Positions 1 to 64,000 of a stretch of DNA of 64,000 bases are shown here, in pieces. This stretch comes from Flavobacterium sp. GTDB taxonomy: Bacteria > Bacteroidota > Bacteroidia > Flavobacteriales > Flavobacteriaceae. The stretch covers positions 1,073 to 65,072 of the forward strand of contig JASGHQ010000008.1 in the NCBI GenBank assembly GCA_049841115.1. Direction: 5' to 3'. A model generated the notes under the pieces. It saw nothing but the letters and a program-made list of their open reading frames with translations. It did not search any database and was not told where the DNA came from. The position numbers and the translations under genes were made by a program. The first letter of the stretch is position 1, and each line of letters begins with the position of its first letter.

Positions 1-491
1 CGGAGCTGCAGCGTATTTTCAAACGTTTTACCAAAACCAAAATCATTATTCAGATGGATGGTTCCGCCAATGGCGCTGCTTCCGTAAACCGTGCTTCCTC
101 CGCCGGCACGGACGGTGATTGAAGAAAAATCTTTTGTTGAAATGGTATTGAAATCGGTTTGGCCGTTAAATACCGAGTTGATATTGATCCCGTTCCAGAT
201 TACAGCTGTCTGCTGGGCTGTAGTACCCCGGAACGATGGCGAAGAAACCATCCCCAAGCCATTTTCCTTGAAATAGACAACCGAATTATAATTCAGTAAA
301 CCCGTCAATGAGGCCTGGTTCTTCCTTACGATTGAATCATTGAGCTGCAGAACCGACTGTGAGTTCGAGAATTTTCTTAACTGCATATCGGAAACCCTTA
401 CTTCCTCAAGCCTGACAATAGAATCGTTCTGCGCGCAAATGCATTGGCACATAAAAAACGACATTACTAAAACCAGCTTTTTTAAAGTCAT
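1..491 (-). CDS. TonB-dependent receptor, BtuB-like (vitamin B12); N-terminal part, truncated by window start
   Basis: Not in the ORF track; translated by hand from ATG at 491: MTLKKLVLVMSFFMCQCICAQNDSIVRLEEVRVS...GMVSSPSFRGTTAQQTAVIWNGININS...GGGSTVYGSSAIGGTIHL. This is a signal peptide plus TonB plug-domain motifs, downstream of a cobalamin riboswitch. Confidence 0.9.
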   Translation of the reverse strand, partial: MTLKKLVLVMSFFMCQCICAQNDSIVRLEEVRVSDMQLRKFSNSQSVLQLNDSIVRKNQASLTGLLNYNSVVYFKENGLGMVSSPSFRGTTAQQTAVIWNGININSVFNGQTDFNTISTKDFSSITVRAGGGSTVYGSSAIGGTIHLNNDFGFGKTFENTLQL

Positions 492-532
492 AATTCCAAG
501 ACCTTTTTCCCGAAGGTCCGATATTAATTATG

Positions 533-708
533 AATCAGGCAGGTCTCCTGGCTTGCGTCTTGTTGTTTACCTTCTCGCCTTTTAATTCAAGACAATGGTT
601 TGCAGATAACAACAAGCTTTGTAGCTTACAGTTGCGGGAACAGCTTTGGTTTTGAACCAAATTCCCTTTTAATGCGATTTCGAAAAACAAAACCGCAACC
701 TTAATTCG
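533..708 (-). ncRNA. Cobalamin riboswitch
   Basis: Minus strand shows the conserved elements AAGGGAAT (668-661), CCCGCAACTGT (638-628) and AGCCAGGAGACCTGCC (553-538) in the correct order, upstream of the BtuB-like gene. Boundaries approximate. Confidence 0.93.
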
Positions 709-712
709 GGTA

Positions 713-720
713 CAAATATA
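713..720 (-). promoter_or_regulatory. Bacteroidota -7 promoter element (TATATTTG) for the riboswitch/TBDR transcript
   Basis: Matches TAnnTTTG immediately 5' of the riboswitch. Confidence 0.7.
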
Positions 721-785
721 ACACACAAAATTGATTTAATCTGAAATATTTATCTTAGTTTTACATATACAACAACTAACTCATT

Positions 786-1649
786 ATGAAAAAATTATTA
801 CTCATTTTATTGATCTCTGCATCTGCCTTTTCGCAAAACGCAATTGACATCCGACTTGTCGATGCTAATGTTGGACGTCCCGTTTATTCGCAGTTTCCGT
901 TTTTGAATCCTACCAATACTTCAAATGATGCCGGACTTAACGCTATACTGTCAACTTATGGCGCTACTCTTTATGAAGACAATATTCCACATCCATATCC
1001 CGCGTATTATTCGACTGCGAAACTCATCAGAGGTAATGTTTCACCCGAATTCTTAAACGCACTGACGGCTTATTCCAGTGTAATTGCCTATGCTAAACTT
1101 ACAACCGACTATGCATTTACGGATGCATTAGAGATCAAGCTTTTAAACGGGGCGACTGGTATTCCAACAGGTGTATCCAATAATGTTATTGTAACCAATG
1201 ATGCAGGACTGAATACCATTTTCCAAAACTTCAATGTTTACTTTTACCAACAAATGTATCCTTCTATTCCTGCAGACAATGATTTGTCGAATTATTACGA
1301 CATCGTATGCAATTGTGATAGCGTTGCATTAAACGCCGCATTATCCGCTTACAGCCAAGTGGTTCAGACAGCCTATAGCTCTTCAGGAGGCATTATGCTT
1401 TCCAATCCGGAAAATGAAAAAGCAAAAGCAGTTATTTCGCCCAATCCTTTTTCAGCCAATTTCAATATTGAAACCGAACAAACGATTACTGATTATTCCA
1501 TCATCGACATTAGCGGAAAAACGGTGATAACAACGTCATCAAAAGAGCAACTGGACAACCAATTGCCACAGCTAAGCGCCGGAGTGTATATCCTGAACCT
1601 TGTTTTTGACAATGGGCAAAAAGCGAATTACAAATTGGTAAAAAAATAA
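786..1649 (+). CDS. T9SS type A sorting domain protein with two internal repeats
   Basis: Signal peptide; C-terminal ISPNPFS...YSIIDISGK...LSAGVYILNL...YKLVKK CTD; NDAGLN repeat occurs twice. Confidence 0.85.
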   Translation: MKKLLLILLISASAFSQNAIDIRLVDANVGRPVYSQFPFLNPTNTSNDAGLNAILSTYGATLYEDNIPHPYPAYYSTAKLIRGNVSPEFLNALTAYSSVIAYAKLTTDYAFTDALEIKLLNGATGIPTGVSNNVIVTNDAGLNTIFQNFNVYFYQQMYPSIPADNDLSNYYDIVCNCDSVALNAALSAYSQVVQTAYSSSGGIMLSNPENEKAKAVISPNPFSANFNIETEQTITDYSIIDISGKTVITTSSKEQLDNQLPQLSAGVYILNLVFDNGQKANYKLVKK

Positions 1650-1673
1650 AAATTATTTTTAAGGGTTAAACTA

Positions 1674-1681
1674 TAACTTTG
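1674..1681 (+). promoter_or_regulatory. -7 promoter element TAACTTTG upstream of the ABC substrate-binding gene
   Basis: TAnnTTTG match 19 nt before the ATG at 1701. Confidence 0.55.
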
Positions 1682-1700
1682 CAGAACCTGTAAAAAAGTT

Positions 1701-2855
1701 ATGAAATCTACCTTATCCAAAATTACATTACTAGTATTACTGCTATTTTTCATTAGCTGCAAAACCGAAACCAAGCCGGAGAAAACAGATTCCCATGAAA
1801 ACACAGTACGTTATGCCAAAGGTTTTTCGATCCAGAATTACGATGGGTACTCTATTGTAACCGTAAAAAACCCATGGCCCAAAGCGGAGAAAACCTACAC
1901 CTATATCTTAAAGGAAAAAAACGGCATCGTTCCTGATAGTTTAAAACAAAACCTGATTGTCGCGGTTCCGGTCAAATCAATCGTTGTGACTTCAACTACT
2001 CATATCCCGTCGCTGGAAATGCTGGACAGGGTGAACTCTTTGGTTGGCTTTCCGCACTGCGATTATATTTCATCCGAAAAAGTACGTGCCCGGATTGATG
2101 CCGGAAAAGTAAAGGAACTTGGCAACAACCAGGACCTGAATACCGAAGTGCTGCTCGACCTGCAGCCCAATGTTATCATCGGCTATGGAATCGATAATAA
2201 AAACCCAACGCTTGACAATCTGCAGAAAAGCGGGCTGAAAGTAATGCTCAACGGAGACTGGAACGAAGAAACCGCATTAGGCAAAGCCGAATGGATCAAG
2301 TTCTTCGGGGCTTTATACGGCAAGCAGCCACTAGCTGAAAAAATCTTTAGCAAAATCGAAAAAGATTATTTAAAGACCCTTGAGATTGCCAAATTAAGTA
2401 AAACAACCCCAACCGTTTTGGTTGGCGATATGTTTGAGGACCGCTGGTACCTGCCTAAAGGAACGAGCTGGGGAAGCCAACTGATCAAACAGGCGAACGG
2501 CAATTACCTATGGCAGGAAACCAGCGGCACCGGAAGCTTGTCATTGTCGTTCGAAACTGTTTTTGAAAAGGCAAAAAATGCCGATCTCTGGATTACTTCA
2601 GGGCAGTTTTCTAGCCTAAAGGAAATGACCGACATGAATCCGCATTATGCCAAATTTGACGCTTTTGCAAAAGACAATGTATATACTTTCAGCAGGAAGC
2701 AAGGAAAAACAGGCGGTATCCTTTATTACGAACTGGCGCCCAACCGGCCTGATCTGGTTTTGAAGGATCTGGTAAAAATCCTGCATCCCGAATTACTGCA
2801 GGGTTATCATCCATTTTTCTTTGAAAAATTAAAACAGCCGCAACCAAAACTTTAA
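1701..2855 (+). CDS. Iron/cobalamin ABC transporter substrate-binding lipoprotein (BtuF/FecB-like)
   Basis: Lipobox FISC; motifs PVKSIVVTSTTH, E.LLDLQP.VII, LGKAEWIKFFGAL, RPDLVLKDLVKILHP. Confidence 0.9.
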   Translation: MKSTLSKITLLVLLLFFISCKTETKPEKTDSHENTVRYAKGFSIQNYDGYSIVTVKNPWPKAEKTYTYILKEKNGIVPDSLKQNLIVAVPVKSIVVTSTTHIPSLEMLDRVNSLVGFPHCDYISSEKVRARIDAGKVKELGNNQDLNTEVLLDLQPNVIIGYGIDNKNPTLDNLQKSGLKVMLNGDWNEETALGKAEWIKFFGALYGKQPLAEKIFSKIEKDYLKTLEIAKLSKTTPTVLVGDMFEDRWYLPKGTSWGSQLIKQANGNYLWQETSGTGSLSLSFETVFEKAKNADLWITSGQFSSLKEMTDMNPHYAKFDAFAKDNVYTFSRKQGKTGGILYYELAPNRPDLVLKDLVKILHPELLQGYHPFFFEKLKQPQPKL

Positions 2856-2883
2856 GACAGTCCTGAAAAACCAAAATTACATA

Positions 2884-3885
2884 TTGTTCCTCGCGCTTGG
2901 CTTTGCTTTGCTACTTACCTTCCTGCTGAACATTTCGTTCGGCCAGGTTGCCATTCCGATGAAGGAAGTATTCCGAAGTTTGTTTGGCAATGGCGCTTCA
3001 AAGGAAACCTGGGAATACATCATTGTGAATTTCCGCCTGCCCAAAGCAATTACTGCCGTCCTTGTTGGAGTCGGGCTTTCGGTTTCCGGTTTATTGATGC
3101 AAACCTTGTTCCGCAATCCGCTGGCCGGGCCTTATGTACTTGGGCTAAGCTCCGGATCGAGCCTGGGCGTTGCTTTTGTGATTTTGGGTGCCGGATTATT
3201 GCCCGCCGCATTTTCACAGTTTTTACTTTCCTCATACGGAATTATAATTGCTTCCTGCATTGGCAGCTTATCGGTATTGCTGATGATTTTGATTGTTTCG
3301 CAACGGTTGCGCGACACGATGTCGATATTAATTGTTGGCTTGATGTTCAGCAGCTTTACCAGCGCCATTGTAAGTGTCTTCAGCTATTTCAGCACAGCCG
3401 AGCAATTACAGAAATATACATTCTGGTCAATGGGTAGCATTGGCAATATCTCGTGGCTCAATATTGCCATCCTGGCGGTTTGCGTTTTTATCGGATTGTT
3501 ATTGAGTTTGCTTTCACTGAAACCGTTAGATGCATTGTTATTGGGGGAAAACTATGCAAAAAGCATGGGATTGAACATTTCCAGGGCGCGGTATGTCATT
3601 ATTTTTGCCACCAGCATCCTTGCCGGAAGCATTACGGCTTTCGCCGGGCCTATTGCCTTTATTGGGCTGGCGGTACCGCATCTGGTAAAATTATTATTCC
3701 GTACCAGCAACCACCAAATCCTATTTATTGGAACACTTTTTATCGGTTCGATAATCATGTTGATTTGCGATGCGGTTTCCCAAATGCCTGGTTTTGAGTT
3801 TACATTGCCAATCAATGCAATTACATCCATAATCGGCGCACCGATGGTAATCTGGCTGATTGTCCGCAGAAAAAGTTTTAATTAG
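2884..3885 (+). CDS. FecCD/BtuC-family ABC permease
   Basis: FRLPKAITAVLVG, QTLFRNPLAGP, AKSMG, GPIAFIGLAVPH, LPINAITSIIGAP motifs. Start uncertain (in-frame CTG at 2863). Confidence 0.92.
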   Translation: MFLALGFALLLTFLLNISFGQVAIPMKEVFRSLFGNGASKETWEYIIVNFRLPKAITAVLVGVGLSVSGLLMQTLFRNPLAGPYVLGLSSGSSLGVAFVILGAGLLPAAFSQFLLSSYGIIIASCIGSLSVLLMILIVSQRLRDTMSILIVGLMFSSFTSAIVSVFSYFSTAEQLQKYTFWSMGSIGNISWLNIAILAVCVFIGLLLSLLSLKPLDALLLGENYAKSMGLNISRARYVIIFATSILAGSITAFAGPIAFIGLAVPHLVKLLFRTSNHQILFIGTLFIGSIIMLICDAVSQMPGFEFTLPINAITSIIGAPMVIWLIVRRKSFN

Positions 3886-5430
3886 CTACGGTTTTACAGT
3901 AATGTATTTGGCCAGCAAATCATCACAGACCTGGCAATCGCCTCCAAGTTCCTTTTTGGTCAGATTAAAAGAATCGTATACAGCTTTGGCCGTCCCTTCA
4001 TAGCTTTGAAGCATTAAATAGATTGCAATCCGCAAATTTAAATAAGCACTATCTGTTTTGTCAGTCACATATTTGACTGCACTTTCACTATAGAACTGGC
4101 TCAGTGTCTGATTGTCATTAAGGAAATAAATATGCGCCAACAGGCTCAGGCATTTGAAATCCTCAGCATTGACCGCTTTAGATTTCCTGCACCATTCACC
4201 GGCCTTCTCAAGGTCATTCTGCAATAGGTATACGGTTGCGATATCCAAATATTCATTGGCAAAGCCATCATCATTAAAACCTTTTTCCATTTTTTCCTCC
4301 ACTGTTTTTTGATAACCGGCATAATCGTTTTTGGTGTTATATATATTCAGCATTAAATCATAAACCTCATTACTGTTAATCCCAACCGATTGCTTGGTTA
4401 ACGGAAGTGCCGCAACGGCTTTTTGGGCAGACTCAAGAGCCATATCCATCTTGTTTTGCATATAATACAGTAATGCGAGGTACCTGTTTCCCGAATAAGA
4501 GTTAATGGTTTTATTCTGGAGCGATTCGGTAAAGACCTTTACCAATTGTGTCATTTTGTTTTTTTCCCTTTCTGAAAAGTTTAAAGTTAAAGCTGTCTTT
4601 CCCTGACTCGTTTTAAATGTCAACATTTTATAGAAAAGTGCCATAGCCTCAATCATGTTACGGGCATTCTGAATTTGGATGTTGTTTTTGTATTTCGCGG
4701 CATACTTATTCAACAGGCTATAATCTATCAATTGGTCGTATTCCTTTTGGCTATAAATTTTCCTTTTGGTTTCGTCTGACAAAATCTCTTTAATTTCAAA
4801 TAGATAAGGCATATACAGCATAATATAATACTTTTGCGGCCATTCATTGGCATCTATTTTTTTCAAACTGAGTTGCCTTGCCTCTTGCACATGTCCATTG
4901 AATATAAGAAGCATTGGATAAAATGTGTTGGCCAAAGAATCTAACGGATTAATTTTTAATGCTTTTTCCATATCAGCCAGCGGTTCCATATCCAGATGGG
5001 TTTTTAGCATTCCCCGGAACGAATAATAGTTGGCACTGTCTTTTTTCTTTTCTTCCAGAAAGCGGGGAAGGTTTTTATAGGCTTTTTGATAATAGTTCCT
5101 TGCAGAAACGGGATCATTGTTCTTTTGATAATATTCAGCCACATCATTTAAAACTATTGGGTTCAGGGAATCCTTTTGAAGCAAAGCCTGCTTCTTCTTT
5201 AGGTATTCTTTATCATAAGGCACCTGGTCCATCATATCCTCAATTTTCATCTCCATATCTAAAGTGCTGATATTAAACGAAAAATTATTGGCCAATTTGA
5301 ATAGATCTTTGTTAAGCCCAAGAAAGTTCCGCTTTTCTTCAGGCGTAAATTTTCTGGTGAATTCATAGGTTTGGGCAGATAGTATTTGCGCCGAAAAAAT
5401 AAGTATCAAGGCAAGAAACAGTTTCTTCAT
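3886..5430 (-). CDS. Tetratricopeptide-repeat secreted protein
   Basis: 514-aa ORF with signal peptide and several TPR-like helical repeats (ARNYYQKAYK, DMEKALKINPLDS, AGEWCRKSKAVNAED). Confidence 0.75.
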   Translation of the reverse strand: MKKLFLALILIFSAQILSAQTYEFTRKFTPEEKRNFLGLNKDLFKLANNFSFNISTLDMEMKIEDMMDQVPYDKEYLKKKQALLQKDSLNPIVLNDVAEYYQKNNDPVSARNYYQKAYKNLPRFLEEKKKDSANYYSFRGMLKTHLDMEPLADMEKALKINPLDSLANTFYPMLLIFNGHVQEARQLSLKKIDANEWPQKYYIMLYMPYLFEIKEILSDETKRKIYSQKEYDQLIDYSLLNKYAAKYKNNIQIQNARNMIEAMALFYKMLTFKTSQGKTALTLNFSEREKNKMTQLVKVFTESLQNKTINSYSGNRYLALLYYMQNKMDMALESAQKAVAALPLTKQSVGINSNEVYDLMLNIYNTKNDYAGYQKTVEEKMEKGFNDDGFANEYLDIATVYLLQNDLEKAGEWCRKSKAVNAEDFKCLSLLAHIYFLNDNQTLSQFYSESAVKYVTDKTDSAYLNLRIAIYLMLQSYEGTAKAVYDSFNLTKKELGGDCQVCDDLLAKYITVKP

Positions 5431-5534
5431 AGGGTATTTTTTAGCGAATGTATTTTTTTATCCGTTAGTAATAAAATGGAAATGAGTTTATTTTTCTTTG
5501 CAATAAATAGTACTTTTGTTATCATCTCACTCAA

Positions 5535-5981
5535 ATGCATGCTATGAAAAATACTTTACGTAAAATCTATATCCTGCTTTTCAGCGTTTCAGCGTTTTTG
5601 CTGTCCGGCTGTTCCGAATTAATTGACTGCGTGGCAAGTGCGCGGCCCAACCTGCACTCAAAAAACCTGGCTACAGGCACAGTTGGCGGAAGTTATACCG
5701 ATTTCCTTGAAGCTGACATTACCAATGAACCGCACGATAATGATTATGATTATTTCTTTTCTGTGCATGGCAATCTCCCGCCCGGGATGACGTATTATGA
5801 ACAAGGGAGGAAAGTGTTTTTTACCGGAACACCTTCGCAGGCCGGAACCTTTTCCTTTAAGGTAACCTTGACCGTTGACCCTCCGGATTCTTTTTCTAAC
5901 GGAGGTTTCTGGAACGATAGCAATAGGATCTGTTTTGATGACGATACCATCACTAAGGAATTTACCATTGTCATTCAATAA
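5535..5981 (+). CDS. Lipoprotein with putative Ig (He_PIG-like) domain
   Basis: Lipobox LSGC; GNLPPGMT...FTGTPSQAGTFSFKVTLT motif. Confidence 0.7.
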   Translation: MHAMKNTLRKIYILLFSVSAFLLSGCSELIDCVASARPNLHSKNLATGTVGGSYTDFLEADITNEPHDNDYDYFFSVHGNLPPGMTYYEQGRKVFFTGTPSQAGTFSFKVTLTVDPPDSFSNGGFWNDSNRICFDDDTITKEFTIVIQ

Positions 5982-5984
5982 CCA

Positions 5985-6776
5985 TTGGAACAAAACAGTC
6001 AAATACTCACTGCTTCCAATTTAAGCATTGGTTACCAATCCAAAAAACACCACAATGTCATTGCCGAAAACCTAAACCTGAGTTTGGGAAAATCAAGATT
6101 GGTAGCATTGGTGGGTGCCAACGGCATTGGTAAATCCACGCTTTTGCGCACGCTTACCGGCATCCAAAGGCCATTGAACGGAAAGGTAGCCTTAAACGGC
6201 AAGGATATTTTTTCTTATGAACCACCGGATTTGGCGCAAAACCTGAGTTTGGTGCTGACAGAAAAACTGCCGCCGAGCAACCTGACTGTTTTTGAACTGA
6301 TTGCCTTGGGGCGCCAGCCTTATACCAACTGGCTTGGCAAGCTTTCTCCGGAAGATCTGGAGAAAATAAACCTCGCGATTGCGCTGACACAGATTGGGCA
6401 TCTGACAGATAAAAGGCATTACGAAATCAGCGACGGGCAACTGCAGGTAGTTTTGATTGCACGGGCATTGGCGCAGGACACGCCATTGATTATCCTGGAT
6501 GAGCCTACGACCCATTTGGACCTGCTTCACAAGGTTTCCGTTTTCAGGCTTTTGAAAAAGCTGTCAAAGGAAACCGGAAAATGCATTTTGTTTTCGACCC
6601 ATGATATTGACCTGGCTATCGAGCTTTCGGACGAAATGATTGTAATGACAGGAGAAAGTGTAGTTCAGGATCAGCCAAAAAATTTAATTTCCAAAAGGAT
6701 TTTTGACAGCATTTTTAAAGATGAAAATCTTTTCTTTGATCAGGAAAAAGGGAAATTCGCTTTCAAAAACCTGTGA
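5985..6776 (+). CDS. FecE/BtuD-family ABC transporter ATP-binding protein
   Basis: Walker A GANGIGKS, signature-like ISDGQLQ, Walker B IILDEPT, H-loop STHD. Confidence 0.93.
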   Translation: MEQNSQILTASNLSIGYQSKKHHNVIAENLNLSLGKSRLVALVGANGIGKSTLLRTLTGIQRPLNGKVALNGKDIFSYEPPDLAQNLSLVLTEKLPPSNLTVFELIALGRQPYTNWLGKLSPEDLEKINLAIALTQIGHLTDKRHYEISDGQLQVVLIARALAQDTPLIILDEPTTHLDLLHKVSVFRLLKKLSKETGKCILFSTHDIDLAIELSDEMIVMTGESVVQDQPKNLISKRIFDSIFKDENLFFDQEKGKFAFKNL

Positions 6777-6824
6777 TAACCCAGCAGTTGTTTTTATCTT
6801 TGCAGGAACAGTAACAACCAGGCG

Positions 6825-7328
6825 ATGAAACATCTTATCAAAATTTTCCTGTTTCTTGGAATAGTGACAGCACAGGCACAATCAAAAAATCAATTGCAGC
6901 TTACTCTCCAAGGTTTCCTTCCTATTGAAATAAACGCACCTAATTTGCCGCTGGACCAGTTAATGGAGCTATCCAAATCGTGGGCGCCTTATTTCAATAA
7001 AAATGGCTATGATGTTTCTGAAGTGACTACAAATTCGATGGTTATCGACGCCAAATATGAAAACGCGTATTATTATTACAACGTGGGCGTAAAATACAAT
7101 TGCGATATCCGGTATTCGTTGAAAATCGTATTTACGGAAGACCGGAAATGCCAGATGAAATTAACAGTAAAGGAAATTTATGCCGGAAACGTTTTGACAA
7201 AAACTACCATCGCGGATTTTTTTACCTCCGACGGAAACGTAAAGGATGATTTTAGCGATGCGAAACCATCGCTGGAAAATAGCGTAAACCGGATTTTTAA
7301 ATCATATGCCAATTTTATCTCGCGCTAA
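6825..7328 (+). CDS. Secreted hypothetical protein (DUF4468-like)
   Basis: Signal peptide; 167 aa; TATCTTTG promoter element at 6795-6802. Confidence 0.65.
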   Translation: MKHLIKIFLFLGIVTAQAQSKNQLQLTLQGFLPIEINAPNLPLDQLMELSKSWAPYFNKNGYDVSEVTTNSMVIDAKYENAYYYYNVGVKYNCDIRYSLKIVFTEDRKCQMKLTVKEIYAGNVLTKTTIADFFTSDGNVKDDFSDAKPSLENSVNRIFKSYANFISR

Positions 7329-8160
7329 AATCGGGATGATTCCTTTCGTAGCGCACGCGGTACACGCGCAATAGGTTTTCGATTTTATTGTGCTTTACGC
7401 CAAGGCCCTGAACACTCATTTCAACAGATCTGTCCTTATAATCCAAGACAAGATAATGACGTATATAATCAGCTTCTTTCCTTGGTTCGACAATGTCATT
7501 GGCAATGTCTTTCCACTCCATTAAATCCTTCCTGTAAAATTTGACCCCCGAAGCATTCAGTATGAGCTGCGGCTCTTTTGCAACCAAATCCTTTATCGCT
7601 GAAAACACCATAAAACTGCCAAATGCAAAAGGAATAAGCAGTAAATAGCCTTTTTCGCCGCCCGTTACAAAAGGGTAGATTACGACTCCCAGTATAATTA
7701 AGCCGAGCATCAGCATCAATAACGTTTTGGGCTGGCTGAAATAAATGATCATTTCTTTAGGGACGTCAAAATCATCGCGGTATACATCCTTTTCAAGAAA
7801 CTTCTTTTCGAGCTGCTTTAGTTTCTGTTTTTGCTCACGGCTCCTAATTTCATTGCGTTCTGACCTGCTGTTATCTTCGCCAATCAATTTGCTTTCAATT
7901 GCTTTTCGTTTTAATTCATGGACATTCCTAACGTTTTCAAATGCCCAGATGCGCCATTTTGTAATTTGCGTATTCCAGTAAAAATACATAGCCACCAAGC
8001 CGAAAACAAACCCGCCAGCTATATACCATGGAGTTAGGTCGAGTTGGGCCACTAAAACAACGGAACCAATGATACTGCCAAAAAAAAGCAGCAACCCCGG
8101 AAAAATGATCGTTTTTTTTCCTTTTGAAATTGCCTGGTCTACCGTAACCGTTTCTATCAT
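7315..8160 (-). CDS. Hypothetical membrane protein (two TM hairpins)
   Basis: 281-aa ORF with four hydrophobic segments; overlaps the trmL stop by 4 nt, so probably co-transcribed. Confidence 0.7.
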   Translation of the reverse strand: MIETVTVDQAISKGKKTIIFPGLLLFFGSIIGSVVLVAQLDLTPWYIAGGFVFGLVAMYFYWNTQITKWRIWAFENVRNVHELKRKAIESKLIGEDNSRSERNEIRSREQKQKLKQLEKKFLEKDVYRDDFDVPKEMIIYFSQPKTLLMLMLGLIILGVVIYPFVTGGEKGYLLLIPFAFGSFMVFSAIKDLVAKEPQLILNASGVKFYRKDLMEWKDIANDIVEPRKEADYIRHYLVLDYKDRSVEMSVQGLGVKHNKIENLLRVYRVRYERNHPDFSAR

Positions 8161-8615
8161 ATCTTTTTTAAATTGATTTGCCTTTTTGCTTCGCCGACCA
8201 CAAAAGCCACTGAATTGGCAATATTATAGCTTCGGATCAGATTGGACATCGGAATCGTAAGATGGTTTTCGAACAGTGCCAAAACCTCTTTGCTCAACCC
8301 AACGCTTTCCTTTCCAAAAACCAGCCAGTCACCATCCTGGAATTCGGCATCATAAATAGATTTTGTGGCATGCGAGCTCATCAGGAAAACCCTTGACTTA
8401 TCCTCAACCTGATGCATCCATTCGGTCACATTTTGGTATTCGGTAACGTCAAGATGCACCCAATAATCAAGCCCGGAACGCTTTAGGTTTTTGTCATTGA
8501 TCACAAATCCGAATGGATGGATCAAATGCAAACGGCTTTCGGTACCAACGCTTAGCCGGCCAATATTTCCTGTATTATTTGGGATTTCGGGTTCTACTAA
8601 AACGATATTGAGCAT
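8157..8615 (-). CDS. trmL: tRNA (cytidine(34)-2'-O)-methyltransferase, SpoU/TrmL family
   Basis: LVEPEIPNNTGNIGR, LKRSGLDYW, FGKESVGL, IRSYNIANSVA. Confidence 0.93.
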   Translation of the reverse strand: MLNIVLVEPEIPNNTGNIGRLSVGTESRLHLIHPFGFVINDKNLKRSGLDYWVHLDVTEYQNVTEWMHQVEDKSRVFLMSSHATKSIYDAEFQDGDWLVFGKESVGLSKEVLALFENHLTIPMSNLIRSYNIANSVAFVVGEAKRQINLKKI

Positions 8616-8636
8616 TTTTTTAGCTTCTTTAGATGG

Positions 8637-9203
8637 TTATATGCTGAATTTGTCTACTTCTAAAACTTCACCTGCCTTTAGGTTTTGCAAATGTATGTTT
8701 CCTATGCGAATCCTGACCAATCGCAGTGTCGGAAATCCAACGGCTGCAGTCATTTTACGGACTTGCCGGAACTTGCCTTCCGTTAATATTATTGAAACCC
8801 AAGATGTTGGGCCGTGCCTCTCGTCGCGGATTTTTCTTCCAACACCGATGCATTCGGGAAGTTCGTTTATCAGTTTGGCCTCGCAGTTTCTGGTCGTATA
8901 ACGGATTCCCTTAAACCCAATCTCTACTCCGTTTTTCAGCTGTTCCACAGCTTCTTCATTGATGATTCCGTCTACCTGTGCATAATATTCCTTTTCGACA
9001 CTTTTACTGCGTACCGCTTCACTCGTCATCCCATCTGTTGTGAGCAAAAGCAGGCCTTCGGAATCTTCATCCAGGCGCCCTATTGCCATTGTCCCTTCGG
9101 GGAAATCATATAATTCGCCTAACAATTTCTTAGGCCGCTTCTTTTCGTAAATGAATTGGCTTAAATAACCATTCGGCTTGTGGATCAGGAAATTACGATG
9201 CAT
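8637..9203 (-). CDS. RsuA/RluE-family pseudouridine synthase
   Basis: HKPNGYLSQF, GRLDEDSEGLLLLT, LTEGKFRQVRKM, GFPTLRLVR. Confidence 0.92.
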   Translation of the reverse strand: MHRNFLIHKPNGYLSQFIYEKKRPKKLLGELYDFPEGTMAIGRLDEDSEGLLLLTTDGMTSEAVRSKSVEKEYYAQVDGIINEEAVEQLKNGVEIGFKGIRYTTRNCEAKLINELPECIGVGRKIRDERHGPTSWVSIILTEGKFRQVRKMTAAVGFPTLRLVRIRIGNIHLQNLKAGEVLEVDKFSI

Positions 9204-9291
9204 CGGATTTGTATAAGCAAATGTTAAAATTGTATAAATGCTTTGGCAAAATTAAGGTTAATTTTAACATGTCAATTTAAACCTTTAGGAT

Positions 9292-9555
9292 ATGAAAACA
9301 ATTTACTCACTTCTGGCTAACATGGCATCCCTGGCTTTTGGATATGCGTTTGTATCGAACTTAAAATATTCTTCCGACTTCAGTTATTTGATTTTCATGT
9401 CGCTGCTGGTAATCCTGACCTTCATTTTCATAATCCTTGGCATTATGAGCTTTCCGAAAAGATCAAAACCAAAATCTTTTTTTTACAACAGTTATTCCGA
9501 CCGCAGGGTAAAAAATGCGGAATTTGACAACTTTTTTTCGTTTATAAAAGAATAA
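9292..9555 (+). CDS. Small membrane protein
   Basis: 87 aa with two hydrophobic segments; sole plausible ORF in the gap. Confidence 0.65.
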   Translation: MKTIYSLLANMASLAFGYAFVSNLKYSSDFSYLIFMSLLVILTFIFIILGIMSFPKRSKPKSFFYNSYSDRRVKNAEFDNFFSFIKE

Positions 9556-9603
9556 AAAAAGCTACCCAAACGGATAGCTTTCAACATCTTGGCAAATCAA
9601 TTC

Positions 9604-10548
9604 TTATTGATGGCTTTGCACATAATCTGACAATTCATCTACATTGTCGCTAAACGAAAAAATGCCGTTCAGCTTGAAATAATTCTTTGGCTCAATGCAA
9701 TAGCCATAAGCATATTTGGCAAAATCCAATTTATTTTCCTCAAAATTAAATGTGTTGGCAATTTGGATAATCTGGTCAACATTGAGGCAGTTGGCAGTAA
9801 TGACCTGCTTTGCTGTCTTCAGCCTGGTATCTTCAAAGCTTTGCTTTTTGATGGTTGCCAAGGCCGCATTGAAATTCCCTGAAGACATGCATGAATTCCC
9901 GCCACAGCCTCTAACCGGCTCAACATGGTTAACTGCAACGCTTCCTGAATGCGTAGTGGTGGTGGTCGTAGTTTGCGTTACGCTGCCATTCCCCATTCCG
10001 TCATTGATCGAAATTCCCATATTGATTCCGCCCACATTCATTCCTACTCCTACGCTTGTCCCGCCTGTTTGGGTAGTTGTAGTGGTTGTAGTAGTCTGCG
10101 ATCCTACCGGCTGGGCAATTACTACTTGCTGAGGAGCAGGCTGCCCGTAATGGACTACATGGACATTAGATGCCGGAACAAAATTAGGCTGGACTGGGAT
10201 TGATGAAAAATAATTCAGCTTCATCTTCGTCTTATTATTTTTATCCCTTTTGATTTTATAGGTAACATCGGAAAAAATACCGTCAACATCCGTTAACGAT
10301 AGGTTGTTTTTAGAAACATCCTGCAGCGTTTTGTCTTCAAACCTGATCTTGGCATTGTAATAAGGCTGGTTCAAATCCTCAACGCGGAGGTTGGTCTGCG
10401 GAACATCGTTGATCACTTCTCCATTTAGGATAAGGGTAAATTTATCTCCGTCTTCAGAGAAAATCGTCAGATGCCCGGCTGGGCCTAACTGTGCAAATGA
10501 CACTGCAGAAACTGCGAGCATCAGTACTAAAGTAATTTTTTTAATCAT
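9604..10548 (-). CDS. DUF4476 domain secreted protein with Thr-rich linker
   Basis: Signal peptide; C-terminal FEDTRLKTAKQ...CLNVDQI...FNFEENKLDFAKYAY...YFKLNGIFSFS typical of DUF4476. Confidence 0.8.
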   Translation of the reverse strand: MIKKITLVLMLAVSAVSFAQLGPAGHLTIFSEDGDKFTLILNGEVINDVPQTNLRVEDLNQPYYNAKIRFEDKTLQDVSKNNLSLTDVDGIFSDVTYKIKRDKNNKTKMKLNYFSSIPVQPNFVPASNVHVVHYGQPAPQQVVIAQPVGSQTTTTTTTTQTGGTSVGVGMNVGGINMGISINDGMGNGSVTQTTTTTTTHSGSVAVNHVEPVRGCGGNSCMSSGNFNAALATIKKQSFEDTRLKTAKQVITANCLNVDQIIQIANTFNFEENKLDFAKYAYGYCIEPKNYFKLNGIFSFSDNVDELSDYVQSHQ

Positions 10549-10580
10549 AAATAATCTGTTTGGTTTATTTTTATCTGTTT

Positions 10581-10596
10581 GGCAAAAACGGTGCCA
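10581..10596 (-). promoter_or_regulatory. Putative sigma-54 -24/-12 promoter (TGGCACCGTTTTTGCC)
   Basis: Exact GG-N10-GC spacing and near-consensus TGGCAC-N5-TTGC, 32 nt upstream of the DUF4476 start. Confidence 0.6.
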
Positions 10597-10669
10597 AATT
10601 AAAACTATTTTCCAAACAATAAAAAATTATTGAAAACAGTGTATCTTTAGGGTTTAAAAAAAGAATTTC

Positions 10670-12001
10670 ATGACCAACAGCTTACTTATTATAATTGCCT
10701 TGATATCAGGACTTGGCATTGGGATTTTTATTGGAAAATCATTATTTGCCGCCAATTCAAAATCGGAAAAAGCATCGCTTGAAGAAAAAATAAATGGCCT
10801 GCTGCAGCAAATTGAGCAATTCAAGAACCAATTAAACCAAACTGCACAGGAACGCGAAACCATCCGTACCGAAAAAGAAGCATTGGCAATCCAATTGTCC
10901 AAAAAAGAAGTCGATTTTGAAAACCTTTGGGAGCGCAATAAAGAACAAAAAGAAGAAGTAGAAAAGCTCCAGGAAAAATTTACTAAGGAATTTGAAAACC
11001 TTGCCAACAAAATCCTTGAGGAAAAGACCAGTAAATTTACCGAGCAGAACAAAGAAAACCTAAAGAATATCCTAACACCGCTTAACGAAAAAATCCAGCT
11101 TTTTGAAAAGAAAGTCGAAGACACGCACAAAGAAAGCATTGATTACCATGCCGCACTGCGCCAACAGATTTTAGGCCTGCGCGAAATGAACGAGCAGATG
11201 AGCAAAGAAACGCTCAATCTTACGAAAGCCTTAAAAGGCGACAGCAAAATGCAGGGAAATTGGGGCGAATTGGTTTTGGAGCGCGTTTTGGAAAAATCAG
11301 GTTTGGAAAAAGGGCGCGAATACGAAGTACAGCAAAGCTTTACTGCTGAAGACGGAAGCCGCGTTTTTCCTGATGTTGTGATCAATCTTCCCGATGGGAA
11401 GAAAATGGTGGTCGACTCTAAAGTAACGCTGACCGCCTACGAACGCTATGTAAATGAAGAAGATGAAAATGAAAAATTACAGTACCTCAAAGAGCATGTA
11501 ATGGCCATCAAAAGGCATGTGGATCAGTTGGGCAACAAAAATTACCACGATCTGTACCAGATGGAGAGCCCTGATTTTGTATTGCTTTTCATCCCGATCG
11601 AATCGGCATTTGCATTGGCACTGAACGAAGACACATCGCTTTACAACAAGGCATTTGAAAAGAATATCGTCATAGTGACACCTTCTACCCTTTTGGCAAC
11701 GCTTAGGACTATTGACAGCATGTGGACCAACCAGAAACAGCAGGAAAATGCATTGGAAATTGCGCGCCAGGCCGGGGCTTTGTATGATAAGTTCGAGGGC
11801 TTTGTCACTGATCTGGTAAAGATTGGCAAAAAAATGGATGAAGCCAAAGTAGAATATCAAGGTGCAATGAACAAGCTTGTCGAGGGCAAAGGAAATCTGG
11901 TCGTTAGTGCCGAAAAACTGAAGAAAATGGGCGCCAAAGCCAAAAAAGCATTACCTGAGAACATCCTTTTAAGAGCCAATACCGATGAGCAGCAATTTTA
12001 A
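10670..12001 (+). CDS. rmuC: DNA recombination protein RmuC
   Basis: N-terminal TM, coiled coil, GNWGELVLERVLE, PDVVINLP, VDSKVTL, PDFVLLFIPIE. Confidence 0.93.
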   Translation: MTNSLLIIIALISGLGIGIFIGKSLFAANSKSEKASLEEKINGLLQQIEQFKNQLNQTAQERETIRTEKEALAIQLSKKEVDFENLWERNKEQKEEVEKLQEKFTKEFENLANKILEEKTSKFTEQNKENLKNILTPLNEKIQLFEKKVEDTHKESIDYHAALRQQILGLREMNEQMSKETLNLTKALKGDSKMQGNWGELVLERVLEKSGLEKGREYEVQQSFTAEDGSRVFPDVVINLPDGKKMVVDSKVTLTAYERYVNEEDENEKLQYLKEHVMAIKRHVDQLGNKNYHDLYQMESPDFVLLFIPIESAFALALNEDTSLYNKAFEKNIVIVTPSTLLATLRTIDSMWTNQKQQENALEIARQAGALYDKFEGFVTDLVKIGKKMDEAKVEYQGAMNKLVEGKGNLVVSAEKLKKMGAKAKKALPENILLRANTDEQQF

Positions 12002-12533
12002 ATCAGTTTCCGATTCCAAAATCACCATATCCGAATTGATGCTGCCTTCGCACACCAATTTCAGCGGGAAAATCCATGGCGGCTATATTCTATCGTTACT
12101 GGATCAGATAGCTTTTGCCTGCGCTTCCAAATTTTCAGGTAATTACTGCGTTACGGCTTCTGTTGATACGGTTGATTTCCTGAACCCCATTGAGGTAGGT
12201 GAATTGGTCACAATGAAAGCCAGCGTGAATTATGTTGGAAAAAGCTCTATGATTATTGGCATTCGTGTTGAAGCCGAAAACATACAGACCGGAAATGTAA
12301 AGCATTGCAATTCAAGCTATTTTACGATGGTTGCCAAAGATATTGACGGCAATAACATTGAAGTTCCCGGATTGCTTTTATCCAATGATGAGGAAATCCG
12401 CAGGTTCCTCAATTGCATCAAGCAGATCAGCCTTAAAAAAGAACGAAGCCGGCATGAGGAAGTCTTCGACTATAAGTCGGATGCCGCCCTTGAAATGCTA
12501 AAGGCTTATCGTGTTAAATTGACAAACAATTAG
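11985..12533 (+). CDS. Acyl-CoA thioesterase (hotdog fold)
   Basis: HTNFSGKIHGGYIL, CVTASVDTVDFLNPIEVG. Confidence 0.9.
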   Translation: MSSNFKSVSDSKITISELMLPSHTNFSGKIHGGYILSLLDQIAFACASKFSGNYCVTASVDTVDFLNPIEVGELVTMKASVNYVGKSSMIIGIRVEAENIQTGNVKHCNSSYFTMVAKDIDGNNIEVPGLLLSNDEEIRRFLNCIKQISLKKERSRHEEVFDYKSDAALEMLKAYRVKLTNN

Positions 12534-12642
12534 AGATTTAATTAAGGAATTCTTATATTTTTTTACATTTCATAATGGGAATCAAATATTTAATCCATCA
12601 TAACGAAATATTTATTATTTTTGGTTGCGATTAAAAAAAACC

Positions 12643-14067
12643 ATGAAAAAAAATTACTTCCTCCTTCTCATTTTCGTTGTTTTTATTGGCCTTTTTGCGG
12701 CATGTTCGGACAACGACGATAACTACCAACCCATTGCCAATCCTCCTATTGCCATTGATGATACAGTAAACAGCACGATAACCGGCGTTGTTGCCATTCC
12801 TGTTTTGGCAAATGACACGGCCGGCGGTGTTCCTGTTGCTTCAACCATAAGCATTAAAAATGGTACGGACACCAATAGCGATGGAACCTTAGATCAGTTA
12901 ATCGTTCCTAATGAGGGAACCTGGAATGTAAATACGGCTACCGGCGAAATTACCTTCACGCCAACACCAACATTTACAGGAAACCCAACACAAATTACCT
13001 ATACCGTTAAAAATGCCAACGGCGAAATTTCTAACGAAGCCATTGTAACTATCAATGCAACACCAATTGTAAATGGCGATCTGGCTGCAGTGCCTTTCGC
13101 AAAATTGTCTGATTTTCATTTCTTCATTGGCGATATCAAAAACCTGATTCCTTCAATGAATGTAATTCCGTATGAGCCGGCAAGTGGCTTGTTTACAGAT
13201 TATGCCTTGAAAAAAAGGTTCATCTGGATGCCTTCCGATGTAAAAGCAACTTATGTTGCCGACAATAAAGCCCTTGAATTCCCTGTCGGGACAATTTTGA
13301 TTAAGAACTTTTATTACAATACCGTACAACCGGGGAATACTACTAAAATCATAGAAACCAGGCTAATGGTCAGGAGATCGGACAGATGGTATTTTTATGA
13401 GTACATCTGGAATGATGCCCAAACGGATGCCGACCTGGTTACAGGAAACAACTTTGTTAATGGCGATACCAAATATTTTACGTTCACCAAACCAAATGGT
13501 GAAGTTATCAATGAAGAATACAGGATTCCGTCTGAGGCAGAATGCCATGCCTGCCACAAAATCAACGAAATCCGCGTACCTATCGGCGTAAAACCACAAA
13601 ACATCAATTTCAATTACACTTACAACGATGGTGTCAGCAAAAATCAATTACAGAAATTAGTAGACCAGGGTTACCTGCAAAGTTATCCTTCGAATATCGT
13701 TTCTACTGTGGATTACCACGATACGACAAAACCTTTGGATTTGCGGTTCCGATCCTACGTAGATGCGAACTGTGCGCATTGCCATCAGGATTTGGGCCGT
13801 TGTGATTACCGTGCATTGCGTTTCAATTTTGGCGAAACAACAGATCCTTCGAAGATGGGGGTTTGCGTACAGGCCGATGAAACTATCAGCCCGACATTGC
13901 AAAAGCTTATAACTCCGGGGAATTACAACAAATCCATTTTGCATTACAGACTGGATACCAATGATGAAAGCGAAAGAATGCCTTTATTAGGAAGGACCAT
14001 TATCCATGATGAGGGAATAGCACTGGTAAGAGAGTACATTTCATCATTGACACAAACCTGCAACTAA
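12643..14067 (+). CDS. Diheme c-type cytochrome lipoprotein (SO2930/HNE_0200-like) with an N-terminal Ig-like repeat
   Basis: Lipobox FAAC; LFTDYALKKRFIW, FPVGT.LIKNFYY, IETRLM; two CXXCH motifs (CHACH 13543-13557, CAHCH 13771-13785); RMPLLGR. Start taken at ATG 12643. Confidence 0.82.
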   Translation: MKKNYFLLLIFVVFIGLFAACSDNDDNYQPIANPPIAIDDTVNSTITGVVAIPVLANDTAGGVPVASTISIKNGTDTNSDGTLDQLIVPNEGTWNVNTATGEITFTPTPTFTGNPTQITYTVKNANGEISNEAIVTINATPIVNGDLAAVPFAKLSDFHFFIGDIKNLIPSMNVIPYEPASGLFTDYALKKRFIWMPSDVKATYVADNKALEFPVGTILIKNFYYNTVQPGNTTKIIETRLMVRRSDRWYFYEYIWNDAQTDADLVTGNNFVNGDTKYFTFTKPNGEVINEEYRIPSEAECHACHKINEIRVPIGVKPQNINFNYTYNDGVSKNQLQKLVDQGYLQSYPSNIVSTVDYHDTTKPLDLRFRSYVDANCAHCHQDLGRCDYRALRFNFGETTDPSKMGVCVQADETISPTLQKLITPGNYNKSILHYRLDTNDESERMPLLGRTIIHDEGIALVREYISSLTQTCN

Positions 14068-14101
14068 CACGCTAAATAACTAATTAACAACAACCAACAC
14101 C

Positions 14102-16141
14102 ATGAAAAAAACTATACTTCTAACCCTTTTGCTTTTCAGCATTTCATTGGCTGTGGCGCAAAATAACTGTAGCAATGCACTGCCCGTTTTAATTGGGTCT
14201 ACAACAACGGCACCAGCCTATAACAATGAAAACGGAACGCCTCCAACTACTTTATGCGGCATGATCAATGGTGCTGCAAACAAAGGAAAATGGTACAAAT
14301 ATGTTGCAACACAAACAGCCACAGTAATTGTCTCCACTCTTTTGGCACAAAACAACAATGCCGATACCCGCCTATATGTTTACTCGGGAGATTGCAGTGC
14401 ACTGACCTGCATTGCTGCCAATGATGATTATAGTGAGACTAATTCGTCGCAGGTTTCATTTACAGCCTTTGCAGGAACAACGTACATCATTGCATTTGAC
14501 AACCGATACAGCAGTGCCGGTTTCGACTTTACTGTTATGTACGCTCCACCACCAGCACCGGACAGATTATCATTTACATCTACTTTGGTCAATGGCATTA
14601 GCGGTACATACAACAACTGCATAGTAGACATGAATGGTGATTACCTGGATGATATTGTGTCAGCTGTAAGTGCAACACAATTGATCATTACCTACCAGGG
14701 CGATAATGCTACGTTTTCTACAACATCCTACCCGCTTATCAGTACAGTAGTAATGCCGTCATGGAGTATCGCTGCGGGTGATTACAATAATGACGGATAC
14801 AATGACCTGATTTATGGGTCGGGAAGCGGAGTAGCATTTGTAAAGTCGAACGGAGAAGGGACAGGTTATACTACTGATAGAAAACCCGAATCGTATTTGG
14901 TGCAAAGGACCAATTTTGTTGATCTTAATAATGATGGAAAGCTGGATGCTTTTGCCTGCGATGACAATGCGCCAAATCGATTTTACATGAACGACGGAAC
15001 AGCAATGAACCATCAGCAGGGAGGCATCGGTGACTTTCCGACCGGTGGCAATTATGCATCAACCTGGACCGATTACAATAACGATGGAAAGATTGACATG
15101 GTGCTTGCAAAATGTGGGCAGGGTGGCTCTGGCGCCGGTGGAAACATTGACCAGTTATTCAAAAACAATGGCGACGGCACCTATACAGACGTAGCCGCTG
15201 CAGCCAATATGGCCGCCCCGGAACAAAGCTGGTCCTGCGCTGTTGGGGATTTCAACAATGACGGATGGATGGATGTCATCCAGGGCGTAAATTCGATTTC
15301 GGATGGAAATACTAAAGTAAAAAAGAACAATGGTGATGGTACTTTTTCAAACGTTACCCCGGGTTCTGGTTATGATACCATTATAGCTGTAGGAAGGGAA
15401 TTTGTGGCGCAGGATTTTGACAACGACGGTTTCCTTGATGTATTAGGGGCAGGCAGCACCATTATGTTTGGCGATGGGAATTTTCATTTTACGCCAAATC
15501 CAAACCAATATCCTCTATCAACTGTGGACAGGCCAATTGGCGATTTAAATAATGATGGCTTCCTGGATATCCAAAACGGGAATTATGTTTTATTCAACAA
15601 TGGCAATTCCAACAAATGGCTGAATGTTAACTTACGCGGGGTAACAAGCAACAGAAACGGAATTGGCGCAAGAATTGAAATTTATGGTGCCTGGGGCAAA
15701 CAGATAAGGGATGTGCAAAGCGGAACAGGTTTCCAAAACATGAGCACGCTTACTGCCCATTTCGGGATTGGGCAGGCAACTGCCATTAGCCAGGTCATCA
15801 TCAGATGGCCATCAGGAACGGTGGATATTTTAAACAATGTTACGCCTAATCAAAGGATTGTTGTGGTTGAAGGCTCATCATTGGCAGTAGATTCTGCCAA
15901 TAGCGGACTGGTTTCACTGTATCCAAATCCGGCTAAACATGTGGTCAGCATCCAACTGAAAAACAATTCCGGCCTGACATTAAAATCGGCCTTGATTTAT
16001 GACCTGACCGGTAAGGTGGTGCTGTCAACAGACCAGGTTAGCCAGCCTATCAATGTCGAGAAATTAGCGGCAGGAACTTACATCCTGTCGGTTACCGATA
16101 CAGAAAACAAAAGCTATCCGCAGAAATTTATAAAAGAGTAA
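14102..16141 (+). CDS. FG-GAP repeat / ASPIC-UnbV (CRTAC1-like) protein with T9SS type A sorting domain
   Basis: Multiple D-x-N-x-DG-x-x-D repeats, GIGARIEIY...HFGIGQ...IRWPSG ASPIC/UnbV motif, YPNPAK...KFIKE CTD. Confidence 0.88.
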   Translation: MKKTILLTLLLFSISLAVAQNNCSNALPVLIGSTTTAPAYNNENGTPPTTLCGMINGAANKGKWYKYVATQTATVIVSTLLAQNNNADTRLYVYSGDCSALTCIAANDDYSETNSSQVSFTAFAGTTYIIAFDNRYSSAGFDFTVMYAPPPAPDRLSFTSTLVNGISGTYNNCIVDMNGDYLDDIVSAVSATQLIITYQGDNATFSTTSYPLISTVVMPSWSIAAGDYNNDGYNDLIYGSGSGVAFVKSNGEGTGYTTDRKPESYLVQRTNFVDLNNDGKLDAFACDDNAPNRFYMNDGTAMNHQQGGIGDFPTGGNYASTWTDYNNDGKIDMVLAKCGQGGSGAGGNIDQLFKNNGDGTYTDVAAAANMAAPEQSWSCAVGDFNNDGWMDVIQGVNSISDGNTKVKKNNGDGTFSNVTPGSGYDTIIAVGREFVAQDFDNDGFLDVLGAGSTIMFGDGNFHFTPNPNQYPLSTVDRPIGDLNNDGFLDIQNGNYVLFNNGNSNKWLNVNLRGVTSNRNGIGARIEIYGAWGKQIRDVQSGTGFQNMSTLTAHFGIGQATAISQVIIRWPSGTVDILNNVTPNQRIVVVEGSSLAVDSANSGLVSLYPNPAKHVVSIQLKNNSGLTLKSALIYDLTGKVVLSTDQVSQPINVEKLAAGTYILSVTDTENKSYPQKFIKE

Positions 16142-16153
16142 TAAATCAATCAT

Positions 16154-16180
16154 AAAGCGCCCGGTCTGGGCGCTTTTTTT
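16154..16180 (+). terminator. Rho-independent terminator
   Basis: AAAGCGCCC-ggtct-GGGCGCTTT followed by a T run. Confidence 0.8.
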
Positions 16181-16289
16181 ATAGCATTGCTTTATTTATT
16201 TCAGACAAGCATCCGACTGATATTTAAACTGTTAATGTTTAAAAAATCCTGAAATAATCACTATATTTGGACTGCATTTCAAAAATTTT

Positions 16290-17417
16290 ATGAGGAAATA
16301 TTACTATCTGTGCCTGACGGTTTTTTTATCATTTATTATTTTTCTTTCCTGTTCAGACAAAGATGAGTACATGCCTGTTTCACCGGTTATGGTCGATTTA
16401 ACACAAGTACCTTATCCCAAATTATCCGACTATAAATTCTTTGAAGGCGAAATGAAGAACCAGGTTCCGGCCCTCAATGTACTGCCTTATGAACCTGCTT
16501 CATCCCTGTTCTCTGATTATGCACACAAGAAGAGGTTTGTTTGGATGCCGCCGGGAACAAAAGCAACCTATTCTGCGGATAATAAGGTTTTGGAACTGCC
16601 AGTTGGGGCTGCTTTGATTAAAACATTTTACTACGAAAATGTGCAGAACAGCACTCCCGTTGGAGGAAAAAGGATAATCGAAACACGCGTTATGATAAAA
16701 AAAACTACAGGTTGGATATTTGCCGAATATGTCTGGAATACCGAACAGACAGAAGCTTATTTTGACATGGCAGGAAGCTTTACCCCAATTTCGTGGAAGG
16801 ACGAAAACAACGTAATCAAAAGCACCAATTACAGAATACCGACAGAAGTACAATGTGTCATCTGCCACAAAAACAAAGAAATTGACGGAACTACAGAAAC
16901 AGTAACCTATATACCTATCGGCGTGAAGCCTCAAAACCTGAACTTTAGCTATAATTATGGCACCCAAACCAAAAACCAGCTTTCTAAATGGATTGAAGTT
17001 GGTTATCTTGACAGTAATTTTTCGCTGCCTTCAGCCGAAAATACCGTAATTAATTACAATGACACTTCCCAGCCTTTAGAATTAAGGGTGCGTTCCTATC
17101 TGGACAGCAATTGCTCCCATTGCCATGCCCCAAACCGGCATTGCGATTACAGGCCGATGCGTTTTCCGTTTAGTGAAACCGGCGGACCAAATGGCAGGAC
17201 CAATATGGGTGTTTGCGTTGACACCGAAGATTTCAGCTTTGCACCGGCACTAACAAAAATCATAAAACCGGGAAGCACCAACCGGTCCATGCTTTTCTAC
17301 AGGATCAATACCATTGACGAATCTTTCAGGATGCCATTGCACGGCAGGACGGTATTGCACGAGGAAGGCGTAGCAATGATAGAACAATGGATCAATTCGC
17401 TACCGGATTGTCCATAA
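16290..17417 (+). CDS. Diheme c-type cytochrome lipoprotein (second copy, no Ig-like repeat)
   Basis: Lipobox FLSC; LFSDYAHKKRFVW, IETRVM; CVICH (16854-16868) and CSHCH (17112-17126); RMPLHGR; own TATATTTG element at 16262-16269. Confidence 0.82.
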   Translation: MRKYYYLCLTVFLSFIIFLSCSDKDEYMPVSPVMVDLTQVPYPKLSDYKFFEGEMKNQVPALNVLPYEPASSLFSDYAHKKRFVWMPPGTKATYSADNKVLELPVGAALIKTFYYENVQNSTPVGGKRIIETRVMIKKTTGWIFAEYVWNTEQTEAYFDMAGSFTPISWKDENNVIKSTNYRIPTEVQCVICHKNKEIDGTTETVTYIPIGVKPQNLNFSYNYGTQTKNQLSKWIEVGYLDSNFSLPSAENTVINYNDTSQPLELRVRSYLDSNCSHCHAPNRHCDYRPMRFPFSETGGPNGRTNMGVCVDTEDFSFAPALTKIIKPGSTNRSMLFYRINTIDESFRMPLHGRTVLHEEGVAMIEQWINSLPDCP

Positions 17418-17466
17418 TAAAAACAACAGACCATTAACTAAAACAACCCAATAAAAACAACAAAAG

Positions 17467-19527
17467 ATGAAAAAAACTACGCTACTCCTTCTACTGCTCC
17501 TTCTCGCGCAGTTTACCTATTCCCAGGATACCTGCGGCGCTCCGACGGTAATCCCGGGTCCCGGAATTTATACAGTGGGTGTAATCAACGGAGCATTGAC
17601 TACTGTTATCTGTGCTGCTAATGGCGCCAACGACCAGGTCAATCCTGCCGCCGAATGGTACATCTATACGCCAACAGCAAACCATACCGTAACCATATCC
17701 ACGGATATAGCGGCAAACACGCCAAGGAAAGATACCAGGCTCCACATTTATACGGGAACCTGTGGTACATTAACTTGTTACGCTGGCGATGACGATAGCG
17801 GCTCTAACTTATCGTCTGTTGCAGTTTTCAATGTAACAGCAGGTACGCCCTACATCATTGCGTTTGATAACAAATGGCTGAGCGCTGCACAAAATACAGG
17901 CTTCAGTTTTCAGTTGACAGAAGCCCCGGTTGTAGTTCCTCCTCCGGCGCCAATTACCTATACAACCCAAAACATCAGCACTGTTAACAGTGCTTACAAT
18001 ATTTGCGTTGTTGACATGAACGGTGATCATAAGGATGATATTGCCGGAGTAAGCGGCAATAACCTGAAAGTGCATTACCAGGGCACAGGCGGAACATTTA
18101 CCATTGTCAATTATCCGATATCAGGAACAAGCGAAATGCCGTCCTGGAGCATGGCTGCAGGCGACTATAACAGGGATGGCCAAACTGATGTGATTTTGGG
18201 AAGCAGCTCTGGCTTATCGATATGGAAATCAAACGGAAGCACCGGGTACAGCAACATTACGCCAGGCGATTATATATTCTGCCAAAGGACCAATTTTGCA
18301 GATCTGAACAATGACGGGAACCTGGATCTTTTTTCGTGCCACGATATTGCGCCCAACTGTTATTACCTGAATGCCGGAGCACCTAATTACGGCCTGGCAT
18401 TTTACCAATCCAACATGACTCCGGGTGCAATGAAATTTGGTGTTGGCGGTGGAAATTACTCTACTTTGTTCACCGATTTTGACAACGATGGCGATACGGA
18501 TGTCTTTATTTCAAAATGTTCGGGGCCACCTTGTGAATTGCACCGAAATGACGGGCACGGGGTTTATACCGACATTTCAGCCATTGCCGGAATCAACGTT
18601 ACTCCCATCCAAACCTGGTCATCGGCTGTAGGGGATTTTGATAATGATGGCGATATGGACATCATCATCACGGCGAGCTCTGGCCTGCATCACTATTTTA
18701 GGAATAACCTTGATACCACAAACAATGCTGGGGCAGTATTTACGGATATCACCGGAGGATCGGGATGGGATACCAACACTTCCATCAGCATTGACAATGT
18801 AACGTACGACTTTGACAATGACGGCTACCTTGATGTATTGGGTGGCGGAAGCAAAATCATGTTCAACCGGCACGACGGCACATTTAGCCCGGTAAGCTAT
18901 AGCGGCATTGCCGTTGGTGCTATCGGCGATTTGAACAATGACGGCTTCCTGGACATTTTAAACGGAAACACAATCCGTTATGCGGTTCCCAACTCCAACA
19001 AATGGCTGAAAGTTGCCTTACAGGGAATCCAGAGCAATATTAACGGCATCGGTGCCCGCGTTGAAATTTATGGTGCCTGGGGCAAACAAATCAGGGACAT
19101 CCGAAGCGGGGAAGGATTCAAATACATGAATTCGCTGAATGCCCATTTTGGGCTTGGCCAGGCCTCCACAGTAGACCAGGTTGTCATCAGATGGCCGTCG
19201 GGAGTTGTGGATACTTATACCAATGTTACGCCAAATCAAATGCTTGTGGTTGTTGAAGGCGCTACTTTGGCTGTTAATTCATTTGATAACAGCCTATTTT
19301 CAGTATTTCCAAATCCGGCTAAAAACGTAGTGAACATCCAGCTTAAAAACAATGTCGGCATTACATTGCAATCAGCAGCTGTTTATGATTTGACGGGAAA
19401 AATAGTTTTGGCTACAACTGATCTGGTACAGCCAATCAATATCGAAAAGCTGTCAGCCGGAACGTACCTGCTGTCAATTACAGACTCGAACAACAAGCAT
19501 TACGGCCAAAAATTCATCAAGGAATAA
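17467..19527 (+). CDS. FG-GAP repeat / ASPIC-UnbV protein with T9SS type A sorting domain (second copy)
   Basis: Same architecture as 14102-16141; 28-nt identity between 15675-15702 and 19061-19088. Confidence 0.88.
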   Translation: MKKTTLLLLLLLLAQFTYSQDTCGAPTVIPGPGIYTVGVINGALTTVICAANGANDQVNPAAEWYIYTPTANHTVTISTDIAANTPRKDTRLHIYTGTCGTLTCYAGDDDSGSNLSSVAVFNVTAGTPYIIAFDNKWLSAAQNTGFSFQLTEAPVVVPPPAPITYTTQNISTVNSAYNICVVDMNGDHKDDIAGVSGNNLKVHYQGTGGTFTIVNYPISGTSEMPSWSMAAGDYNRDGQTDVILGSSSGLSIWKSNGSTGYSNITPGDYIFCQRTNFADLNNDGNLDLFSCHDIAPNCYYLNAGAPNYGLAFYQSNMTPGAMKFGVGGGNYSTLFTDFDNDGDTDVFISKCSGPPCELHRNDGHGVYTDISAIAGINVTPIQTWSSAVGDFDNDGDMDIIITASSGLHHYFRNNLDTTNNAGAVFTDITGGSGWDTNTSISIDNVTYDFDNDGYLDVLGGGSKIMFNRHDGTFSPVSYSGIAVGAIGDLNNDGFLDILNGNTIRYAVPNSNKWLKVALQGIQSNINGIGARVEIYGAWGKQIRDIRSGEGFKYMNSLNAHFGLGQASTVDQVVIRWPSGVVDTYTNVTPNQMLVVVEGATLAVNSFDNSLFSVFPNPAKNVVNIQLKNNVGITLQSAAVYDLTGKIVLATTDLVQPINIEKLSAGTYLLSITDSNNKHYGQKFIKE

Positions 19528-19542
19528 TCCAATACAATAAAT

Positions 19543-19573
19543 AAAAAACGTCCCAAAGTTGGGACGTTTTTTT
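19543..19573. terminator. Bidirectional Rho-independent terminator
   Basis: AAAAAACGTCCCAA-ag-TTGGGACGTTTTTT between convergent genes. Confidence 0.8.
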
Positions 19574-19588
19574 ATGGCTGAATTTTAT

Positions 19589-20428
19589 TTAGAAAACCCT
19601 TAGCAGGTTAAACCCAAAGAAAATATCGCCTTTGGTCCAATCGCCCGTTGTATTACCCAAAAAGCCTGCCTCGTGCATCCCTTGTGAGCTGCTGAAGTGC
19701 ATCTGGAATACGTGTCCGCCGGTATCCAGGTCAACCCCGATAGAAAGCGGGTTTTTGTAAGGCGAGGTGCTTGATCTGTTTAAATGCGCCGCATAGTCAA
19801 CGTTAACGGACCAGCGTTTTGCAAATTTGTATCTTCCTCCCATCCCGATGGCATATTGGCTGTTATCCTGGTTATCATCGATTACAAAATTCTCATGGAA
19901 AAATGTCGGCGCAACTTCCAGTGACAATTTGCTGTTTATTTTCCTGGAAACCAATAATTGGGCTACATAAATCATTCTGTCTTCAAACTTCATTTTGGGA
20001 TACAGGCTTTCTTTCAATGCATTATTAAAGGCTACGCTCGTAAATGCTGCGATGGCAACCGGAAAACCGTTTTCTTCCTGTGACTTCAATAAAAATTTAC
20101 CCCCAAAATCATATGCTAGTTCGCTCCTTGCCGCGCTTACAGTAAACCAATCGTTAACCCCATAAAGAAATTTTAATTGGGTAACCGCATTGTCCAATCC
20201 GTAGGCCCCTTCAAATCCATCTTTTACAGAACTGAACCTGTGGGCCACAATAAAATAAAAATCGCCTTTGGCGGCCAATTTTGTCGATTCGAGATTGACA
20301 ATCTTCAGTGCTTTAAAAGCCGATTCGACTTTTACTTTTTGCGTAGCCGTAGAATCTACTTCTTTGAGCAAATCATCTTGGGCAAACATGGTAAATGGCA
20401 GTAATAAGAGTAGGGTAATTTTCTTCAT
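19589..20428 (-). CDS. DUF5777-family outer-membrane beta-barrel protein
   Basis: Signal peptide; F.ALKIVNLEST, VAHRF, PLSIGVDLDTGGHVFQMHFS; ends in FNLLRVF (C-terminal aromatic typical of OMPs). Confidence 0.8.
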   Translation of the reverse strand: MKKITLLLLLPFTMFAQDDLLKEVDSTATQKVKVESAFKALKIVNLESTKLAAKGDFYFIVAHRFSSVKDGFEGAYGLDNAVTQLKFLYGVNDWFTVSAARSELAYDFGGKFLLKSQEENGFPVAIAAFTSVAFNNALKESLYPKMKFEDRMIYVAQLLVSRKINSKLSLEVAPTFFHENFVIDDNQDNSQYAIGMGGRYKFAKRWSVNVDYAAHLNRSSTSPYKNPLSIGVDLDTGGHVFQMHFSSSQGMHEAGFLGNTTGDWTKGDIFFGFNLLRVF

Positions 20429-20452
20429 AGTTGTTATTAATTTAGTTCTTTA

Positions 20453-20839
20453 TCATTTTATTGTGCACTGGTCCATTTGGATTTCCCCCAGTAAGTCATC
20501 GTAACCAACGACACGGCCCTTCAAAACTACAGCATTTTGAGGCTTTAAATCGGCTGGTATACCTTTTGTACACCTGGCCGAAAGCTTTTCATCCACCATA
20601 ATTAATTTATTTTGCGGATCGACATTTGTGATTTTACCAGATATTTCAATGGTTTTGTCCAAATATTTTGCATTGGCTTTTTGGGTGTCTTTCTGGAATG
20701 CATCAAACACCTGTGCAACAGTTTCTGTGTAAGTAACAGCTTCGGAAGCGATATCCCTATGTGCCTTGTACATATATTTATAAACAACAAACGCAGTAAT
20801 CAAAATAACAGCTAATAAAATGAGGATTTTCTTTTTCAT
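20453..20839 (-). CDS. OB-fold membrane-anchored protein (tRNA_anti-like family)
   Basis: N-terminal TM; ANAKYLDKTIEISGKI, V.LKGRVVGYDDLLGEIQMDQC. Confidence 0.75.
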   Translation of the reverse strand: MKKKILILLAVILITAFVVYKYMYKAHRDIASEAVTYTETVAQVFDAFQKDTQKANAKYLDKTIEISGKITNVDPQNKLIMVDEKLSARCTKGIPADLKPQNAVVLKGRVVGYDDLLGEIQMDQCTIK

Positions 20840-20934
20840 AAAACTTAATTTTTTATTACAAATTTAATTATTTATCGATAGCTCAGAATTTTTACTAATT
20901 TTAATATAACATTATTGAATAAACCTTAATTGCC

Positions 20935-21297
20935 ATGAAATTAAAATTTACATTATTCATTTTACCATTGGTTTTCCTCCAGGCCGGGTGTACCAATGAA
21001 TCGACTTCGGATTTGATTGACGATACTGTAGTTGATGAAGTTACCTATACCAACACGGTCAAGGGCGTTATTGACAACAACTGTCTTTTTTGCCATTCCC
21101 TTCCGCCACAGAATGGGGCACCAATGGCTTTAACCACATATGCAGATGTAAAAAACGCTGTATTGTCACGGGGGCTTTTGGACAGGATTTCAAGAGCACA
21201 GGGCACGCCTGGCATGATGCCTAATGGAGGTACGCGGTTACCGCAGGCAACAATCGATAAAATCTTTGCATGGGCAAACAACGGTTTCCCGGAATAA
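20935..21297 (+). CDS. Small monoheme c-type cytochrome lipoprotein
   Basis: Lipobox QAGC; CLFCH at 21082-21096; C-terminal MP motif as candidate Met ligand. Confidence 0.8.
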   Translation: MKLKFTLFILPLVFLQAGCTNESTSDLIDDTVVDEVTYTNTVKGVIDNNCLFCHSLPPQNGAPMALTTYADVKNAVLSRGLLDRISRAQGTPGMMPNGGTRLPQATIDKIFAWANNGFPE

Positions 21298-21313
21298 TTT
21301 ATACAAACACACT

Positions 21314-21853
21314 ATGAAAACAACATTTTTAAGCTTATTGATCGCAATTGGGATGAGCGGTTATGCCCAAACCAAAATGGTTTCCAAAACCGGAAAGATA
21401 ACTTTTGAAGCTTCGGTTCCAGCTTTTGAGGAGGTAAAAGCCTCCAACCAGTCGGCAACCGTAGTCTTGAACCCGGCTACGGGAGAAATCGCAAGCCTTG
21501 CCCTGGTTAAGGGATTCCGCTTTAAAGTAGCATTGATGGAAGAGCATTTCAACGAAAATTATATGGAAAGCGATACCTATCCGAAAGCAACCTTTAAAGG
21601 GAAAATTGAAAACTTCGACGTTTCTAAACTGAATGCCACAGCGCAATCCTTTACAATAAAAGGAAAAATGGAAATGCACGGAAAATCAAAAGACATCAGC
21701 ATCACAGCCTCTATCAAAAAAACTGGGGACGGAATCGACATTGATTCTAATTTTACCCTAAACACCGACGATTACGGAATTGATATCCCGAGTGTCGTGA
21801 GCAAGAAAGTCTCCAAAAAAGTAGCCGTCACGCTCGACGCCACCTTAAAATAA
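21314..21853 (+). CDS. YceI-family protein
   Basis: Start moved to ATG 21314 (MKTTFLSLLIA signal peptide); LMEEHFNENYMESDTYPKATFKG, KMEMHGKSK, DYGIDIP. Confidence 0.88.
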   Translation: MKTTFLSLLIAIGMSGYAQTKMVSKTGKITFEASVPAFEEVKASNQSATVVLNPATGEIASLALVKGFRFKVALMEEHFNENYMESDTYPKATFKGKIENFDVSKLNATAQSFTIKGKMEMHGKSKDISITASIKKTGDGIDIDSNFTLNTDDYGIDIPSVVSKKVSKKVAVTLDATLK

Positions 21854-21858
21854 AAAGA

Positions 21859-21883
21859 AAAGCTGTAATTAGATTACAGCTTT
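21859..21883. terminator. Bidirectional terminator hairpin
   Basis: AAAGCTGTAAT-tag-ATTACAGCTTT between convergent genes. Confidence 0.65.
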
Positions 21884-22830
21884 ATTTTTTCATGCCAATT
21901 GAGTTTGTCAATATGAAGGATGGTTTTATTCTGATTATCACTCCGTGTAAACATTGGCAAAAACTTTGCTCCATAAACAATTTCACTAAACGAATACGAT
22001 GAGCGCCTTACCACGGTAGTACTGAACATATCGTCAAAAACCTTCAGGAAAACCAGGACTTCCCCTTCGATAGCAGCATAATCTTCCTGCATTAAATTGT
22101 AAAGCGGGCTGCTTTCCGTTATTGGATGTACCAATGTCCAGCTCAAATTGAGTGCGTTGATTTTTGACAGCTCTAAATCGAGATTATAAAATTTATTGAC
22201 CACCGTTCCTTTTTCATCCAATTTCATACCTAAAGTCATCTTGACTTCAGCATCGGTAAGATTGGTATTTTTGAAAGGCGTAAGCCTTAGCATTAGTGCG
22301 GTTCCGTCTTTATAAGGAGCAATCAATGCATTTTCCGAAAACTTAATGTGCGCTTTGGGTTTGCTGAACCTTCCGTAAAACAAACCTGTAGCTATCGCAA
22401 AACTCAACAAGCCAAACAGCGCCTCGACAGCAGCAATAAAGCTGGTGATGAAACCGCTCGGACTCACATGCCCGTAACCAACCGTGGTAAACGTCTGGAC
22501 GCTAAAGAAAAAAGCCTGTCCAAACTTATCCAAAGGTGCAACAGCATTGACACCCGTGAGGTGCTCAACGCCGATTCCGTAATAAATGCTGGCAAAAAGG
22601 AAATTGACGAAAAAGTAAAAAACCACAATGATTACAAAGAATTTCCAGCGCGGAATGTTTACCATCGTGTGGTACCAGCTGATACCTTCAAAAAAATCAA
22701 TACCCGAAGTCTTGACATTGGCATTGCCACTTTTGGTAAAAAACCTTCCGCCATAATTCGACGCATTCGTGCCGAAACCGGTATTGGAATCCGATTTGGC
22801 CTTGCTGTTTATCTTCTTTAAAAGCTGCAT
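21874..22830 (-). CDS. Inward-rectifier-type potassium channel (KirBac-like)
   Basis: AFFFSVQTFTTVGYG selectivity filter; two TMs; cytoplasmic ARF.KP / L.WTLVHPITESSPL domain. Confidence 0.9.
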   Translation of the reverse strand: MQLLKKINSKAKSDSNTGFGTNASNYGGRFFTKSGNANVKTSGIDFFEGISWYHTMVNIPRWKFFVIIVVFYFFVNFLFASIYYGIGVEHLTGVNAVAPLDKFGQAFFFSVQTFTTVGYGHVSPSGFITSFIAAVEALFGLLSFAIATGLFYGRFSKPKAHIKFSENALIAPYKDGTALMLRLTPFKNTNLTDAEVKMTLGMKLDEKGTVVNKFYNLDLELSKINALNLSWTLVHPITESSPLYNLMQEDYAAIEGEVLVFLKVFDDMFSTTVVRRSSYSFSEIVYGAKFLPMFTRSDNQNKTILHIDKLNWHEKIKL

Positions 22831-22834
22831 CTCC

Positions 22835-23329
22835 TTAAATTGGCTTTTCCATTATAAAATCATCCATCACATAGCCGCTGCCAATATCGATTACAACATC
22901 GTCTGCAACCGTAAAGCCGATCTTACCGTAAAAATGCTGCGCCACATTGTTTTTATTGACATTCAAAAGCAATGACTGCTGATTGTTTTTACGCGCTTCT
23001 TCAGTAATATAATCAATCAGGAACTTCCCGGTTCCTTTGCCCTGCTGGCTGGAAAGGATATAAATCTTATGGATTTTAGTCTTTGATGTGCCATCGTAGT
23101 TATATTCAAACGCGGCAAAACCCACCGGGCTCTCGTCTTCCATCGCCAGGATAAAATGGTGCCCTTTTTCAAACTGTTCCTGTAAAGCAGAAACGCTATA
23201 CATCATCACCATCATGTATTCCAACTGTTTTTGGCTCAGAATAGAACCGTAGGCAATTGGCCAAACCTCTTCGGCAATCGCCCTGATATGGGTAAAATAC
23301 TGGTCTGTATTGTTTTGGATTGTAATCAT
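22835..23329 (-). CDS. GNAT-family N-acetyltransferase
   Basis: QQGKGTGK acetyl-CoA motif; LNVNKNN.AQHFY.KIGF. Confidence 0.88.
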   Translation of the reverse strand: MITIQNNTDQYFTHIRAIAEEVWPIAYGSILSQKQLEYMMVMMYSVSALQEQFEKGHHFILAMEDESPVGFAAFEYNYDGTSKTKIHKIYILSSQQGKGTGKFLIDYITEEARKNNQQSLLLNVNKNNVAQHFYGKIGFTVADDVVIDIGSGYVMDDFIMEKPI

Positions 23330-23403
23330 TGTTTTAAGTTTTGCCCCTCAAAATTAGAAATAAATTTAATAGCTTTACATTTTGATTTTTATATCTACCG
23401 CCT

Positions 23404-24453
23404 ATGTCTAAAAGTCCCATCAGAAAAGACAAAACCTGCCTGAATTGTAAATACGTAGTAGAAAATAGATTTTGCCCTAATTGCGGCCAGGAAAATACCG
23501 ATACGCGAAAAACATTCCACCATCTGTTTGTGCATTTCTTTGAGGATCTGACCCATTACGAAAACGCCTTCTGGAAAACAATTAAGAATTTATTGATCAG
23601 GCCTTCATCGCTTACAAAAGAATATCTTTCGGGCAAACGCCTTTCTTATCTGGCACCGGTTAGATTATATATTTTCATCAGCTTTGTGACATTTTTCATC
23701 CTTTCTGTTTTTCCAAACAAATCAGATGATTTGGTCGATATTGACGAAACAGCAAAAGTCCGTGTAAAGGATAAAGACGGCAATATGGTGGACAGCGTTG
23801 CCCAAAAACAGGTCAAGATGTCGGAACTGGTGGAAGAAAGCTATCAGAAAGACAAACACCTTTCCTACGAAGAACAAAACAAGGATTTCATTAATTTTGG
23901 CTACGATTCGCTCAAAGAATTGGATTCGCTTCAAAAATACGGGCCAAAAAAGGACCGGCTTGAGGGTTATCAATACACGCTCGTCAGGAAAACCCTGGAA
24001 GTAAAGGCAAAATACAACAAAAAGGAGCTTTGGGAGAAGTTTGGTGAATCTGCCTGGCATAATTTCCCTAAAGCCATGTTTATCTACATGCCGTTATTTG
24101 CTTTTGTCCTATGGCTTTTCCATGGCAAAAAGCGCTGGTTTTATTTTGACCACGGCATCTTTACACTGCATTATTTTTCGTTTTTGCTATTAATGGCATT
24201 GCTGATATCCTTCTTCAACAGGCTTATGAATTGCCTTCCCGACAATACACTTACCAATATAATTTCGGGTATTGGAAGAGGTGCTGCCTTCATTTGGTTC
24301 CTCTACTATTTCTTTCCGGCTCACCATCGCTTTTACGGTGAAACCCGGATGGTTTCCTTCCTCAAAAGCATCACGATGTTTTTCATCAATATGATCCTGA
24401 TGGGAATTGTGCTTTTGGTCTTTATGGTTTACACATTCATCAATATCCATTAA
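23404..24453 (+). CDS. DUF3667 domain membrane protein
   Basis: CLNC...FCPNCGQ zinc ribbon, FWKTIKNLLIRP, YLSGKRLSY..PVRLY. Confidence 0.85.
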   Translation: MSKSPIRKDKTCLNCKYVVENRFCPNCGQENTDTRKTFHHLFVHFFEDLTHYENAFWKTIKNLLIRPSSLTKEYLSGKRLSYLAPVRLYIFISFVTFFILSVFPNKSDDLVDIDETAKVRVKDKDGNMVDSVAQKQVKMSELVEESYQKDKHLSYEEQNKDFINFGYDSLKELDSLQKYGPKKDRLEGYQYTLVRKTLEVKAKYNKKELWEKFGESAWHNFPKAMFIYMPLFAFVLWLFHGKKRWFYFDHGIFTLHYFSFLLLMALLISFFNRLMNCLPDNTLTNIISGIGRGAAFIWFLYYFFPAHHRFYGETRMVSFLKSITMFFINMILMGIVLLVFMVYTFINIH

Positions 24454-24457
24454 AAAT

Positions 24458-25480
24458 ATGAGGAAAATAACCGCATTATTGCTATTGGCGTTACTTACCG
24501 TAAACTGTGCAACCAAAAAGAAGCCAGCCAAAACGGTTGACACTTCTGTTTATTTTCCTGATATTTCCACCGAAAGAATGGAAGAAAACCTGACAGTAAT
24601 CGCTTCTGACGAAATGGAAGGGCGCGATACCGGAAGCGAAGGCCAGAAAAAGGCAGGGCGCTATATGATTGAATTCTATAAAAAAAATGGAATCGGTTTT
24701 CCAAAAGGCGCCACCGATTATTACCAGCATATCCCCGCTTCCTACCTGAATGCCAAACGCAACGAAAACCTGAATGATTCTGAAAACATCTGGGCTTATA
24801 TTGAAGGTTCTGAAAAACCTGAAGAGATTGTAGTGATTTCGGCACATTACGACCATGTGGGCACCAAACGCGGCGAGGTGTATAATGGCGCCGACGACGA
24901 CGGTTCTGGTACGGTAGCCATCATGGAAATTGCCGCTGCTTTCCAAAAAGCGAAAAATGAAGGACACGGACCAAAGCGTTCGATCCTGATCCTGCACATG
25001 ACCGGCGAAGAGCACGGACTGCACGGCTCGCGCTTTTATTCTGAAAATCCGATTTTTCCATTGGCCAATACTGTTGCCGATGTCAATATCGACATGATCG
25101 GGCGCCGTGACACCCTGCACCCTGACACCAACAATTACCTATACCTGATCGGTTCCGATTACCTTTCTTCGGATTTATACAACATTTGCGAAGAGGTAAA
25201 CAATAAATACAAATTCCTGACGCTGGATTACAAATACAACGACAAGAAAGACCCAAACCGCTTTTATTACCGTTCCGACCATTACAATTTTGCCAAAAAC
25301 GGCATTCCGGTAGTTTTCCTTTTTAATGGAACGCATGAGGATTACCACAAGCCTACCGACGAGGTCACCAAAATAGAGTTTGATGCCTTAACGGTCAGAA
25401 CCAAATTCGCTTTTGCGATTGCCTGGGAGATTGCCAACCGCGAAAATAAATTAGTTGTCGATAAGACTGATGGGAGATAA
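24458..25480 (+). CDS. M28-family metallopeptidase lipoprotein
   Basis: Start ATG 24458; lipobox TVNC; SAHYDH, GADDDGSG, GEEHGLHGS, NIDMIGR, RSDHYNF, DYH. Confidence 0.92.
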   Translation: MRKITALLLLALLTVNCATKKKPAKTVDTSVYFPDISTERMEENLTVIASDEMEGRDTGSEGQKKAGRYMIEFYKKNGIGFPKGATDYYQHIPASYLNAKRNENLNDSENIWAYIEGSEKPEEIVVISAHYDHVGTKRGEVYNGADDDGSGTVAIMEIAAAFQKAKNEGHGPKRSILILHMTGEEHGLHGSRFYSENPIFPLANTVADVNIDMIGRRDTLHPDTNNYLYLIGSDYLSSDLYNICEEVNNKYKFLTLDYKYNDKKDPNRFYYRSDHYNFAKNGIPVVFLFNGTHEDYHKPTDEVTKIEFDALTVRTKFAFAIAWEIANRENKLVVDKTDGR

Positions 25481-25488
25481 CTAAAACC

Positions 25489-25515
25489 AAAAAAGCCTCC
25501 GTTACTGGAGGCTTT
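25489..25515. terminator. Bidirectional terminator
   Basis: AAAGCCTCC-gttact-GGAGGCTTT between the peptidase and the tRNA. Confidence 0.75.
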
Positions 25516-25523
25516 GCTTTCTG

Positions 25524-25597
<74 letters not shown>

Positions 25598-25635
25598 ATT
25601 TATTTTGCAGACAGCCTTAAGGCTCTTTGCGGGTG

Positions 25636-25666
25636 CAAATATAGTGCAAAAGTTAACTTCTGCAAA
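25636..25666 (-). promoter_or_regulatory. Bacteroidota -33/-7 promoter of tRNA-His
   Basis: TTTG (25666-25663), 19-nt spacer, TATATTTG (25643-25636). Confidence 0.8.
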
Positions 25667-25681
25667 GATTTTTTATTTTTT

Positions 25682-26399
25682 TTAAATCAAATCGGCTAAG
25701 CTGTTCACTGCCACATACCTTTCTACCGTAAATCCTTCGGCATGCTCCACGCCTACCAGCCTTCCGAAATCCTGCGAACGGTAATGGATGCTCTCCAAAA
25801 AGTTTTTGGTTGCTATCGGGGTAACCGGCTCTTTCGAATCCTCCGAATAAAACTGTGAACCATAAGCCAATATCGAAGCCGTTTTCTGCTCAATAAAACC
25901 GGAAATATCTACCACAAAATCGGGTTCGATGTTTTCCCACTGAATGTAATGGTAAACCACTTTGGGCCTCCAGGCCTGCTGGCTATTCCCATCAAAGGAA
26001 GTTCTCAATTCTCCTCAGCCCTGATAAAAAACAGGCATCCGACACCAGCTTGCTCCCTTTTCCATGATCGATATGGCGGTCGCGTATTGCATTGCAGATC
26101 ACTATTTCGGGCTGGTATTTACGTACCATCTGGATGATCTTCATCTGATGCGCTTCATCGTTTACAAAAAAACCATCGCGCATGTCCAGGTTCTCGCGTA
26201 CCGAAATCCCTAATATTTCCGAGGCTTTCGCCGATTCGGCATTCCTGATTTCTACCGAACCTCGGGTTCCTAATTCGCCACGGGTCAGATCGATGATGCC
26301 CACTTTTTTGCCAAGCGAGATCTCTTTTGCCAATGTTCCGCTGCAGCCTAATTCTACATCGTCCGGGTGCGCCCCAAATGCTAATATGTCTAATTTCAT
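25682..26399 (-). pseudogene. bshB1: Bacillithiol biosynthesis deacetylase BshB1, split by a +1 frameshift near 26003-26004
   Basis: N-half (AHPDDVELGCSG, RHIDH) and C-half (WRPKVVYHYIQW, PDFVVDIS, YGSQF, VEHAEGF) are in different frames; ATT GAG A ACT TCC contains one extra base. Could be a sequencing error. Confidence 0.85.
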
Positions 26400-26479
26400 G
26401 ATTATTTTAAATTTTAGATTATAAATTACTGATTTTTAAACGCTTCTACTTTCATTTAAAATTTAGAATTTATAATAAT

Positions 26480-27544
26480 TCAGCCTATTATCTTCTTCAT
26501 TGTCATCGTTTTATTGATTGTTTCCTGGTATTCCGCCTCCGGATTACTGTCTTTGGTAACACCGCAGCCCACAAAAAGCTGTGCCTTGTCTTTAAGTATT
26601 TTCATGCAGCGCAGGTTGACAAACAAATCGGTCTGCATCGTCCGGAACGAAACCAGATCAATATTCAGCTCGCCAAGGTAACCCGAATAATATTCGCGGT
26701 TATAGCCTTCATTTATCCTGATGAAAGTCTTGGCAGGCTCTTTCGGAAGCCCGCACACCGCCGATGTTGGATGCAGTGATGCAATGATTTTCTTTAAAAA
26801 GCGCTTCGATTTTATCGTTGCCGAAATATCGGTCTTGATGTGCCATAAATTCCCGGCTTTTACCGAATACGGACTCGAAAGCGTGACTTCCTTAACCAAA
26901 TCTCTCAGCCCGTCTACAATGAAATCGGTAACCAGCTGCTGCTCGTTCTTCTCCTTATCTTCCCAGACCGGATTTTTTGCCCCGCTTACCAATTGCGTTC
27001 CGGCAAGCGCCACTGTTTTGATCGCATTGCCATCGGTTTTTAGGAATTGCTCAGGTGTTGCGCCAATCCATGTTCCTATTTTTGGATGCGAAAAACAATA
27101 TTTAAAGGCATCAGGATACTGGTAAATCATCCTGCGCATCGTCGACTGAATGTCAAAATCAGCAATAGGGACTTCTTCCCTTCTGGACAAAACCACTTTT
27201 GAAAACTCATCAGCTTCTATGGCTTCAACGCCTTTGGCAACCAATTCTTCAAAAAAATCTTTTCCGACATTACTATTCGGGTTTACCGCCGGAGATTCAA
27301 AATGAAAGTTCTTGCTGTGGACAGTTTCAACATAAATATCGGCATGTTCCAAAGGGATAAACGGAATTTCATCGGCGTCAAAAGGCGCAAAAACAAAACC
27401 TTTTTCCTCAAAAGTTTCAAGGAAATAAATATGGTCATTCTTCTGAAAAACCCCAACAACCTTATCGGATCCGGGCTTGCAGAACAATGCGAACGGCAGA
27501 TTCTGCCCCTGCTGGATTTTGACTTTTAAAAACAGGTCGGTCAT
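26480..27544 (-). CDS. Isochorismate synthase / chorismate-binding protein (MenF-like)
   Basis: KVVLSR, WIGATPE, LAGT, KEKNEQQLV, LHPTSAVCGLP, REYYSG, FVNLRC, GCGVTKDS..EAE. Confidence 0.88.
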   Translation of the reverse strand: MTDLFLKVKIQQGQNLPFALFCKPGSDKVVGVFQKNDHIYFLETFEEKGFVFAPFDADEIPFIPLEHADIYVETVHSKNFHFESPAVNPNSNVGKDFFEELVAKGVEAIEADEFSKVVLSRREEVPIADFDIQSTMRRMIYQYPDAFKYCFSHPKIGTWIGATPEQFLKTDGNAIKTVALAGTQLVSGAKNPVWEDKEKNEQQLVTDFIVDGLRDLVKEVTLSSPYSVKAGNLWHIKTDISATIKSKRFLKKIIASLHPTSAVCGLPKEPAKTFIRINEGYNREYYSGYLGELNIDLVSFRTMQTDLFVNLRCMKILKDKAQLFVGCGVTKDSNPEAEYQETINKTMTMKKIIG

Positions 27545-27966
27545 TAGCGTCGGGGTAAAATCATGTTAGTTAATTTGCAAAGTGAGATCAGCCTGCCTTC
27601 TTCGTCTGTGATTTTTATTTCCCAAAGATGGATGCTCCGACCTTTATGGATGATTTTTGCCGTACAGAAAACCGTTCCTTCTCTTTTTGCCTTCAGGTGG
27701 TTGGCAGAAATCTCGATGCCTCGCACTTCCTGCTTTTCAGTATTTACAAACAAAAATGAAGCGGCACTTCCGACACTTTCGGCAAGGGCAACTGTAGCGC
27801 CGCCATGAAGCAGCCCCATCGGCTGGTGCACTCTTGGATTGACAGGCATTTTGGCGGTCAGGAAATCTTCTCCGGCATCGATGTATTCGATTTCGAGGGT
27901 TTCCATCAGGGTATTTTTGCACCAATCGTTACACAGCTGGAGCATTTTTTCTTTATCAAACGGCAT
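27544..27966 (-). CDS. PaaI/hotdog thioesterase (MenI-like DHNA-CoA hydrolase)
   Basis: HQPMGLLHGGATVALAESVGS, GIEISANHL; start taken at ATG 27966; coupled to the isochorismate synthase gene. Confidence 0.88.
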   Translation of the reverse strand: MPFDKEKMLQLCNDWCKNTLMETLEIEYIDAGEDFLTAKMPVNPRVHQPMGLLHGGATVALAESVGSAASFLFVNTEKQEVRGIEISANHLKAKREGTVFCTAKIIHKGRSIHLWEIKITDEEGRLISLCKLTNMILPRR

Positions 27967-28187
27967 AGCTTTTTTTTTACTTCGCATGATTTGACCATAC
28001 GATCTCGAGTGTAAAAATACTAATTTATTTTCCATTGAAAAAGAGGCGCTGTGTAGCAAAGCGCAATAAAATGAGAATTTCTACGTTTTAGATAAATGGT
28101 GGAAATCACTGTATTTACAAATTTTCAAATTAGCACATTTTCAAATTAAACTTTAATACTTTACTTTTACAAAAATTCATACTGCAA

Positions 28188-29741
28188 ATGCGTAAACTCT
28201 TTATCTTATTCTTTGTTGGTTTAGCTATCAGCCTTAGTTCATGTCGCCAGGATTTTGTATTCGAAGCAAGTACCGGAGACTTATTTTTTTCAAAAGACAC
28301 CGTATACCTGGATACCGTTTTTACTAACATCGGTTCAAGCACCTACACGCTGAAAGTGTACAATAGGAGCAGCAAAGACATCAAAATACCAACAATACAG
28401 CTGGGCAAAGGCCAGGCATCCAAATACAGGATGACGGTAGACGGAATGACCGGCGATAACAACCGCATCTTCCATGATGTCGAATTATTGGCCAAAGACA
28501 GTATGTATATTTTTATAGAAACTACGGCAGGCATCGCTGATGCCAATCCAAGCGACTTCCTTTATACAGACCAGATCCAGTTTGACAGCGGGGCCAACCT
28601 GCAGAAAGTGGAATTGGTAACCCTGATCCAGGATGCCTATTTCATCTTTCCAAACAAGACAAATGGTGTGATTGACCAGATCCCGATTGGCTTTAATGAT
28701 GACGGCACAGTGCTGAAAACCAACGGGCGAGACCTGGTACACAATCATCCTGACAATGATGACGAATTTAATTTCAAAACAGATAAGCCGTATGTCGTCT
28801 ATGGCTATGCCAGTGTCCCCAGCGGAGAAACCCTCCATATTCCGGGTGGCGCAAGGGTTCATTTTCATGCCGATTCGGGCATAGTGGTACAGGATGGCGG
28901 AAGCTTATTTATTGATGGCGGGTATTCATCTACCGCTGCGTTAGAGAATGAGGTCATTTTTGAAGGCGACCGGTTGGAACCCGAATTTTCTGATGTGCCC
29001 GGGCAATGGGGCGCCATTTATCTGCGCCACGGAAGCAAAGACCACGTAATAAAGAACCTGACCCTTAAAAATGCGGTGGTCGGGTTATTGATAGAGGAAA
29101 ACCTGGGAACTGCAATGGCCATAGAAAATACACAGATTTACGATTGCTCTAATTACGGATTGCTTGCAACCAACTGCCGTATCAATGGTAAAAACATGGT
29201 AATCAATAGTTGCGGCCAGGCTTCTTTGGCCACAATTTATGGCGGAACCTATAATTTCACACACTGTACCTTCAATAATAACTGGAGCAGTTCCAAACAA
29301 TTAGCCGTTTTGATGAACGATTATTTCAAGGACGATAATGGCGATTTCTTTTATAAGCCTTTTGCAGCCAATTTCACGAACTGTATTATCTATGGTTCCA
29401 ACAATGTGGAGTTTTCGCTTGAGCACAGGAGCACGGATACGTTTGCCTATAATTTGACCAATTGCCTGATTAGGTTCAACAACAGCCAGTTCAATGGCAC
29501 CGGATTGTATAATTTCAATGAGCCTGCCAATTATTCGAACTGCCTGGTGACTGCGGTTACGTCGAACATCAACCCTGATTTTAAGGATATCAGCAAGAAT
29601 CAATTAAGCCTGCTGGAAGATTCAGCGGCAATCAACAAAGGATTGAACCTGAGCCCAAATTTCAATGACATCTTAAACCATGCTAGGCCTACAAGCCCAA
29701 ATCCCAACCCGGATATCGGTGCGTATCAGTATCAACCGTAA
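28188..29741 (+). CDS. Lipoprotein with Ig-like and right-handed beta-helix domains
   Basis: Lipobox LSSC; FSKDTVYLDTVF; PGQWGAI, parallel beta-helix type repeats (IENTQIYDCS, FTHCTFNN, FTNCIIYG); C-terminal DIGAYQ. Confidence 0.75.
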   Translation: MRKLFILFFVGLAISLSSCRQDFVFEASTGDLFFSKDTVYLDTVFTNIGSSTYTLKVYNRSSKDIKIPTIQLGKGQASKYRMTVDGMTGDNNRIFHDVELLAKDSMYIFIETTAGIADANPSDFLYTDQIQFDSGANLQKVELVTLIQDAYFIFPNKTNGVIDQIPIGFNDDGTVLKTNGRDLVHNHPDNDDEFNFKTDKPYVVYGYASVPSGETLHIPGGARVHFHADSGIVVQDGGSLFIDGGYSSTAALENEVIFEGDRLEPEFSDVPGQWGAIYLRHGSKDHVIKNLTLKNAVVGLLIEENLGTAMAIENTQIYDCSNYGLLATNCRINGKNMVINSCGQASLATIYGGTYNFTHCTFNNNWSSSKQLAVLMNDYFKDDNGDFFYKPFAANFTNCIIYGSNNVEFSLEHRSTDTFAYNLTNCLIRFNNSQFNGTGLYNFNEPANYSNCLVTAVTSNINPDFKDISKNQLSLLEDSAAINKGLNLSPNFNDILNHARPTSPNPNPDIGAYQYQP

Positions 29742-29745
29742 TAAC

Positions 29746-29776
29746 AAAAAGGCAGCTAAAAATTAGTTGCCTTTTT
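29746..29776 (+). terminator. Rho-independent terminator
   Basis: AAAAAGGCAGCTAA...TTAGTTGCCTTTTT. Confidence 0.7.
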
Positions 29777-29917
29777 ATTTGAAACTTATTTTTTCCAATC
29801 ATTTTTTTAAGCTAAATTTGCAGCTACAACAACTACACCCGAGGCGTAGCCGACACGAAGCTTTAGCGAACTGGCGAAGCAATTGTATGGAGCGCAGCGG
29901 AATAAAACAACAACACA

Positions 29918-32900
29918 ATGATTCATTTCTTCGGAAACGAAAGCACTACCGTTTTTGCCGTTCAGTCGCAAAACGGGCTTTCGGCAGAAACCATCTCAAA
30001 ATTAAACTGGCTGTTCGCCGATGCACATAAAATAGAAAAATCCGTCCTGACGGATTTTTTTATTGGACCCCGTGCCGCTATGATCACACCATGGAGTACC
30101 AATGCTGTTGAGATTACCCAAAACATGGGAATCGGCGGAATTATCCGCATTGAGGAATTCTATAAGGTTCCGACTGATTTTACAAATTTCGACCCGATGC
30201 TTTCGCAAAAATACAGCGAATTGAACCAGGATATTTTTACCATCAATATCCAACCGGAACCCATTATTGAAATCGACGATATCGCTGCCTATAACCAACA
30301 GGAAGGTTTGGCGTTGAGTGGCGAGGAAGTCACGTACCTTGAAAATCTTTCCAAAAAACTGAACCGAAAACTTACCGATTCAGAAGTTTTTGGGTTTTCT
30401 CAGGTGAATTCTGAACACTGCCGTCATAAAATCTTCAATGGGACTTTTGTGATTGATGGTATCGAAAAAGACATGTCATTGTTCAAAATGATCAAAAAAA
30501 CTTCAGAACTCAACCCGAATGATATAGTATCAGCTTATAAAGATAATGTAGCTTTTATCAAAGGCCCGAAAGTAACCCAATTTGCTCCAAAAACCGGAGA
30601 CAAAGCCGATTTTTACCAGGAAAAGGAATTCAATTCGGTCATCTCTATAAAGGCCGAAACACATAACTTCCCAACAACCGTAGAGCCTTTTAATGGAGCC
30701 GCAACAGGTTCGGGCGGAGAAATCCGCGACAGGCTGGCCGGCGGGCAAGGTTCGTTGCCATTGGCCGGAACTGCGGTCTATATGACTTCTTATTCACGCC
30801 TGGCAAATGACCGAAACTGGGAAAAGGGCATGAACGAAAGAAAATGGCTGTACCAGACCCCGATGGACATTTTGATCAAAGCCTCGAACGGGGCTTCGGA
30901 TTTTGGGAATAAATTTGGCCAACCGCTTATCACAGGTTCTGTCCTGACGTTTGAACATGAAGAAAACAACCGAAAACTTGGCTTTGATAAAGTAATCATG
31001 CTTGCGGGCGGAATCGGTTACGGAAAAGAGGAACAGGCTAAAAAACATAAACCTAAAAAAGGCGACAAAATTGTAGTCCTCGGTGGTGAAAATTACAGGA
31101 TCGGAATGGGCGGTGCTGCCGTTTCATCTGCGGATACGGGAGCATTTGGTTCGGGGATCGAGTTGAATGCCATCCAGCGTTCGAACCCCGAAATGCAGAA
31201 ACGGGCTGCCAATGCGATACGTGCATTTGTTGAAAGCGACACCAACCCTATTGTTTCGATACACGACCATGGTGCGGGCGGGCATCTGAACTGCCTATCC
31301 GAATTGGTGGAAGAAACCGGCGGATTGATCGATTTGGACAAATTGCCTGTTGGCGATCCTACGCTTTCTGCCAAAGAAATCATTGGGAATGAATCCCAGG
31401 AACGCATGGGATTGGTGATTGGTAAAGAAGACATTGAAACCCTAAAGACTATTGCAGAACGCGAGCGTGCCCCGATGTACGAAGTGGGTGAAGTGACCGA
31501 CGATCATCGTTTTACGTTTGAAAGCAAAAGCACTGGCGAAAAGCCTATGGATTTTGCGTTGAGCGATATGTTTGGCAGTTCCCCTAAAATGATCATGGCC
31601 GATTCTACTTTAGCAATTAATTATGCTGAAATTCCATACACACAAGATAAGATTCAGGAATATTTAAATCAGGTTTTACAGTTGGAAGCCGTTGCCTGCA
31701 AAGACTGGCTGACCAACAAAGTCGACCGCTGCGTGAGTGGAAAAGTGGCCAAGCAGCAATGTGCAGGGCCACTGCAATTGCCTTTAAATAATGTTGGTGT
31801 AATGGCTTTGGATTATCACGGAAAAGAAGGAATTGCCACAACCATAGGGCATTCGCCGGTTTCTGCCTTGATTAACCCAAGTGCAGGATCGCGGAATTCC
31901 ATTGGTGAAGCCTTGTCGAACATTGTTTTCGCTCCGCTGAAAGACGGACTGAAAAGCGTTTCATTATCTGCAAACTGGATGTGGGCATGTAAGAATACAG
32001 GCGAAGACGCGCGTTTGTACGAAGCAGTAAAAGCGTGTTCGGATTTTGCCATTGAATTGGGGATCAATATCCCAACCGGAAAGGATTCGCTTTCGATGAA
32101 ACAGAAATACCCAAATGACGAAGTGATCGCACCGGGAACGGTGATTATTTCGGCTGCCGGAAATTGTTCGAATATTACTAAGGTTGTAGAGCCGGTTTTA
32201 CAGAAAAATGGTGGTTCGATCTATTATATCAATTTGTCACAAGATGGGTTCAAACTGGGCGGCAGTTCATTTGCCCAAATACAAAACAAAATAGGGAACG
32301 ATACACCTACCATTAAAGATTCCGCGTTTTTCAAAAAGGCGTTCAACGCCATCCAGGATTTAATCAGGGAAAGGCAGATCGTTGCCGGGCATGACATTGG
32401 TTCGGGCGGATTGATTACAACACTTTTGGAGATGTGTTTTGCCGATATCAATCTGGGCGCTAAAATCGACTTCAGTTCGTTTACCGAAAAAGATTTGGTA
32501 AAAATCCTTTTCTCAGAAAATATTGGATTGGTGCTTCAGGCAAAAGACGACGCTACGTTTGAAAAAGGTTTGGAAGGAATCGAATTCTTCAAAATTGGAA
32601 ACGTTGTAACTTCAACAGAATTAACAATTAGCTCCGCTCAATTTGCCGCAGGCTCGGGTCAAAATTTAAAATTCGACATTCAAGATAATAGAGACAAATG
32701 GTTTGAAACCTCGTACCTGCTCGATCAGAAACAAAGCAAAAACGGCAAAGCCAAAGAGCGCTTTGACAATTATAAAAAACAGCCGCTGAACTATACTTTC
32801 CCGATACATTTTACAGGGAAAAAACCTCTGGCTGACAGCTCGAAACCTCGTCCGAAGGCGGCCATCATCCGTGAAAAAGGAAGCAATTCCGAACGCGAAA

Positions 32901-33598
32901 TGGCTAATGCACTGTATTTAGCCGGATTTGATGTAAAAGACATCCACATGACCGACCTGATCTCGGGGCGTGAAAACCTCGAAGATGTACAGTTCATTGG
33001 GGCTGTTGGCGGATTTTCTAATTCTGATGTTTTGGGATCGGCTAAAGGCTGGGCAGGGGCTTTCAAATACAACGAAAAAGCCAACAATGCGATCAGGAAT
33101 TTCTTTAAAAGGGAAGACACACTTTCGGTAGGCATCTGTAATGGCTGCCAGCTGTTCATGGAATTGGAAGTCATCCATCCGGAGCATAAGGTTCATGGCA
33201 AAATGCTGCACAATGACAGCAATAAGCACGAGAGCATTTTCACATCGGTAAAAATACAGGAAAACAATTCGGTCATGCTTAGTACCCTTGCAGGAAGCAC
33301 GCTTGGAGTTTGGGTTTCCCACGGCGAAGGGAAATTCCAGCTGCCGGAAACGGAAAACCAGTACAACATCGTTGCCAAATATGCTTACCAAAATTATCCG
33401 GCAAATCCGAACGGATCGGACTACGACACCGCAATGATGTGTGATGCCACAGGGCGCCACCTGGTAATGATGCCGCATATTGAGCGTTCAACTTTCCCCT
33501 GGAACTGGGCACATTACCCAAATCATAAAAAAGACGAGGTTTCTCCATGGATCGAGGCCTTTGTCAATGCAAGATTATGGTTGGAAAACAATAGATAA
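29918..33598 (+). CDS. purL: Phosphoribosylformylglycinamidine synthase (large fused PurL)
   Basis: QVNSEHCRHKIF, KAETHNFP, GAATGSGGEIRD, HDHGAGG, NESQERM, GGFSNSD, GICNGCQ, MMPHIER. Confidence 0.98.
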   Translation: MIHFFGNESTTVFAVQSQNGLSAETISKLNWLFADAHKIEKSVLTDFFIGPRAAMITPWSTNAVEITQNMGIGGIIRIEEFYKVPTDFTNFDPMLSQKYSELNQDIFTINIQPEPIIEIDDIAAYNQQEGLALSGEEVTYLENLSKKLNRKLTDSEVFGFSQVNSEHCRHKIFNGTFVIDGIEKDMSLFKMIKKTSELNPNDIVSAYKDNVAFIKGPKVTQFAPKTGDKADFYQEKEFNSVISIKAETHNFPTTVEPFNGAATGSGGEIRDRLAGGQGSLPLAGTAVYMTSYSRLANDRNWEKGMNERKWLYQTPMDILIKASNGASDFGNKFGQPLITGSVLTFEHEENNRKLGFDKVIMLAGGIGYGKEEQAKKHKPKKGDKIVVLGGENYRIGMGGAAVSSADTGAFGSGIELNAIQRSNPEMQKRAANAIRAFVESDTNPIVSIHDHGAGGHLNCLSELVEETGGLIDLDKLPVGDPTLSAKEIIGNESQERMGLVIGKEDIETLKTIAERERAPMYEVGEVTDDHRFTFESKSTGEKPMDFALSDMFGSSPKMIMADSTLAINYAEIPYTQDKIQEYLNQVLQLEAVACKDWLTNKVDRCVSGKVAKQQCAGPLQLPLNNVGVMALDYHGKEGIATTIGHSPVSALINPSAGSRNSIGEALSNIVFAPLKDGLKSVSLSANWMWACKNTGEDARLYEAVKACSDFAIELGINIPTGKDSLSMKQKYPNDEVIAPGTVIISAAGNCSNITKVVEPVLQKNGGSIYYINLSQDGFKLGGSSFAQIQNKIGNDTPTIKDSAFFKKAFNAIQDLIRERQIVAGHDIGSGGLITTLLEMCFADINLGAKIDFSSFTEKDLVKILFSENIGLVLQAKDDATFEKGLEGIEFFKIGNVVTSTELTISSAQFAAGSGQNLKFDIQDNRDKWFETSYLLDQKQSKNGKAKERFDNYKKQPLNYTFPIHFTGKKPLADSSKPRPKAAIIREKGSNSEREMANALYLAGFDVKDIHMTDLISGRENLEDVQFIGAVGGFSNSDVLGSAKGWAGAFKYNEKANNAIRNFFKREDTLSVGICNGCQLFMELEVIHPEHKVHGKMLHNDSNKHESIFTSVKIQENNSVMLSTLAGSTLGVWVSHGEGKFQLPETENQYNIVAKYAYQNYPANPNGSDYDTAMMCDATGRHLVMMPHIERSTFPWNWAHYPNHKKDEVSPWIEAFVNARLWLENNR

Positions 33599-33604
33599 AT
33601 TCAC

Positions 33605-33633
33605 AAAGCACTTTTAATCGAGTGCTTTTTTTT
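33605..33633 (+). terminator. Rho-independent terminator after purL
   Basis: AAAGCACT-N8-AGTGCTTT plus T run. Confidence 0.7.
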
Positions 33634-33657
33634 GTAGTATTGTTAAAACAAAAATTG

Positions 33658-34443
33658 ATGAACCATACAGCCTGCCTAAATTGCGATACACCTGTAAATG
33701 GCAAATTCTGTTCGAATTGTGGCCAAAAAACAGATACACACAGGATTACCTTAAAACATTTTATTTTCCACGATATACTGCACGGAGTTTGGCATTTTGA
33801 AAAGGGGATTTTATTCACGATGAAACAGGCCATGTTAAGGCCCGGCAAATCTGCACTGGACTATATAGCCGGCAAAAGAATACGATTTTACAATGTTTTT
33901 TACCTTACGCTGCTGCTTATCGGTTTGAATATTTTCCTTTCCCATATCCAAACTGAGATGTCCCATGAATATTTTGGAACCAGATTGGAACCTGAAATGG
34001 ATAAAGCAGGAAAAAGCATCGACCAGTTTTTGGGTAACAATTCGAAACTTATTATTTTTTCGTTTATCCCGCTTTTAGCGGTAAACAGTTTTATCTTTTT
34101 CAGGAGGAAGAAATTGAATTTCAGTGAGCATTTCATCATTTCAGGGATGATGTTCCTGGGGGTCATAATCATTTCGACTGTGGGCATCTTGCTGTATTTT
34201 GCAGATTATGTGAAAGGGCTTGATTTTATTGGCAAAATTGCAAACTTCCTTATCCCGTTATCAATTTTAGTTTACCTGGTTGTAAACTATTACAGGACGT
34301 TTTCTGAAAACTACACCTGGAAGCAAAATATTTTCCGCGTGTCCGTGTTTATGCTGATGCTGCTATTTGAAATAGTCATTTTACTGGTACTGATGGTTGG
34401 TTATTTTACGCATTGGAAGTATGAGCTTCAGATGGTTTATTAA
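33658..34443 (+). CDS. DUF3667 domain membrane protein (second paralog)
   Basis: CLNC...FCSNCGQK, GILFTMKQAMLRPG, YIAGKRIRF; start taken at ATG 33658. Confidence 0.85.
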   Translation: MNHTACLNCDTPVNGKFCSNCGQKTDTHRITLKHFIFHDILHGVWHFEKGILFTMKQAMLRPGKSALDYIAGKRIRFYNVFYLTLLLIGLNIFLSHIQTEMSHEYFGTRLEPEMDKAGKSIDQFLGNNSKLIIFSFIPLLAVNSFIFFRRKKLNFSEHFIISGMMFLGVIIISTVGILLYFADYVKGLDFIGKIANFLIPLSILVYLVVNYYRTFSENYTWKQNIFRVSVFMLMLLFEIVILLVLMVGYFTHWKYELQMVY

Positions 34444-34545
34444 AATCAACATTTTAACAAATCAAACTGTTCATAACTAATCATCCCGCCTCGGTGAGTG
34501 ACATTGAATACTTTTTATTTTTAGTTCAATCTAAACCCAAACGTT

Positions 34546-35004
34546 ATGAAGATAAAAACCCTACTTTTATTTGTTTCATTGGCAGTTACATCCAGCAGTT
34601 TTGCCCAGCTGTGGGACAAAATCGAGGCCAAAGACGGCATGCATTATATTTCGCATTATATGGACAACATCAACCTGGACATCCTGGGCATCTATTCATT
34701 TAAAGGAAAAGAACCGGTTGTTGAACTGAATCAGTATGGAGCTGGTTTCTACCAATTACATGACCAGCCGAAAAGGCCAATGATCTGGGGACTGGAGTGC
34801 GATGAAAATGGCGCATTATTATTCAAAAAGGGATTTGACAATGCCAAATACATCCTTTGGTACCAATACACCACAAAATCTGCCAATGATGAAGATGATG
34901 ATATGAACTGGAAACCCGTTGAATTCACGATACATTTCAATACACAGAAAATGTTTATCCAGGGTGAAAGAAGCAAGGGATATAAAGAAAAACCAAAAAA
35001 ATAA
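34546..35004 (+). CDS. Secreted hypothetical protein
   Basis: Signal peptide (SSFA|Q), 152 aa, followed by a terminator. Confidence 0.7.
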   Translation: MKIKTLLLFVSLAVTSSSFAQLWDKIEAKDGMHYISHYMDNINLDILGIYSFKGKEPVVELNQYGAGFYQLHDQPKRPMIWGLECDENGALLFKKGFDNAKYILWYQYTTKSANDEDDDMNWKPVEFTIHFNTQKMFIQGERSKGYKEKPKK

Positions 35005-35008
35005 AGAG

Positions 35009-35036
35009 AAAGCCTTCTGAAATCGAAGGCTTTTTT
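35009..35036 (+). terminator. Rho-independent terminator
   Basis: AAAGCCTTC...GAAGGCTTT plus T run. Confidence 0.75.
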
Positions 35037-35230
35037 ATTGGTCAAAAATTATCTTTCAATAGCCTTGGCGGTTTCAATATGTGCTTTTAGTCCTGCAATG
35101 ATATTGCAAATAATTATCATGCGCCTAGACTCCAACTGGTTCTTTATTTTTTACAATCTTTTATATATTTGCACCACCTGCAATCTGATTTTGGCTTTAA
35201 CTCCAAAGATCTGAGAACATTATCAGTACA

Positions 35231-35758
35231 TTGAAAACACAAGCATTACAAATAAGTCAGCTTACAACTGAACGCCTGATCCTTATCCCATATACATTAC
35301 AGATCTGTAATGGCATCATCAATGATGATTTTAATGATTTGTTTAAAATGGGGCTACAAAAAGGGAAAAGCTGGCCCGATGAGGATGTCATCGAAACGCT
35401 GCCCAAAATCATCAATAATTTATCAAAAGTTGAAGCCCCAACCGGATTTGAATCCTGGATGATCATCAAAAAAGATACGTTAGAAATAATTGGCGACCTC
35501 GGATTTAAAGGCTATAACCAGCAAGAAGAAAATATTGATCTTGGCTATGGCATCATCAAAGAAGAAAGAAGGAAAGGTTATGCAGAAGAAGCTGCAACCG
35601 GAATTATAAATTGGGCACTTACATATCCAATAGTTAAGGAAATTACCGCACGTTGCCTGACAGCCAATACCGGCTCTATAAAGCTATTGCAGAAGTTAAA
35701 TTTTACAGAAACAAAACAGGCTGATGGAATGATTCATTGGTCGTTAACCAAAATATAA
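35231..35758 (+). CDS. GNAT acetyltransferase, RimJ/RimL type
   Basis: LTTERLILIP, IIGDLGFKG, LGYGI...RRKGYA, N.GSIKLLQKLNF. Confidence 0.88.
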   Translation: MKTQALQISQLTTERLILIPYTLQICNGIINDDFNDLFKMGLQKGKSWPDEDVIETLPKIINNLSKVEAPTGFESWMIIKKDTLEIIGDLGFKGYNQQEENIDLGYGIIKEERRKGYAEEAATGIINWALTYPIVKEITARCLTANTGSIKLLQKLNFTETKQADGMIHWSLTKI

Positions 35759-35836
35759 CAATGGGATGCGATCTGTAATTCGCAATTACCTATACGCAAT
35801 TACTTTTTAATTTATCTTTACAAAAAATAAATTATC

Positions 35837-37114
35837 ATGCAACACATCATTGACCGCTTTGTAAGCTACGTTACCATCGATACCGAATCGGATCCGAATT
35901 CGGATACAACACCAAGCACCAAAAAACAATTTGATTTAGCCAATAACCTCGTAAAGGAATTGAAGGCTATTGGGATGCAGGAAGTTACCATTGACAAACA
36001 CGGTTACATCATGGCGACTTTGCCTTCAAATGTAGACCACGAAGTGCCTACCATTGGGTTCATCTCGCATTTTGACACAACGCCCGATTTTACCGGAAAA
36101 GATGTAAAACCACAAATTGTCCCGAACTATGATGGTGGCGATATTGTACTGAATGCCGAGCAAAACATTGTGCTGTCCCCAAATTATTTTAAGGATCTGC
36201 TGCTATATAAAGGCCAGACACTTATTACTACCAATGGCCTGACCTTGCTTGGAGCCGATGACAAAGCCGGAATCACCGAAATCGTTACGGCCATGGAATA
36301 CCTGATACAGAACCCGCAGATCAAGCACGGAAAAATCCGTGTGGGCTTTACACCTGATGAAGAAATTGGCCGTGGCGCGGATTTGTTTGATGTCGCAAAA
36401 TTTGGTGCCGACTGGGCCTATACTATGGACGGCAGCCAGATTGGCGAGTTGGAATACGAAAACTTCAACGCAGCCGGGGTAAAAATCACCTTCAAAGGAA
36501 AAAGCGTGCATCCGGGTTATGCTAAAGGGAAAATGATCAACTCGATGCTGATTGCCAACGATTTCATCAACGAACTGCCAAAAGGCGAAACACCGCAGGA
36601 AACCAAAGGCTATGAAGGATTTTTCCATGTAACGGGAATTTCGGGCAGCATTGAAGAAACCAAACTGGACATGATCATCCGTGACCACGATATGAAGAAA
36701 TTCAAAAAACGCAAGAAACTGGTTCAGGAAATCACCAAAAAATTCAACAAAAAGTTCAAAAAGCAATTTGGTGAAGATATTGTGGTTACTTCTATTAAAG
36801 ATCAGTATTACAACATGAAGGAAAAAGTGGAGCCCGTAATGTTTATTGTTGATTTGGCCGAAAAAGCGATGAAATCGCTCGATATCAAACCACTGATCAA
36901 GCCTATACGCGGCGGGACTGACGGCTGCAGGCTATCTTATATGGGGTTGCCTTGCCCAAACATTTTTGCCGGCGGGCACAACTTCCATGGGAAATATGAA
37001 TATGTTCCGGTAGAAAGCATGCAGAAAGCCATTGACGTAATCATCAAGATTGCCGAACTTACGGCTGCAACTGATTTTTCAAAAAAGAAAGACAAAAAAG
37101 GCAAGAAAAAATAA
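35837..37114 (+). CDS. pepT: Peptidase T (tripeptide aminopeptidase)
   Basis: [51 protein letters not shown]. Confidence 0.97.
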
Positions 37115-37906
37115 ATGAGAAGCGTTTCCACCAAAACACTTATCGATTTACTGAAAGAAAAGAAAAGGTTTTTCTCGTTGGGGAGCATTTTTATTTTAGC
37201 ATCAGTTTTTGTGCTGTTTCCGATGGTGGTTTTTATGATTTCGACGTTTTTTGAGCCTTATCAGAAATACGACACCAAAGCCATTTTATCCAAAGGAACT
37301 ACCGAAAAAGCTACAATAACCAGCACCCGCCCGGTAACGAATATTTCGGTTAACGGCCAGCACCCATTGGAAATAAGCTATGTGTACGACGTTGACGGAA
37401 AAGAAATCGAAGACCGGTTCCAGACCATGGACCTGGACAAAGCAGCCAATTTGAGAGGCGGAAGCATCATCAATATCAAATCCTATGGAAATGAATCGGT
37501 GATCACATCCCTAAAACCGTATAGCTTTCCGTTCGAATTTATGCTGGTTCTTCCATTTGTGTTTCTGGTTTTGGGGATTGTATTTTTCAGCATAGCATTA
37601 TTCCCCGCATTGAAAAAATACAAACTGTATAAAAATGGTGTTGTTACCGATGCACATTTTATTGGGATTAGCCTGTTTTCATCAACGCCATTGGCCAATG
37701 ACCGGATGGCAAATGTGGATTACTATTTTACAAAAAACGGGCATACGGTTTACGGAACCTCAACCACTGCCGAATTCCTGCCAATATCATTAAAAACGAA
37801 GGATGACATCATCAAGGTATTTGTAAACCCCGAAGACGAAAGCCAATCCTGCTACATTCCGAAATCGGCGATACAAAAAAACAACTGGAACATCCGTTTT
37901 GATTAA
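37115..37906 (+). CDS. Hypothetical membrane protein (two TM + beta-domain units, DUF3592-like)
   Basis: 263 aa directly after the pepT stop; two hydrophobic segments each followed by a similar G...A.I...Y.Y...G module. Confidence 0.6.
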   Translation: MRSVSTKTLIDLLKEKKRFFSLGSIFILASVFVLFPMVVFMISTFFEPYQKYDTKAILSKGTTEKATITSTRPVTNISVNGQHPLEISYVYDVDGKEIEDRFQTMDLDKAANLRGGSIINIKSYGNESVITSLKPYSFPFEFMLVLPFVFLVLGIVFFSIALFPALKKYKLYKNGVVTDAHFIGISLFSSTPLANDRMANVDYYFTKNGHTVYGTSTTAEFLPISLKTKDDIIKVFVNPEDESQSCYIPKSAIQKNNWNIRFD

Positions 37907-37914
37907 ATCGTGAC

Positions 37915-38496
37915 ATGAAAGAAGAAAAGAAAGTTTGGGACAAAGTCAACCAATGGGAAAAGGAACTGGAGATCCTCCGCGGGATACTTCAAAAAACCGA
38001 ATTGGTTGAAACCAACAAATGGGGCGGCGAAGTCTACACGGTCAACAACAAAAATGTATTGGGAATTGGAGGATTCAAAAACTATTTTACCATTTGGTTC
38101 TGGAACGGCGTTTTCCTGAAAGACGAAGCCAAAATTTTGGTCAATGCCAATGAAGGCGTGACAAAAGGCCTGCGCCAGTGGCGTTTTATTTCTGCAGAAG
38201 AAATCAATGAAAAACTGATCCTGCATTATGTGAACGAAGCAATTGCCAACGAAAAAGCCGGGCTTTCGATAAAACCGGAAAAGAAGGAAGCAATGAAATG
38301 CAGTTTTTTTGAAGATGAACTCCAGAAAGACCAAGACCTAAAAGCTGCCTTTGAAAAATTCACACCCGGAAAACAAAAAGAATTCTGGGAATACATGGCA
38401 ACGGCCAAACAGGAAAAAACCAAAGCAACACGCCTGGAAAAAATCAGGCCGATGATAATGGATGGAATTGGTTTGAATGATAAGTACAGGAAGTGA
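37915..38496 (+). CDS. YdeI/OmpD-associated family protein
   Basis: KWGGEVY, WFWNGVFLKD, AFEKFTPGKQKE, AKQEKTKATRLEK. Confidence 0.88.
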   Translation: MKEEKKVWDKVNQWEKELEILRGILQKTELVETNKWGGEVYTVNNKNVLGIGGFKNYFTIWFWNGVFLKDEAKILVNANEGVTKGLRQWRFISAEEINEKLILHYVNEAIANEKAGLSIKPEKKEAMKCSFFEDELQKDQDLKAAFEKFTPGKQKEFWEYMATAKQEKTKATRLEKIRPMIMDGIGLNDKYRK

Positions 38497-38529
38497 TTTA
38501 CGATATCGGACCTACGATTTGAAAAAAGT

Positions 38530-38564
38530 AAAAGCCCAAATTCCATTCAGAATTTGGGCTTTTT
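38530..38564. terminator. Bidirectional terminator
   Basis: AAAAGCCCAAATTC-cattca-GAATTTGGGCTTTT. Confidence 0.8.
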
Positions 38565-38592
38565 AAATTGTCCATCGATACCTTACCTTACA

Positions 38593-38871
38593 CTAAGCTT
38601 TCTTGTTTAGCGCTGCGGTCATTTCCAATGAAATGGCAGAACGCTCGATCTTAAGTTTTCCCGACATGGTTTCGATTACGGCAGTCGTATCAGCCAATTC
38701 TACCACTTTTCCGTGGAAGCCGCTTTTGGTTATGATTTTGTCGCCAACTTTAAGTCCGGCTTCGAATTCTTTTTCCTGTTTGATTTTCTTTTGCTGTGGG
38801 CGGATCATAAAGAAATAGATCACCACGAACATCAATAAAAAGAAAGGTATTTGATTTGCGAATTGTCCCAT
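38593..38871 (-). CDS. yajC: Preprotein translocase subunit YajC
   Basis: YFFMIRPQQKK, LKVGDKIITKSGFHGKV. Confidence 0.95.
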   Translation of the reverse strand: MGQFANQIPFFLLMFVVIYFFMIRPQQKKIKQEKEFEAGLKVGDKIITKSGFHGKVVELADTTAVIETMSGKLKIERSAISLEMTAALNKKA

Positions 38872-38873
38872 AA

Positions 38874-39287
38874 TTAATTTGTTTGCGCCTTTTCAGGCAT
38901 TTCGATATTTGCTTTAATTTTTATTTGTTCCATTTTGTTTTTGGTGTTGCAGATGATGGTCACCGTTTTTTCAACCTCACCGCTTTTCCCGGCCGAATTG
39001 AACGATACTTTTATCGTTCCAGACTCGCCCGATTTAATTGGAGTTTTTGGATATTCCGGGATAGTACAGCCGCAGGAGCCTTTGGCATTATCTATTACCA
39101 AATCGGTTTCGCCGGTATTGGCAAACTTAAAATTGTGGGTTACCTTATCGCCCTGGATGATCTTCCCGAAGTCAAATTCCTGTTCTTCGAATTTCATTTC
39201 AGCATGTTTCTGATTGCTGCACGAAGACAACAATAATGCTGATGCAACGAAAAGCAATGCAATTCCCTTTTTGATACTATTTTTCAT
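38874..39287 (-). CDS. DUF1573 domain lipoprotein
   Basis: FDFGKI, F.F.NTG..DLVI..AKGSCGCT.PEY...PI.SGESG.I.V.FNS. Confidence 0.9.
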   Translation of the reverse strand: MKNSIKKGIALLFVASALLLSSCSNQKHAEMKFEEQEFDFGKIIQGDKVTHNFKFANTGETDLVIDNAKGSCGCTIPEYPKTPIKSGESGTIKVSFNSAGKSGEVEKTVTIICNTKNKMEQIKIKANIEMPEKAQTN

Positions 39288-39288
39288 A

Positions 39289-40227
39289 TTACATTAAACC
39301 TCTTCCGGTTTTTTTGATTTTGTTTTCGGTTTGGAATTCCTTGATAAGGTTGTCCAGGATCCCGTTGATGAAGATGCTGCTTTTTGGGGTTGAATATTCT
39401 TTGGCAATCTCCAGGTATTCGTTAATGGTAACTTTGATTGGGATGGACGGGAATTTCAGGAACTCGCAGATGGCCATTTTCAGGATGATCGTATCGAGCT
39501 CTGCGATTCTTTCCGCATCCCAGTTTGGGGTTTTATCAATGTATTCTTTGGCTAAATCCACTTCGTTCAGCACCGTTTTTTTGAACAAAAGGCTGACAAA
39601 TTCCTGGTCTTCCTGGTCTTTGTACAATTTGGTCACCTTAAATTCATCCGCCTGCGAAATTTGCTTCAATTGCTTTGCAATCTGTGTATTCACTACCGGA
39701 ATATCATCAATAAAAGTTAGTTTGTGATCTTCCAGATAATCATACAGTTTTTCGTTTGGGGCAATGATTTCTGTAAAGATGTCAACCACAAAATCCTTGT
39801 CTTCCTGGTACGAACCTTTTCTGTTGAGCATGTACTTTTGGTACAGCTTGCTTTGCTTGATTTCGTTTAAAAGGATTAGGATATAGGTATCATCAAGTAT
39901 CCAATTGTTGATCTTTCTTTTTTCAAGGGCAATGCTCAACGAATTGCTATCCTCCAACTGCTGAAGAACCGCATTATTGACAAATTTTTTGTTTGGATTT
40001 TTTTCTTCCTGTGTCGCCAGGTGCTTTTTGCTTGATGTTTCCAGGAAAACCTCTTCCTTCTTTTTGATTTCAACCAAAGAAGACAGCATCATTAGGTACA
40101 GATCCTGAATCGCATCGATACTATGAAGCAAAAACTTTTCTTCTTTCTCAATATCATCAGAGTTTTTTTGGTGTAATGCATAAATGGATTGCATCACTTT
40201 CACTCGTATATGTCTTCTGTTTAACAC
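39289..40227 (-). CDS. nusB: Transcription antitermination factor NusB (Bacteroidota long form)
   Basis: Start taken at GTG 40227 (LNRRHIRVKVMQ); NWDAERIAELD, IPIKVTINEYLEIAKEYSTPKSSIFINGILD. Confidence 0.93.
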   Translation of the reverse strand: MLNRRHIRVKVMQSIYALHQKNSDDIEKEEKFLLHSIDAIQDLYLMMLSSLVEIKKKEEVFLETSSKKHLATQEEKNPNKKFVNNAVLQQLEDSNSLSIALEKRKINNWILDDTYILILLNEIKQSKLYQKYMLNRKGSYQEDKDFVVDIFTEIIAPNEKLYDYLEDHKLTFIDDIPVVNTQIAKQLKQISQADEFKVTKLYKDQEDQEFVSLLFKKTVLNEVDLAKEYIDKTPNWDAERIAELDTIILKMAICEFLKFPSIPIKVTINEYLEIAKEYSTPKSSIFINGILDNLIKEFQTENKIKKTGRGLM

Positions 40228-40305
40228 GGGTAAGAACTTTTTAAAAATTAACAGGGCGAAAGAATCTCTTTCGCCCTGCAAAAATAGCAAATATTTTCAA
40301 ACGGC

Positions 40306-41412
40306 TTATTTGTTAGCGTTTTCTTTTTTTCTTTCTGCGATCCTGTTTTCTGCAATTTGCATTGCTGCCTGCTGGGTCGTCATTTTGTTGTCATCTGCAA
40401 ATTTGAAGATTTCAAGCGTAGTGTTGTAAATGTTCTCAGTTCTTCTGATTGCTTCCCCATCGCTGTATTTTACCAATTCTCCGTAAACGTTGATAATTCC
40501 GCCTGCGTTGATAAGGAAATCCGGTGCATAGGCGATTCCTCTTTCCCTTAAGATCTTGCCGTGAACCGCTTCCACAGCCAACTGATTGTTGGCAGCTCCA
40601 GCTATTACTTTTGCGTTGATTTTATAAACAGTATCGTCATTGATCGTTGCTCCCAGGGCACAAGGCGAATAGATATCAACATCGGCAGCATATAAATCAG
40701 CTCCTGTAAAAATCTGCGCACCATATTTAGATACCATGTTTTCCATTTTATCCTGGTGGATATCCGAAACAAAAACGATAGCGCCTTCTTTGGTCAAGTG
40801 GCTGATCAGGGTTTCACCAACATGGCCATTCCCCTGAACCAAAACTTTCTTTCCGGCTAAATTGTCTGAACCAAACTGGTATTTAGCAGCAGCCTTCATT
40901 CCCATGTAAACGCCATAAGCCGTTACTGGCGAAGGGTTGCCCGAGCCTCCTTTTTCTACCGAAATTCCGGTTACGTGCTTGGTCACTTCGTGGATCCGGT
41001 CCATGTCTTCAGTAGTGGTACCTACGTCTTCAGCAGTAATGTATTTTCCGCTCAATGAATTTACGAATTCCCCAAAACGCGTGATCAATTCCGGAGTCTT
41101 ATCTTTTGTTGCATCACCAATGATTACCGCTTTTCCTCCACCAAGATTCAATCCTGTGATGGCCGACTTATAAGTCATCCCACGTGAAAGACGCAAAACA
41201 TCATTCAATGCCTCCCATTCATTTGCATAATTCCACATTCGCGTTCCACCAAGTGCCGGTCCCATAACTGTATTATGGATTCCGATTATTGCTTTTAATC
41301 CTGTATCTTTGTCATTACAAAAAACAATTTGTTCGTGGTTGTCAAATGATAACTGACCAAAAACAGGATCCATTTTTTTAAGCTCTGCCGGTGTAGTGAT
41401 TTCTGATGTCAT
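40306..41412 (-). CDS. Glu/Leu/Phe/Val dehydrogenase (leucine dehydrogenase-like)
   Basis: GPALGGTR, LSRGMTYK, GGGKAVI, TAEDVGT, PCALG, AGAANNQL, PDFLINAGG. Confidence 0.95.
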   Translation of the reverse strand: MTSEITTPAELKKMDPVFGQLSFDNHEQIVFCNDKDTGLKAIIGIHNTVMGPALGGTRMWNYANEWEALNDVLRLSRGMTYKSAITGLNLGGGKAVIIGDATKDKTPELITRFGEFVNSLSGKYITAEDVGTTTEDMDRIHEVTKHVTGISVEKGGSGNPSPVTAYGVYMGMKAAAKYQFGSDNLAGKKVLVQGNGHVGETLISHLTKEGAIVFVSDIHQDKMENMVSKYGAQIFTGADLYAADVDIYSPCALGATINDDTVYKINAKVIAGAANNQLAVEAVHGKILRERGIAYAPDFLINAGGIINVYGELVKYSDGEAIRRTENIYNTTLEIFKFADDNKMTTQQAAMQIAENRIAERKKENANK

Positions 41413-41606
41413 AATTGTAAAAAATTAATTAAAGCTTTTTAAAAAAGCCCTACAAAATTAAAACTTTATTCAACAAAATTCACTTAAATCAGGAATAATC
41501 GATGATTTGTTAATAAAATCCATTTTTACCAAGAATACAATAATTTAATAATATCTACAGATTTTAACATAAATGAAGTTATAAACCCCAATTCTGATAA
41601 TTTTCA

Positions 41607-43364
41607 ATGAAAGAACTTCAATATTTAAACAAATACTTTATAAAATACAAATTCCATTTTTTATTAGGAATAATCATCACAATTGTGGCCCAGGTTTTTT
41701 TCGTTTACACCGCAAAGCTGGTCAGCAAATCTTTTAAGGATGTGGATCTGTTCCTAAAAAAAGGCGCGAGCTATGAAAGCGTAAAACACGAGCTGATCGA
41801 AAACATCCTGTGGATTCTTGCCGTAGCTGTTATCGCAGGGATTTTAACCTTTTTGATGCGGCAAACATTAATTGTAATGTCGCGCCACGTAGAATACGAT
41901 TTGAAGAATGAGGTATTCCGGCATTACGAAATCCTCGATCAGAATTTTTACAAGCGCAACCGTACCGGCGATTTGATGAACCGCATCAGCGAAGATGTCG
42001 GGAAAGTCCGCCAGTATGTTGGCCCGGCTGTAATGTACACCATCAATACCGGCATACGCTTTACGGTTGTAATCATATATATGTATAATGTTTCGCCAAA
42101 ACTGACTTTATACACCGTGCTGCCCCTGCCCTTTCTGGCTTATATCATTTTTAGGCTGAGCAATGAAATCAATAAACGCAGTGCCGCTTTCCAAAGGTAT
42201 TTGTCAACTGTTTTTAGTTTTACGCAGGAAGTTTTCTCCGGAATCCGCGTTGTAAAAGCCTATTCGTTGGAAAAACAATACCAAAAAAATTATGACGAAA
42301 TCGCGCAGGAGAGCAAAGTCAAAAGCATGAGCCTTGCCAAAACCCAGTCGTTTTTCGGGCCATTGATGATTGGATTGATCGGCATAAGCAACCTTATCGT
42401 CATTTATTTTGGCGGGATGATGTACATCGACGGAACAGTAAAAGACATCGGGACGCTGCCCGAATTCATCATGTATGTCAACATGCTTACATTTCCCGTC
42501 GCAACCATCGGCTGGGTCTCATCATTGGTGCAGGAAGCTGAAGCTTCGCAGAAAAGGATCAATGAATTCCTAAAAATCCAACCTGAAATCAAAAACAATG
42601 CAACAGAAAACACCGCCATTGAAGGCGCCATCGAATTCTGCAATGTGTCATTCACTTACGAAGATACCGGAATCGTGGCCCTGAAAAACATTTCATTTAA
42701 GGTAAATAAAGGCGAAACGCTTGCCATCCTGGGCAAAACCGGGTCGGGGAAATCGAGCATATTATCACTGATTACAAGATTGTACGACATCAACGAAGGA
42801 ACGATCACCATCGACGGCAAAAAAATCAGTCAGGTGAACCTATACGACCTGCGTAACAGCATTGGGATTGTGCCGCAGGATGCATTTCTTTTTTCAGATT
42901 CGATCAAAAACAACATCAAATTCGGAAAAGAAAACGCCACCGACGAAGAAGTAATGGATGCTGCAAAAAAAGCAGTCGTGCACAGCAATATTATGGACTT
43001 CAGCAAACAATACGAAACCATTTTGGGCGAGCGTGGAATCACCCTGTCGGGCGGACAGAAGCAACGCGTTTCTATTGCCAGGGCCATAATAAAAGACCCG
43101 CAGATATTGCTCCTGGATGACTGCTTATCGGCCGTTGATACGGAAACGGAAGAACAGATCCTGAACAACCTGCAGCAAGTAACAAAAAACAAAACAACCA
43201 TTATCGTAAGCCACAGGGTATCGTCTGCCAAAAACGCAGACCGCATCATTATTTTGGAAGAAGGTCAAATTATCCAAGAAGGTTCTCATAATCAATTGGT
43301 AAACCAACAGGGTTATTATTCTGAATTATATACGAAACAACTTTCGGAAAAAGAATTAGGTTAA
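41607..43364 (+). CDS. ABC transporter fused permease/ATPase (MsbA/MdlA-like exporter)
   Basis: TM domain then GKTGSGKS, LSGGQKQR, LLLDD. Confidence 0.93.
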   Translation: MKELQYLNKYFIKYKFHFLLGIIITIVAQVFFVYTAKLVSKSFKDVDLFLKKGASYESVKHELIENILWILAVAVIAGILTFLMRQTLIVMSRHVEYDLKNEVFRHYEILDQNFYKRNRTGDLMNRISEDVGKVRQYVGPAVMYTINTGIRFTVVIIYMYNVSPKLTLYTVLPLPFLAYIIFRLSNEINKRSAAFQRYLSTVFSFTQEVFSGIRVVKAYSLEKQYQKNYDEIAQESKVKSMSLAKTQSFFGPLMIGLIGISNLIVIYFGGMMYIDGTVKDIGTLPEFIMYVNMLTFPVATIGWVSSLVQEAEASQKRINEFLKIQPEIKNNATENTAIEGAIEFCNVSFTYEDTGIVALKNISFKVNKGETLAILGKTGSGKSSILSLITRLYDINEGTITIDGKKISQVNLYDLRNSIGIVPQDAFLFSDSIKNNIKFGKENATDEEVMDAAKKAVVHSNIMDFSKQYETILGERGITLSGGQKQRVSIARAIIKDPQILLLDDCLSAVDTETEEQILNNLQQVTKNKTTIIVSHRVSSAKNADRIIILEEGQIIQEGSHNQLVNQQGYYSELYTKQLSEKELG

Positions 43365-43434
43365 ATGTTGTTTCGTAACAAAAAAATTACCATTTTTGAA
43401 CTGTTTAGAAACACTACTAATTGATTGAAAGAAT

Positions 43435-43812
43435 ATGAGAGAAAACGACATGTTAGAAAAAGATGAAATTTTTTCTAAAGTTTTAAGAGCAGGAAGAAGA
43501 ACCTATTTCTTCGATGTTAGAGCTACAAAAGCTGATGATTACTACATAACCATTACAGAAAGTAAAAAATTTACCGAAGAAGATGGTTCCTTTCACTTCA
43601 AAAAACATAAGATTTATCTGTACAAGGAAGACTTTGCAGCATTTACCGAAATTTTAGAGGAAATGACCGCGTATGTCCTAAATAACAAAGGTGAAGAGGT
43701 AATCTCGGAAAGACACCAAAAAGACTTCAAAAGAGAATACCAGCAGGAAACCGTATCAGAGGAAAAATCAACTGAAAAGAGTTTCACAGATATCGATTTT
43801 GACGATATTTAA
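43435..43812 (+). CDS. PUR-family (DUF3276) ssDNA/RNA-binding protein
   Basis: FSKVLRAGRRTYFFDV, YITITESKK, KHKIYLYKEDF. Confidence 0.9.
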   Translation: MRENDMLEKDEIFSKVLRAGRRTYFFDVRATKADDYYITITESKKFTEEDGSFHFKKHKIYLYKEDFAAFTEILEEMTAYVLNNKGEEVISERHQKDFKREYQQETVSEEKSTEKSFTDIDFDDI

Positions 43813-43824
43813 TCCGAAAAACAT

Positions 43825-43854
43825 AACGCCCAAAATTAACTTTTGGGCGTTTTT
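43825..43854 (+). terminator. Rho-independent terminator
   Basis: AACGCCCAAAA-ttaac-TTTTGGGCGTT plus T run. Confidence 0.75.
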
Positions 43855-43866
43855 ATTAAATACAAT

Positions 43867-44082
43867 ATGCAAAAAATCATAGGGTTCCTGAACCGTCATA
43901 GCATCATCATCAACTCTGTTTCGATAGTTTTCTGGCTCTACATCATTTACAGCTATTACCGGGCAAGCACCGCAACAAATTCATCCGAAGGGAATCAGTA
44001 TTTTTACATAATCCCGGTTTTCTTTATTGTTTTATCAGTCTTTAACATGGTAATGTTCCTCAAAAGAAAAGACAAGCCTTAG
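43867..44082 (+). CDS. Small two-TM membrane protein
   Basis: Start taken at ATG 43867; two hydrophobic segments. Confidence 0.55.
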   Translation: MQKIIGFLNRHSIIINSVSIVFWLYIIYSYYRASTATNSSEGNQYFYIIPVFFIVLSVFNMVMFLKRKDKP

Positions 44083-44420
44083 CCGATCCGAAGGCCGTTT
44101 TCTACTTTCATATCCGAAGACAGCAGCACAATATCGGTATCATTCCCCACAGAGCCAAGCACCAGGCATTCGCTCATGAAATTCCCGATCTGTTTTCTGG
44201 GAAAATTGACCACAGCTACAACCTGCTTCCCAATTAAATCTTCTTTTGAATAGCGTTTTGTGATTTGTGCCGATGATTTCCTGATTCCAACTTCATTGCC
44301 AAAATCGATCCGTAATTGAAACGCAGGTTTTCGCGCTTCGGGAAAATCATTGGCTTCCAAAATTGTCCCGATACGCATTTCTACTTTTTCAAATTCAGCC
44401 CAGCTAAGTGTTTGTTCCAT
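44079..44420 (-). CDS. csaA: tRNA-binding / export chaperone CsaA-family protein
   Basis: VEMRIGTI, ARKPAF.LRIDFG, SSAQIT, VNFPRKQIG.FMSECLVLG; start taken at ATG 44420. Confidence 0.88.
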   Translation of the reverse strand: MEQTLSWAEFEKVEMRIGTILEANDFPEARKPAFQLRIDFGNEVGIRKSSAQITKRYSKEDLIGKQVVAVVNFPRKQIGNFMSECLVLGSVGNDTDIVLLSSDMKVENGLRIG

Positions 44421-44462
44421 AATTCTGTTTGGCATAAAAAAATCCCGCTACCGGGATTTCTA

Positions 44463-44813
44463 TTATTTCATTGTAATGTAGTTGTAGATTTTTTGCTCCT
44501 GAATTGCATCCAGGTGTGATTTCTTTGCCATGCGCTTCACAATCGGAGCCCATTCTTCTGCCGTAAATTCGTTAGACTTGTACAATCTGTGGCATTTGGC
44601 ACAATTATTATCATATAATTCCTTTCCTTCTGCCAGTTCAGGTGTCATTACTGTAGCAGCAACAGGTGCCGTTACGACAGCCGAAGCAGGCTTGGATCCA
44701 TCAGCTGCCGGAGCCGGACGGGTTTCGTTAGCAGCAACCGGAGCATTTGATTTTGAGGCACACGAATAAATAACGGTAGCTAATACAGCCAGGGAAAGCA
44801 TTTTTAATTTCAT
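44463..44813 (-). CDS. Small monoheme c-type cytochrome lipoprotein
   Basis: Lipobox IYSC; Ala/Pro linker; GKELYDNNCAKCH. Confidence 0.85.
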   Translation of the reverse strand: MKLKMLSLAVLATVIYSCASKSNAPVAANETRPAPAADGSKPASAVVTAPVAATVMTPELAEGKELYDNNCAKCHRLYKSNEFTAEEWAPIVKRMAKKSHLDAIQEQKIYNYITMK

Positions 44814-44901
44814 GGTATTTTTGTTGGTTAGAAGGTAAATGTATAAAAAAATCCCAACTGCAAAGAGCCGGGATTTTAATTTTAACTAAATCTTAAATAA
44901 T

Positions 44902-45834
44902 TTACTTAACATCCATCAATTCTACGTCGAAAACCAAGGTAGCATTTGGCGGGATAACACCACCGGCACCATTCGAGCCATAGCCTAAGTACGATGGAAT
45001 GACAAAACGCGCTTTGTCTCCAACCTGCAGCAAAGCAATGCCTTCATCCCAGCCCTCAATTACGTGGCCTTTGCCCAATGGGAATTCGATTGGTTTTTTC
45101 CTTGGATATGATGAATCAAATGTTTTTCCGTTTTCCAGTTGCCCTGTATAGTGAACCGAAACCGTTTTTCCGGCTTCCGCTTTTTTACCGTTGCCTTTCT
45201 GGATGATTTTGTAACGCAGGCCGCTTTCGGTCTTATCAAAACCCGCAGCCAGTTTTTCCATTGCAGCTTCTGCTTCTTTTTTGGCATCCTCAATCCTTTT
45301 CAGGCGTGATCCTTCAAAAGTCCGGAATGCCTCGATAGCATTCCATTTCTGAGCCTCATCCCCTTCCCTGATGATTTCGATACTTTCGATCAAATCACCC
45401 TGGCTGATCGAATCAACAATATCCTGACCTTCCACAACGCGGCCAAAAACAGTATGTTTCCCGTCCAGCCAATTGGTTGGGACATGTGTGATAAAGAACT
45501 GCGAACCGTTCGTCCCAGGCCCAGCATTTGCCATAGAAAGCACTCCCGGTTTGTCGTGTTTCAAACTTGGATGGAATTCATCGTCAAAGTTATAACCCGG
45601 GCCACCCGAACCAATTCCCTGTGGGCAACCGCCCTGAATCATAAAATCGGGGATTACGCGGTGGAATTTCAATCCGTTGTAATATGGTGTTCCCATCGGT
45701 TTTGCCGAGTTCTCCAACTGCCCTTCTGCCAATCCTACAAAGTTACCAACAGTTCCTGGAGTCAAATCATGTGTAAGCTTTACTAAAACCGAACCTTTTG
45801 AAGTGTTGAATTTAGCATATATTCCGTTTTCCAT
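44902..45834 (-). CDS. Peptidyl-prolyl isomerase, cyclophilin-FKBP fusion
   Basis: Cyclophilin motifs [37 protein letters not shown] followed by FKBP motifs [30 protein letters not shown]. Confidence 0.95.
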
Positions 45835-45916
45835 GGTGTGAATTTTTAATTTTGTCGTGCAAAGGTACGTTTAAAATTGTAATTTTGGATACCGATAAAA
45901 GCAATAAATCCGCAAA

Positions 45917-46378
45917 ATGCAACCAAGGGTAATTCCGTATAAATCCGAGTACCGGAAACACTTCATTTCCTTAAACCGCGCCTGGCTTGAGGAATATTTT
46001 TATGTAGAGCAGCACGATATCGATGCATTTGAAAAACTGGAAGAAATAATCCTGAATCCCGGCGGCGAAATTTTCTTTTGCCTTATTGGCGATGAAGTAG
46101 CCGGAACCGTTGCGATGCAGAAAGTGGACAACGGCACTTTTGAACTTGCGAAATTAGCGGTAGATAAAAAATTCCAGGGTAAAAAACTAAGCAACCTGCT
46201 GATGGATGCGTGCATTGATTTTGCCAGAGAAAAGAAAGCACAGAAAATCATGCTGGTATCGAGCACTAAACTGGATACGGCATTAAATTTATACCGAAAA
46301 TACAATTTCACTGAAGTTCCGCTCGACGAAACCGATTACGACCGCGCCGACATCCAGATGGAACTGGAATTATTCTAA
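45917..46378 (+). CDS. GNAT-family N-acetyltransferase
   Basis: FELAKLAV...FQGKKLS, L.TALNLYRKYNF. Confidence 0.88.
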   Translation: MQPRVIPYKSEYRKHFISLNRAWLEEYFYVEQHDIDAFEKLEEIILNPGGEIFFCLIGDEVAGTVAMQKVDNGTFELAKLAVDKKFQGKKLSNLLMDACIDFAREKKAQKIMLVSSTKLDTALNLYRKYNFTEVPLDETDYDRADIQMELELF

Positions 46379-46408
46379 ATTTAGCATTCAAAATTCAAAA
46401 CAACAAAC

Positions 46409-46858
46409 ATGAGCTCAATTTACAGCAAAACCGACAACGACATCGTCATTTCAAGAATCAACCAGCTTACACCCGAAAGCAAAGCGCTTTGGGGAAAAAT
46501 GAGCGTTGACCAGATGCTTTCGCATTGCCAGGCACCCATAGATTTTGCATTTGGAAACACACCAATGAAAGTCAACCCAATGATGAGGCTGCTGGGGAAA
46601 ATGCTGAAAGGAAAAATATTCAATTCAACCGAATTCAAGAAAAACAGCCCAACAGCGCCTTCTTTCATAAGAACCGGAACCTATGATTTTGAAGAAACCA
46701 AAAACGGGCTTATCGAAAGGATCAACCGTTTCTCCGAATTAGGCCAGCTGGCAATCAAAACCACGAAACATCCTTTCTTTGGAGAGCTGACCTATGATGA
46801 ATGGAGCAAGATGCACACGATGCATTTGAACCACCACCTGAAACAATTTGGAGTCTGA
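46409..46858 (+). CDS. DUF1569 (DinB-like) protein
   Basis: LWGKMSVDQMLSHC, HPFFGELTYDEW, HLNHHLKQFGV. Confidence 0.88.
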   Translation: MSSIYSKTDNDIVISRINQLTPESKALWGKMSVDQMLSHCQAPIDFAFGNTPMKVNPMMRLLGKMLKGKIFNSTEFKKNSPTAPSFIRTGTYDFEETKNGLIERINRFSELGQLAIKTTKHPFFGELTYDEWSKMHTMHLNHHLKQFGV

Positions 46859-46859
46859 A

Positions 46860-47660
46860 ATGGAAAATCAAAACAATTACATAGAACAGAATAAAAAGAC
46901 ATGGAACAACAAGGTAGATGTCCACATTGCTTCGGATTTCTACGAAAACGACCAATTCCTGAATGGTAAATCCACTTTAAATGACATCGAATTGGAATTG
47001 CTGGGTGATGTTTCCGGAAAAAAGGTTTTGCACCTTCAGTGCCATTTTGGGCAGGACACGATTTCTTTTGCAAGGCTTGGTGCCAAAGCTACCGGAATTG
47101 ATTTATCGGACAAGGCCATTGAAAGAGCCAAAAGGTTTAATACCCAGCTTGGATTGGATGCAAGCTTTATCTGTTGTGATGTTTATGATGCTCCGAACCA
47201 CCTTGATGAAAAATTCGACATTGTCTTTACCAGCTACGGAACCATTGGCTGGCTTCCTGATTTAGATAAATGGGCCAATGTGGTTTCGCATTTTTTAAAA
47301 CCAAATGGAAAATTCATCATGGCCGATTTCCATCCTGTTGTCTGGATGTATGACAATGATTTCAGGGAAGTGTTTTACAATTATTTCAACACCGGAGCGA
47401 TTTTTGAAGAAAACACGGGGACTTATGCCGATAAAGACGCTGAAATTGAGGAGAAAACCATTTCGTGGAACCATCCTGTTTCCGAAATCCTGAATGCGCT
47501 TATCCGGTCGGGGTTGGAAATCAATGCTTTCAACGAATACGACTATTCTCCTTATAATTGCTTCAATCAAACCGAAGAATTTGAGAAGGGAAAATTCAGG
47601 ATCAGGCATTTTGGGAATAAGATCCCGATGGTGTATTCGATTTTGGCAACCAAAAAATAA
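46860..47660 (+). CDS. Class I SAM-dependent methyltransferase
   Basis: VLHLQCHFGQDT, GIDLS, FDIVFTSYGTIGWLPDL; start taken at ATG 46860. Confidence 0.9.
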   Translation: MENQNNYIEQNKKTWNNKVDVHIASDFYENDQFLNGKSTLNDIELELLGDVSGKKVLHLQCHFGQDTISFARLGAKATGIDLSDKAIERAKRFNTQLGLDASFICCDVYDAPNHLDEKFDIVFTSYGTIGWLPDLDKWANVVSHFLKPNGKFIMADFHPVVWMYDNDFREVFYNYFNTGAIFEENTGTYADKDAEIEEKTISWNHPVSEILNALIRSGLEINAFNEYDYSPYNCFNQTEEFEKGKFRIRHFGNKIPMVYSILATKK

Positions 47661-47685
47661 TGCCCGGACACTGCAACGGTTCCTA

Positions 47686-47753
47686 GCCCGGATAGCAATG
47701 AAAATCCTTTTCTTTTTTTCTTTAAAAAAGAAAAGATTGTAATGGATAGCCGG
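47686..47753. repeat. Palindromic intergenic repeat element (REP-like)
   Basis: GCCCGGATAGC...AATCCTTTTCTTTTTT / AAAAAAGAAAAGATT...GGATAGCCGG; internal hairpin plus a duplicated GGATAGC. Confidence 0.5.
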
Positions 47754-47849
47754 ACTCGAGCTTCTTAAAAAGAAGTGAACAGGCGAAGCAAACAGCTCCT
47801 CACGAGCAAAGCGGCTGCCGAAGGAAAAAAAACTTACTATATTTGCAGC

Positions 47850-48527
47850 ATGCGAATAGATATCATTACGATTTTACCCGAATTGATGAAAAGCCCTTTC
47901 GAAGCTTCGATTATGAAGCGTGCCATCGAAAAAGGATTGGTGGAAGTCCATTTCCATAATCTGCGGGATTATACGACCAACAAACAAAAAAGCGTAGATG
48001 ATTACCAGTTTGGCGGCGGCGCTGGAATGGTAATGATGATTCAGCCTATTGACGACTGCATTACACACCTGAAAAGCCAGCGCCATTACGACGAAGTCAT
48101 CTACATGTCTCCTGATGGGGAAACGCTTGACCAGAAAATGGCCAACAGGGCTTCATCATATGAAAACATCATTATCCTTTGCGGGCATTATAAAGGCGTT
48201 GACCAGCGTGTGCGCGATCATTTTATTACCAAAGAGATTTCTATAGGAGATTATGTTTTGAGCGGTGGCGAAATTGGTGCGATCGTATTTTGCGATGCCA
48301 TCATCCGGCTGATTCCGGGGGTTTTATCCGATGAAACCTCTGCACTGACCGACAGTTTCCAGGACAACTTATTATCAGGGCCAATTTATACGCGCCCAGC
48401 AGAGTATAAAGGCTGGAAAGTGCCTGATGTACTGACCAGCGGGCATTTTGCCAAAATTGAAAAATGGCGCGAGGACATGGCGTTTGAACATACTAAAAAC
48501 AGGCGCCCGGACTTGCTTGATGAGTAG
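47850..48527 (+). CDS. trmD: tRNA (guanine(37)-N1)-methyltransferase
   Basis: [46 protein letters not shown]; start ATG 47850. Confidence 0.97.
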
Positions 48528-48545
48528 TTTCCTATTCTAAATTAG

Positions 48546-48633
48546 GAATTATAAATTATAAATTGAGCTTAATGACCTGGAATTAAATTGCTTATGCAAA
48601 TTAAAATAATTCATAATTTATAATTTATAATTC
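48546..48633. repeat. AT-rich heptamer-based inverted repeat
   Basis: GAATTATAAATTATAAATT (48546-48564) is the exact reverse complement of 48615-48633. Confidence 0.7.
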
Positions 48634-48659
48634 AAAATAATTCTATAAATTTGCCCCCA

Positions 48660-48700
48660 CTTTGACCAACCTCTGGCGAGAACCGTGAATGTTGCTCAGA
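48660..48700 (+). ncRNA. Candidate L19 ribosomal-protein leader RNA (L19-Flavobacteria-type)
   Basis: Structured leader CCAACCTCTGGCGAGAACCGTGAATGTTG between a TAAATTTG promoter element (48646-48653) and rplS; family match recalled, not searched. Confidence 0.55.
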
Positions 48701-48725
48701 TTTAAAACCATAATAATCAGAAAAA

Positions 48726-49082
48726 ATGGCAAATTTAGTAGATTTCGTTAACAACGAATTATCAACAAAGAAAGATTTCCCTGTTTTCGGAGCTGGTGAT
48801 ACAATCACAGTTTACTACGAAATTAAAGAGGGTGAAAAAACAAGAACTCAGTTTTTCAAAGGAGTTGTAATCCAAAGAAAAGGTGCAGGAATGACTGAAA
48901 CTTTTACAATCCGTAAAATGTCTGGAGCAGTTGGTGTAGAGCGTATCTTCCCGGTTAACATGCCAGCTTTGCAAAAAGTAGAAGTAAACCAAAGAGGTAA
49001 AGTTAGAAGAGCTCGTATTTTCTACTTCAGAGAACTTACTGGTAAAAAAGCAAAAATCAAAGAAAAAAGATATAAAAACTAA
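48726..49082 (+). CDS. rplS: 50S ribosomal protein L19
   Basis: FGAGDTITV, R.QFFKGVVI, FTIRKMSGAVGVERIFP, GKVRRARIFYFR. Confidence 0.98.
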   Translation: MANLVDFVNNELSTKKDFPVFGAGDTITVYYEIKEGEKTRTQFFKGVVIQRKGAGMTETFTIRKMSGAVGVERIFPVNMPALQKVEVNQRGKVRRARIFYFRELTGKKAKIKEKRYKN

Positions 49083-49101
49083 TATCGTATTTTCTGTACA
49101 T

Positions 49102-49134
49102 AAAAAAAGTCCCGAATTGTTCGGGACTTTTTTT
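49102..49134 (+). terminator. Rho-independent terminator
   Basis: AAAAAAAGTCCCGAA-ttg-TTCGGGACTTTTTTT. Confidence 0.85.
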
Positions 49135-49374
49135 ATTCTGTCAATTTAAATTCCATTTTTTGCCAAATCATTATTTTTTTAAACCTAAAATAACAATTTC
49201 ATAATTCAATCGATTTCGCCTCGGTCAGCGAGCAAATTTCTGTCATATTAATTATATTTGCTATCGCATTTGAAATTAAAAGGAGGACTGCCAGTGGCAG
49301 TCAGGTAACAAGCTTTAGCTTACTACAATCCGGACATTCTACAAATTAATTAAAACATAAAAAATCTCAACAAT

Positions 49375-50598
49375 ATGGCAAAAATTAAAGTAGCCAATCC
49401 AGTCGTAGAATTGGATGGCGATGAAATGACACGAATCATTTGGAGTTTCATTAAAGAACAGCTGATCCTTCCTTATTTAGATTTAGATATCAAATACTTC
49501 GACTTAGGAATTGAGCACAGGGAAGCAACCAAAGACCAGGTTACTATTGACTCAGCCGAAGCAATCAAAAAATACAACGTGGGCATCAAATGCGCTACCA
49601 TTACTCCGGATGAGGAAAGGGTAAAGGAATTCAACCTTTCTGAAATGTGGAAATCGCCAAACGGAACCATCCGTAATATTGTAGGCGGAACCGTTTTCCG
49701 TGAACCGATCATCATGAGCAATGTCCCTCGCTATGTTCAGGGCTGGACACAGCCAATCGTAATCGGGCGTCATGCGTTTGGAGATCAATACAAAGCCACG
49801 GATAAGGTTATCAAAGGTAAAGGGAAGCTGACAATGTCGTTTACCAATGAAGCCGGAGAAACCACAACCTGGGAAGTTTTCAACTTCAAGGGCGATGGTG
49901 TTGCGATGTCAATGTACAATACTGACGAAAGCATCTACGGATTTGCGCATTCTTCGTTCCAGATGGCTTTGACCAAAAAATGGCCTTTATACCTTTCGAC
50001 AAAAAATACTATTTTGAAGGCTTATGACGGGCGTTTCAAAGACATCTTCGAAGAAGTTTACCAACAACATTACAAAGCAGAGTTTGACAAAAACGGAATG
50101 GTTTACGAGCACCGTTTGATTGACGATATGGTGGCTTCAGCAATGAAATGGAGCGGCGGTTTTGTATGGGCCTGTAAAAATTATGACGGGGACGTTCAAT
50201 CGGATACCGTGGCACAAGGATTTGGCTCATTGGGATTGATGACTTCTGTCTTAGTAACTCCGGACGGAAAAACAGTTGAAGCTGAAGCAGCACACGGAAC
50301 CGTAACGCGCCACTACAGGATGCACCAGCAGGGAAAAGCAACTTCAACCAACCCTATAGCATCTATCTTTGCATGGACACGCGGATTGGAGCACAGAGGA
50401 AAATTAGACGGAAACCAGGAATTGATCAACTTCTGCAACGCTTTGGAGCAGGTTTGCATCGATACAGTGGAATCTGGGAAAATGACCAAAGACTTGGCAA
50501 TGCTTGTAAAACCGGAGGGTTTGACTGCAGACGATTACCTTACTACAGAAGGTTTCCTTGCAGCAATCAAAGAAAACCTGGACAAAAAATTGGCATAA
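49375..50598 (+). CDS. icd: NADP-dependent isocitrate dehydrogenase (eukaryote-like type II)
   Basis: [54 protein letters not shown]. Confidence 0.97.
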
Positions 50599-50619
50599 GC
50601 TCATTCCATTTATACTGAT

Positions 50620-50653
50620 AAAAAAAAGCGCTCCATTTTGGAGCGCTTTTTTT
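50620..50653. terminator. Bidirectional terminator
   Basis: AAAAAAAGCGCTCCA-ttt-TGGAGCGCTTTTTTT. Confidence 0.85.
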
Positions 50654-51344
50654 ATTCTTTTTTCTTCAGTTCGAGCTTTCCGCCGACAATCCGTTTTATT
50701 CTTACGATCGCCTTGTAGCCTTGGTTCAGGTTCCAGTTTTGATTGGTAACCAGCTTTTCATCCCCATCAAAAAAAGCAAACTGCCCGGTATTTGGGAAAA
50801 GCAAACCGGTATTCAATGCTTCTATCAATACTATATTCACTCCTTCCTTCATGTCAAATGAATATTTTTTAAAACCGTCTTCAAGATAAATTATCGGAAC
50901 AATCCTGTCGCCGTTTATCGTGATACTCACATTGTCGCCATCAATCTGACCATTATCACGGCAGGCTATGTATATTTTATCTGTATAAACATTAAACTCG
51001 CCATAAAAGAAATCCTTGTTCTCAACAGCGCTCTCCTGCCCTTCCGATTTCAATTGCCTATTCAATTTCTCGGCCTGGGGTTTCGCTTCGCTTTTGAATT
51101 CTTTTTCCTGCATGATCGGCTTTTCCTCTTCTTCTTTCTTCTTAAGCAAAGAAACTCCCGATAACAATTTGTCTTTTTTGTCAAAAATGCTAGGGTAATT
51201 TATTTCCTTGGTGCCTTTAGGTGCTACAGTTCCCTTGGGATCTGAAACCGGGGCAATGTTGATGGCCTTCTTCGGGGTCTCAAATTGCGAAAAACCTTTG
51301 AAAGAAATCAATGTTAAAAATAAAAAAGCACAAACCGCTTTCAT
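50652..51344 (-). CDS. Secreted hypothetical protein
   Basis: Signal peptide (GFS|Q); C-terminal beta-domain with DGDNVSI and ALNTG..PNT motifs. Confidence 0.7.
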   Translation of the reverse strand: MKAVCAFLFLTLISFKGFSQFETPKKAINIAPVSDPKGTVAPKGTKEINYPSIFDKKDKLLSGVSLLKKKEEEEKPIMQEKEFKSEAKPQAEKLNRQLKSEGQESAVENKDFFYGEFNVYTDKIYIACRDNGQIDGDNVSITINGDRIVPIIYLEDGFKKYSFDMKEGVNIVLIEALNTGLLFPNTGQFAFFDGDEKLVTNQNWNLNQGYKAIVRIKRIVGGKLELKKKE

Positions 51345-51537
51345 GCATATTAATTTAGGCTGTAAAAGTATTCAAAATCCCAGCAAAAATTGTTCCAAAT
51401 TAACCATAGATTAACAGATGCTTACGGGCAGAATTATCCGTCAAATCAAAAAAAATATATTTAATCCTACAATAAATTCCTTTTAAATGCGTTTTAGTTT
51501 ACAAATCAATATTTAAAATTATGGTAACATCAATTTC

Positions 51538-51561
51538 GTAACACTTCGCAGTTTCAATCGT
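51538..51561 (+). promoter_or_regulatory. Candidate ECF sigma promoter (GTAAC-N16-CGT)
   Basis: AAC and CGT boxes at 16-nt spacing, 37 nt upstream of the TonB-dependent receptor start. Confidence 0.4.
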
Positions 51562-51598
51562 CCAACGCAAAAAACAAAAAAAATCAACTCTAATCAAA

Positions 51599-53992
51599 AT
51601 GCAGAACACAATCATCCGGCTGTTGCTTTTAATGGTAACGACCTACTCTTTCTCACAAACAGAAAACAACGAACCCACAAAACAAAAATTCACTATCAGC
51701 GGCACCATTTCGGACTCAAAAACAAATGAAACACTAATCGGTGTCAACATTTTTATCCCCGAAACCAAAACCGGAATCACCACAAATGAATATGGATTTT
51801 ATTCCATTACTCTTCCCAAAGGAACTTATACTATCCAAATAAGTTATATGGGATACGAATTGGCTCAGGAAACCATTTCACTGACCAAGGACATCAAGAA
51901 AAACTTCCCAATGACCGAAAGCGGGCAGCAATTGGACGAAGTTGTAGTAAATTCGGAAAAAAAGGAAACCAACATCCGCAAGCCCGAAATGAGCGCCCAC
52001 AGGCTTTCATCGGCAACCATCAAAAAAATACCGGTAGTCATGGGAGAAGTCGATGTGCTTAGGGCATTGCTGACTTTACCCGGCGTTACCAATGCCGGCG
52101 AAGGACAATCGGGCTTTAACGTTCGTGGCGGTGGCGCAGACCAGAATTTGATTTTGCTTGATGAAGCGACAATCTTCAATTCATCGCACGTTTTTGGCTT
52201 CTTTTCGGTATTCAATCCGGATGCGATCAAGGATTTAAAACTGTATAAAGGCGGTATCCCTTCGCGTTATGGCGGAAGGGTTTCCTCTGTTTTGGATATT
52301 TACCAAAAAGACGGAAACAGCAATAAATTCAGCATGAACGGCGGTATCGGGATTATCTCGAGCCGTTTGTTGGCCGAAGGCCCGATCGTAAAAGACAAAG
52401 GTTCGTTCCTTTTTGCCGGCCGCGCTTCGTATGCGCATTTGTTCCTGAAACTTACCGACAATAAAAGCTCGGCCTATTTCTATGACCTAAATACCAAAAT
52501 GAACTACAAGCTCAATCCGAATAACAATTTGTTTCTCTCGGGTTATTTTGGGCGCGACTTCTTCAGCCTGAACGACAGTTTTGTAAACACTTACGGAAAT
52601 GCCACACTGAATCTGCGCTGGAATCATTTGTTTTCAGACAAACTGTTTTCCAATCTTTCCCTGATCTACAGTGATTATTATTATGGGTTGGATTTGAATT
52701 TGCTGAATTTCCAATGGAATTCGGGCATAAAAAATTATAATGTTAAATACGATTTCAAACATTACGTTACCGACAAAGTAAAACTGAATTATGGTGTAAG
52801 CGGAATTTACTACGATTTCAATCCGGGAACCATTGAACCGTCAGGAAGCGATTCGGGGATCAATTACAAGCAGCTCGAAAAGAAATTTGCCTTTGAGCCA
52901 TCGGTTTACATCGATGCAGAGCAAAAAATATCCGATAAAATCTCACTTTCTTACGGTTTGCGCTTCAGTGCCTTCTATCGCTTAGGAAGCTCCACTGTGA
53001 ATCTTTACCAAAACGACCAGGCGGTAGTTTTCAATGACGAACTGCAGATTTACGAAAAAGGAACGCCAATCGATACACGCCATTATGGAAGCAATGCCGT
53101 TATGGAAACTTTCAACAACTTCGAACCTAGGTTTGCCGCTGCTTATCAGCTGAATGAAAACCAGTCGGTAAAAGTGAGCTACAACCGCATGGCACAGTAT
53201 TTACAATTGATATCCAACACCGCATCGCCTACACCTTTGGATGTCTGGACACCAAGCGACAAATACATCAAGCCACAAATTGCCGATCAGGTAGCTTTGG
53301 GCTATTTCAAAAACTTCAAAAACAATGAATATTCATTGGAAGTGGAAAGTTTCTTCAAGAAAATCAAAAATCGCCTCGACTATATTGACGGCGCCGACCT
53401 GATTGCCAACGAAGCCATCGAACAGGTGGTATTAAATGGAGAAATGAGGGCTTACGGTTTGGAAGTCCTATTGCGTAAAAATACCGGCAGGCTAAACGGC
53501 TGGATTTCGTATACACTTTCAAAATCGGAACAAAGGACTCCGGGAAGAACTGCTGCTGAAACCGGAATCAACAACGGGAACTGGTATAGCTCGGGTTATG
53601 ACAAAACACATAACCTATCGGTCACCGGGTCATATAATTACAGTAAAAAATGGACCTACGGAGCCAATTTCGTCCTGCAGACCGGCCAGCCCGTAACCTA
53701 TCCGAACGGATATTACGAATACGGCGGCATTATGGTCCCGAGTTATGGCACGCGTAACGCAGACCGGCTTCCGGCTTACCATCATTTAGACCTTTCAGCA
53801 ACCTATACGCCTAAACCCGATAAGAAAAAAGGCTGGCAGAGCGAATGGGTTTTCAGCTTGTACAATGTGTATGGCCGTAAAAATGCTGCATCGATCACGT
53901 TCCGCCAAAACGAAACCACGGCTGTCAATGAGGCTGTCCGCTTATCTATTTTCGGTATCGTGCCGGGAATTAGCTATAATTTTAAATTCTAA
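51599..53992 (+). CDS. TonB-dependent receptor with N-terminal carboxypeptidase-regulatory-like domain
   Basis: ISGTISD...ETLIGV, LPGVTNAGEG..GFNVRGG, YKGGIPSRYGGR, C-terminal YNFKF. Confidence 0.93.
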   Translation: MQNTIIRLLLLMVTTYSFSQTENNEPTKQKFTISGTISDSKTNETLIGVNIFIPETKTGITTNEYGFYSITLPKGTYTIQISYMGYELAQETISLTKDIKKNFPMTESGQQLDEVVVNSEKKETNIRKPEMSAHRLSSATIKKIPVVMGEVDVLRALLTLPGVTNAGEGQSGFNVRGGGADQNLILLDEATIFNSSHVFGFFSVFNPDAIKDLKLYKGGIPSRYGGRVSSVLDIYQKDGNSNKFSMNGGIGIISSRLLAEGPIVKDKGSFLFAGRASYAHLFLKLTDNKSSAYFYDLNTKMNYKLNPNNNLFLSGYFGRDFFSLNDSFVNTYGNATLNLRWNHLFSDKLFSNLSLIYSDYYYGLDLNLLNFQWNSGIKNYNVKYDFKHYVTDKVKLNYGVSGIYYDFNPGTIEPSGSDSGINYKQLEKKFAFEPSVYIDAEQKISDKISLSYGLRFSAFYRLGSSTVNLYQNDQAVVFNDELQIYEKGTPIDTRHYGSNAVMETFNNFEPRFAAAYQLNENQSVKVSYNRMAQYLQLISNTASPTPLDVWTPSDKYIKPQIADQVALGYFKNFKNNEYSLEVESFFKKIKNRLDYIDGADLIANEAIEQVVLNGEMRAYGLEVLLRKNTGRLNGWISYTLSKSEQRTPGRTAAETGINNGNWYSSGYDKTHNLSVTGSYNYSKKWTYGANFVLQTGQPVTYPNGYYEYGGIMVPSYGTRNADRLPAYHHLDLSATYTPKPDKKKGWQSEWVFSLYNVYGRKNAASITFRQNETTAVNEAVRLSIFGIVPGISYNFKF

Positions 53993-53996
53993 TATC

Positions 53997-54824
53997 ATGA
54001 GCAAATTATATAAAATCATATCCCTTTTTGTTTTCGCCATAATAGCATCAGGTTGCGAAGACGTTGTAGATGTAAACCTTGAAACCGCCGCACCAAGACT
54101 GGTCATCGATGGCCAGATCCAATGGCTGAAAGGAACTACTGGCAACGAACAGAAAATCAAGCTCAGCACGACGACCGGTTTTTACAATCCGAATATCCCG
54201 ACGGTTTCGGGAGCTACGGTTTTTGTGACCAGCAGCGACAATGTGGTATTCAATTTTACTGAAGAAGTGGCCAATTCGGGTTTGTACCTGTGCCACAATT
54301 TCGTCCCTGAAATCGATAAAACCTATGTATTGACAGTAAACCTGAACGGGCAGACCTATACGGCAACTGAAACCTTGAAAAGTGTTTCACCCATCAGCCA
54401 TATCGAGCAAACCAATGATGGCGGATTTGGCGGTGATGAAATCGAAATCAAGACCTATTATAACGATCCGGCAATCGCAAACAATTATTATATGTTCCGG
54501 TATAAGGCCAGCAGCCTTGCGATTCCGTATTACAGTGTGGATGAGGATGAATTTTTCCAGGGAAATGAATTCTTCAATTACTTTTCGCATGAGGACCTAA
54601 AAAGCGGTGACATTGTTGACATTACAATCTATGGCATTTCCAAACGCTATTACGAATACATGAACAAGCTCATCCTTATTTCTGAAGGTGGCGGTGGCGG
54701 GCCATTTGGCACCACACCGGCAACCGTTCGCGGCAACATTATCAACCAGACGGACAGCTCAAATTATGCTTTGGGCTATTTTAGCCTGGCGGAAACGGAT
54801 TTCAGGAATTATGTGATTGAGTAA
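53997..54824 (+). CDS. DUF4249 domain lipoprotein (TBDR partner)
   Basis: Lipobox ASGC-EDVVD; PRLVIDG, GNIIN..., YALGYF; start ATG 53997. Confidence 0.87.
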   Translation: MSKLYKIISLFVFAIIASGCEDVVDVNLETAAPRLVIDGQIQWLKGTTGNEQKIKLSTTTGFYNPNIPTVSGATVFVTSSDNVVFNFTEEVANSGLYLCHNFVPEIDKTYVLTVNLNGQTYTATETLKSVSPISHIEQTNDGGFGGDEIEIKTYYNDPAIANNYYMFRYKASSLAIPYYSVDEDEFFQGNEFFNYFSHEDLKSGDIVDITIYGISKRYYEYMNKLILISEGGGGGPFGTTPATVRGNIINQTDSSNYALGYFSLAETDFRNYVIE

Positions 54825-54846
54825 CAATTGTTGAGTGAAGATTAAC

Positions 54847-54920
54847 GATTTTAGATTTCGGAAGTTAGGAATTAAGTTAACAATATTGCTAAATTTACAC
54901 TCATTCTGAAATCTAAAATC
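54847..54920. repeat. Heptamer-based inverted repeat
   Basis: GATTTTAGATTTC (54847-54859) pairs with GAAATCTAAAATC (54908-54920), followed by further AATCTAA-like units. Confidence 0.6.
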
Positions 54921-54944
54921 TGCAATCTAAATTCTAAACTTACA

Positions 54945-55607
54945 ATGTCTTCACACCACATCGTCCGAGACGACCAGGAACCTGCTTTGATTATTGCCAA
55001 TGGCGAAGCCTGCAGCATGGAATTGCTTGGCCAGCTGCTCGAATGGTCGCCTTTGGTGATTGTCCTTGATTCGGCTATCGAACGTGTTTTGGAACTCGGA
55101 ATCAAAGTGGATGTGCTTTTGGGTGATTTTGACCGTGGTTTTGATGCAGCCCATTACAAGGAAAAGCAATATCCGCTGGAAATTGTCCATACGCCCAATC
55201 AGGAGAAAACCGATCTCGAAAAGGCTTTTGATTATCTTATCGAAAAAGGCCACAAAGCCGCAAATGTGATTTGGGCTACCGGACGCCGTGCCGACCATAC
55301 GATAACCAACCTGACAAATATAGTTGCCTACCGGAATACTTTGAAAATCGTCATTCTTGATGACCATTCAAAAGTATTTTTGCTGCCCAATTCTTTTGAA
55401 AAATGGTACACGTCAAATACGATTTTGTCGTTGATTCCGATTGGAAAAGTTTCAGGCATACATACTAAAAACCTCTTTTATCCGTTACACAATGAAGACC
55501 TGACCATCGGTTACCGAACCGGAAGCAGCAACCATGTTACCGAAGACGGAATGGTTTCGATAACCCACAATAGCGGCGATTTGCTGCTGATGGAATGTTG
55601 GGATTAA
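54945..55607 (+). CDS. thiN: Thiamine diphosphokinase
   Basis: ANG, DSAI, DVLLGDFD, NQEKTDLEKA, GRRADH, NLFYPL, SSN. Confidence 0.92.
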   Translation: MSSHHIVRDDQEPALIIANGEACSMELLGQLLEWSPLVIVLDSAIERVLELGIKVDVLLGDFDRGFDAAHYKEKQYPLEIVHTPNQEKTDLEKAFDYLIEKGHKAANVIWATGRRADHTITNLTNIVAYRNTLKIVILDDHSKVFLLPNSFEKWYTSNTILSLIPIGKVSGIHTKNLFYPLHNEDLTIGYRTGSSNHVTEDGMVSITHNSGDLLLMECWD

Positions 55608-55618
55608 ATTTTTGCCAA

Positions 55619-56062
55619 ATGAAAAACAAGAGTGTTTTTTTTGTTATTTTATTATCTCTCACAATAATATTATTTCTGGTAAATCCCATTTCTTTTGATT
55701 ATGCGACTTCGGTAGTTCCGGGCTGGCATACGACAGTTTATCCCCCATTTACTTCAGCATCTATTCTTATTCTTTTCCTTTTGGGGCTTGATGTTTTTAT
55801 TTATTCAAAGATCGGCAAAACAAAAAACGCATTTTTAAAAAAGGTTGTAGTAATCCACTTTTTTGTTTCAACTGTCATAGCCCTGCTCCTTCGCTATCCT
55901 GAGATTTATTTCAATCAGGCAGAAAATATTGAGTCCGTAATGATTTACATTATAGATATGTTTAAATTTATTTTCATGGCTTTTGTGGTTTTGCAGTTTT
56001 CCTATTTTATTTACATACTAATCATTCTTTCAAAACCAAGACTATCAAATGAACAATCCTAA
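55619..56062 (+). CDS. AT-rich hypothetical membrane protein
   Basis: Start taken at ATG 55619; about four TM segments; [13 protein letters not shown] motif. Confidence 0.6.
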
Positions 56063-56633
56063 AGTAGAAATCCTAAAAACCGAAGTCCTTTCAGACAACT
56101 GGTACACGCTCAGAAAAGTAACCTATAATTACCAAAAGAAAGACGGCAGTTGGGAAACCCAATCACGTGAAGCCTATGACCGTGGCAATGGCGCTACCAT
56201 TTTGCTTTACAACAAAAATTCCAAGACCGTAATCCTGACACAGCAATTCCGTTTACCGACTTATGTCAACGGCAATGGAACCGGCATGATGATTGAAGCC
56301 TGCGCCGGGTTACTGGACAAAGACAATCCGGAAGAATGCATCCGCCGCGAAACCGAAGAGGAAACGGGCTATAAGGTTTCTGCGGTGCAAAAGCTATTTG
56401 AAGTATACATGTCGCCGGGTTCTGTGACCGAAATCGTATATTTCTTTGCCGCCGAATACACCAAAGACATGAAAGTCAGTGAAGGTGGCGGTGTGGCTGA
56501 TGAACACGAAAACATTGAAGTTTTAGAATACGATTTTGACAAAGCCTATGCAATGATCGCTTCGGGTCAGATCAGGGATGCAAAAACAATCATGCTGCTG
56601 CAATATGCTAAGATTAACGGATTATTAGCATAA
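56049..56633 (+). CDS. nudK: GDP-mannose pyrophosphatase NudK (NUDIX)
   Basis: [60 protein letters not shown]. Confidence 0.9.
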
Positions 56634-56731
56634 TTCGGCAACAGGAAAACGCTAAAAACTTAGTAACTTAGCTACTCAGACCCGAACATGAAAATGCGAA
56701 TAGAACGAAATCAAACTCAGCAACTCAAAAA

Positions 56732-58723
56732 ATGAAATTCCAAGTCATCTCCGATTATAAGCCTACCGGCGACCAACCTCAGGCCATTGAAAAACTCTCG
56801 AACGGAATCATCAATGGGGAAAAATTTCAGACTTTACTCGGTGTTACAGGATCCGGAAAAACATTTACCGTTGCCAATGTAGTACAGAATGTAGACAAAC
56901 CGACATTGGTACTGGCACATAATAAAACCCTGGCAGCCCAGCTGTATTCCGAATTCAAACAGTTTTTCCCTAACAATTCGGTGCAGTATTTTGTTTCGTA
57001 TTACGACTACTATCAGCCCGAGGCCTTTATTCCTGTAACCGGAACGTATATCGAAAAGGATCTGTCCATTAATGACGAATTGGAAAAACTGCGTTTGAGC
57101 ACCACTTCTGCCCTGCTTTCGGGACGTCGTGACATTATTGTGGTTTCTTCGGTTTCGTGCCTATACGGTATTGGAAATCCTGTGGAATTTCAAAAAAATG
57201 TGGTTTCTATTGCCAAAAACGAAATCATTTCCCGTACCAAATTGCTGCATCGCCTGGTGCAGAGCTTGTATTCCAGGACCGAAGCCGATTTTACACCCGG
57301 AACCTTCCGCATCAAAGGCGATACTGTTGATATTTTCCCAAGTTATGCAGATGAACCTTACCGCGTGCATTTTTTTGGAGATGAAATTGAGGAAATCGAA
57401 TCTTTTGATGCCAAGACTTCAAAGGTTCTGGAGCGCTACAGCAAACTGAATATCTATCCGGCCAATATGTTTGTGACTTCGCCTGATGTTTTGCAATCGG
57501 CCATCTGGGAAATCCAGCAGGACCTGGTGAAACAAGTGGATTACTTCAAGGAAATCGGCAAGCATCTGGAAGCAAAACGTTTGGAAGAGCGTACCAATTT
57601 TGATTTGGAGATGATCCGCGAATTGGGTTATTGTTCCGGGATTGAAAATTACTCCCGTTACCTTGACCGACGGCTTCCGGGAACGCGCCCGTTCTGTTTG
57701 CTGGATTATTTTCCAAATGACTATCTCATGGTAGTTGACGAAAGCCATGTAACCATTTCCCAGGTACACGCCATGTATGGCGGGGATAGAAGCAGAAAGG
57801 AAAACCTGGTGGAATACGGTTTCAGGTTACCAGCTGCCATGGACAACCGCCCATTGAAGTTTGAAGAGTTTGAATCGATGCAGAACCAGGTCATTTATGT
57901 TTCGGCCACACCGGCTGATTATGAATTGGAAAAAAGCGAAGGGATTTATGTAGAACAGGTCATCCGCCCAACAGGTTTGCTCGATCCGGTTATAGAAATC
58001 CGCCCAAGCCTGAACCAGATTGATGATTTGATCGAAGAGATACAGGTACGCTGTGAAGCCGACGAGCGCGTTTTGGTAACCACTTTAACCAAACGTATGG
58101 CTGAGGAATTGACCAAGTATTTAACCAAAGTTTCTATCCGGTGCCGCTATATCCATTCGGATGTCGATACTTTGGAACGGGTCGAGATCATGCAGGACCT
58201 TAGAAAAGGTTTGTTTGACGTACTGATTGGGGTTAACCTGCTTAGGGAAGGGCTCGATCTGCCTGAAGTTTCACTGGTTGCCATACTTGATGCCGATAAG
58301 GAAGGGTTCCTCCGCAGCCATCGTTCATTGGTACAAACCGTAGGAAGAGCCGCCAGAAACGTAAACGGAAAGGCAATCATGTATGCCGATAAAATTACGG
58401 CCAGCATGCAAAAAACCATAGATGATACCAATTACCGCCGCGAAAAACAGATGGCATATAATATTGCAAACAATATCGAGCCGCAGGCGTTGAAAAAAAG
58501 CCTTGGAAGCGCATTGGGCAACAACTCGGTATCGACAAAATATTTTGAAGATAAGATTGCGAAAGCTGCCGAGCCCGAAAGTTTATACCTGTCAAAGCCT
58601 GAAATAGAAAAGAAAATCCGCGATACCCGGAAAGCGATGGAAAAAGCAGCCAAAGAGCTTGATTTCATGCAGGCAGCCAGGCTTCGTGACGAGATTCAGG
58701 CATTACAGGAGAGGATTTCATAA
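56732..58723 (+). CDS. uvrB: Excinuclease ABC subunit B
   Basis: GDQPQAI, GVTGSGKT, HNKTLAAQL, YYDYYQPEA, DESH, NLLREGLD, GRAARN, C-terminal UVR domain. Confidence 0.99.
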   Translation: MKFQVISDYKPTGDQPQAIEKLSNGIINGEKFQTLLGVTGSGKTFTVANVVQNVDKPTLVLAHNKTLAAQLYSEFKQFFPNNSVQYFVSYYDYYQPEAFIPVTGTYIEKDLSINDELEKLRLSTTSALLSGRRDIIVVSSVSCLYGIGNPVEFQKNVVSIAKNEIISRTKLLHRLVQSLYSRTEADFTPGTFRIKGDTVDIFPSYADEPYRVHFFGDEIEEIESFDAKTSKVLERYSKLNIYPANMFVTSPDVLQSAIWEIQQDLVKQVDYFKEIGKHLEAKRLEERTNFDLEMIRELGYCSGIENYSRYLDRRLPGTRPFCLLDYFPNDYLMVVDESHVTISQVHAMYGGDRSRKENLVEYGFRLPAAMDNRPLKFEEFESMQNQVIYVSATPADYELEKSEGIYVEQVIRPTGLLDPVIEIRPSLNQIDDLIEEIQVRCEADERVLVTTLTKRMAEELTKYLTKVSIRCRYIHSDVDTLERVEIMQDLRKGLFDVLIGVNLLREGLDLPEVSLVAILDADKEGFLRSHRSLVQTVGRAARNVNGKAIMYADKITASMQKTIDDTNYRREKQMAYNIANNIEPQALKKSLGSALGNNSVSTKYFEDKIAKAAEPESLYLSKPEIEKKIRDTRKAMEKAAKELDFMQAARLRDEIQALQERIS

Positions 58724-58751
58724 AATTTAAAACCAACATTACGCAAAAAAA

Positions 58752-59408
58752 ATGAAATTACTTTTCCTGCTTATTATCCCGTCAATTTGTTTTTCTCAAA
58801 ACAGCTACACAAAATTGACAAAACTGACAAAAAGCGAGTTTGAAAAAGCGGTCAATGACAGTATTGCAAAACTGGATACTCCTGAATTAAACACTTTTTT
58901 AACAACCCTTAAAAACAGTTACAAAACAGACATAAAGCCTTTCAGCAATAAGCTTATCAATAAATTTGAGAATACCAGCGGGCAGCTGGAAATGCATTCC
59001 TTATTGCAATTGCTGCTTGATTTGAAAACTGATACTGCAGCTGTAGAAAATATACTGAATAATAGAAAAGAGGTTTGGGACAACGGGCAATGGGCTGAGA
59101 AATTCTGGAAAACCATCCGGCAGAACAAGCTGAAAGTTAAAGAAGGTAGCTATTATACAGTGGATGCCACAGGGCAAAAAAGATACAACTTAAGATTATT
59201 TTTGGAAGATAAGGTCGCCAATAATGAAATCGGCGCTACTCCGCTACTATTCATTAACAGCACTTTGACCGATTTTCCGATCAACCAGCTTTATGAAACC
59301 CTGCAAAAGCTGGACATAAAAGACATCAGCATAATCCCAATTGACAAAAGCATTGATTTATTTGGGAGCAAGGGTACAGATGGGATGCTAAAAGTATTGA
59401 CCCGATAA
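58752..59408 (+). CDS. Secreted hypothetical protein
   Basis: Signal peptide (CFS|Q); C-terminal SI.IIP...IDLFG.KG.DGMLKV resembles a plug-like motif. Confidence 0.65.
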   Translation: MKLLFLLIIPSICFSQNSYTKLTKLTKSEFEKAVNDSIAKLDTPELNTFLTTLKNSYKTDIKPFSNKLINKFENTSGQLEMHSLLQLLLDLKTDTAAVENILNNRKEVWDNGQWAEKFWKTIRQNKLKVKEGSYYTVDATGQKRYNLRLFLEDKVANNEIGATPLLFINSTLTDFPINQLYETLQKLDIKDISIIPIDKSIDLFGSKGTDGMLKVLTR

Positions 59409-59413
59409 ATGGC

Positions 59414-59884
59414 ATGACAATGGGCAATAAAAATGTAAATTGGAAAAAAGGACGTGGAAAGCTAGGCTTTTTTGATCCGTTAATAGGAAAATGGATCTGC
59501 AACAAAGGTAGCAAAGACCGTATGAATCCTGAGTGCATCAGGACTTTCAGCTACGGTATCGGCAACAGCTATATCATTGAAGATGTAATCTGGAATCTGG
59601 GCAATAAAAGCTACGAAGACCATACTATTATTGGCTTAGACAATTCCAAAGCAATCACCTTTTGGTCATTTACTTCCGATGGAAAAAATTCAAGCGGAAA
59701 ATTTGCAGATGTTACGGATGCCCACGAGCTGGCTATTGGGTTTGAAGCCGCAATGCCGGCTGGCATTGCGCGACAGGTCTTTTGGCCTGACGAAAAAGAA
59801 GGGTTTCACTGGGTGGTGGAATCCAAAAACAAAAAAGGCTGGAACCGTTTTCTACACCAGCATTATGTTCCCTACGAAAAGTAA
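59414..59884 (+). CDS. Hypothetical beta-barrel protein (DUF1579-like)
   Basis: FDPLIGKW, FWSFTSDG motifs; family assignment tentative. Confidence 0.65.
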   Translation: MTMGNKNVNWKKGRGKLGFFDPLIGKWICNKGSKDRMNPECIRTFSYGIGNSYIIEDVIWNLGNKSYEDHTIIGLDNSKAITFWSFTSDGKNSSGKFADVTDAHELAIGFEAAMPAGIARQVFWPDEKEGFHWVVESKNKKGWNRFLHQHYVPYEK

Positions 59885-59887
59885 AAT

Positions 59888-60013
59888 CGTTTCGCGGCTT
59901 TGCGCCGTAGCGGCAAGTTAAGGATAAATGTAATAAGAAATTGTGATGTCCGGAGTATTTTCCAAGAAAGATCAAGCCAGCTATGGCGCAAAACCGCTGT
60001 TAGTTGCTGGCAT
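59888..60013 (-). repeat. attC-like recombination site
   Basis: Minus strand: ACTAAC-A-GCGGTTTTGCGCCATAGC ... GCTACGGCGCAAAGCCGC-GAAAC-G|AT. Arms at 59980-59997 and 59894-59911 are 16/18 complementary around a 68-nt spacer. Confidence 0.72.
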
Positions 60014-60028
60014 GTTAGTCGCATATAA

Positions 60029-60676
60029 TTAATTGTAAGTGATTCTTCTATATTTTTTTAACTTTTTACTTTTAATATCATTGATAATCTTCTTGCTAAA
60101 GCCATATTTAGTTAATGTTTTAGTAATATTTTGGGACTGAATATGTTTATCAAAATAGTACATTCCCCACCAAATAATTTCTCCATCATCACCAAATAGA
60201 ATTTCAATTTCACAATGGCTTAGCAACCAGTAATCTTTCACAAAATATGCTTGGTGTTTATTATTGGTAATTTCTGTTACCTCTGAAAAATAGCAGGGTA
60301 TTGAATCGAAAGTTTTCAAATTTAGATACGTTGAAATTTTCTTTATTTTAAATATTTCTTCAGGAGTAACTACCTTTAGTTTTTTTTTCCTAGAAAAGAA
60401 CTCTAGTTTTTGTTCCAATGAAATCGTATCTATGTTGTCCAACCATACTCGACCTATTGAGTCTCTAATGTCTCCTTTAAATCGGTTTAACGTATTTTTA
60501 TAGCCACAAATACTCGTTGTAAGTAAGATTTTATTCTTTGAGATCAATGAATCTTTAATGATATTACAATATATTGAATCTGAAAAATGAAAAACTTTTT
60601 GTGCAGACAGAATGTTGCTCAAAAAAAGAAATATAAAAAGAAGTTTTAATTTCATCACGTGGTTTTCGTAAGTCAT
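60029..60676 (-). CDS. Cassette-borne secreted hypothetical protein
   Basis: 215 aa; signal peptide from the second Met (MKLKLLFIFLFLSNILSA|QK); about 27% GC by hand count over 60061-60420. Confidence 0.75.
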   Translation of the reverse strand: MTYENHVMKLKLLFIFLFLSNILSAQKVFHFSDSIYCNIIKDSLISKNKILLTTSICGYKNTLNRFKGDIRDSIGRVWLDNIDTISLEQKLEFFSRKKKLKVVTPEEIFKIKKISTYLNLKTFDSIPCYFSEVTEITNNKHQAYFVKDYWLLSHCEIEILFGDDGEIIWWGMYYFDKHIQSQNITKTLTKYGFSKKIINDIKSKKLKKYRRITYN

Positions 60677-60701
60677 TTATGCTTGCAGCTAACCTATTTA
60701 T

Positions 60702-60875
60702 ATGTCAATAAAAATCACCCTGATCACATTGGCGCTACTGAATTGCATGGTATTATTAGGGCAACTTTGGCCGGAAGGCGCCCCGCCATTTGCAACAACA
60801 GTTACGATAATTTTCCTGATCTGCAGCCTGTTGTTTTTTATAACCGAATTGGCAAAAGCCCGAAAGAAGAATTAA
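60702..60875 (+). CDS. 57-aa two-TM small membrane protein (below the ORF-track cutoff)
   Basis: MSIKITLITLALLNCMVLLGQLWPEGAPPFATTVTIIFLICSLLFFITELAKARKKN*; hydrophobic-turn-hydrophobic pattern with a basic C-terminus. Confidence 0.65.
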   Translation: MSIKITLITLALLNCMVLLGQLWPEGAPPFATTVTIIFLICSLLFFITELAKARKKN

Positions 60876-61276
60876 TTCAACTGCTCCTGGAAAACTTCGA
60901 GTAAAAATTCGGCCGGAATCATCTTGGTTGGCGAATCTTCCATCGCCTTCAGGACACGTTTGATGGCATGTGGATTGAGGCCCATATTGATACCTATTTC
61001 GTGTATCTTGATTTGCTCGCGTTCGTGCAGAACCCCATCGCAATGCATCAATAAAGCCAAACGGTAAAACTGCTGGATACGCTCAAATTCTGACTTGATG
61101 ACATGCGGATATTCTTCCTGATGAAACAGATTTTTAAATTCGTCCTTATCAATTTCAAGCTCTTCAGCTATCATCGAAAGAAAAAGATATTCCCTTTCGT
61201 GCAATCTTCCATCAACAACGGAAAAAGCAATCATTTCAGATAAAAGCGCTAATTTGTCTTTGTATTTGTTCATCAA
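60872..61276 (-). CDS. TerB-like (tellurite resistance family) protein
   Basis: Two repeats: VDGRLHERE and CDGVLHERE..I..IGINMGL. Confidence 0.8.
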   Translation of the reverse strand: MMNKYKDKLALLSEMIAFSVVDGRLHEREYLFLSMIAEELEIDKDEFKNLFHQEEYPHVIKSEFERIQQFYRLALLMHCDGVLHEREQIKIHEIGINMGLNPHAIKRVLKAMEDSPTKMIPAEFLLEVFQEQLN

Positions 61277-61378
61277 ATATTTATTTTTAGCTAAAATAGG
61301 ATTTTTATAAATATGAAAATCATTTATTTTTTAACATTGCTGACTGTCAATTTTATATAATTTTACAATCTTAAATTT

Positions 61379-61882
61379 TTGAAAACCATGAATATTTTAA
61401 AGGTATTTATTTGCAGCTTATTACTTGCCTCCACTGTTTCGTTTGGACAAAGCGCTTATGGGCGTGGACTCAACAATGGATATAACAATTATAACCAAAA
61501 CCATCAGCCTAAAGCACCGACTGCGGAGGAAATCGAAGAGCACAGGAATGAGTCTATTGACAATTATATGGCCAAATTAAAAGCCGATCTAAATTTGGAT
61601 GACCTTCAGTTCATTGCCATAAAGAATGAAATTGTAAACAATAACAAGAGTATTGATATTGTGATGAAAAAAGAAACCGACCAGGAAGCAAAATCCAAAG
61701 AAATAAAGGCTTTATCTGAAAAAGCGGAATCGAATATAATGTCTTATCTCAATAAAGATCAAAAAGAGAAGTTTCAGGTTTTCAAGGCTAATATGTACAA
61801 AAAGAAAGATAAGAAAGACAAAAAGGGAAAAGAGAAACGAAGCACAGATGACCTGCAGGAAGAAGTTCCTGTTAAAGAATAA
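61379..61882 (+). CDS. Secreted helical hypothetical protein
   Basis: Signal peptide; LNLDDLQ...IK, I.SYLNKDQKEKF (Spy/LTXXQ-like pattern). Confidence 0.7.
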   Translation: MKTMNILKVFICSLLLASTVSFGQSAYGRGLNNGYNNYNQNHQPKAPTAEEIEEHRNESIDNYMAKLKADLNLDDLQFIAIKNEIVNNNKSIDIVMKKETDQEAKSKEIKALSEKAESNIMSYLNKDQKEKFQVFKANMYKKKDKKDKKGKEKRSTDDLQEEVPVKE

Positions 61883-61897
61883 TTTAAAGACATTATT

Positions 61898-62698
61898 TTG
61901 AACTATCTTTTTTCGATCCTATCCTTATTTTTCAGTTGCCTTATAAATGCGCAGCCAAGCACTGCCAGCAAGCAGGTTTCAACCTTTAGCATTGAAGCGC
62001 CTCAACTCAAGACCACAAAGAAAATCTGGGTTTACCTTCCAAAAGACTATACGGTTTCCAAGCAAAAGTATCCTGTAATCTACATGCATGATGCCCAGAA
62101 TTTGTTTGATGCCAAAACTTCCTATGTTGGCGAGTGGAACATCGATGAAACCCTTGACAGCATTAACGCCAAAGTCGTTGTAATTGGCATAGAACATGGT
62201 GGCGACAAACGCATTGAAGAACTAACTCCGTGCAAGCATGAAAAATATGGCGGCGGAAATGCCGATGCCTATCTTGATTTTATTGTTTCGACATTAAAAC
62301 CAAAAATCGACTCGACGTACCGAACCAAAACCAACGCCAAAAATACGGCGATTTTCGGAAGCTCACTTGGCGGCTTGGTTTCATTTTATGCCGCAATCAA
62401 ATATCCGGAAGTGTTTGGCAAAGTGGGCTGTTTCTCGCCTTCTTTTTGGTTTTGCAGAAAAGACCTGAATGACATGCTGGCTAAAACCAAGGATTTTGAC
62501 ACCAAAATATATTTCTTATGCGGTGACAATGAAGGAGATGACGATGTGATACCCGACATGCAGAATGTGGAGCATTGGGTAAACACCAAACGCTGCCAAT
62601 GCAAAAAACTCAATAAAGAAGTTATCGTAAAAGGCGGTCAGCACAACGAAAAAATGTGGCGGGAACACTTTAAAAACGCGTACCTTTGGCTTTTTTAA
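61898..62698 (+). CDS. Alpha/beta hydrolase, putative esterase
   Basis: IWVYLP, YPVIYMHDAQNLF, GSSLGG nucleophile motif, GQHNE..W. Confidence 0.9.
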   Translation: MNYLFSILSLFFSCLINAQPSTASKQVSTFSIEAPQLKTTKKIWVYLPKDYTVSKQKYPVIYMHDAQNLFDAKTSYVGEWNIDETLDSINAKVVVIGIEHGGDKRIEELTPCKHEKYGGGNADAYLDFIVSTLKPKIDSTYRTKTNAKNTAIFGSSLGGLVSFYAAIKYPEVFGKVGCFSPSFWFCRKDLNDMLAKTKDFDTKIYFLCGDNEGDDDVIPDMQNVEHWVNTKRCQCKKLNKEVIVKGGQHNEKMWREHFKNAYLWLF

Positions 62699-62710
62699 AA
62701 CCTTACGGAA

Positions 62711-63145
62711 ATGAACAATAATGATATTTTCAAAAAACTACGCGTAGCCCTCCAACTACGTGACGACCAAATTGTCGCAATCATGCAATTGGTTGATTTT
62801 AGGATTTCAGCTGCTGAATTGGGTGCCTTTTTCAGGAATGCTGATCATCCAAAATACATGGACTGCGGCGATCAGGTGTTGCGTAATTTCCTGAACGGAT
62901 TGGTAATCCATCTTCGTGGCACCAAGGAAAACCCTAAAAATGCCATGGATGTAATCAAGCAAAACCAGGAGGCGGTAAAGAAAAATACTTCCGCCAAACA
63001 ATCCACAAGCGCCGTGACTGGGTTAAAGCCAAAGCCAAAAACTGAAGCCAAGAAAAAGCCATTCAATCCAAAAAATAAAAAACCAGCCCAAAAAATCGAG
63101 ATTGTAGAAAAGGTTCAATATAAAAATGGCAAAAACAAAAAGTAA
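62711..63145 (+). CDS. DUF1456 (YehS-like) protein
   Basis: MNNNDIFKKLRVAL, CGDQVLRNFLNGLV. Confidence 0.88.
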   Translation: MNNNDIFKKLRVALQLRDDQIVAIMQLVDFRISAAELGAFFRNADHPKYMDCGDQVLRNFLNGLVIHLRGTKENPKNAMDVIKQNQEAVKKNTSAKQSTSAVTGLKPKPKTEAKKKPFNPKNKKPAQKIEIVEKVQYKNGKNKK

Positions 63146-63152
63146 TTCAAAA

Positions 63153-64000
63153 ATGAATCTGCTTTCCAAATTTCTGCTTACCTGTTTCGTAATCCTTGCT
63201 TTTTCCTGTAACAGCAAATCGCATGAAACTGAAGTTGATTCAGAAATCAGCCCGGTTGGGATAATCTCAAAAACACCAAAAAAATTCCTTTTTGACGCTT
63301 CAAAAGCTGAAACAGCGGGCAATGCCGACTGGATTTTGGATGCAGACAGGTTCCCGCAACGCTTCCCAACACCAAATCAGTCTTCCATAACATCGAAAAC
63401 CCCTGAAACATATTGGAACGGAGCTTTGTCAGCCTGGGGAATTGCGTTGGTAAAATTGGGCCATATTGTTGAGACGCTACCAACCCGGAGCGTCATTACT
63501 TTTGGAACAAACAATCCGCAGGATTTGAAAAATTATGATGTTTTTGTAGTAGACGAACCGAATGTAAAATTCAGCGATCCTGAAAAAACCGCTATTCTAA
63601 ATTTTGTCAAAAATGGCGGCGGACTGTTTATGATTTCCGACCATACGGGCTCTGACAGAAATCAGGATGGTTTTGATTCGGTGGAGATATGGAATGATTT
63701 GATGGCTGAAAATTCGGTACAGCAAAATCCGTTTGGTTTTAGCATTGACAAAAACACTTTTTCTGAAATGACTTCGAATGTTTTGGCTTCAAATTCAAAT
63801 CCGGTCCTAAACGGTTCGCAGGGAAGAGTTACTCAACTGAAATATTCTGCCGGAGCATCGATAACATTAAACAATCCTAATGCCAAAGGATTAATTTGGA
63901 GGAACAGATCCAGTCAGGGAAATTCGGACGTGATGTGCGCTTCTTCTACTTTCGGAAAAGGAAGGGTTGTTATCATTGGCGACAGTTCTCCTGCCGATGA
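63153..64000 (+). CDS. Lipoprotein with class I glutamine-amidotransferase-like/DUF4350-like fold; truncated by window end
   Basis: Not in the ORF track; hand translation MNLLSKFLLTCFVILAFSC...FDASKAETAGNADW...YWNGALSAWG...NGGGLFMISDH...GKGRVVIIGDSSPAD, open to base 64000. Confidence 0.75.
   Translation, partial: MNLLSKFLLTCFVILAFSCNSKSHETEVDSEISPVGIISKTPKKFLFDASKAETAGNADWILDADRFPQRFPTPNQSSITSKTPETYWNGALSAWGIALVKLGHIVETLPTRSVITFGTNNPQDLKNYDVFVVDEPNVKFSDPEKTAILNFVKNGGGLFMISDHTGSDRNQDGFDSVEIWNDLMAENSVQQNPFGFSIDKNTFSEMTSNVLASNSNPVLNGSQGRVTQLKYSAGASITLNNPNAKGLIWRNRSSQGNSDVMCASSTFGKGRVVIIGDSSPAD

Follow-up and report, generated by a model that had tools for sequence, protein, structure and literature searches.

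Positions 59888-60692 of the Flavobacterium sp. DNA analysed here very probably represent one gene cassette that belongs to an integron-like system of Bacteroidota and was inserted by the recombinase of a cassette array of that system into a secondary site that resembles attI. The analysed stretch of 64,000 nt (the window) corresponds to positions 1073-65072 of contig C8 (JASGHQ010000008.1) in an assembly of 11 contigs and 3.5 Mb, with roughly 10% missing. The segment has the anatomy of a cassette with exact boundaries. On another contig, C11, the same genome carries an array of related cassettes with a tyrosine recombinase at its head; the array cassettes bear the signature of circular permutation, and the site into which the window cassette is inserted is attI-like. 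The initial annotation of the window had read the segment as an integron-like cassette mobilised in trans by a tyrosine recombinase, and this reading is supported by the related sites, the recombinase at the array head and the complementarity of R' and R'' described below.

Anatomy of the window cassette

The cassette lies on the minus strand, and its limits are set by a short core-like end on one side and by a hairpin site of the attC type on the other. Its main parts are as follows (the arrow in sequences marks the crossover point throughout):

59888..60692, minus strand: whole gene cassette, 805 bp, from the crossover-adjacent TT (60692) to the terminal G of the attC-type site (59888)
60679..60692, minus strand: cassette 5' end, TTAGCTGCAAGCAT, which in the circular form supplies the R' half of the site of this cassette
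60029..60676, minus strand: cassette gene, 215 aa from the ATG at 60676, an ORFan

The junctions with the flanking DNA read ...TAGG↓TTAGC and ...AACG↓ATTTT, and the boundaries agree with those of the array cassettes (G↓TT). We reproduced the GC counts on which the initial annotation had relied, namely 27.5% for 60061-60420 and 47.2% for uvrB (57601-57780), and also found the ATG of the ORF (60029-60676) to lie, as had been stated, 16 nt inside the core-like end TTAGCTGCAAGCAT (60692-60679). The GC content of the whole cassette ORF is 27.3%, that of the flanking genes 42-45% and that of the genome 40.9%.

The ATG at 60655, which lies 37 nt into the cassette, is a likelier start than the one at 60676. 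It gives a product of 208 aa beginning with MKLKLLFIFLF..., a signal peptide, and judged by this N-terminal sequence the cassette gene probably encodes a secreted protein. No Pfam or NCBIfam family matched the protein, and it was an ORFan in a search of 5.8 billion proteins. An exhaustive search of 1.8 billion representative proteins gave only 4 weak relatives (~30% identity); neither of the 2 whose contigs were checked adjoins sites of the window's family. The gene runs antisense to its two neighbours. No promoter was recognised in front of it, and a Bacteroidota -7 box (TAnnTTTG) is likewise missing there. Its expression, if any, would have to come by read-through from a gene on the minus strand, 60872-61276.

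The attC-type site of the window cassette

Downstream of the gene, the cassette ends in an attC-type hairpin site of 126 nt (60013-59888), the last bases of which are ...GAAACG. Read along the minus strand, the site consists of ATGCCAGCAACTAAC and one unpaired A, then of two complementary arms, the first 18 nt long, with a 68-nt loop between them, and lastly of GAAAC, which is unpaired, and a G:

60014..60024, minus strand: second inverse-core-like sequence, ATGCGACTAAC, which abuts R''
59999..60013, minus strand: R'' inverse core, ATGCCAGCAACTAAC
59980..59997, minus strand: L'' arm of the long inner stem (inverted-repeat pair, covariation)
59912..59979, minus strand: variable loop of sequence class (i), containing TACATTTA
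59894..59911, minus strand: L' arm of the inner stem (inverted-repeat pair, covariation)
59888..59893, minus strand: unpaired GAAAC spacer and terminal G, with the crossover after the G

The feature described earlier as an 18-bp imperfect palindrome is the pair of arms at 59894-59911 and 59980-59997, which are 89% complementary, separated by 68 nt and followed by GAAAC and G. The inverse-core match that had been noted at 59999-60013 is equally real: plus-strand GTTAGTTGCTGGCAT is identical in 12/15 positions to the cassette 5' end including the preceding G, GTTAGCTGCAAGCAT. Besides the window site, the opening site of the second array has a class (i) loop, as do array sites a05, a09 and a17, and the equivalent of the window GAAAC is, in the array sites, GGAAC or GGCAC followed by G↓TT. 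For most reconstituted sites the bottom strand was predicted to be the stabler one (-29.0 vs. -22.8 kcal/mol for the window site), which is only suggestive as a sign of single-strand recombination.

An array of related sites on contig C11

BLAST analysis with the window site revealed co-oriented copies at 13.5-30.1 kb of C11 and one further copy at C11:179 kb, with no other on C8. The best copies, 92% and 91% identical to the window site, are located at C11:17570-17685 and C11:21289-21414. A genome scan with a covariance model, as the initial annotation had proposed, uncovered both the C11 array and a mini-array. For this we used model R1, built from 15 sites, and in the 3.5 Mb it matched the C11 array, the mini-array at C11:179-181 kb and the window site, and nowhere else. 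This makes the window cassette the one solo copy of the assembly, and its site is the only R1 match on the 72-kb contig C8. The main array comprises at least 18 co-oriented cassettes (C11:12803-30105), and the second one is given below:

C11:178800-181135: second mini-array, starting with ...TATAAATAAG↓TTAGCGG

All these sites have a 17-bp inner stem in common, as well as an R box (…YTAAC / GTTA…) with almost no variation in its AAC and GTT. An asymmetric spacer, with 1 nt on the 5' side and 5 nt (GRMAC) on the 3' side, is conserved in 15/15 aligned sites. This spacer and one 1x1 mismatch are what the sites have in place of the canonical extrahelical bases and unpaired central spacer of an attC bottom strand. 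The loops are 60-100 nt long and fall into three sequence classes. With its 1-nt/5-nt spacer and three loop classes, the site is indeed an attC of non-canonical architecture, as had been suggested from the window copy. The L stem and R box covary: 14 pairs are doubly changed, compared with 6.5 in shuffled alignments, and the observed value was reached in 0/500 shuffles. Compensatory changes are present in the L stem, and shifting the partner columns abolished stem pairing.

We also compared the R'' of each site with the start of its own cassette. In 11 consecutive cassettes the two are complementary at 10-11/12 positions, whereas the complementarity of R'' to the bases downstream of the same site amounts to only 4-9/12. 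This is the pattern of circularly permuted cassettes cut after the G of GTT, and it is not expected of a generic repeat. The window cassette, with 12/15 complementary positions, follows the same pattern, and its 3' end falls exactly at the equivalent G. In most array cassettes the start codon lies 16-42 nt from G↓TT, and the window cassette is alike in this respect. The array genes are mostly of unknown function, with family matches to FRG, Imm26, DUF6932, GNAT acetyltransferase, DUF4357 and SUKH-3, and the GC content of the array is 33.9% vs. 40.9% for the genome.

The recombinase at the head of the array

The array is headed by the following gene:

C11:11664-12695, co-oriented with the array and directly upstream of it: tyrosine recombinase, 344 aa

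The earlier statement that no integrase is found nearby holds for the window and for contig C8, on which no recombinase was detected by tblastn with the array recombinase or by a six-frame NF040815 search, but it does not hold for the genome, given the gene on C11. The protein contains the PF00589 (Phage_integrase; 5.5e-39) and PF13495 (SAM_4; 5.3e-15) domains. A comparison of 32 homologues showed no variation in the candidate catalytic residues (R, K, H, R, H and Y), and none of the 32 has the insertion specific to IntI. Against TIGR02249 the recombinase scores 201 bits, below the 265-bit cut-off, and is matched in two stretches that skip profile positions 180-254; compared with IntI4 (2a3v), it has ~21 residues (295-316) where IntI4 has ~63 (180-243). 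The best PDB sequence match is archaeal XerA (5hxy), to which the alignment is continuous. The AlphaFold model of the recombinase (pLDDT 77.6) matched 2a3v and 5hxy equally well.

The cut-off of NF040815 (XerA / 'integron integrase') is barely passed by the recombinase (222.5 vs. 220 bits). We rejected this family as a marker of the system, since a housekeeping Xer encoded on C9 also passes the cut-off. NCBI naming rules label the homologues of the array recombinase 'site-specific tyrosine recombinase/integron integrase'.

IntI is defined by an additional domain, stated to be necessary for integron recombination (bioRxiv 10.1101/2022.02.06.479319), and Smyshlyaev et al. (PMC8138268) describe the insertion as 'not fully conserved' inside a subgroup of integron-like recombinases. 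As the IntI-specific insertion is absent, the array recombinase is not an IntI. The search for an IntI-like recombinase that had been recommended earlier was thus fruitful in leading to a tyrosine recombinase at the array head, but not to one with the IntI insertion. The first ~58 residues of the protein form a confident beta-beta-alpha-beta-beta-alpha domain in the AlphaFold model, for which no Pfam or PDB sequence match was found; a fold search with the full model was dominated by the recombinase core. Owing to the lack of the IntI insertion and the presence of the extra N-terminal domain, the system is not a canonical integron. From its sequences it appears to be integron-like in its working, yet not an integron by the IntI-domain criterion.

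The attI-like site and the target of the window cassette

An attI-like site is located 104 nt after the recombinase stop codon and is composed of a small hairpin and TATAAATAAG↓TT. The region reads ...CGAAAGTTTGCTTCGGGTATAAATAAG↓TTATGTGCAAT, and the bases past the crossover point are complementary at 11/12 positions to the inverse core that the first site carries. Just past the stop codon, in a putative promoter position, there is a Bacteroidota -7-like TACATTTG. The attI architecture recurs in another 14 Flavobacterium loci, at a distance of about 95 nt from the end of the homologous gene, which makes 15 with the present one; in these 15 loci the hairpin is 6-8 bp long, and its arms covary between species.

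The surroundings of the window cassette are made up of two co-directional genes and the two halves of the target:

59414..59884, plus strand: upstream flanking gene, 156 aa, conserved and syntenic in Flavobacterium wongokense
59885..59887, minus strand: right half of the target, ATT on the minus strand, immediately past the stop codon that ends the 156-aa gene
60693..60702, minus strand: left half of the target, TATAAATAGG, overlapping the first start-codon base of the 57-aa gene
60702..60875, plus strand: downstream flanking gene, encoding a 57-aa small membrane protein, conserved in F. wongokense

In the orientation of the cassette, ...GACATATAAATAGG precedes it and ATTTTAC comes after. Removal of 59888-60692 in silico rejoins the flanks as TAA-aatcctatttat-ATG, with a 12-bp spacer between the co-directional genes, exactly as the initial annotation had it. 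The target reconstructed in this way is TATAAATAGG↓AT, and its orientation is the same as that of attI. The genome's own attI core is TATAAATAAG↓TT, and that of 14 other species is TATAWAYRAG↓TT. With a scoring matrix built solely from the attI cores of other species, only 106 of the 267,710 genomic GWT sites (0.04%) score as well as the window target. Judging by this likeness, which extends over about 10 bases, the window cassette appears to have been inserted at an attI look-alike, and such a target would tie the event to an enzyme that uses attI.

The G↓AT junction agrees with the experimental 5'-GWT-3' rule, with cleavage after the G, for secondary-site ('attG') insertion by integron integrases (bioRxiv 10.1101/2022.09.11.507474). 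The target had earlier been taken for a secondary GNT site; the G↓AT junction bears this out, but the site is not just any GNT, being an attI look-alike.

An empty site was not found by DNA search with the upstream flank in 40 relatives, nor by searching for the locus, with proteins as seeds, in the genomes of 185,000 species and in metagenomes, where the closest relatives reached 82% and 77%. Exact-protein look-ups for closer relatives gave no match. F. wongokense, the nearest relative (uvrB 95% aa) and the sole syntenic one, has no cassette and no R1 match at the locus. It carries a different 58-aa gene at the insertion spot; the pre-insertion sequence is therefore a reconstruction, and its comparison with F. 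wongokense is limited to some 9 bases immediately ahead of the downstream ATG.

Proposed course of the insertion

In the mechanism that we propose, an 805-bp circle would be excised by recombination between two attC-type sites, either from the C11 array of this genome or from the array of a donor. The predicted junction of this circle is ...GCCGCGAAACG↓TTAGCTGCAAGCAT. The same recombinase would then put the circle into a chromosomal secondary site with an attI-like left half (TATAAATAGG↓AT), located in the 12-bp spacer between two co-directional genes of housekeeping type. The predicted empty allele is TAAaatcctatttatATG, which can also be written as ...GAAAAGTAAAAT↓CCTATTTATATG or ...TAAAAT↓CCTATTTATATG. 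We infer that it was the array recombinase that performed the insertion, and likewise infer the timing of the event. By analogy with integrons, the substrate would be a folded single (bottom) strand. Against this explanation speak the failure to recover an empty site, the shortness (about 10 bases) of the likeness between target and attI, and the recombinase itself, which is devoid of an insertion required by classical IntI to recombine attC.

Distribution of the recombinase and of the sites

Homologues of the recombinase (E ≤ 1e-60) were found in 77 of the 151 sampled Flavobacterium species; about 50 of the 77 share 52-73% identity with the array recombinase, and the others, at 36-49%, are more distantly related. 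Many draft contigs end just past the recombinase gene, as expected beside a repeat array. R1 sites lie downstream of the recombinase gene and co-oriented with it in 11/29 loci, within the 1.5 kb flank covered, and are present in 43/61 high-quality Flavobacterium genomes. The idea of an integron-like system in Flavobacteria, put forward earlier from the window, is thus upheld by a pairing of recombinase and sites that recurs across the genus. Among 301 sampled Bacteroidota genomes, 39 carry the recombinase family (21/143 genera), and R1 sites adjoin the recombinase in other Bacteroidota families too.

In a plastic-surface metagenome, 93 unrelated contigs cover only the window site, with homology that stops at 59888 and ~60009. 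No sequencing run was found to contain the organism itself, and two metagenome runs contain only the repeat from the window cassette. Solo sites elsewhere were considered as a source of a secondary-target consensus and were rejected, 12 of the 19 scattered matches being arrays. The cleaner solos in other species (L167 and L177) have a full attI-like hairpin and core before and G↓TTA after, and look like stranded platforms, not secondary insertions.

Alternative explanations

A genuine cassette could have been brought in by another agent, i.e., by a housekeeping Xer, by a mobile-element integrase, or by illegitimate or homologous recombination with foreign DNA. Other genes for tyrosine recombinases do exist in the genome, namely at C11:168-171 kb and on contigs C6 and C9. 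However, both junctions of the window cassette lie exactly at the array-wide crossover position, its target resembles the attI that adjoins the array recombinase, and across species only the array recombinase family co-occurs with the sites. We consider an inserter of this kind unlikely.

Such solos as L167 and L177, with their attI-like hairpin, core and G↓TTA, illustrate how a decayed array or attI platform may look, and the window cassette might be the last remnant of one and not a fresh secondary-site insertion. Yet the window junction is G↓AT, not G↓TT, the rejoined flanks are conserved, syntenic genes 12 bp apart, and the 72-kb contig has no other site of the family. Both the site and the ORF of the window cassette are intact. 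Decay is a quite improbable origin for it.

It is very improbable that the palindrome is a generic intergenic repeat (REP/MITE), a terminator or a small RNA that lies beside a low-GC orphan gene by chance. A GC-rich imperfect palindrome at the 3' end of a gene may suggest it, as may the great abundance of the site in one metagenome. Nevertheless, the 3.5 Mb contain no more than three loci with such sites, in each case short genes run in the direction of the sites, and the arrays are headed by a recombinase or by an attI-like core. The window site has no Rfam family and no terminator-like T run, and REPs would not be expected to show complementarity of R' and R'' from one end of each cassette to the other.

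Finally, although the architecture, the GWT target and the array are all integron-like and the NCBI rules give the homologues a name that includes 'integron integrase', an ordinary integron cassette (SALIN) run by an overlooked canonical IntI is hardly credible, as the sole recombinase at the array is without the IntI insertion (~21 vs. ~63 residues) and scores 201 bits where the TIGR02249 cut-off is 265, and no further integrase-like gene was found in the genome by tblastn or by a six-frame NF040815 search.

Relation to known systems

We regard it as reasonably probable that Bacteroidota possess an integron lineage of their own, with an insertion-less, Xer-like recombinase that carries an extra N-terminal domain and takes up and releases cassettes by way of folded attC-type sites, and with dispersal of cassettes to sites that mimic attI. 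If this is true, the window would document such dispersal in nature to the exact base, and the IntI-specific domain would not be a prerequisite for integron-type recombination. The stray cassette, the junctions of which are base-exact, would be the most direct sequence evidence of activity in trans, and it suggests that accessory genes, including those of immunity or defence, can spread outside arrays across Bacteroidota chromosomes. The attC site of the window together with its pseudo-attI target makes up a ready substrate pair for an insertion-less recombinase.

Standard integron surveys would miss the system, as they use the IntI-specific domain and a proteobacterial attC model as the definition (PMC9024848). 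With IntegronFinder 2.0, only lone integrases and one complete integron, that of Salinibacter ruber, were reported for Bacteroidetes (PMC9024848). Our literature search retrieved no description of an integron-like system of Flavobacterium; among published systems, SALIN/attG insertions and the rAID-1 arrays of Bacteroidales come nearest.

In sedentary chromosomal integrons of the 'inverted integrase' type, the integrase is co-oriented with the cassettes. The C11 locus resembles these in having a recombinase, an attI and a long array of short, low-GC cassettes of mostly unknown function, with homogeneous attC sites, a G↓TT crossover and R'/R'' complementarity in each cassette. It differs from them in the recombinase, which is without the patch III insertion of IntI and has ~58 extra N-terminal amino acids, and in the sites, with their 17-bp inner stem, 1-nt/5-nt spacer and 60-100-nt loops of three classes.

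As a lone attC cassette with no integrase nearby and a crossover after the G of a GWT, the window cassette is similar to the SALIN and attG insertions of Loot et al. (bioRxiv 10.1101/2022.09.11.507474). At the same time, the recombinase family of the window system is not IntI, the attC architecture is non-canonical, and the target resembles an attI core over about 10 bases, beyond GWT.

The catalytic and core-binding domains of the C11 recombinase are colinear with those of XerA (5hxy), with no IntI insertion in either. In contrast to archaeal XerA and to the bacterial XerC/D of dimer resolution, the C11 recombinase bears an additional N-terminal domain and is placed at the head of cassette arrays; housekeeping Xer proteins are encoded separately in the genome, and a recombinase of the C11 type is found in only about half of the sampled Flavobacterium species.

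The rAID-1 loci of gut Bacteroidales, in the portion of the account by Ross et al. considered here (bioRxiv 10.1101/471110), were presented as a store of immunity genes. These genes are low in GC and all point the same way, behind a XerD-like recombinase at the 5' end, and the repeats between them are called 'reminiscent of integrons'. They are recognised there by a recombinase >44% identical to the B. fragilis reference and by at least 2 co-directional downstream genes with a GC content of 41% or less (bioRxiv 10.1101/471110). That portion of the account gives no site structure, cassette boundaries, attI or secondary-site insertion. In the make-up of its genes and spacers the C11 array is similar to rAID-1: it is co-directional, has a GC content of 33.9% and repetitive intergenic sequences, and includes the immunity-type genes Imm26 and SUKH-3.

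Cassette arrays on contig C11

Apart from its main cassette array, contig C11 of the genome under study carries a second, smaller one with the following position:

C11:178800-181135 (L003:2801-5136), second mini-array of at least three cassettes

The cassette ORFs of this mini-array encode products of 95, 354 and 157 AA, the 354-AA product being a PLD-like nuclease with a fused Hsp70-like C-terminus. The mini-array starts with the attI core TATAAATAAG|TT, and no array-type recombinase gene adjoins it. The low-GC block in which it lies also contains HTH, replication and DnaC-like genes, and two other tyrosine recombinase genes (C11:168302-171161) are located approximately 8 kb upstream of the mini-array. 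The mini-array may be a cassette array carried on an integrative mobile element.

In the main array, the distal stretch (C11:24887-30105) looks worn. At the crossover of three distal sites (C11:24887, 25554 and 30102), GTT is replaced by ATT, the end of site 26814 reads G|GCC, and the arms of sites 24118 and 28213 are degenerate. Co-orientation in this distal part is broken by a response-regulator-like gene on the minus strand.

Distribution of the attC-type sites

Two other Flavobacterium genomes (G010 and G022) each contain several arrays of the same site family, with no homologue of the array recombinase detected at E<=1e-60; such integrase-less arrays are analogous to CALINs. Comparison of the window's attC-type site (59888-60010) with two plastic-surface metagenome runs (X1 and X2) gave a summed word depth of ~1,500 over 93 contigs whose flanks differ, indicating that this attC class is very abundant in environmental Flavobacteria. 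Many draft assemblies break within 100-300 bases past the recombinase gene (loci L114, L117, L118, L124, L133 and others), and short-read genomes probably under-represent the arrays systematically because of incomplete assembly.

The uvrB-terB region and the window cassette

The stretch from uvrB to terB differs between close species (window 58752-59408 and L005:4443-4620). A 218-AA gene following uvrB in the window is absent from F. wongokense, in which a 58-AA KOW-like gene occupies the exact position of the cassette and a GNAT-like gene lies 3′ of the 57-AA gene.

The attC loops (window 59912-59979 and the C11 array sites) fall into three sequence classes, every one with a TAnnTTTN motif (TACATTTA, TATCTTTA and TATTTTTC) about 25-35 nt upstream of G|TT. 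This motif resembles TAnnTTTG, the -7 promoter box of Bacteroidota, and the attC-type sites might provide the following cassette with a promoter.

The window cassette has one additional core-like element, directly adjoining the true inverse core:

window 60014-60024, second inverse-core-like sequence ATGCGACTAAC, flanked by the stop codon on one side and the site on the other
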